Source of the DNA: Octopus bimaculoides
Taxonomy: Eukaryota
Assembly (NCBI RefSeq): GCF_001194135.2
Contig: NC_068986.1
Span: 47,526,611 to 47,568,633, forward strand
Direction: 5' to 3'
Length of the DNA stretch: 42,023 nt
The notes under the pieces were generated by a model, which was given only the letters and a program-made list of their open reading frames with translations, did no database searches and was not told the DNA's origin. Made by a program: the position numbers and the translations under genes. Positions within the stretch are counted from its first letter, which is position 1. Each line of letters begins with the position of its first letter. Of this stretch, positions 1-42,023 are shown piece by piece.

Positions 1-2
1 TA

Positions 3-221
3 TACCTTGTATACTACTATCTTTTCCTTTCGTGCATTGACAGTCTCGGGTGGTGGAATCAATTTGGTTTCACCATCCACCTTTTGTATGTACTTCCTGA
101 ACGCGTACAGACACTCTTTAACAATTTTCAGTTCAATGGTGCTTCCACCAACAGCCTGAGAAAAACTTTGCTTTGGCATACTTTCTCCCTGAATGGGAGC
201 GTTGCTTTCGGCTGTCGCCAT
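3..221 (-). CDS. N-terminal 73 codons of an ORF running off the window (MATAESNAPIQGESMPKQSFSQAVGGSTIELKIVKECLYAFRKYIQKVDGETKLIPPPETVNARKEKIVVYKV); LINE ORF1-like (L1/Tx1) or first exon of a host gene
   Basis: Manual translation from caaaATGGCG at 221; no stop to the window edge; missing from the ORF track because it has no stop. Possible donor AAG|GTATA at the edge. Family assignment is inference. Confidence 0.45.
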   Translation of the reverse strand, partial: MATAESNAPIQGESMPKQSFSQAVGGSTIELKIVKECLYAFRKYIQKVDGETKLIPPPETVNARKEKIVVYKV

Positions 222-404
222 TTTGTCAAAAAGACAAAAATAACAGAAAAAATTCTTGTCACCAAATGAATGGTATTTTCCTGCCCCGTAGGGCGAAAAA
301 CTACTGTTAAACAAACAGTTACAAAAATGTCTCACAATAACAGACGTAAAAGAACTCACACAGACGTAGCAGCAAAGATATTTGAATCAAGATATAATAC
401 TCCG

Positions 405-553
405 AACAGGAAAGAAACAGGAAGTGGCCGTAATGAAATAATGTTGGTATGAATAACCAAATACATATACAGAAAGTTAGCATAGTTCGAGACAGGTAAC
501 CTCGTTCACTTCCTGTTAACTAGCAAGGCAGGTAAACTCGTACTTTCTGTTAA
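405..553. promoter_or_regulatory. Cluster of ETS-like cores (ACAGGAAG / ACTTCCTGT) including an imperfect tandem duplication at 491-519 / 527-553
   Basis: aacaggaaag and aacaggaagt near 405-425; gacaggtaacctcgttcacttcctgttaa vs ggcaggtaaactcgtactttctgttaa. Lies between two divergent ORFs. Confidence 0.35.
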
Positions 554-762
554 AAAGGGGAATGAGGAAGACATCGGGAGCTTGGCGTGAATAGAACCAG
601 AACGAAAGACGGAGCTGCATACGGATCGGGCCGTTCACTACCTACTTTGAAACTGGACATAATCTTCATATATGAACATTTACTTCCCTGTTTGAACACT
701 TTCTTGTTGCGATCAGAAGTTTACCCCTTTTTCTTGCATTATTAATTTGTCTGATCGTAACA
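445..762 (+). mobile_element. 5' LTR of a Gypsy/Ty3 element (3' end firm, start uncertain)
   Basis: Ends ...cgTAACA at 762, immediately before the PBS. Start could be TG at 305, 445, 514 or 548; no second LTR in the window to define it. Confidence 0.55.
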
Positions 763-765
763 AAT

Positions 766-783
766 TGGGGGCTCATCCGGGAG
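766..783 (+). promoter_or_regulatory. Primer-binding site complementary to the tRNA-Pro 3' end
   Basis: TGGGGGCTCATCCGGGAG vs canonical tRNA-Pro PBS TGGGGGCTCGTCCGGGAT (16/18), 3 nt after the LTR end. Confidence 0.85.
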
Positions 784-969
784 CTGGATCTCGCAAACAC
801 ATTATAAAACAACTTTACAATTCACCTATGATCTGATCGATTTGAGTTTTTTAAAAAAAAAAGAAAAAAAAAAGGCTATATACAAAATTTCCACTGCTAA
901 AATACACATATTACCTGCATAATTTTGTATCAACATTCGAAATTCTTCTAGTGGAACCAGTATTTAATT

Positions 970-1979
970 ATGGAATTTAAGGTTGAAGAATTTATTGAAT
1001 TTCCCAGTGTGGAGCAATTGAGGATTTAAAAAAATCAGAATTGTTGTTATTGGCCAAGCATTATGATCTGGTGGAGGCTAAGTCTACTATGAAAAAAGNN
1101 NNNNNNNNNNNNNNNNNNNNNNNNNNNNNNNNNNNNNNNNNNNNNNNNNNNNNNNNNNNNNNNNNNNNNNNNNNNNNNNNNNNNNNNNNNNNNNNNNNNN
1201 NNNNNNNNNNNNNNNNNNNNNNNNNNNNNNNNNNNNNNNNNNNNNNNNNNNNNNNNNNNNNNNNNNNNNNNNNNNNNNNNNNNNNNNNNNNNNNNNNNNN
1301 NNNNNNNNNNNNNNNNNNNNNNNNNNNNNNNNNNNNNNNNNNNNNNNNNNNNNNNNNNNNNGAGCTTTTCAAAATGGTTTTGGAACATTTAGTTGATGAA
1401 GAAATTTTTGAAGATTCGGCTTTGTCATTGTTGAAACCAGAGAAAACAGATGCGTTTGAGTTGAGGAAATTAGAATTAGAATTTCAAAAAGCAATAAGGG
1501 AAATGGAAATTCAAAAAGAATTAAAATTGAAAGAAATGAAATTACAGAGTAGAAAGTTGGACACTACTCGTGGTCAGACAGATTTCGATGTAGTGAAAAA
1601 TATTAGACATGTACTCCCATTTAGTGAAGCAGATATTGATAAATTTTTCCTTCATTTTGAAAAGGTGGCAATAAATTTGAGATGACCTGTTGAGCATTGG
1701 ACAATGTTAATACAATGTGTTTTAAAAGGCAGGGCTCAGGAAGTCTATTCGGCTTTATCGATCGAAGCAAGTTTGAGTTATGAAGTGGTCAAACAGGCTA
1801 TTCTGAAAGCTTATGAACTGGTCCCCGAGGCATATAGACAAAAATTTAGGCAGTCCAAGAAAAGAAGGGAGGATACCTATGTAGAAGTTGCGAGAAAAAA
1901 GGAATATTTGTTTGATGGGTGGTGTATGGCAAAAGAAGTTGGGGAAGATTTTCACAAATTGAGGCAGCTTATATTATTA
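970..1979 (+). pseudogene. gag: Decayed Gypsy gag (Gmr1-like, SCAN-related capsid region); 3'-truncated, no pol
   Basis: MEFKVEEFIEFPSVEQL.. (frameshift near 1021) ..LAKHYDL..; FDVVKNIRHVLPF..DKFFLHFEKVA; TGA at 1683 where Trp is expected; AQEVYSALS..YEVVKQAILKAYELVPEAYRQKFR..KLRQLIL. Cut by a SINE at ~1977. Confidence 0.85.
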
Positions 1980-2173
1980 GTACGCCGGACAAAATGCTTA
2001 GTGGCATTTCGCACGTCTATAACGTTCTGATTTCAGACTTCACCGAGGTGGACTTTACTTTTCATCTCTTTTAGGGCCATTGAAATAAGTAATAGTTGAG
2101 CACTATGGCTGGTGTAATTGATTTACCCTCCCACCAAAAATTCAGGCGTTATGTCTATAGCAGAAAGGATTAT
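1977..2173 (+). mobile_element. tRNA-derived SINE, family A (ATT tail), 5'-truncated
   Basis: ttagtacgccggacaaaatgcttag...gtctatagcagaaaggatta aligns with fuller copies such as 23053-23275. Confidence 0.85.
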
Positions 2174-3371
2174 AATACTTGGAGACTGTCAAATGAACTG
2201 AGCTTTTTCAGTTTAACGACTAAAGTTTTGAGGACCACCAGAACTAAGTAAAGTACATGGAAGAAACATTTAACTTGCTCTAGACCATTTCACCCGGTGA
2301 AAGAGAACAATTGATCTCTTCTATATGTGTAACTTTGGTCACCATCATCTCACGAAACTTCTTGTTTTAGTATAAAATCAATATCTTTTGCGCTTTTGAT
2401 GTTGCGGCATCAATTCAGATAAATTTGCATTCGTGTTCTTGTATTTACAACCGAAACTTTTGAACAAACTGAATGAAAATAACATAACTAAGGATGAGAA
2501 TATAACTAAGAAGGACGTTTGGCAATATAATGGAAGGTTTGTAGTAAAGATGGAATAAAGTTTTTTATAAATTTTACACATATTTATCTATTTATCTTTT
2601 TAAATAGCAGTCGGTTAGATTTTAGAGGCATATTATTCTGTATTTTCTTTTCCCGTTTGAAAATAAATAAGTTCTATAACATTTTCATTTTTCCAGAAAG
2701 AAATTGTAAATAATTTGTTTACATTGCCCATCTAAACAGGAATCAAAATTCTCGGCATGTAGTGTTAAATGCCGAAGGCTCTAACTGGTGTAACAGCTAA
2801 GTAATGTTTGTAACGTAGTCTTTAACGTTGTGTTTTGTGTAATCAAGGTAATTTAAATATGACATGCAGCACAACAGAAAACTCCGGTTTCACCAAATGC
2901 AATAGTGTACAGAAGTTTCTATAACCCTTTGTTATGATATGGGATTCTACTCATAACAGCTTCTGTTGCACACGCCACAGACTGAGGATAGAAGAACGAT
3001 ATACGAGTAAAAGGGAGAAAGAAATTTTTAAAAAATAGAAAAAAACTTATAAATATGGAAGTTAAACTATTAACAAAGTTTCTGCAACTATTTACATAAA
3101 TAATCTTTGTTATATTGCATGTTTCTCGCCGAAGGAAATATTTCGAATGTTTATTTGTTGTCGTCTTTTGGAATTATTTCTTAAACAGCAATGATGACAC
3201 GATAAAAAGGAATGTACTTTCTTTCTTTCACTGCTTTTGTGACATGAACTGCGGTTTTAGTATATCGGGTTATGAGAACTTCTACTGTAGACTGCATAAG
3301 GCAGCGAACACCTGACGTCTAAGTGGAGAGTTTATATTCTAATGTAGCCATTGACATTTTTTGTTTTGTTT

Positions 3372-3510
3372 TTGCTCCTTTTTTCTCGAGCCCTTGGCTT
3401 ATAAGGCTGGTTACTCGATTCTCATGACGCATAAATAACGGAGATCACAATATTCCTCTGAACGGAACACCGGTTCGTATCCGGGTTCAAGGCTAGCAAT
3501 TCTGAGAAGA
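3372..3510 (-). mobile_element. 3' fragment of a CORE-SINE variant (same family as 17700-17880)
   Basis: Reverse complement aligns with accctgtgatggaccggcgtcccgttcagg...gaaaccggccctatga..ctcgagaagg at 17780-17878. Confidence 0.6.
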
Positions 3511-3514
3511 CTGA

Positions 3515-3673
3515 GGCAACTCCACTATTCCAACCAGTATTTGACTAGTACTTTTTATTGAACCTAAAGGGTTAAAAGGCAAAGTTTACCTCGGTGTGAT
3601 TCGAAATGAGAACGTACAAGGCCGGAAGAAGCATTTTGTCCGATGTTGTAACGATTTTACCAGCTTATCGCCT
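3515..3673 (-). mobile_element. SINE family A
   Basis: aaaggcaaagtttacctcggtgtgattcgaa..gcattttgtccgatgttgtaacgatt is the reverse complement of the family A head and body. Confidence 0.75.
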
Positions 3674-3742
3674 TCAGCTGAGTTTTACACCCAGCCAAAT
3701 ATCTAAATCTGACCAATATTGTTTCTACTATCAGGTATAAGG

Positions 3743-3927
3743 AAGGCTGTGAGCTGAAAGAATTTAGCACGCCGGGCAAAATGCTTAGAGTGGTTCGCCT
3801 GTCTTCAAATTCTGAGTTCAAATTCCGCTGTAGCCGACTTTGCCATTTATAATCTCAAGGTCGGTAAAATAAGAGTCAGTTAAATACTGGGGTCATTGTA
3901 GTCGACTTACTCCGTCCTCCGAAACTC
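3743..3927 (+). mobile_element. SINE family A
   Basis: ggctgtgagctgaaagaatttagcacgccgggcaaaatgcttag, B-box gagttcaaattcc, gtcgacttac. Confidence 0.85.
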
Positions 3928-4014
3928 TTTCTATATATATATATATATATATATCATCTGTCTATATGTATTTGTGTGTGTGTGTGTGTAAACATACATA
4001 GACACACACACATG

Positions 4015-4192
4015 TTGGTTTCAAGTTTTGGCTTAGGGTCAACAATTTTGTGGGTTGGGGTAAGTCAATTACATCGACTCCAGTGTTCAGCTTATACTTA
4101 TTTCATTGATCTCGATGGAACGAAAGGCAAAGTCGGAACGTCAAAACAGGTGAAATACTAGCGTGCTAACGATTCTACCAGCTCGCCACCTT
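4015..4192 (-). mobile_element. SINE family A (internally deleted)
   Basis: ttacatcgactccagtg..aaaggcaaagtcg..gcgtgctaacgattctaccagctcgccacc. Confidence 0.8.
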
Positions 4193-4456
4193 ATATATTA
4201 TATTAAACAATATTTGTTCACAGGAGGTATGATTAAGTGTTTGGGTATGAATTAATGGTATACGTGAGAAGTGTGTATAAAAAAAAAGGCAGAGAGAATG
4301 GGAGTGGCAACCTATGAACAGGTGTCAAAATGTGAATGCATATGTAAGACGTGTCTGCTTACCAGAGAGAGAGATAGAGAGAGAGAGAAGTAGTAGTAAG
4401 AAATTGTATGTAAATTTATGAATATATACAAGGTGCATATATCATGCATTTGGGTA

Positions 4457-4484
4457 TAGAATGGGTTGGGGTATGTGTATGCGT

Positions 4485-4523
<39 letters not shown>

Positions 4524-4953
4524 ATGTGTGTGTGTGTTGCATTATATATATATATATATATATGTATGTGTGNNNNNNNNNNNNNNNNNNNNNNNNNNNN
4601 NNNNNNNNNNNNNNNNNNNNNNNNNNNNNNNNNNNNNNNNNNNNNNNNNNNNNNNNNNNNNNNNNNNNNNNNNNNNNNNNNNNNNNNNNNNNNNNNNNNN
4701 NNNNNNNNNNNNNNNNNNNNNNNNNNNNNNNNNNNNNNNNNNNNNNNNNNNNNNNNNNNNNNNNNNNNNNNNNNNNNNNNNNNNNNNNNNNNNNNNNNNN
4801 NNNNNNNNNNNNNNNNNNNNNNNNNNNNNNNNNNNNNNNNNNNNNNNNNNNNNNNNNNNNNNNNNNNNNNNNNNNNNNNNNNNNNNNNNNNNNNNNNNNN
4901 NNNNNNNNNNNNNNNNNNNNNNNNATAGAATGGGTTGGGGTATGTGTATGCGT

Positions 4954-5004
<51 letters not shown>

Positions 5005-5010
5005 ATACAT
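4457..5010. repeat. (TA)n/(TG)n block with the same unique 30-mer on both sides of an N gap
   Basis: atagaatgggttggggtatgtgtatgcgtt at 4457 and 4925. Confidence 0.8.
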
Positions 5011-5094
5011 ACATATATAATTACATATATTATACTGGTTTCAGCCAGAGGTTGTAGTTACGTTGGGTTACCACATTTAGTGTGGCTTTTATTT

Positions 5095-5475
5095 CCCACT
5101 CACTTTTTGGCTCTCTCTTCGTAACTGATTTTGGTGGAGCGGCGAACTAGATAGAGCTGCTCTATTTTATGTTTCCTCCAACGATGTGGATTTCTCTGAT
5201 TCCAGATAAAGTTTGTCCAAATGTTCTTTGAACACACACACATCTACACATTGTAGATCTCTGTCGAGATAGAGCTGAGTTTTGGAAAGATGTGGTCTCT
5301 TCAAATCTAAGCTGTTACAATACTGGCTCCTTACACTAGATGGAGAAAAACAGCATCTTTGGTAGAATACAATAGTGTTCAGTTCTGTTGTTGGCATAAC
5401 TTTCAATTCCAAATTTGGATGCCAGGCCTTCCAGGATTTTTCGTATATATCATAGATATTATGCATACTCGTATA
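5095..5475 (-). mobile_element. 3' end of a CR1/L2-group LINE ORF2 (frameshifted)
   Basis: Minus frames give YIRKILEGLASKFGIESYANNRTEHYC and SVRSQYCNSLDLKRP..RDLQCVDVCVFKEHLD, resembling the C-terminal tail of CR1-group RTs (from recall). Confidence 0.65.
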
Positions 5476-5669
5476 TCATATCAATTTATTACACACATAC
5501 ACCCAATATATATGTGTATATATATGTTTTATCTATCTCTCTCTATATGTGTGTATGTATACACATTTTATATGTATGTGTTTTTGTATACATACTCATA
5601 CATACACGCACATATATCTCTTGTGGCAAATAAAAGAATTTATCATCATCCCCATCGTAGTCATCATTA

Positions 5670-5674
5670 TCATG

Positions 5675-5712
<38 letters not shown>
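5670..5712. repeat. (ATT)n microsatellite
   Basis: Seen directly. Confidence 0.95.
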
Positions 5713-6282
5713 CATTTTCACATACCGAAATTTGATGTAGCTGATTGCCGGTTGGATGAAAGACGGAACGTATGTATCATTGCCAGTATAGTATCCTTGA
5801 TGAAGAAACTAGTTTGTAACTGAACTATGAATGAAAGACGATTAACTGTGAGATTAGACAAATCGTCATTCATAAAGATTGAAAGTAAGACGGTTTCAGT
5901 TGATCTCTTGGAAAGGGTAGCCTTTAGAATATACTTCGGTGCCAAATTTTATCAAAAACCTTGTTACTTTAAAAAAACGTGGTTTTATACTATCACTGTA
6001 GTATTAGCTGACTATAAGTTTTCTTGAAGTGATACTCGGCCATAGGTCAATGGGTTATCTGTTAGATTTAGAAGCTGGCTATTCCTTATCTTTTCGTAAC
6101 TTTGGAGATAGTAGAAAGATATCTGAATATATGGGGGAGTTGAAGACTTATGTTGTCTTTGGTCTGTTTCTGTGAGGTAGGATAAAAGAGTAACTTTGTT
6201 AACTGAGAAATACTTGTCAGCTAAGCAGATAATGGAAAAGTTTATTTCGCAGCAAAATATTGGTTGTTTATTTATTTATTCG

Positions 6283-6489
6283 TTTTACTTGTTTTAGTCA
6301 TTGCTGAGCCATGTTGGGCCATGCTTGGGCACTACATTGGAAGGTTTAGTCGAAAAGATAGCCCATAGAACTTATTTTTTACCGAACAGCTAAGTTGCAA
6401 TGACATAAAAAATATAACACCGGTTTGTCAAGCGATGTTGCAGAATAAACACAAACAGATGGATACACATGCACTCCTTCATGTATATA

Positions 6490-6546
<57 letters not shown>

Positions 6547-6672
6547 CAACCAACGGGCTTCCTCGCCGTTTCTGTTCTCCAGTAAAAGACACTTGCCCAA
6601 AGTGCCACACAGTGGGAGTGAGCCCGGAGCCATGTGGTTGGGAAGCAAACTTGTTACCCCGTCTGCGCCTAT
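6283..6672 (-). mobile_element. tRNA-head CORE-SINE with internal (TA)n, family B
   Basis: Minus strand: ataggcgcag..ttcccaaccacatggctccgggctcactccca..ggcactttgggcaagtgtctt (CORE-like), internal microsatellite, 3' end ..aatgactaaaacaagtaaaa. Confidence 0.8.
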
Positions 6673-6891
6673 GTATGTAAAGTTATTGAAAGCATTATTG
6701 TTGTAGTAGCGTTAAAAGAGGAAAGAAAAGTTCTATAGTAGACACTTCATTGATTGAAAGTTGTAAGAAAGAGAAAATTCTGTAATCAAAAGGATATTTT
6801 CAGAAGCATGGATTAATATAAGTAATCGAAAGAAACAGAAACTATACTGTCGAATCTGTACACCAAGGTTAGGTATGACAGGTGTTTGTAC

Positions 6892-7085
6892 GGTGACCAG
6901 TAATAAAGTCACAGGAAAAAAAAGTTACAGTAATAAAATCACAGTTTTGGCTAGGAAAAAAAGTCACAGGAAAAAAAAGTCACAATTAATTTATGGAATC
7001 CGGAAAAAAGCTCCCTAGAACAAAACCGCCTTGGACAACCCTCCCCCACCGGACAAAACCCCTGTGACTTTTTCCTGTGATATTT
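6892..7085. repeat. Array of aaaagtcacagg motifs with one inverted copy; foldback/MULE-type terminal remnant
   Basis: About five direct copies at 6899-6984; tgtgactttttcctgtgat at 7063-7082; ggacaaaacccc motifs between. Confidence 0.5.
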
Positions 7086-7365
7086 CTTTTTACCTGGATT
7101 CGTTTGTACAGGTGCTTGTACAATTATGCAACGCCAATATGAAATTAATGCTCTATAATTGTTACCAAATAACTTTTAAATATGAGGATCAAAATAAGAA
7201 TTTTAAAGTTTTTCTCGGATTAATTTGATTATGAAGATTTTTATCCTTAAGAGAAATATAAGAAACAATTTGAGTATTCAATCATCCTTACATGAAAGGG
7301 TTCGAACTCGGCACTTGTAGGCTAGAAAATTGCTAATTCAGAATTCCAAAGTCTTACCAAGAAGC

Positions 7366-7411
<46 letters not shown>

Positions 7412-7797
7412 ATCTCTTCCTTACATAATCAAAGAGTATATACTTTATCTGAAGCGTATAGCCTACGAGTGAAGTCAATTTGCTACGACTCAGAATCCCA
7501 CCCTTCTTCATATACACGGCTGTTTCCAGAAACAAAGAAGCTGTCTTCCCAAACCCATTTTATTCACTTAGTTGCGTATGTCAGTAATGAAACATCACGG
7601 GCTTTTAGGTGACACACAATGTAGGTTGCAGAAGTCTCCCTGCAATATTGTTAGAAAAAAGTTATCTAAGACATTTACTTAAAACTAAAGTACGTATGTA
7701 CATATATAAATATATACATATATACTCCAATAAGAGGGTTATTAAAGAAATTAAAATGTTAATAATCTGAGCTAAAGTAAATTAACCATTATTAAAT

Positions 7798-7799
<2 letters not shown>

Positions 7800-7829
<30 letters not shown>

Positions 7830-8046
7830 CATAATAATAATAATCCTTTCTACTCTAGGCCTGAAATTTGGGTGGGGAGGCGACTAGTTGATTACATCGA
7901 CCCCAACATTTTACTGGTGCTTATATTATCGACCCCGAAAGGTAAAGTCGACCTCAGCGGAATTTGAATTCAGAACGTACTGACGGACGAAATACCGCTA
8001 AGCATTTCGACCGGCGCGCTGATGATTCTACTAGCTCGCTACCTTG
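7800..8046 (-). mobile_element. SINE family A, near full length with (ATT)n tail
   Basis: (aat)n-cctttctactctaggcctgaaattt..cggaatttgaattcagaacgt..ctagctcgctacc. Confidence 0.9.
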
Positions 8047-8060
8047 ATAATAACAATAAT

Positions 8061-8168
8061 TATTATTATTTCTACTCTTGGCACAAGGCCTTGAAAATTT
8101 GGTGGGGAAGGGGCTAGTCGATTATATCGACCCCAGTGCGTGACTGATACTTATTTCATCGACTCTGA
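8061..8168 (-). mobile_element. SINE family A 3' half, cut by a gap
   Basis: tttctactcttggcacaaggcc..atcgaccccagtg..gatacttatttcatcgac. Confidence 0.85.
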
Positions 8169-8947
8169 NNNNNNNNNNNNNNNNNNNNNNNNNNNNNNNN
8201 NNNNNNNNNNNNNNNNNNNNNNNNNNNNNNNNNNNNNNNNNNNNNNNNNNNNNNNNNNNNNNNNNNNNNNNNNNNNNNNNNNNNNNNNNNNNNNNNNNNN
8301 NNNNNNNNNNNNNNNNNNNNNNNNNNNNNNNNNNNNNNNNNNNNNNNNNNNNNNNNNNNNNNNNNNNNNNNNNNNNNNNNNNNNNNNNNNNNNNNNNNNN
8401 NNNNNNNNNNNNNNNNNNNNNNNNNNNNNNNNTGTTTGAGGTTTTGCCCAAATTTCTGCATTCAGTTGCTCGTAAGACAAATGTAAGCGGGGAATTCTGA
8501 AGGTTGCGGTTCCAGAGAGGAATGTTAGAGCAAATTGTGGTAGGCAGTTTGCTAGATCAGAGGAGCAGAAGCATATGTAGTAGCAATAGAAAAGGCGAAG
8601 AGAGAGAGAGAGAGAGGGAGAGAGAGGGAGAGAGAGAGGGAGAGAGAGTTTATGGTTGTAGCAAATCGGTTGGATGAATTTTTTTTGACGCGATCTCAGA
8701 TATCTGAGTTTGCAAGCATTGAACCAGATATGTACAAATCATCACCTGCCTGTAAGTATGGTGAAATAAACTAAATTATTAAATCATTGAAGTGAAATAG
8801 CAAACAAAACTAAATAAAGGTACTTGGTACAAAACCTTTTTAAGCTTTTACTTTGGTGAGCCTAATTCATTAACCGAGAAAGAATATTATCATCGATCAA
8901 CTGAAATTATCTACATTAAATAACAATCGTAAAATTTGTGGGGTATA

Positions 8948-9835
8948 CGAGGTGGTATGAAAAGATTGTTGGACTAGTTATGTTTAATACAAATTTTTTT
9001 ATTTATCTAAGTTTTAACATCATCGCCTACGAAATAGTCATCTTGCACAATAATACACCAGTCCTGGCGTTCCTGCCACTTTGGAATCCGGCCTGGAAGT
9101 TGTTTTCCATAAGCGAGTCGAGGACCTTCTGCGATTTGCTCTGGATCTCGACAACGGTGTTAAGACGGCAACTTTAGAGCAGCATTTTCATCTTGGGGAA
9201 GAGATGGAAGTCCACAGGTATTAAATCTGTCGAATAGGGTGGGTGCAGAAGCTACGCCATGTTTACTTTGGCGAGAAACTCACGAGTGAGGAGAGCTCGG
9301 TGAAGAATCCAATTCTTTGCGCTCCACAAATCCGGTCGCTTTCACCGAATGTCTTCCCTCAAATGCTTCAAAACATCGCAGTAGAATTCTTGATTGACAG
9401 TCTGGCCCTGGGGGACGAATTCTCGATACACAATACCACATTTCTGGAGGTGACGTTCGTGACAGGTCTTCCAGATCGCTCATCGTCTTCCAGGGACGTT
9501 CTTTCACTTTTGATTCGCCCATGTCAGTCGAAACATTGCGTACGACCCTTTGCCATAAGCTTGCCTATGCATGATCAATATCTCTGTAGCAGACTTCCCA
9601 AGTTTAACGCAAAATTTTACGTTGGCTCTTTGTTCCTGTCTATGGCAAAATCGCAGACTACAGTATAAACGTGATCACAAAAATACAAATTTCACAACTT
9701 GGGAATTGAACACAGGAAAGTCATCGGCACACTGTCTCATGAAGGTCACTGCTTGCTCTCACTGCGCATACAACCGCGTTCTGCCATCTGTTGGCGCGCT
9801 ACAGAACTAATCCAGTAACTTTTAATGCCACCTCG
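8948..9835 (-). mobile_element. Internally deleted mariner transposon with both TIRs and TA duplication
   Basis: TA|CGAGGTGGTATGAAAAG ... CTTTTAATGCCACCTCG|TA. Minus strand encodes SLEDDERSGRPV, GIVYREFVPQGQTVNQEFYCDVL and HPPYSTDLIPVDFHLF (YSPDLAP-type motif), with stops. Confidence 0.9.
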
Positions 9836-9867
9836 TACGTATACGATTAGCTAGTATCCTATTTATT

Positions 9868-10047
9868 AGTTTCAAAGTTTGGCACAAAGTCAGAAATTTC
9901 GGGCAGAGGGTTAGACGATTAGATCCCACACAGTGCTCAACTGATGCTTATTTTATCGAGTGCGAAAGAATGAAAGGCAACTTCGACAGAATTTGCACTC
10001 AGAACGTAAAGACAGACAAAATGCCTCAAAGCATTTTCCCCAGCTGC
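9868..10047 (-). mobile_element. SINE family A
   Basis: ggcacaaagtcagaaatttc..gaaaggcaacttcgacagaatttgcactcagaacgtaaagac. Confidence 0.8.
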
Positions 10048-11049
10048 ACCCCATTTTTTGGTGGTGGTGGTGGGGTATCATACTTATTACATATAACTCT
10101 TTTATGAAATACCATGATATAGCAACGAAAAAGAATGAATACATTAAATTTATAGACTGGGTAGTCAAAGAAATTATTAAATATTCTGGAAAATTGTATT
10201 CACTTACTGAATAATTTATCATATATCTTATGTGCGAGAACGGCATTAACACGTTATTATAGAAAAATTGTTCTTAGTATTCGTATAAAAAAACTTGAAA
10301 GATTTTGCTTGTAAATCTTCTAATATTGTCTTTTGTAGTATTAATTGAGAATAATAATCATCGAAAAAGCTTTTGTACAGATTAATGAATATTTTTATTT
10401 ATTTTTTTTATAAAAGTAACCAAAAATTAAATTATGTCCCAGAGAGATACAAATTTAAAGAAGGTATACAATTTTCTTTCCGTTTATATTTGCTTTATAT
10501 GAAATTGTTACTGATGCATAAAGTTCTCTAATTATTATTGAACAATATTGATGACAAGTAACCTCTAAACAACATATTTTGGACAAATATTTCAAAATAC
10601 AAAACGGAATCGTTTTTGTTTTTGTGTTTTTTATTAAGAACTCAAGAAACTATATGGTTGGCTGGTAACGAATATTAACATTCAATATTAAAACGAACAC
10701 TATGAAAATAATTGTGATGTTGACCATTAAGTGTTTACAAACGACAAATTTCGGTTATCGCAAGCTTTGGAAATATGCTAATTGTGTACGCAAAGAAATT
10801 TTTAATGAAATAATTTACAGAAATGAGATTCACCTTCATTTTCCAATTTCCAAACAACTAAGTTATACTTGTTTATTCTTTTTTTTTCACCCCTTTTCTA
10901 TTAGAAATTTTATACTTCAGGATTAGGCACATATGAATAAAACTGGCTATTTATTGGCAATATCTAGTGATTTTGTGCTAATAATTTCCTGTGAAATACT
11001 TTTACAAGGATAAAATCAAATATACACGTACAAACACATCGTATAATAG

Positions 11050-11263
11050 ATTTTGATTTTGGCACACGGCCAGTAATTTTGAGGGATGTAGGATTGACGA
11101 TAACATCGATACCAGTACTTGATTGGTACTTTGTTCCATCGACTCCGATATAATGAAAAGCTAAGTTGACCTCGGTGGGATTTGAACGCAGAACGTGAGG
11201 AGTCGTAGCGAGTACCGCAAAGCATTTTTGTCCGACGTTCTAACGATTCTGTCAGCACGCCGC
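11050..11263 (-). mobile_element. SINE family A
   Basis: ggcacacggccagtaatttt..gacctcggtgggatttgaacgcagaacgt..taacgattctgtcagcacgccgc. Confidence 0.85.
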
Positions 11264-11270
11264 ACGCACG

Positions 11271-11308
<38 letters not shown>

Positions 11309-11729
11309 CATATCACATCACATATACAGAGTAATGTATGTTGCCTGTTTGATTTGTTACTAGAATTACCCCAGACGTCAACCGCTAGCAATTTTGCCAC
11401 TTTTCCATGATGAGGTACATGACTTTTGAATTAATTAAAATACAGGTATAATCAGTGCAAGATTTTATTCTTTCTCTATATTTAATTCAAGCATTTTCAT
11501 TGAAAATAAAGTATAAAACTCTTTTACTAGTCAATATACCATTGGCTACGTACTCTTATATAATTTAATATTTAGATAACAGAATGCATCTAATAAAAAT
11601 TAATACATGAGACAAATGTGAATTAATATGTATTTCTCATTTACACATATTATTTGTAATAAGATGAAAGAAATATATAATAGTATTTCTAAAATTGTCC
11701 AAAGCACTTTTTCCACAAAGGCACTATAC

Positions 11730-13621
11730 AATCTTCTAATATTGTCTTTTGTAGTATTAAGTGAGAATAATAACCAGCGAAAGAGCTTTCGTACAGATTA
11801 AAGAATATGTTTTTTTTTATAAAAGTAGCCAAAAATTAAATTATGTCCGAGCGAGATACAAATTTAAAGAGAGTATACAATTTTGGGGGGTTTATATTTG
11901 CTTTATATGAAATTGTTACTGAAACCTTTTTGCAGTTTTTCGTTTTTGCAACGAACAACGTCTGCAAACTTTTTTTTTCCCCCATTTTTTTTCAACGTTA
12001 TGAAAGTTAATAGTTACTCTGTTGATACCCACCTTAGTTAATTTTGATTTTCTCTCAGTTCTGTGTTTTCTGGAAGAATAGCTCTCACGTAATTGAGTTG
12101 CAATGTCAAACCTAAATTTCATATGGTCGTTGTTCTTTCGTGGCGGAGGTACCTTGTGGCTTATTGCATAAACAATATATGAATTAACACAGGTTCACTA
12201 AAAAACATACAATGTGCCTCCACCATTTATTTCCAGGTCGTCCAACTGGGTAGTATGCTCGATACTGGCCGGATTTGTCGACACCACCCATACATTTGTT
12301 ATAGGAAATATTTACTGCGGGTTTTCCTCACCACCAACACCAGCTTATTCATTGGTAGACAGAAATAAAACCTTTATTTTTTATTTTTATATAATGTTAC
12401 AAACAAATTTTCTTTCTGTATTTGAAGAATATCCCCCACTTTAAAAAAAAATTTGCTGTTTTCATTTCACGTGGTAGCCCTATACGGTTCCTCACAGCAG
12501 TACTAAACGTTAAGTACTTACATGAGGTCGAAACACAGGTGTCGCTATTGATGGTGAAATGCTTCAGTTAGAGTCCATACTATGTCATACCCCAATCCAT
12601 ATAGCCTGTCTCTATAATATTTTTTCCTTGTGTAGACATCAAAGTTTGCACAATATCCTGTGTCTGATTCACAGACTTCCCATACCTTGATGCCCCATTT
12701 AGTAGTTTCAACAAGGCATGTATTGCCAAAAACGTACCTTACCTTTATAGCCTATCAAGGCTTCGTCTACACTGAGATTTTTCCCGGCCAGATACACAGT
12801 TTTATACTTATTACGAAGTAAATCAATAATAGGACGCATTTTATATAGGGGATCGTAGTTTGGGTCTTTCAGAGTCAGACAAATGTAAATATTGAGATAT
12901 TTTCGAATACCTTGTTTTCAATATAAAGCTAGAGGTATATGGATCACAATACCTTACACCAGGACTCCAGTAGTTCTACAGTCGAGGAAGCTGCTTGATA
13001 CCAAACATAATATTTATGGCAAGAAAAAAGCTCGCATTTCTGCAGTATTGATTGGCTGCTATAGTGGATCGAGTCTTTCACTAATAGAAATCATGCGTTG
13101 AGCATATTTATTCGTTTCCTCCACGACGGTTTAAAAAAAAAACTTTCTGGTAAAAATAAAAATAAATAGTCCGAGGGTTGAGCATCAGGAGGTACAGTTT
13201 TTCTTCGACTGTGTTGCTGTAATGTCTTGAATATCGTAATTTTCATCACTTTCATTATTAAAATTTTCTTCCTCGTTCGACGAAAATTCATTAATATCAA
13301 TATCAGATTCGTCCGGAGAACAATTACTGTTATTTTCGCTTATATTTTGTACATCATAAAGAGTAAAACCCTCAAAGTCGCTACTTGCTGACGTCATATG
13401 GATAAATTCTAATATACACACTTCACTTCAAACGTTGGAAAAATCACGTGGTCTCAAACGTTTCACGGTATTTTTACATGAATAAAGGCAGGTAAAGATT
13501 TATCTTGCATTATTTAAAAGCTACGAGTATTCAATAGCGTGATTTGTTTATTTATTTATTTTTTGCGATTCCGTAAAGGAGTCAAATACAGCCGGATTTG
13601 GCCGATTCAAACCAATAAGGG
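11730..13621 (-). mobile_element. Decayed piggyBac transposon (DDE_Tnp_1_7 / PGBD4-like transposase pseudogene)
   Basis: Minus strand: acidic N-terminus (13400-13185); NKYA..EMRAF..GIKQLP..YWS; DPLYKMRPIIDLL..LSVDEALIGYKGKV..WGIKVWEVCESDTGYCANFDVYT; YNKCMGGVDK..YYPVGRPGNKWWR; truncated Cys-rich end VCRRCS. Terminus ttca|CCCTT at 13621. Other boundary uncertain. Confidence 0.85.
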
Positions 13622-13758
13622 TGAAATAATTTTGGACAGGCTTAACACTAATACTCTTTTCGCTTTCCTTTCATATATGTATATAAAAATGTATCTAACC
13701 ATATACTTGTATGTGCGCGTGCGTGCGTGTGTGTATACATTTATTTATATATACTCAT

Positions 13759-13759
<1 letters not shown>

Positions 13760-13843
<84 letters not shown>

Positions 13844-13845
13844 TT
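13760..13845. repeat. (CA)n microsatellite
   Basis: Seen directly. Confidence 0.95.
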
Positions 13846-14783
13846 CACACCTGTGGTTGTGTATAAGGGAATATTTTAAATTGAAACGAAACCTGCTCCA
13901 TTAATATTGAATAATTTTTCTTTCATACACGTGTGTTTGTGAGTATGAGTCTTTTTCGGTGTGTATGTGTGTTTGTTCATGTGTGTGTGTGTGATGGTGC
14001 GAGCGCGCGTCTATGTGTTGTCTTTAAATGCAGTCTAATCTACATACATAAAGAGCTAGCGCGGGGCAATGACACACAGTCTAGAATTTTCATCACTTGC
14101 TACAATTATTTGAAAGTCCTGTGTGTGTGAGAGAACTAGCGACTTTCCATCTAAATACATTTAATAGACCGAGCCAATACTCAAATCATTCTTAGATTGT
14201 TCCCAGTTGTTATTTGGAAACAATTTTGAAACAATTTCCTTTATAGACAAATTGTATAGGATGTTTTATTTATACTCATATTTATGTATATATATTTGTA
14301 TGGTGTGCACGATTGTATTTATGACATTTTTCATTATCTAATAAATGAAAATGAGAGTGAAGGAAATATTTTCCAATAAATGGCAAGTTGGTTCAGCTAA
14401 ACCTAGTCTACTCTTCCCCCATCAGCACACAGCACGTTAGAAAACAGATTTTATTTTGAATAAAATTATTATAGATATATGTATGAAAGTGTGTCTGTGT
14501 ATGCACACATACATAGATACATACATGCATACATACATACATACATACATACATACATACATAAATGATTTTTATATAATATTTTGAAATAAATTGGAGG
14601 AACTAGGTTGAACTCTTTCTCATCTGGTTATTGATCAAATTTTCTTACGTCCATAGTTAATTCACTTAAATCAACTAAGAAACAAATTTGTTGGGTTTTT
14701 ACATATGGAAATTAAACGGAAATTAATGTGGAGTTTATAACTGCTGCTACTACTATTATTGTTTTACTGTTTGTTGGTTGTTG

Positions 14784-14885
14784 TTATTATTACTGTTGAA
14801 GTTAATGTTGTTATTGTTGAAGTTTAATGTTGTTGTTATTGTTGAAGTTAATGTTGTTGTTATTGTTGAAGTTAATGTTGTTGTA
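14784..14885. repeat. Four ~24-bp tandem units gttgaagttaatgttgttgttatt
   Basis: Seen directly; looks derived from (GTT)n. Confidence 0.85.
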
Positions 14886-15558
14886 AATAACATCTTCGCC
14901 TTTGCTGAGTTTGATGTGGTAGTTGTCGTTATCGAAATCCTCCTAGTTGTTGTTTTTGAGAGTATTTCTTAAATTTGTAATCGCCCAATTAATAAATACA
15001 GAAAAGTGCTTTGCGAGCAACTTGTATTCTCTTTCACTTTTTAGGAAAGCAATAACATTTCTACGTGAAGGTGTTCCTAAGAATTTCGTGCAAAATTTCC
15101 AAATAAAATTCTATTAAGTTGATGTAGAAGAGGTCATCGCGCAGATTTTTCTCTTTTTCTTTCTTTTTTCTTTTCCTGTCATAGAATCGACCGTATTCCA
15201 GTATGAAATGAGTATTTTTGAAATAATTTACAGATGCCACTTTATAGCACTCTATGATGTATAAGAAAGTGTTGCTTTTTGTTGATTATTTTTGTGCAGA
15301 ACTCATTTTCATAGACTTTGCACCATGTTTACAAGTGATTTTACAATTTCAGTATAACAGCTCAGCGAATTTAAGAACGACTGAAGATTACATGCATTTA
15401 ATTTAACCCTTCATTATCAGTTCAAATTCCACTGGTTTCTATATATTTTCCATTCCTCTTTCTAGTGTCGGAAAATATTCACTAGTTGTGTACTACAATC
15501 GAGTTTATCAGATATAAATTTTCTTAGGCCAATATAAGAATACCTACATACATACGTA

Positions 15559-15737
15559 CAGGATGGGGAAAAAGTAGGCCTTCAGTTGTATAGTTGTATA
15601 TTTTATTTTTTATTTCAAACACATTGTACAATGTTAGTCCTGTAAATGCTCAAAATGTCTGCCTTGAACATTGACATGCTTCACTGTCTTGTAAAAACAA
15701 GAATATACAACTGTTAGACTACTTTAGCACCACCCCG
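15559..15737. mobile_element. 179-bp Tc1/mariner-type MITE in a (TACA)n tract
   Basis: TA|caggatggggaaaaagtaggccttcagttgtata ... tatacaactgttagactactttagcaccaccccg|TA: imperfect ~33-bp TIRs with TA on both sides. Confidence 0.75.
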
Positions 15738-15865
15738 TACATACATACATACATACATACATACATACGTACATACATACATACATACATGCATGCATGC
15801 ATACATACATACATGCATGCATGCATGCATACATACATACACACACGCATACGTACATACATGCA
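15738..15865. repeat. (TACA)n/(TGCA)n microsatellite
   Basis: Seen directly. Confidence 0.9.
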
Positions 15866-16604
15866 TACAAATGATCATGATGTTTGGGATTATAAAAATC
15901 AGCAAGACCTTAAGGTTTGAAGGATGATGGACAAAACAAGATGCTTTTCTTCAAAACCTTGCTACCAAATAACTAACCAGTCAAAATTTACTCTGAATTA
16001 AAAAGAGCAATACAAGAACACACACACACACACACACATTTATATATATCTATATATATATCTATATATATATCTATATATCTATGTAATACAAAAGATA
16101 TGTGAGTATATGCATATATACGTACATGTATGTACATACGTACATCTACATGTATATATAGATGCATATCTGGGTAAAGGACGTCACAAAAAAACGTGGA
16201 CAAAATTAAAAACAGAACATAAACAGAACACAGAAAACACACAGGCCACATAGAGAACATTTCTTTCATCAGCTGCCACCATAATAAACTAAGCGTTTCG
16301 AAGAGTTAGGGCAGGTGCAGGAGCGCACTAACACACACACAAAATACTATCTTTCCACATGCCATGGTATTGTTGGTGACCATACAAAACCAGCTTGTAT
16401 TTACATTTTCCAAAATAAAGAATACTTCTGAAGCATTCAAATAAAACAGTAAGTAAGTATAAGTTAGATATATTTGTATAGGGTAGGGAACAAATGTCGT
16501 GTACTACTGCAGAGACCAGCTGCAATGCACGAGTAAATAATGCATCAGTATAGAATTGGGAGTGATCGTGGAACAGTATTGTAGTGAATATATTAATTGA
16601 ATAT

Positions 16605-16823
16605 AAGGCTGCGAGCAGGGAGAATCGTTAGCACACCGGGCAAAATATCTAGCGGCATCCAGTCCATCTTCACATCTTGTGTTCAAATTCTGCCGAGGCT
16701 GACTTTGCCTTTCATCCTTTCGAAGTCGATAAAATGAGTACTATTTGAACAATGGACTCGATGTAATCGACTTACCCCTCCCTCGAAATTGCTGGCCTTG
16801 TGCCAGAATTTGAACCCAATATT
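16605..16823 (+). mobile_element. SINE family A, full length
   Basis: ggctgcgagcagggagaatcgttagcacaccggg..gttcaaattctgccgagg..ggccttgtgccagaatttgaa. Confidence 0.9.
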
Positions 16824-16837
16824 TACACCGAGAAGTA

Positions 16838-17024
16838 ACGCGGCGTGCTGGCAGGATCGTTAGTACGCCGGGAAAAAAAAGCTTCGTGGCATTCTGTTTG
16901 TCTTTACGTTTTGAGTTCAAATTTCAGTGAGGTCAGCTCTGCCTTTCATCCTTTCGGGGTCGATAAGATAATTACCAGTTAAACACAAGTTGCTGGTCTT
17001 GTGCAAAATTCGAAATCAATATAT
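16838..17024 (+). mobile_element. SINE family A, directly behind the previous copy
   Basis: cggcgtgctggcaggatcgttagtacgccggg..gagttcaaattt..ctttcggggtcgataag. Confidence 0.85.
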
Positions 17025-17699
17025 TAACTGAATATATTAATTTAAACTACATCGTAATGACATTTATGCAGTGTCATGTTTATAGCAGTTTGAGATTTGT
17101 GTTTGTATGTTCGATTGTTTAATCTAAGCTGCTGATATTGCAGTGATGTTGCAACATACATACGGCATTGGGGAATTGTTATGTTAAGTCTGTCATTAGT
17201 TCACATTGAGGTAGCGTTATGACATAATACGCTGACGGTTCCTATGTGTCTTTATTGTAACTTTAAAATTTTGGATGTCTGTTATGTTAGAAATTAGTTG
17301 ACAATAAGGTGGTGTTATGACGTACTATATTGGCACTCATCTGTTTTTTTAATATTTTAACTGACCATACTGTATATAATTCCACTAGTATTATGGCTGT
17401 CGAATTTAGTATTTCAAATGTGTGCTGTATTTGTTATATTTTATATTGTATTTTCTCGACATTGCAGTAATTTTCTGACTGAAAGTTACCTAAATATTTA
17501 GAATCTCCTGATCCTTCTGTTGATGGAAAGCAACAAGTACGAGTCATAAAGAGATTTGTAGTACTCTCAGTAGTATTAGATCGATTCTGGGTGCAAACCT
17601 TTGCTCTCCCATTACCCCCTCCTCACTCTCACTGATTTTTTTTTCTGGAAAGGGGAATTTTGTGTCTAGTCAAATAAAATAAATTTAATTCACATTTCT

Positions 17700-17880
17700 T
17701 CGACCGGGTGAAGCGTTGTGTTCTTGAGCAAAACACTTCACTTCACGTTGCTCCAGTCCATTCAGATGGCAAAAATGAGTAACCCTGTGATGGACCGGCG
17801 TCCCGTTCAGGTGAGGAATATATACGTCATTGAAACCGGGAAACCGGCCCTATGATTCAATATGACTCGAGAAGGAACTA
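17700..17880 (+). mobile_element. 5'-truncated CORE-SINE with a V/Meta-like central segment
   Basis: gttgtgttcttgagcaaaacacttcacttcacgttgctccagtcc (CORE-like, shared with 32685-32735) followed by aaccctgtgatggaccggcgtcccgttcagg. Confidence 0.7.
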
Positions 17881-18174
17881 ATTCATATTACTTAAAGGGG
17901 GTTCAGTGATATTGGTAAATAAATCAAATTCCCAATGAATGTTAATTTAATAAGGTTTGTTGAATAGACCTTTGTTTGTAATCTCTAAACAAATAACTCA
18001 GTATAACTAGTTGTGGGTAACTATAATGAACATTAAACTGTAGACTATACAAATAATTGCAATAATGATTACTGCTTCATCAGATGGTATCCTTCCATGA
18101 GTTATTAAAGTGTGTATGTGTATGTGCGTGAGCGCGCGTTTCTATGTATGTATGTATGTATGTATGTATGTATG

Positions 18175-18392
18175 TGTGCTCGCGTTTGTGTTTGTCGCCA
18201 CCACCGCTTGACGACTGGTGTTGGATTGTTTACGCCTTCGTAACTTAGTGGTTCTGGAAAAGAGACCGATAGAATAAGTACCATACTTAAAAACGAAGTA
18301 CTGGGCTCGATTTGTTCAACTAAACACTCTGAAGTGGTGCTCCACTATGGCTGCAGTGCAATGACGGAGAAAAGTAAAGGATAATAAAAAAT
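18175..18392 (+). mobile_element. 3' half of family B CORE-SINE after a (TATG)n tract
   Basis: ccgcttgacgactggtgttgg..cgtaacttagtggttc..accgatagaataagtacc..ggtgctccactatggctgcagt. Confidence 0.8.
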
Positions 18393-18599
18393 TAAAGATG
18401 ATCGAAACAAGGACCGAGAGGTTACGTATTCAATGCTGAAACAACGATTTTGCCATTCCACCACATAGTGACTTTTAGGGTTAAAATCACAGATTGTATC
18501 AAAAAGAAATTTGGGATGAATTTGATGTCGCTCTGGAAAGGGAAGGTAAATACAATGAACTGGCTTTACTGAGAAGGAAACCGTATCAATAAAACAGAC

Positions 18600-18852
18600 T
18601 CTGCATAGTGCAAGATCCGATAGAAATAGAATTCTACCGTCTTAAAAAAAGGAGAGCAATATTAAAGGTTTAAATAAAGGATGGAATAGTCACAGTTAGA
18701 ATGTTTTTGGTGATAGGTTTGATTTACCACAGCTGGAGTGGGCCTGGACGTAGTCAACGCATTAACGAGAAATAGAGACCACATCGTTCTAAAATCATAA
18801 ACTACTACCTTATAAGAATTGAGAATGGAAGGATATATCGGTTAACATTGTC

Positions 18853-18902
<50 letters not shown>

Positions 18903-20932
18903 GCAGATACAAACTCACAAGTAAAGAAAAGGAAAAAGCAAGAGAGAAATATAGTTACTACTGACAAAGAAACAGTTGGTATTGAATATCATTATTTAGT
19001 CATCATCACTATATACGATAAATATCTAATTGACCGTGTATTGCGTTTTTAAATAGTGTGGAAAAATAGCTATTTTTCTTTACAGTCAATTTCGTCGTAT
19101 CAATATATTAATAGGTATGCAGTTTATGCTTAGCACATTTCGTGTATATGTATATTTATGTTAATATTAGTGTTTGTATATCAGTGAATATTATTGCATA
19201 GAAAGAATATTCTTTAAGGAATTAGCATTTAGCTGAACAATAGAAACTCATAGAGTGATTGATTTTAGACGGAGGGGAAAATAGTTTCCGTGATACTTGT
19301 GCTTTTCTCACTTGAATAAGTGGAAAAATTGAGCATATATGGTGACAAACACGAATAGAAACCAGATCATGGATTCTGTACGCTGGGAGCAAAGAGAGAG
19401 CCGTATCGCAGTTGCTCTAGGTATTACAAGGTGCGGACAAATCTCCTTCAAATCACACCTTATGTGTAGAAAACCTAGGGACACAAAGAATAATGTACTC
19501 CTGGACGTATCCCGCAACTGACTGTCATCAGGGGATGATGTTGTTACTTCGGTCACTAACATACTCCTTAAAACCGGGTAACCAGTGAAACTCCTAGATG
19601 GTCGCGGATGGAAATCGTTTTGATCATTGGAATACTCATTAAGGTCTGACCTTGGGTTATACAGCAATACTGACAAGCAATAAAAAAAGTTCCTGTTTGA
19701 TTTGACAGAAAAGGCATTTTTTTTTTAAAGAATAGCAAAAAGGGTTGGTATCTTTTCAAGAGTATTCAAAGCGTCAGTGAAGGGAAATGGCTTAAGTTAG
19801 CGATTGAAACCACCATGTAGATGCAGCTTACAATTACATTAAACGAATGAATTGAAGACGCAAAAGGCAAACTTTTTGTATGTTCGCTCATCGTGCAAGA
19901 AACGGCTGATAAATCTCCCTCAAATCATACTCTACCGTTTAACAAAATGATAGGACATATCGGGCGATGTAGACCGAGATTTTCCTGCCAATTCAGAACC
20001 TTTATAAAGACATGTTGCATAGTTACATTGTTGCTTTAGCTTTGCAGAATTTTCTTCTACGAGATGAAACACCAAGGGAAACTACTTTAGAATAGTATTT
20101 CCCAATGAAATATTAATCACATCAGCAGGATTATCAAGTGTTTAATCTTTTCTCGAATACTTCACTAGTCTAAAAGTGGTAAAAAAAATAAATAAAAACG
20201 CTGCACTACCATCTACAACAACAGTACGAACTTCGTCTATAACTACCCGACCATCCCCATCTGCAAGGATAACAACAGCAATACTACCTTCGTCTGTAAC
20301 GACACTTCCCGCATCTACTTCTATCTTTCTTCACATTGTCGTCTTAAGAAAAGGACATTATGGACGATGTAGTCCTACACACATTATGATTGAAAAAAAA
20401 ATTAATTACTGGATGGTCATGGCTGGAATGTCTTTTATCATAGGTCTACTCTATCAGAAATGACTAAACAACAACAGCAACAAAACAGCAACAACCTATC
20501 GTTATCAATGAGAAAGTCTTTACGTGATCATTCGAACAGCTGGAAAAAGTAATTGAATTTCCCTTGAATTGAATTTTCCTCTTAAGAAATGAAGAACTCG
20601 TTGGTCAATATTGTAATCGATACAAAAAATAATGGATGGCCACAACTGGGGTGTTCATTTTATCATAAGTCTGCTCATTCAGAACTGACTTAAAGCTGAG
20701 CAACCACAACTTGTCAGTATGAAACCATTTCGAAGCGTCTATGTAGTCTCCTTGATGTACTAGAAATAGCAGCTAAAGCTCTCTGAAGTTACACAAAACA
20801 CCGAGCAACGCAAAAAAAAAAGATAGAAGAAACACTAGATAATGCAATTTGAAATAAACTACCTAAAAGGATGGTATAGACAAAGTTGGAGCGCTTTTGA
20901 TCGTAGGTCGGCTCGATCATACCTCACTTTCG
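18600..20932 (+). repeat. Six co-oriented degenerate copies of an unnamed repeat (family C): ~18600-18770, 19425-19670, 19885-19990, 20330-20495, 20620-20710, 20735-20932
   Basis: Shared motifs aaatctcc(t/c)tcaaatca.., ggac..ataatgtagtcc, (g)gatggtca(c/t)ggctggaatg..ttt(g/t)atcataggtct; one copy ends in (AAC)n. Confidence 0.7.
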
Positions 20933-21888
20933 ATCGCACAGCAGCGTACCTCACATGTAAGTAGTTTAAAATTTTAAACAGAAAGAGGAGATTGGAAGTT
21001 GTGGTGTTCATCTCTCTCTTTCTCTCTTAGTACATCTTTCCGCAATTATTAAGCAACATATGACGAGCGAAGTAATTTACACATGGAATGAAAGCTTAAA
21101 TACATTTAAATCGAACCAGCGAAATCTTAGCTCTGTTGAATGGTTCTCAGCAGCAGTTCACGTCAATACACCGAAATAAGTAAAAACAAAAATAAAATTA
21201 ATCGGGTTTAATTGAAAAATATACTCCAAATTCCGTTATGTTGTTTAAATTCCGGTTGTCACTGTCTTACAACAAAGTTAATGTCGAATAGAAATTCTTT
21301 TAGAGTCTAATTAAGAATCAACTCACAGGATTTAGAGACATAAAAATCTACTAATAGATTATTGCACGTTGGTAATAAACAAGGATTGGCTTAGTACAAA
21401 GTAAATTGAAAAGGTTATGAAGTGACAAAATCTTCAACAGATCAGTTTAACTCAAGTCTCTCCTGCAGAACACTTTTTACGCGTAGTTATGTATTCTCGT
21501 CATCTATACGCAAAGAGCTTATAAAGGGTTACGTTAAAATTACTCTAGATTAGCAAATCAAATGAGAAATACAGATCCTCGTGTTGGATGTATATATGAT
21601 TAAGACAGTAAAATATCGAATACTTAAGAATAAGATGCTTACAGGAATAGAATGCAAGTATGGAACGAATAAACCTAACGTTATGTCACTGACTACATTC
21701 ATAATATATGCATGCGTACATGTATATGTAGTATATGTATATTTTATGTATGGATGAACATATACACGCACGCGTATATAAATGTGTGTGTGTGTGTGTG
21801 TGTGTGTGGTCAGTGTAATCTACTAATCCCCTTCCTCCTGAAAAAAATTGCTGGCTTTATGGTCTTGCTGGACATTTGAAAAAAAATA

Positions 21889-22100
21889 TGGCGGTGAAAT
21901 GGCGGAATCATTAGCGCACCGGACAAAACGTGCAGCGGCATTTCTTCCTGATCTTTACATTCCGAGTTCAAATCTCACCGAAATTAAATTTACTTTCATC
22001 CCTTCAGGGTCGATAAAATAAAAGACTAGTCAAGTAGTGGGATTGATATAATCGACTTGCCCCCACCTCACCTCAAATTACTGGTTTTGAGTCAAGAATA
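21889..22100 (+). mobile_element. SINE family A
   Basis: ggcggtgaaatggcggaatcattagcgcaccggacaaaa..gagttcaaat.., then an ATT tail. Confidence 0.85.
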
Positions 22101-22123
22101 TTATCATTATTATTATTATTATT

Positions 22124-22291
22124 GGCGGCGAACTGTTTGAATCGTTAGCACGCCGGACGAAATGCTTAGCAGTATTTCGCCCGTCGCTACGTTCCGAGTT
22201 CAAATTTCGCTGAGGTCGGCTTTACTTTTCTTCTTTTCGGGATCGATAAAATAAGTATCAAAACTTCTACCCTTGTGGCAAAATTTGAAAC

Positions 22292-22324
<33 letters not shown>
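22124..22324 (+). mobile_element. SINE family A inserted in the previous copy's ATT tail
   Basis: attggcggcgaactg..gcacgccggacgaaatgcttagc..gagttcaaatt, then (ATT)n. Confidence 0.9.
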
Positions 22325-22326
<2 letters not shown>

Positions 22327-23025
22327 GCTTGACTTTTGCTTTGTATTTGTACAAGTTGACTCCAAGTCTCACCCAGAAACCTCATGTTCTAGAGAATGTT
22401 TAAGAAAACTTAAGAAAACTGAGTTTGTTTTAAAATTTGAGATTACATAGACAGTATTCTACGTAGCCTATGAGCAGGGAGGAATCATCCCCTTTTGCTA
22501 TCATTCCTAGGGCACCTATGACAACAGATATTGTTTTAGTCTTGAGGTTCCACATTTTGCCAATTTCTATTTCAAAATCTTTATACGTGTTCAGTTTTGG
22601 TAGGTCTTGACACATAGATTTATGTCGACTGGGACAGTCATATCAATGAGGAGGCATGATTTTTGTCTGAAGTCTTTTAATATAATATCTGGCCTATTCG
22701 CATCTATTTTTTTTGTCAGTAACATATTTCGGTGACTGACCAGTTAATGATATTGAAATTGTAAGTCACGACTGGTATGGCTAAAGTACTGATCGCTTCG
22801 ATCCTGTTTCTTGCATTTAGCTCTGTCTTGAGTATTGCTGTCACCCTGCGATAACATTCCCTTCTGATCCTTTCCCTCATAACTGAATGTTTGATTCCAT
22901 CCCCTTCAAATACTCCTAGGTATTTGTAACTCTCCGCTGGTTCTAACGTCTTTATTAAATTCTGCTGGTCAAAATTAACATTGGATGTTTCTGTCATTTT
23001 TCTTTTAATAAAGGTAGCTTTTGCA
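22325..23025 (-). mobile_element. 5'-truncated, internally deleted RLE-type LINE (R4/Dong-like): RT C-terminus fused to restriction-like endonuclease
   Basis: AKATFIK..ESYKYLGVFEGDGIKHS..ELNARNRIEAISTLAIPVVTYNFNIINW then KKIDANRPDIILKDFRQKSCLLIDMTVPVD..YKDFEIEIGKMW..VVIGALG; (TAA)n at the 3' end. Confidence 0.85.
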
Positions 23026-23052
23026 TTATTATCATCATCATCATTATTATTT

Positions 23053-23275
23053 GGCGGCGAACTGGTTGAATCATTAGCACGCTGGACGAAATGCTTAGCA
23101 ATATTTCGCCTGTCGTTACGTTCCGAGTTCAAATTCCGCCGAGGTCGGCTTTGCCTTTTATCCTTTCGGAGTCGATAAATTAAGTACCAGTCAAGTACTG
23201 GAGTTGATGTGATCGACTTTCCCCCTTTCCCAAATTTCAGTACTTGTGCCTATCGTAGAAAGGATTATTATTATT
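23053..23275 (+). mobile_element. SINE family A, full length, well preserved
   Basis: ggcggcgaactggttgaatc (A-box region), gagttcaaattcc (B box), ..tgtgcctatcgtagaaaggattattatt. Confidence 0.92.
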
Positions 23276-23515
23276 GTTGTTGTTGTTGTTAAAATTTCGA
23301 TGTTGGTGAAGCAAACTTGTCATTTGGGCACAAAGTTACAAGTTTAAAGAGGAATAAAAAAAGAAATGCAGAGCTTTCATACTTTTTTCATTAACGTTAA
23401 CGACACTGCCAATGAAGTAAATTTCACCCAGGAAACGAAATGGCATCGCTGAGAGGTTGTAGAGGGAAGTTATCTCTCCTCTGCACTGATTGATATAATA
23501 ACTAGTATTATCATT

Positions 23516-23718
23516 AAGAGGACGGCGAGTTCGCAGAATAGCTAGATCGTGGGACGAAATGTTTAGTGCCCTTTCTCCTCTGCCTTTTATGTTCTGAATT
23601 TAAATTAAGCCGAGGACAGTGTTGCCTCTTATCGTTTCGAGGTTGATAGAATAAAGCAGTGAAGTTGATGGCATCGACAAACTACTCTTCAAAATTGCTA
23701 ACCTTATACCTAAATCAG
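23516..23718 (+). mobile_element. SINE family A, diverged
   Basis: gacggcgagttcgcagaatagctag..ggacgaaatgtttag..ttctgaatttaaattaagccgagg. Confidence 0.7.
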
Positions 23719-24669
23719 TAACTTTATGCCTAAATCGACCTGCTCCAGTAAGTGAAATAAAAAGTATGAAAACAAATTTGAATAAATAAAATAAAATCCA
23801 GTTTCCGGTTTATCTACAGGACAAGGAGTTTGAGGAAAGGCATCATGACACGTGAACCGTCTCAATCAGGCTGCAAGAACTTGAATCATGACCACTTCAC
23901 AAACGCAGTTCTGTAAACTCACTGCCACTCTGCAGCACAGATGTAAAAAGAACACTAGATTCAGTCGGCATTTGTTAGACGGCTGAAGGCTCGGTTTATC
24001 GGTGGCATTTCTTCTTGATCTACTGTAATTTGCTTATACAAACCTTACAAATATTTGCCGATATTATCAATCCTATCTTGGCAGTCCTGGAAATTTATCC
24101 CGACCATCATAGAGTCTTTTAAACAAACAGTTTATAATATAGATCTTGCAAATAAATCATTCTGTTATGAGAGAGCATAATAATTTATTTAGCTAAATAC
24201 TAATAACTGACTGAACAAACGCTAGCTGGTAATTGTTTCTTTGAAAGTCAATACAAAATTTTAAAAAAGAAGAAAAAATGAACGACACTTGATAGGAAAG
24301 ATAAAAGAGAAAGGAAGGAGTATTTATATATAGCTTATACTTGTTTCTAGTTTTGTCAAATGAGTAGCGTCAATTCGTAATATTGACACATAACGGAGCA
24401 TCGAATGGTCTTTAAAATGTTATAAGACTGTCAATAACGATAACGAAACATTTGCTTATTACATTTGAATGAGAAAGAAAAATATGGAAAAGGTGAGAGG
24501 AGTTAAAACACAAGTTAAAGAAAGAAAGCAGAAAAGAAAAGCAATAATATGGCTTAAAGAATAATTTTTAAAAGTAGAGGAGGAAAGAAGGAGAAAAAGA
24601 AAGATTTTAACAACAAAATCTAATATGGACCTCCACCCCCACCCACTAGGGGTCATTTGGATTCCGGTT

Positions 24670-24800
24670 GAGAACAGATCTAGGCTCTACATTATTTAAT
24701 GTATCATTTTCTTTTTGTTAAGAGTGTAGGTTGCGATTTAAGGAAAATATAGTTGCCACTTTTAGCAGGTCAAACGACTATGTAATGATTCCTTCCCTGG
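24670..24800 (-). repeat. Family C repeat copy
   Basis: Reverse complement ..gtcgtttgacctgctaaaagtggcaactat..taaatcgcaacctacactcttaacaaaaag..acattaaataatgtagagcctag. Confidence 0.55.
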
Positions 24801-25630
24801 CTTGGGTTTAAAGTGTGTATTATTTGAGTGATGTAAGAGAAACCGCAATATTTCAGTGCTTTTCAAATTTTACTACTACGGCAAACTATTCTAAGTTCTT
24901 TATTTCAAACCCTTAACTATCTTTTCCATAGAAATCTTTTAGATAGAGGTTTTTTCCTGTTTTAGGTTTGACACAGCCACCACGGCTTTTAGGCTTGCCA
25001 CAACCATCACGGCTATGGTCATATTGAAGTACGAATGTCACAAGTGAATATTCTTTTGCGCCGTCTCTGTAAAATCAATGGTTCGGTTTTTAAAATTTAT
25101 TTTTGTGGAGAATTCCTTATATTTTGTATTTGCCTCAGTAACTGATGAATCAATGAATCAGTGAAGATTGATTTTCCTTCTTTTTTGTTTGTTTGTTTGT
25201 TTGCAAATGGTTCATCTAAGATGCAAAAAACAAAATCATGTACATATCGCTTCAAAGTTTTATGGGAAGATTTTCTTTTTGCGAAGTTACGTAAAAATTT
25301 TGGAAAATAATAAAGATTATAAAGACATTCACTTCAGACTTATTAGATGGGGTTCTGATAACCACCGTGATCCCTTTTAGGATAACAGATCATCAAACTA
25401 GATGCTCAACTATCTTCTTTTCCAACGTTGTTGAGCTTGTGATATTGTGATACAAGAGTGAAAAGAAAGTACACTCTCTGAACTTTACGCCCAGATAAAA
25501 AGCCCTGAACTTTTCTTATTTGAAATCAGATCAGATTTTCGTCTTTTATTTATTATATAGTTTCAGTTCAACATCTTTAAACATATTCCAACCAACTTAC
25601 CCTGGTTTATGCAACATACATAATTCCGCA

Positions 25631-25734
<104 letters not shown>

Positions 25735-26451
25735 AGCATTCAAATACATTCACACATGCGCTATATCTGAAATTTGGGCAAGGTAAAACTAGTTTCACAA
25801 CTCACTGCAGCGTTACTCTATAGTGACAACTGTAAACAAAAGTTATTTTTCCATGGTTAAAGATACTAATGTAGTTAGTTGACAAGTCCCTGATATCAGA
25901 TAAAGTGTTAAACTCTTTCGGTATTCATATTAGTAACCCCAGTTCACTGTGGTTACTGCATTTGTTGAGTATATAAGCAAATTGATGTACGGCCCAATGA
26001 GGTTCGAAAATCGTTTAAGGCCGTCCATTTGTTTTTCAGACTACGGAGAAGTGGATAAATTTGCCCTGTATAGATATCATTCTTATTTCTTTTAGCCATA
26101 TGCACATAAGTGTTTACTGTTCTATGCTCTATAAGATGAGAAAAGTGTTTGAAGTATTTTAGATCCAAGAGACTATCTTAGCGCCAAGCATATTGGTAAT
26201 CAGATGATAGGATATGAATATCTTGGATGTAGTAATATATTTTTTACATCTTGTTGATACATTGACAAATGACTTCTACTAGACTCACGAGTTAATCAAC
26301 TTCTGATTCTAAAATAATAATTATTGCATGGATCCAAGTGCTTAAGGAATGGAACATACAATCAATTTCCTGTTTATATATCAACTGCATAGATTATATA
26401 TNNNNNNNNNNTTTTTGTCGTTTTTCTTTTTTGAACTTATATATATACATA

Positions 26452-26968
26452 CGACAATTCAGCGCAGGGCGTTTATTGAACTTAGGTAAAGGTTATTTTC
26501 TATGGGGATCAAAGAAAATAGAGGAAAATTTTCAATTAATCATTTAAAAACATGTAAAGATAAAGAAATACAAAAGGAATTAAAAATCCTAAATTATATT
26601 CTTTAATTCTCACTTTTGAATTTGATATGATAATATCTCGCAAATAATCTAGTTTGTCAACTCTCGTATGATATTCTGAAACTATTTATGCTCGGAATAT
26701 GCTCGTTCATACTTCGAATGCTTTACAGTGTCTTGTGTCGTTTCGTATAGGCTATGTTTATGCTTTTTGTTTTGCTGGTGTTTGTTTCATGTATATGCAT
26801 GTTTTTGCTTATGTACAGTTAATCTACTCTATGACTGGTGTGTTTGTATAGGTTGCATGCGCATGTGTTTTAGATATACAACCAATATCAATAAAATGTG
26901 ATAATGAATTACATATATTATATGCATATTACATATATTACTGAGTTATCTATGCGCTGAATTGTCGG
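26452..26968. mobile_element. ~517-bp non-coding element with perfect 15-bp TIRs, TA-flanked (putative MITE)
   Basis: TA|CGACAATTCAGCGCA at 26452-26466 and TGCGCTGAATTGTCG(G)|TA at 26953-26968. Confidence 0.7.
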
Positions 26969-27600
26969 TACTCATATATATATATANNNNNNNNNNNNNN
27001 NNNNNNNNNNNNNNNNNNNNNNNNNNNNNNNNNNNNNNNNNNNNNNNNNNNNNNNNNNNNNNNNNNNNNNNNNNNNNNNNNNNNNNNNNNNNNNNNNNNN
27101 NNNNNNNNNNNNNNNNNNNNNNNNNNNNNNNNNNNNNNNNNNNNNNNNNNNNNNNNNNNNNNNNNNNNNNNNNNNNNNNNNNNNNNNNNNNNNNNNNNNN
27201 NNNNNNNNNNNNNNNNNNNNNNNNNNNNNNNNNNNNNNNNNNNNNNNNNNNNNNNNNNNNNNNNNNNNNNNNNNNNNNNNNNNNNNNNNNNNNNNNNNNN
27301 NNNNNNNNNNNNNNNNNNNNNNNNNNNNNNNNNNNNNNNNNNNNNNNNNNNNNNNNNNNNNNNNNNNNNNNNNNNNNNNNNNNNNNNNNNNNNNNNNNNN
27401 NNNNNNNNNNNNNNNNNNNNNNNNNNNNNNNNNNNNNNNNNNNNNNNNNNNNNNNNNNNNNNNNNNNNNNNNNNNNNNNNNNNNNNNNNNNNNNNNNNNN
27501 NNNNNNNNNNNNNNNNNNNNNNNNNNNNNNNNNNNNNNNNNNNNNNNNNNNNNNNNNNNNNNNNNNNNNNNNNNNNNTAAAAATTTTAAAATAACTTTTT

Positions 27601-27654
27601 TAAAGAATTTTGTTTTTATACTCAGTAAAACTGTATCAAATAATTTTCACAAAA

Positions 27655-27692
<38 letters not shown>

Positions 27693-27736
27693 GATGGACT
27701 CTACCGTCGTACAAGAAGTATGAGTGTTCAGCATTT
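27601..27736 (+). repeat. Copy 1 of a near-identical direct duplication (copy 2 at 30052-30193)
   Basis: One substitution plus a different (TA)n length between the copies. Confidence 0.9.
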
Positions 27737-27823
27737 TGCCGAACTCCCTACACGAATTATTTGTTGATACTGATCCAATGTAAGTGCTATAGATTAACTC
27801 ACTCTCTCCATCAAATTGAGGTT

Positions 27824-27973
27824 GTGTGGTGTACCACACGTCAGATGTCGCAGTGATCGCAGAGTAACGTGAGCTGAAGTGTTTTACTCAAGAACACAAC
27901 GCACCACCCGGTCAAGGAATTGAAACCACGATCTAGGCGTGCAACACCCTAACCACTAGGCCATATGCCCTCA
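27824..27973 (-). mobile_element. 5' half of a tRNA-head CORE-SINE
   Basis: Minus strand: gggcatatggcctagtggttagggtgttgcac..gtggtttcaattcc..gcgttgtgttcttgagtaaaacacttc. Confidence 0.8.
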
Positions 27974-28747
27974 TATATATACATATATATTTATATAAGT
28001 TAAATACTTTTGTGTTGAAGGTACTGCTGAATTCAAAGTCGATGCTTCATCAGGTGGTGAAGCAGTACTGTAGGTGTTTCGCTCGTTTCAACCGTGACAC
28101 CAGGGTTGCCCACGTCCAGCCACCGATGTACGCGAAACCCTGCACAAGACCATACATACACACGTATATACAAATATGCTTAATCGATAGTTTTAATCTC
28201 AAAGAAAATTTACTTCACTTAGAGTTTGTTAAACTAAACTGAGATGAAAATGAAAATATGCAACCAATTGTATTTAAATTATTTCTGCTAATTCTCAACT
28301 GTGTTTTTTTTGAAAAATTCCTTATGTTTATAATTTTAGGATGAATACACACACAAAACAATGAAGCAAAAAATCGATAAACGCTATGTTATTTTCTTGT
28401 ATAAATAATCAAGTGTTGTAATCTACAAAAATGCAACAAATACAATGCAGAACGAAACATTTCATTAAATGTTGATAGATTTAATTTTCGAATTAATTTT
28501 GTACATTGTTGAAAACATATTTCTTGTGGAAATATATACATTAAAGTTATCGACTTTTATTTATTTATTTATTTATTTATTCTTAGAGAATGAACTACCT
28601 CAAGACTTAATAATGAAGTCAACCAATCCTCTCTCTATTTCAAAAAAATCTCGTTCAAAATTTGCAAACTTCCAATAGTCAAACGGATTTTGCTTGCTAA
28701 CCTCATGCATTTAAATATTCAATCTATATTTATGAGCTTTCAATATA

Positions 28748-28796
<49 letters not shown>

Positions 28797-28902
28797 NNNN
28801 NNNNNNNNNNNNNNNNNNNNNNNNNNNNNNNNNNNNNNNNNNNNNNNNNNNNNNNNNNNNNNNNNNNNNNNNNNNNNNNNNNNNNNNNNNNNNNNNNNNN
28901 NN

Positions 28903-28952
<50 letters not shown>

Positions 28953-30051
28953 TGTATGTGTGTTTATATCTCGTATAGTAATCTTATCAACCTTAACTTA
29001 TTGCTTATGTCAGTCGGAAAATGTGCCTGCGTAATCCAGGGCCTGACAATACATTTCTAACCTGGATGATAAAGCAGAGATTATAGGAAACATTTTTGCC
29101 CGTATGTCTATTCACTGACGTGTTAATATTATAACTTAATGAAGTGGCCAGCTCTGTTGAACAAGAGGTAAATACTCTCGGCAAGTTGAAACCACGATAC
29201 AGTTAAAAAAAACAACCCGAGTAGAAATCAGTTCGTATTACTCGTGCAGCTAAATACTATTGTGAAAGGTATGAATGTCACATTTGCCGAATTCCCTTCT
29301 CTAAAATACAGGTGGGATTTGTTTAGTGAAAAAGTGAACTTGTATGATAAAAAAAAAATTATGTCTGACTTAGACATAAAAATCAGATTATCAAACATCA
29401 TAAAGGAAGTGAATTAGCCTTCAATGAGCAATCAAAATTATATAGTAGTATCATTTATAAAGAATCTGTTTTCGGCTTGTATCAATTTTCTTCATTTTAC
29501 GTCGCTTATGCCTGCGAGGAAGGCATAACCGTTTTAACAGCTATATACTATTCCCATATAAATAATTTTCTTTCGGTGTTTGTACAAAAGATCAAAATTT
29601 TTTTATTAGATTATGGTTATTTTGCAGCAGTAGAATCCTGTCCACTTAGCAATTTCAATGCAACCACACTGTTAATGACCTTGGGAAGAGCATGCAAATC
29701 ACAACATCTCATATCTTTAAGTAAAAAAACTTTCACTTAAAAAAATTGAAAAATAACAATATTGACACTCTGGCATTCAATGTGTTCTTTTTGACTAAAG
29801 CCCAAGATCTCTTTGAACACTGTTGTCTCTCCGCAAGATAGGAAAGTGTCAAAATATATACGTTCCGGTGTTTATTCTCCTTTATGTTTTGAATTTAAAT
29901 TAAAACGGTTGGTATCAAAAGACTCTGATACCAACCCACCTAAGACCGCTTTTGTTTCAATGATAAAACTTCCTATTTAAAAATGATATGTATTTAAAGC
30001 TCCTATTAAAATTTTCATGATGATGAATGTTCCAAACGCCAGCTCTTTTTC

Positions 30052-30105
30052 TAAAGAATTTTGTTTTTATACTCAGTAAAACAGTATCAAATAATTTTCA
30101 CAAAA

Positions 30106-30149
<44 letters not shown>

Positions 30150-30193
30150 GATGGACTCTACCGTCGTACAAGAAGTATGAGTGTTCAGCATTT
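30052..30193 (+). repeat. Copy 2 of the near-identical duplication
   Basis: See 27601-27736. Confidence 0.9.
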
Positions 30194-31629
30194 CAGTTTT
30201 TTACTAAATTTATCATTTCTTTTCAAATTAACTGAAACACAGGCAATGTTCTTCAACATAAATATAGTAACAAAAGAGTTTAATCCAACCAAGTTAATTT
30301 TGATTTTATCCCTATAGATGGAATAAAAATAAATACTTCACCTGCTGGGGTTATTGTGAGTAGCTACATTCCTTCTATAAAAAAGAGTAATCTTATACCA
30401 AAACTACAAGCATATATTACTGGTTCTTATTTTATCAACAGTGATGAGGTGGAAGCCAAAAATGTCTTTAGATGGATTGCCATAAGGGCAGTGATCTACT
30501 GAAGAAATTAAAGCAACCAGCGGTCAGACGTTGTTCTTAAGTTTCTGTTCTCATTTAAGATGCTACGTTTTTATAATAAATCAAAATAACGACATTTGAA
30601 TATTCAAATACATATAATAAATTGGTTTTAAATCTAAAATTGAAAGCAAAAATTGAAATAGCGGTTGATTAAATCAGCTGAAAAACTAATATCTGTTGAT
30701 TGGTTTGCAAGTAATAATTGTGGGAGGAAATATATGCAAAATAGAGATTGATAATAAAGAGAGAGAGAGAGAGAGAAAGAGAGAAAGAGTGGGGAGAAAG
30801 CGTGAGAGGTGGATAAAGAGAAAGGAGACAGATAGGGAAAGAGAGATGATCTGATAGTGAATATGTGTATGATAAAGTAAAAAGAGTTAATAAAAGACGG
30901 AAAGAAAGTTGTAGATAGTTATTGATTTTCTCTTGTAAACATATTAGCTGAGCCAGGAAAATAACTGGAGAAACACAATAGGCTGCTTCCTTATCATACG
31001 AACAAATCATGATATATTTTTGGCACAAACTACTGTTACAACATAGATTGACCATTTGGATAATAGTTTAATCATCAGTACCTCGAATTACACATGTGAT
31101 TAAGTTTCACACCTTCATCTGACGAGAAATTAAAGGGAGAAAGATCAATGGAAAACTGCGTATGTTTCGAAATTTACTTTATTTTCTGTTTAAATCTCTT
31201 TCGCCCTCCCTTTCTCTCTATCTCTGTCTCTCTCTCACTTTCTGCCCCTCTCTCTATCTCTGTCTCTCTCTCACTTTCTCCACCCTCTCTCTCTATCTCT
31301 CTCTCCTTCCCCTTTCCAGAATCAATTCTTTATCTCTCATCTCCAATTTTGTACATTTACCAGTTGATTGATATCTTATATACAACCATATACTTTTAGA
31401 TATACATTCAAGTGAAACGCAAGAAGTCGACGGAGGACCAATAACTGTATTGTATCGATAACTCGATCATCTCCTGCCTTTCATAATGCTGATGTGTTTG
31501 TATCATTTACACTCTTATACCCGACTAATATTGCATCTGAACAGAACCATCTGTAGGGACACGAAACTCACAAGAAAAAAACAAAAAAACAACTGTAACT
31601 GTTTTATGACGAACCACAAAGGTATCAAG

Positions 31630-31770
31630 ACGGTCGATCTGTAGCAAGCAAATATTCCAAAAACCACACCCTGATAAGTGACACATCTGATAATGTAGTT
31701 TTGGGTATACAATATGTGAAAACAAGATAGGACAGCCATGGGCTGGAATGATTTTGTTCAGATATCTCAG
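31630..31770 (+). repeat. Family C repeat copy
   Basis: aaaaaccacaccctg..gacacatctgataatgtagttttggg..gataggacagccatgggctggaatgattttgttcag. Confidence 0.55.
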
Positions 31771-32615
31771 CTATCGTGTATGCCAATGTAATGAAAGTCA
31801 TATATGTCTCGGCACCAAAATAGCAGTCAATAGCAGTTAACTTTTTGACCATTCATTCCCCAGCAACCTCAGAGAAGGAGGAAACTGAAATCCAGAATTC
31901 GAGCAAAGCTGTTATGGTTTGTGTCAACCGCAATTAATATGATACTTCATATGGGGTCGATTAAACTCACATTAGTACATGTTTCAAATACGTGGTGTCC
32001 CCTAACGCACTATTAATACAAGGGTGATAATCATTTCTTCATAATATTTGGCAAGATTAGAAGTTTGAGTTTGAAATTAAGAAATAGAGGAAAAGATACA
32101 TAGAATTTACATATTTATTTACGATGTCCTTAAAACTACTACTCAGTGGTAAGTAGGTTTAGCACTATTTCATGCATTTTAGGAATATTCAACATGACCT
32201 AATCTAAGATATATTAAATGATTCGCCTGAAAGCGAAGAAGAGAAATTGGTGCTGGCACTTTCCTTTTAAGCTGTAATCTAACTTACAATCTAAGTGGCA
32301 AGTCAATTCGTTATTTTTCTCGAACACTCCTATAAACTCTCCTATCTGACAAAGTAAGCTCTCCATTTTTTGCTACGATGATTCCTAAAATAAGTTACTA
32401 CTGCGATCAATAAATTACACGGCCCCAAGAAAATTCTTCAATGTAGCATTATCTACTTTTAATTGCTTCGTAATTGATGGTCAGGACCGAATTAGAGCAG
32501 CTATCTACCCAAAACATGTCGATATGTCAACAAACACCAGCCACCACCTATGTATATCCCGAGAAGTTGAAATGCAAATCTCACCAATATGTAAAGATTA
32601 GTAGTTTCAATATTT

Positions 32616-32934
32616 GGCGCGTGGCTTAGTGGTTAGGTTATTCGGATCACGATCGTAAGGCCGTGAGTTCAATTCCCGGCGATACGTTGTTTCCTTGAGC
32701 AAGAAACTTTATTTCACGTTGCTTCAGTCCACTCAACTGGCAAAACTTAGTAGTAGTTGTATTTCAAAGGGACAGCCTTGTCGCATTCTGTGTCACGCCG
32801 AATCTCCTTGAGAACTACATTAAGGGTAAACATGTCTGTGGAGTGCTCAGCTACATGCACGTTATTTTCATGAGCACGCTGTTCTGTTGAACGGATCAAC
32901 TGGAACCCGCGTCATCGAAACCGACAGAGCGCCA
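32616..32934 (+). mobile_element. Full-length tRNA-derived CORE-SINE
   Basis: ggcgcgTGGCTTAGTGGttagg (A box), GAGTTCAATTCcc (B box), gttgtttccttgagcaagaaacttt..ccactcaactggcaaaa (CORE-like). Confidence 0.85.
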
Positions 32935-32974
32935 GTTATTTAGCAAAATATCAACAACTTTTATGAGATTGTAA

Positions 32975-33117
32975 ACCGATCAGATTGATCCTAGTACTCA
33001 AATGTTTTGTTTTATTTTATCGACTTCGAATGGATGAAAGGCAAATTTGACGTCGGCGGAATTTGAGCTCAGAATGTAGAGTCACAAGAAATGTCGCTAA
33101 ACATTTCTCTTGACGCT
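32975..33117 (-). mobile_element. SINE family A, head replaced by a family B tail fragment
   Basis: ttttatcgacttcgaatggatgaaaggcaaatttgacgtcggcggaatttgagctcagaatgt. Confidence 0.75.
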
Positions 33118-33220
33118 CTCTTTACTCTTTACTCTTTTACTTGTTTCAGTCATTTGACTGTGGCCATGCAGGAGCACCGCCTTTAGTCGAGCAACTCGAC
33201 CCCAGGACTTATTCTTTGGA
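33118..33220 (-). mobile_element. 3' terminal fragment of family B SINE with (tactctt)n tail
   Basis: tactctttactcttttacttgtttcagtcatttgactgtggccatgcaggagcaccgcctttagtcgagc. Confidence 0.85.
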
Positions 33221-33796
33221 TGCCAGATTATTCATTGCACTTTTCTCAACTTAATAGTCCATTTGCCTATATATAAAAGCCCTGACGGTGACGTTTTACG
33301 CGTACCTAGAATCAACGATTCTGTGTCCAAATAGCTAAGATGCGTCTATTGAGACTTGTGAATGACATTGCAGAGTGGTCAACATTGGATAAACTTCGAG
33401 ACATCTTTGTTTATGGACCATAAGACACATTTGAACTCAACAGAGTACATTTTAATTCCTCATAACCAAGTGTAATTCACGAAAGGGTTCAACAAATATT
33501 TACAGACATTTATACGTTTCAGAGCTGCGGCATAAGTTCAAGCATTTTGTACAATGCATCAAATGTGAAGCTTAATTTTGTGCATTGACCCGGATTTGTT
33601 GAGAACATAAACAAATTTGCTGCTTATTTCTCCAGGATTGGTTAAGTTATGCAGACACGTCCGAGGAAATCCCAACAAGGGTCGAAATTCAAAAGTTAAA
33701 TTTGCTACGGTTGTATTTCTGCTACATATTGTTACATATGTTACATCATACCTTGATACAGTACCTACTCTTGCCTCCGTTGACAGGTCGCTGATA

Positions 33797-34025
33797 TTAA
33801 CGTTTTAGTATTTAAACCGGCCATATCTGGCCCAAATATTCTACTTGTTTTATATTCAAACTGGTGAGATCTGGCCTCTCAAACATACCTACAATCTCAT
33901 TCTAAAAATAAACAATCACATTATTGAAATCTCCAAGCTACAAGGTAATGCATGATTAAATCAAAACAATGTGAATAAAAAACAGCATTACATTTGACAG
34001 ACAAAAACCTAAACACTTATGGTAT
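33797..34025. mobile_element. piggyBac-type MITE (TTAA end), degenerate right end
   Basis: ttaa|cgttttagtatttaaaccggccatatctggcc; 20/31 ungapped matches to the transposase-bearing piggyBac end at 13591-13621. Confidence 0.55.
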
Positions 34026-34478
34026 GTAAGCTTTTCTGAAGCTAACGGATTTGTTGCGTATACGAACAGATTTGCTGCTTATTTCCTAGGGTTTGGTCAA
34101 GTGATGTATGTACTTCTGATGTGATCCCAATAAGGGTAAAAAAACGATTAAGCCTGTTCATCATTTTTTCAATATAGGGAGAAGTGGTTTAATTTACTAT
34201 GTTTGTGGGTCTGCTATGTAGGTTCACCTGTATTCTACCGTCACAGTAATAAGAGTTGACTGGATGCAGCTCTGTGTTATATAACATGACATAAAGAAGA
34301 AAAATCTATATACATTGATTTTTATACTGAAATGGAAGTCATAACTGTTATTTTCCAATAAATTCCTAGCTGAATAAGTTTGAGGAGTCTAAATCTTGTT
34401 TCAGTTGTGGAGTGTATGCAGTCAATAGCTGTTCATTTTAGTCCTGTTAGTATATATGTCTATCTTTCCATCTTTCTT

Positions 34479-34563
<85 letters not shown>

Positions 34564-34687
34564 NNNNNNNNNNNNNNNNNNNNNNNNNNNNNNNNNNNNN
34601 NNNNNNNNNNNNNNNNNNNNNNNNNNNNNNNNNNNNNNNNNNNNNNNNNNNNNNNNNNNNNNNNNNNNNNNNNNNNNNNNNNNNNNN

Positions 34688-34744
<57 letters not shown>

Positions 34745-35940
34745 ATAAGACTGCATTATATTTGTAGTGGATAAGATTAAACTTAGGTTATTAAATAGAA
34801 AGCATTAGTATTAGACGAAACAATATTACTAAAATATATTAATATAAGTGGATTTAAGCTATGCGTTTACGTATTTATTTTTATACGTACTTATATACAT
34901 ACATATTTTATATACATATATACATACATGTATATATATGCATAATGCATATATACACATACATACGTAGGTTTATGTGTGTGTTTATGGTAATATATGT
35001 GCATGTGTACGTGTACGTGGTCCAGCAGATTTAAAACTATGTCTGTGAACACTTTGAGAGTGTGCTTATACGTATTCATAAATACATGAATTTATCTATT
35101 CACGTATACAGACACGCATACCTAATACAATCTACTTGCGAGCAGCGTTTACGAAGGCATATATACATATATATATATACACGCATGTATGTGTATATAT
35201 AAATATTGGCGGTGGGAAGTAATGTAATGGGGGGATTCATATGAATTGTAAATTTGTCCAACTAGTTGTACGAAAAGAGAAAAAGAAAAGAACTGAGGAG
35301 TGAGGGCTTTATTGACAAAGTGTTGCTGGAAGCAAACGTTAATGGTTTCTTCGATAAGTGTTTAGGCTTGAGGAAATCTCATCGGTGTCTTTTATTATTA
35401 TTTTTGTATATATTATTATATTTTTGCGTGTTTTTGTTTTTCTCGTTGTTTTTTGGTCTTTCAATTCTATTGCTGCTCTCAACATTATGATAAATATATC
35501 AATCTAGTTAGCTGTAGAAACAATTCCAACAACCAGACAATAACATCATCTACAACAAAAATATCAACAACTAACACAGCTGAAACAACAGCAAGAATAA
35601 CAACAACAACAACATCAACAACAATGATAATAACAATAAAATAATGGTAAAAACACCAACATCGCCGACAAACGACCACAATAAGAAGACATGTTTGTAT
35701 TGTGTAGCGTTGATACAACTATCGTCCGCAAAGCTAACGCGTCACTATTTCTACCTTCCTGTGAATCTATCCTATTGTCTTTTGCAAACCATCTAAGTCA
35801 ACCAATCACTTCAATTTGATCACCAAAAGTTTACACATACATACACACATACATGCATACATACATACATACATATATACATACATACATGCATACATAC
35901 ATATACACATACATACGTACGTACGTACATACATACATAC

Positions 35941-36185
35941 AGGGGGAGAACTATAAACCAGACTAACAACATCTCCTTCAATGATTTTACTGTTCCCTCT
36001 ATATCTGACGAAGAATATTACAGGTATCTAGGGGCGGATGAAGACATGTCTTATAATGGCACCTGTAACAAAACACGTGTCACTAAATTACAGCCGAATA
36101 AAAGAAATTTGAACCTCAGAACTCACTGCATTCAATAAAACAGTGGCCCTCAATATGTTTGTAGTGCCACTTAACTCCAAATATT
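35941..36185 (+). mobile_element. RT fragment of an R4/Dong-like LINE (different family from 22325-23025)
   Basis: TNNISFNDFTVPSISDEEYYRYLGADEDMSYNGTCNKTRVTK then SRIKEI*TSELTAFNKTVALNMFVVP; parallels YKYLG..ELNARNRIEAI. Confidence 0.75.
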
Positions 36186-38382
36186 TTTAATTATATATAT
36201 TTATATATATATATATATATATNNNNNNNNNNNNNNNNNNNNNNNNNNNNNNNNNNNNNNNNNNNNNNNNNNNNNNNNNNNNNNNNNNNNNNNNNNNNNN
36301 NNNNNNNNNNNNNNNNNNNNNNNNNNNNNNNNNNNNNNNNNNNNNNNNNNNNNNNNNNNNNNNNNNNNNNNNNNNNNNNNNNNNNNNNNNNNNNNNNNNN
36401 NNNNNNNNNNNNNNNNNNNNNNNNNNNNNNNNNNNNNNNNNNNNNNNNNNNNNNNNNNNNNNNNNNNNNNNNNNNNNNNNNNNNNNNNNNNNNNNNNNNN
36501 NNNNNNNNNNNNNNNNNNNNNNNNNNNNNNNNNNNNNNNNNNNNNNNNNNNNNNNNNNNNNNNNNNNNNNNNNNNNNNNNNNNNNNNNNNNNNNNNNNNN
36601 NNNNNNNNNNNNNNNNNNNNNNNNNNNNNNNNNNNNNNNNNNNNNNNNNNNNNNNNNNNNNNNNNNNNNNNNNNNNNNNNNNNNNNNNNNNNNNNNNNNN
36701 NNNNNNNNNNNNNNNNNNNNNNNNNNNNNNNNNNNNNNNNNNNNNNNNNNNNNNNNNNNNNNNNNNNNNNNNNNNNNNNNNNNNNNNNNNNNNNNNNNNN
36801 NNNNNNNNNNNNNNNNNNNNNNNNNNNNNNNNNNNNNNNNNNNNNNNNNNNNNNNNNNNNNNNNNNNNNNNNNNNNNNNNNNNNNNNNNNNNNNNNNNNN
36901 NNNNNNNNNNNNNNNNNNNNNNNNNNNNNNNNNNNNNNNNNNNNNNNNNNNNNNNNNNNNNNNNNNNNNNNNNNNNNNNNNNNNNNNNNNNNNNNNNNNN
37001 NNNNNNNNNCACACACACGTATAGTGGACAAGCGAAAGGAAGTGGATGGCACGCAACACTTTTTGTGGGAGTTATATATATTTTTCATAACACTTTGAAT
37101 CCGCTCTTGGGTGCGTAGAACATGTTAATTGTATCAGCTATCATTCTCCTAATGTCTGATGAGATGAATGTGTTCAACCCACATAGTTTCTTTTCAGACA
37201 GTTTGAATGGTAGGTAAACCCACCAGCCGCCGTAATCAACAATTATCCATCACAGAAATGTTGTAAATGGATAGCACCAGGAAAGAACTGTTTAGTGAAA
37301 GTAAAAAACATTTTTTTCCTACGGATGTACAAATAGAAATGATAAGAAAGGGTGAAGAAGTGAAGTGGGAGGAAATACTGTATTATTACAGTTAGTGGAA
37401 GGATTACCATGTTAATGGGAAATTCGCTCTTTGTACCTCTAACTTGAGCCATAAATCTCCAGACACGCTGCATACACATATATATCGTTGAGTTAACATA
37501 CAACGTACGTAGCTTCAGACATATCAATACTATTATTGTTGTTGTCAGTTAGTCATTAGAAAATTGGTGGATTGGTGGTAGTAATGGTAATGTTGAGTGT
37601 ATTGGTTTTGCTGCTGGTGGTGATGTGTTGGCGAGTGGTGTAATTAGTTGTCGTGGTAGTCTTATTGTTCTTGTTTATTGTATTTTTGTTTCTGTTTGGT
37701 CTCAAGTCAATCTCATTGACCTAATCTCAAATACGTTTCATGTAGTTTTTTAAAAAATACACTAGGATACCACATCATCTAGGATACCACGATTTTCTTT
37801 TATTTGAGACGAAGTTTCTTATCTTGTTCATATTATTACTACTGTTGTTGGTTAATTAAGGAGTTAATGGGCTAGTAATAGCAGAGGTTGTATTGGTTTT
37901 GGTGCCGATGATAGTTGTGTTAGCGTTGATAGTGGTGGTGGCGAAAGTTGGTTTAGAAAGACAGGTAGGTACTTACATAGAGAGACAAATGCTCATTGTG
38001 ACCTATAAAAATGTACATGAACACGCTCACACAGACACATATACTTGCACGTATACACACATACACGCATGTGCATCTGTGGGGGTGATAAAGTTTATAT
38101 TTCACGAATTGTTAAACTATTTTGATCTTAGCTAAAAGGTTGAGAAGCATCCATTAGGCCAAGAAAGAAATATTGTTTCTAATTCTTAAAATCTATCCGT
38201 GTTTTCTTCACGGTAAAATTTCAGACAGTAGCCTAAAATTTGTGGTCATACATTACATTACAATTCCCGTAGCGAAACGCAGAGGATATATATATATATA
38301 TATTTATTTGAAGTTAAGCAACAAAAATTCAATAGGTGCCTCAAACATTTTAAGTACCACATTTAATCTTTTCATTAAATCT

Positions 38383-38383
38383 A

Positions 38384-38448
<65 letters not shown>
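38383..38448. repeat. (ATT)n microsatellite immediately left of the retrozyme-like locus
   Basis: Seen directly. Confidence 0.95.
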
Positions 38449-38453
<5 letters not shown>

Positions 38454-38640
38454 CACAGAGGGGGAACGCTAAGCAGTGATAAATGAAATTGCAATGTTAT
38501 TAACAGTCCGAATATACTTGATGCACATTCGAACTGGGGAACAAGCTACTCATTGCGTTTTGTCATGGAGAATATATCTCGTTTGTTGATAAATGGTGTG
38601 TATACACCTAGGTCAGCTCGCAGAGCCACCTACCAAGAAA

Positions 38641-38684
38641 GTGAGATGTTAACATTTCGGAGTAGTTGTCTCCTCATTGGTCAC
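38641..38684 (-). ncRNA. Second hammerhead copy with mutated core (CCAAUGA) and intact palindromic stem III
   Basis: Minus strand: GTGA CCAATGA GGAG acaacta CTCC GAA ATGTTAACAT C TCAC. Confidence 0.75.
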
Positions 38685-38993
38685 AAACACTAAGCAGACG
38701 ACATTGCGAGCTGAATTAAAAGATTACCTCTCTTATGCTTTTCCGGTTACCGTACCGTAACTGCGTTTTGCCACGGAGAGTATATTTCGCTTGTTGACAA
38801 ATGGTGTGTATACACCTAGATCAGCTCGCAGTGCAGTGAGTAGCTTCTTTCCTTGACATTGCTTAGCACTCTTCCTCCCTAATTTACTTACGGTGAGCCG
38901 TTGTATAGCGCTACCAGTCAACGTATGATGACTGGAAAAGCATAAGACAGGTAATCTCTTAATTCAGCTCACAGTATCATCTGCTGAGTGTCT

Positions 38994-39037
38994 GTGACTG
39001 ATGAGGAGACAACTACTCCGAAATTTTAACATCTCAC
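38994..39037 (+). ncRNA. Type I minimal hammerhead ribozyme, predicted cleavage after C39033 (AUC)
   Basis: Stem I GTGA(38994-97)/TCAC(39034-37); core CTGATGA(38998-39004); stem II GGAG/CTCC with loop ACAACTA; GAAA(39020-23); stem III ATTTTAACAT (consensus ATGTTAACAT). Confidence 0.88.
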
Positions 39038-39435
39038 TGTCTAGATAGGTGGCACTGCAAACTGATCTAGGTGTGTACACACCATTTGTCAACAAACGGG
39101 GTACATTCTCTGTGACAAAACTCAGGGAGTAGCTTCTTCCCCAATGCGAACGTGCATCAAGCATATTCGGTTTGAGGGTAACATTGCAATTTCCCTTATC
39201 ACTGCTTAGCGCTCCCCACCATAATTTACGTACGGTGAGCAGCCATATTGCACTGCCAATCACCGTACGATGACTGTAAAGGAATGAGAAGTAATCTCTT
39301 GATACATACATACATACATATGTGTGTACGTATATGCATGTATGTACGCATACATGTATGTATATTTGTGTGTATGCATATTTACATATATATAGATCTC
39401 TGTGTGTGTGTGTGTGTACATATGCATGCATACAA

Positions 39436-39476
<41 letters not shown>

Positions 39477-40144
39477 TATTTATTTATATATGTATGTATG
39501 TATGTATGCGTACATACGTACAAAAACGTATACATACATAAGAAGACAACGGCAAAGTGGGGCGCCAGCATGATTCGGCAAAGTACAGCTGTTCATTTGT
39601 AGTGTAATGTATTCCTATAGGTGGATAAACATCTCGTAAACATTGGGATCTTGAGGATCCTTACAGAATGCTTTCATCTTACTGCGGTGGTATATCTGGA
39701 GATTACAACCTTGGCAAAAATCCATCTATCGTCAAGCGTAATCCCTAATGTCTAAGCTCAACACTGTAGACTAACCGATAACTTCTCAATTATACAGAAT
39801 CCCTAATAGTTATAATTTTATTTTCTTGTATATCTTATTGTTTGTTCAGCAAAGTATAAAACGTTATAAATCTTTTGCAAGACTAGTTATTTTTAATTTC
39901 GAAATAATGTTTAGAAATGTATATTGAATCTGTTCAATATTTTACTGTGGTGGACTTCGCAGATCGATCAAATTAATACCAGTCAGCTCTTGACTTCTTT
40001 TGAATTATCTATAATCATGCCCAGTAATATTGTAACTTTTTGGGAAAGATGGGGAAAATAAATATAGCGGGGTTCAAAACTAGACTGTAATTATTTAATG
40101 CATATTAAATAATTATGTGAGCGTGTGTGTGTGTGTGTATGTGT

Positions 40145-40213
<69 letters not shown>

Positions 40214-41353
40214 GTTCCCTAGACGTATGTATGTATGTACACACACACACAGACACACACACACATATACACATATAGATATATAAAAGATATTGCAATA
40301 AATATTAAGATCACCTATATCGAACTTCGTAGCAAAAGCAGGAATATGTAGACAAAGCGTTAATGCTTGACCTAGCTAAATTCATAACCAAATATCAGTT
40401 ATATTACCTCCAGTATAGAAATCTCTAACCGATGATATACAGCTCACTCTGCTACATAACTATAAGCAAATACTACATAGGAAAGTACTAATAGAAACCA
40501 CATTCACTCACNNNNNNNNNNNNNNNNNNNNNNNNNNNNNNNNNNNNNNNNNNNNNNNNNNNNNNNNNNNNNNNNNNNNNNNNNNNNNNNNNNNNNNNNN
40601 NNNNNNNNNNNNNNNNNNNNNNNNNNNNNNNNNNNNNNNNNNNNNNNNNNNNNNNNNNNNNNNNNNNNNNNNNNNNNNNNNNNNNNNNNNNNNNNNNNNN
40701 NNNNNNNNNNNNNNNNNNNNNNNNNNNNNNNNNNNNNNNNNNNNNNNNNNNNNNNNNNNNNNNNNNNNNNNNNNNNNNNNNNNNNNNNNNNNNNNNNNNN
40801 NNNNNNNNNNNNNNNNNNNNNNNNNNNNNNNNNNNNNNNNNNNNNNNNNNNNNNNNNNNNNNNNNNNNNNNNNNNNNNNNNNNNNNNNNNNNNNNNNNNN
40901 NNNNNNNNNNNNNNNNNNNNNNNNNNNNNNNNNNNNNNNNNNNNNNNNNNNNNNNNNNNNNNNNNNNNNNNNNNNNNNNNNNNNNNNNNNNNNNNNNNNN
41001 NNNNNNNNNNNNNNNNNNNNNNNNNNNNNNNNNNNNNNNNNNNNNNNNNNNNNNNNNNNNNNNNNNNNNNNNNNNNNNNNNNNNNNNNNNNNNNNNNNNN
41101 NNNNNNNNNNNNNNNNNNNNNNNNNNNNNNNNNNNNNNNNNNNNNNNNNNNNNNNNNNNNNNNNNNNNNNNNNNNNNNNNNNNNNNNNNNNNNNNNNNNN
41201 NNNNNNNNNNNNNNNNNNNNNNNNNNNNCCTCTTTCTCTTCTCTCTTACTCGTGTAATCGTTTATGTGCAAAGACTCGCACGCGTGCACTCATAAATATT
41301 TACACTTAAGCAAATAAATGAATCAACTCAAAACATTCTTTACTAAAACATAC

Positions 41354-41354
<1 letters not shown>

Positions 41355-41440
<86 letters not shown>
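41355..41440. repeat. (CTAT)n/(CTGT)n microsatellite
   Basis: Seen directly. Confidence 0.95.
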
Positions 41441-41441
<1 letters not shown>

Positions 41442-41530
41442 CCCCTTCTCTCTCTATGGTATATATACACATACATGTGTGTGTGTGTGTGTATAAATAT
41501 ATGGGTATGTTTATACATATATATATATGT

Positions 41531-41575
<45 letters not shown>

Positions 41576-41697
41576 CACACACACAAATATGTACGCATAT
41601 AAGTACATATGTATAGATATATATGTATATATGTGTGTGTATGTATATAGATCTTCTGCACACAAATTAATGTTGTGTGGTGTGAGAGCCGGGCCTA

Positions 41698-41770
41698 CGC
41701 CATCCATCCATCCACTCGTCCATCCATCCATCCATCCACCCGTCCATCCATCCATCCACCCGTCCATCCA
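41698..41770. repeat. (CCAT)n microsatellite
   Basis: Seen directly. Confidence 0.9.
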
Positions 41771-42023
41771 TACATACATATTTCATTCTTCACATTTCTT
41801 ACGTCAAACTAATGCACTGTATTTGTATTTTTTTAAACCTCGTCTTTACGCTATACACACCAACACACGCAAATACATACATACATTATAGTCCCAAGAG
41901 GGACTTATGAAAAAAAAATCAGTAAAAATGAACTATGCATATATATCTTGTATATGAATATGCATATATATCTATCTATTTATATACATTTATATGTATA
42001 TATATATATGTATATATATATAT

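Follow-up and report, generated by a model that had tools for sequence, protein, structure and literature searches.

A decayed hammerhead repeat in Octopus bimaculoides, probably the relic of a retrozyme-like element

Architecture of the repeat locus and its surroundings

The window analysed here, a stretch of 42,023 nt from Octopus bimaculoides, is AT-rich, holds dozens of microsatellites and long N runs (sites of these kinds lie, e.g., at 1100-1370, 4540-4950, 26990-27580, 36230-37000 and 40570-41270) and belongs to a gapped draft assembly. Near its right end, positions 38461-39306 make up a compact repeat that consists of two arrays on opposite strands, which meet head to head with their 5' ends together at 38834/38835 (Table 1; unit positions are given as u, with u1 being window position 38915). 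The minus strand carries ~1.1 units, in which copy B0 is joined to copy B1 across a 132-nt deletion, and the inverted arm that results (I1), which the original prediction had not noticed, extends over 303 nt and is 84% identical to the plus copy, ungapped and with differences at 49 of the 303 positions. Since no assembly gap falls between 38000 and 39700, the inverted arrays do not border on a scaffolding gap.

On the plus strand, a tandem unit of ~340 nt had been proposed, and our data support this in part: direct repeats (families D2 and D3) are spaced 340-342 nt apart and, because the u343-to-u1 junction is seen twice on this strand, the period of the unit is ~343 nt. However, the tandem amounts to only ~1.35 units (with an overlap identity of 76-80%), and TRF, run with default settings and with a minimum score of 30, did not detect a period of ~340 nt at the locus. 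No further copies of the unit were found within the window. Where three copies can be compared with each other (u138-211), they have 8, 5 and 4 unique changes over 74 nt; such a star-like divergence, at ~5-11% per branch, fits a single insertion event that yielded all the copies together. A MITE or foldback transposon was considered and rejected because the outer ends of the locus are different unit positions (u303 and u49) rather than terminal inverted repeats, and ARAGORN found no tRNA-like head, as a SINE would have, in the locus.

Table 1. Window coordinates of the repeat copies, their boundaries and the hammerhead elements (minus, reverse strand; no entry, not strand-specific)
Feature	Position	Strand	Remarks
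(TAT)22 microsatellite	38384-38449		left insertion boundary; TRF and sequence
'atatat' run	38450-38455		follows (TAT)22; minus array ends at ~38459-38461
Copy B1, u1-u303	38461-38763	minus	inverted pair I1; less CpG-decayed copy
Hammerhead copy B	38641-38684	minus	core broken (CCAAUGA); sequence, alignment
Copy B0, u138-u211	38761-38834	minus	5'-truncated start of minus array; CG retained at u197-198
Copy A0, u210-227 and u277-343	38835-38914	plus	5'-truncated start of plus array; ~49-nt deletion between the two parts
Copy A1, u1-u343	38915-39257	plus	sole complete 343-nt unit; GC 44.6%
Long hairpin extending helix I	38972-39057	plus	hammerhead at its tip; MFE folds
Hammerhead copy A	38994-39037	plus	descriptor scan
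Copy A helix I	38994-38997 with 39034-39037	plus	4 bp, GUGA with UCAC
Copy A core CUGAUGA	38998-39004	plus	
Copy A helix II	39005-39019	plus	4 bp, GGAG-ACAACUA-CUCC
Copy A GAA	39020-39022	plus	
Copy A helix III	39023-39032	plus	2 bp only
Copy A C17	39033	plus	predicted cleavage between 39033 and 39034
u197-198	39111-39112 / 38566-38567 / 38774-38775		third copy (B0) still CG
Copy A2, u1-u49	39258-39306	plus	end of plus array, short of second hammerhead position
Compound microsatellite (ATAC)n, (TG)n, (TA)n	39302-39530		right boundary; TRF and sequence

As for coding potential, the strand antisense to the hammerhead has a frame that stays open for 111 codons in copy A (38967-39299, minus strand), nearly the whole unit, and for 68 codons in copy B (38487-38690, plus strand). 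Changes to this frame between the copies are neutral: 20 codons differ nonsynonymously and 6 synonymously, the three codon positions have 8/11/13 differences and there is no third-position bias. Because of this neutral change, and because neither the unit nor its antisense ORF has a Pfam match or a homologue, the ORF probably is a chance one, and a coding element was rejected for the same reasons. Among 5.8 billion protein clusters there are no ORFs like the antisense frame, and the absence of such relatives argues, albeit weakly, against an abundant and expressed family. With 343 nt, a GC content of 44.6% and no coding capacity, the unit matches the profile expected for a retrozyme monomer (~170-400 nt, GC below 45-50%).

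Other mobile DNA in the window is fragmentary. A LINE reverse-transcriptase fragment (22298-23249, minus strand), whose sole named protein match is from O. vulgaris, is 85-87% identical over 22298-23025 to nucleotide sequence from Octopus vulgaris chromosome OX597814.1 (positions 10357-12006 of the stretch retrieved from it), in support of an octopod origin. At 12548-12917 (minus strand), two adjacent ORF fragments match DDE_Tnp_1_7 (E = 1e-9 and 2e-3) and represent a decayed PiggyBac-like DNA transposon. A gag-like ORF at 1686-2027 (plus strand), with a weak SCAN match (E = 3.6e-4, below the Pfam cut-off) and next to an assembly gap, probably is a retrotransposon capsid remnant.

Hammerhead copies and their predicted folds

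Our descriptor scan confirms that a complete type I hammerhead, as previously called from the sequence, lies on the plus strand (copy A in Table 1) with all core bases, helices I to III and C17 in place. The motif reads GUGA-CUGAUGA-GGAG(acaacua)CUCC-GAA-A15.1...U16.1-C17/UCAC (the slash being the predicted cleavage site); every conserved core position is present, and the stretch 38998-39033 fits the type I core definition throughout (C3-U4-G5-A6-N7-G8-A9, G12-A13-A14, an A15.1-U16.1 pair and H17). Its topology is that of a three-helix junction in which helices II and III are capped by loops and helix I is open, being closed only by the remaining unit. Copy A is the sole match to this RNAmotif-style type I descriptor in the window, on either strand, and the descriptor returned 0 matches in 416 kb of unrelated DNA. 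Among dinucleotide shuffles of the window, however, at least one match occurred in 47 of 3000 when helices I, II and III had to be at least 4, 3 and 2 bp long, and in 18 of 3000 when helix II, too, had to be at least 4 bp. Because 0.6-1.6% of shuffled windows contain such a motif, the motif alone is weak evidence, and at this rate per window hundreds of chance motifs are to be expected in a genome of a few gigabases.

A check with Infernal or RNAMotif had been suggested with the original prediction, and the two differ: while the RNAmotif-style descriptor picks out copy A, the Rfam hammerhead models match nothing. By cmscan, no hammerhead was found in the whole window or in close-ups of 951 nt and 116 nt, whether at gathering score or with E<=10. 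As a Penelope-type motif from Mytilus edulis (see below) was missed as well, little can be read into this negative. Other output of the cmscan runs consisted of a chance IRE_II match and low-complexity microRNA-like matches in the flanking microsatellite. The latter (39302-39350, both strands; mir-3149, mir-297 and others) score 16-26 bits against gathering scores of 60-100 and were dismissed as low-complexity artefacts, since they lie wholly inside the (ATAC)n/(TG)n repeat.

The sister motif on the minus strand (copy B) still has helices I and II together with loop 2, GAAA and C17, but its core reads CCAAUGA, with U4G5 replaced by CA (plus-strand positions 38678-38679), and thus falls outside the type I definition. 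Its helix III is a perfect 10-nt palindrome, AUGUUAACAU, that can form a 3-bp stem with a UUAA loop (AUG-UUAA-CAU) and has a self-duplex energy of -10.2 kcal/mol, compared with -3.6 kcal/mol for copy A. The short stem III ascribed to copy A has only two base pairs, and the perfect palindrome is that of copy B. When folding is constrained to the hammerhead, the structure lies 2.2 kcal/mol above the MFE for copy B and 8 kcal/mol above it for copy A. In other words, the core is preserved but the fold weakened in copy A, while in copy B the fold is preserved but the core broken; from these models, self-cleavage activity is predicted to be poor for both present copies.

In both copies, MFE folds support an extension of helix I into a distal helix with G.U pairs, which had been put forward as plausible, and place the hammerhead at the tip of a long hairpin. 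In copy A, 38972-38990 pair with 39041-39057; in copy B, the hairpin (~38617-38711) comprises 10-bp and 7-bp helices and, by sequence inspection, about half of the 10-bp pairs are G.U. Between the two motif-bearing copies there are 0 compensatory changes and one change from A-U to G.U, the latter in distal helix I. Measured against shuffles, the sense strand of copy B folds with z = -5.0 and the antisense strand with z = -1.3, values obtained by folding the 303 nt as a circle, which is an approximation. As modelled, this strand-specific structure of copy B points to selection at the RNA level and with the polarity of the hammerhead.

Can the locus still work? That it is an active retrozyme gene giving rise to ~343-nt circular RNAs seems highly improbable to us, even though one of its motifs has a complete core. 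With a single hammerhead position on either strand, the locus is unable to release monomers or to form circles. Further arguments against activity are the fold of copy A (8 kcal/mol above the MFE, as stated, with two base pairs in helix III), the broken core of copy B and the divergence of the copies (16-24%). Active retrozymes have been defined by a TRF-detectable repeat and no fewer than two units in succession that carry complete hammerheads (Li et al. 2026); the octopus locus offers one complete core and TRF is silent. Hence, the locus is dead today, and its founder may itself have been catalytically dead.

CpG decay and the founder core

The cores of the two copies differ at adjacent bases, which are TG in copy A (38999-39000) and CA in copy B (38678-38679), and such a difference is typical of a CpG whose decay took place on one strand in one copy and on the opposite strand in the other. 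Over the 303-nt alignment, five CpG sites are kept in both copies, five are lost only in A, one is lost only in B and two are TG/CA, the latter being the hammerhead core and u197-198 and no others. With locus-estimated rates, a CG founder accounts for a TG/CA site ~13x better than two independent transitions. As the cores are TG/CA and copy B0 keeps CG at the sole other site of this kind, the founder core quite possibly was CCGAUGA, which is non-canonical; an estimate that is site-agnostic and ignores context gives this founder core a probability of ~70-80%. If so, copy A may owe its perfect CUGAUGA to deamination of the CpG in CCGAUGA, which would have created or restored it.

These observations are at the heart of an alternative that sees the motif as a chance look-alike: an unrelated tandem and inverted duplication that happened to contain a CCGAUGA near-hammerhead, from which one copy came to read CUGAUGA and the other CCAAUGA by CpG deamination, with no ribozyme family involved. 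In support of it, TG/CA falls on U4G5 and a CG ancestor is proven at the sole other TG/CA site, descriptor matches arise in shuffled windows at the rates given above, Rfam is silent and a second family member was not found in the window, in 20 kb of O. vulgaris DNA, among the protein clusters or in JGI metagenomes. Several features, however, are hard to reconcile with chance. The expected rate per 343-nt unit is only ~5e-5 to 1.4e-4; the 10-nt palindrome of copy B is not required by the descriptor and would cost roughly a further 1/64; the motif sits in the one locus of the window that has the architecture of a Penelope-like insertion; and it is found at the tip of a long, G.U-rich and strand-specific hairpin. 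So we regard a chance look-alike as unlikely and, judging from the per-unit rate, the palindromic helix III and the locus architecture, a genuine hammerhead lineage as about four times likelier than chance.

What the CpG decay means for the motif depends on this choice. If the family is real, it is about equally likely that an intact founder suffered two hits in copy B and that the founder carried U4C, with CUGAUGA restored in copy A. Without such a family, copy A would owe its perfect core to an accident of CpG decay. Either way this calls for caution: the hammerhead core of a single decayed copy can become perfect, or perfect again, through CpG deamination, and for this reason hammerhead calls made on single copies need a family consensus.

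Relation to retrozymes and Penelope-like elements

In animals, non-LTR retrozymes consist of short units of 170-400 nt in tandem, have a low GC content, carry type I hammerheads and make circular RNAs (PMC7229834); a preprint of 2026 links them to the pLTRs of Penelope-like elements. The latter carry hammerheads in their terminal repeats (PMC8557442, PMC4209133), and their insertions are partial tandems, often with an inverted 5'-truncated copy upstream, that prefer microsatellite targets (PMC8557442). The octopus locus combines the same traits, i.e. a partial tandem, an adjacent inverted 5'-truncated copy and microsatellites at both ends. In keeping with this, we favour as the probable explanation that 38461-39306 represents one old insertion of a ~343-nt non-coding hammerhead retroelement of the animal non-LTR retrozyme kind, derived from a Penelope-like terminal repeat. 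The original proposal of a decayed retrozyme-type copy therefore holds as the best reading of the core, the palindrome, the 343-nt unit and the architecture, but not in so far as such elements are recognised by consecutive complete hammerheads.

How might such an element have lived? Its type I hammerhead, were the family live, would excise every unit from multimeric transcripts, probably as a dimer of adjacent units because helix III is a palindrome, and a host tRNA ligase would circularise the monomers. Multimeric or circular unit RNA could then be reverse-transcribed into a microsatellite by the Penelope-like machinery of RT and GIY-YIG endonuclease, and the insertion product would be a partial tandem on one strand adjoining an inverted, 5'-truncated partial tandem on the other.

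Known systems lend themselves to comparison at several levels. Palindromic helix III designs have been described for metazoan type I hammerheads (PMC4209133), including those of mussel and amphibian retrozymes (PMC7229834, PMC4209133), and the Mytilus galloprovincialis retrozyme in particular resembles our locus in its 4-bp helix II and short palindromic helix III (mussel ...GAAACGCGCGUC, octopus ...GAAAUGUUAACAUC; PMC7229834). With metazoan non-LTR retrozymes in general the unit shares its length (within 170-400 nt), its GC content (below 45-50%), its non-coding nature and a mollusc host (PMC7229834). Unlike these, which are clean multimers, the octopus locus has ~1.35 and ~1.1 units in two orientations with one intact core, and its helix I is 4 bp long followed by an internal loop where the canonical metazoan helix I has ~6 bp. 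The units of amphibian satellite 2, axolotl retrozymes (HHR_Amex1/2) and Schistosoma Sm-alpha are alike in size (~330-350 nt) and in having a type I hammerhead, and theirs, too, have a weak helix III with a palindromic tetraloop cap and are active as dimers. Yet these families occur in 10^4-10^5 copies and long arrays with demonstrated transcripts and cleavage, whereas the octopus repeat is known from one decayed locus and belongs to a phylum unrelated to theirs.

Likeness to the pLTR hammerheads of Penelope-like elements is close enough to raise a further option, namely that the hammerhead is real but comes from an autonomous Penelope-like element, as part of a 3'-terminal (pLTR) fragment that was rearranged, and not from a separate retrozyme family. 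Both have a short helix I and a palindromic helix III implying dimer action (PMC4209133, PMC8557442), in both, motifs form pairs on opposite strands at distances of a few hundred bp (100-700 bp has been reported for hammerhead pairs of this kind; PMC4209133), and both show the inverted 5'-truncated copy, the partial tandem and the microsatellite target (PMC8557442), which, together with the microsatellite ends, are Penelope-like hallmarks. Moreover, retrozymes and pLTRs are sequence relatives in Xenopus, and the hammerhead lies ~185 nt from the 3' end of the minus array, comparable to a motif in Mytilus edulis (OY782956.1, positions 8832-8880 of the retrieved locus). This min-HHR-like motif, with CUGACGA, a bulged A, a 5-bp helix II, GAAA and an AU-rich palindrome, is located ~600 nt downstream of a Penelope-like ORF and ~150-180 nt short of the (TA)n that forms the end of the element, and it was missed by Rfam as well as by our strict descriptor.

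Against a pLTR fragment speak the u343-to-u1 junction, which occurs twice, and the ORF-free 343-nt period, since tandems of autonomous elements have a period of ~3 kb and the octopus repeat does not reach full-element length. Also, a six-frame motif scan of the window detected no remnant of a Penelope-like RT or GIY-YIG domain, and no such ORF lies at the locus or nearby. To our minds, a pLTR fragment is improbable. Helix II differs as well, in that Penelope-like min-HHRs usually have 6-8 bp with a bulged base and the octopus hammerhead has 4 bp and no 5' bulge. In the scallop Pecten maximus (CACRWE010000375.1), a Penelope-like element has the inverted 5'-truncated upstream copy (arms at 4377-4621 and 8759-9003 of the retrieved locus) and repeat copies that end in TA-rich sequence; the descriptor found no canonical hammerhead in this locus. 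Within its Penelope-like 3' region (8566-8600), the scallop sequence ...GGGACGAAAUGUACGUAUCGG resembles GAAAUGUUAACAUC of the octopus unit, but no canonical CUGANGA was recognised upstream of it.

Returning to the retrozyme-like relic that we prefer, its family is a putative one, deduced from a single locus: no other member was retrieved. The 20 kb of O. vulgaris DNA, which come from the sole locus retrieved via the LINE reverse-transcriptase fragment, contain no copy of the unit, and scans of JGI metagenomes gave 0 matches with a 23-mer and 44 with a 17-mer, all of them without hammerhead context. Matches from ENA were examined as cephalopod DNA and discarded, having no repeats in common with the window. 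On the side of the autonomous partner, a Penelope-like RT probe, which served as bait and not as evidence, drew 5737 Penelope-like proteins, and the best 120 of these 5737 include no cephalopod-labelled protein. An old expansion of Penelope-like elements at JC ~0.2 has been reported for Octopus genomes, with which the per-branch divergence at the locus (5-11%) is compatible.

In the literature searched, whose coverage is incomplete, we found no description of hammerheads or retrozymes from cephalopods. An octopod retrozyme family, undescribed in that literature, with multimeric CUGAUGA arrays elsewhere and expressed ~343-nt circRNAs is conceivable, though we consider it doubtful; if true, it would be the first self-cleaving circRNA system in cephalopods and one mobilised by their Penelope-like elements. 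Cnidarians, a bivalve mollusc and amphibians are known to have elements of this kind, which have been reported more widely from other invertebrates, so the conceptual gain would be small. Cephalopods stand out for heavy transposon activity and unusual RNA biology. Should a live family exist elsewhere, the retrozyme and hammerhead-circRNA pathway would extend to cephalopods, and the unit described here would provide a concrete sequence for searches of octopus transcriptomes.
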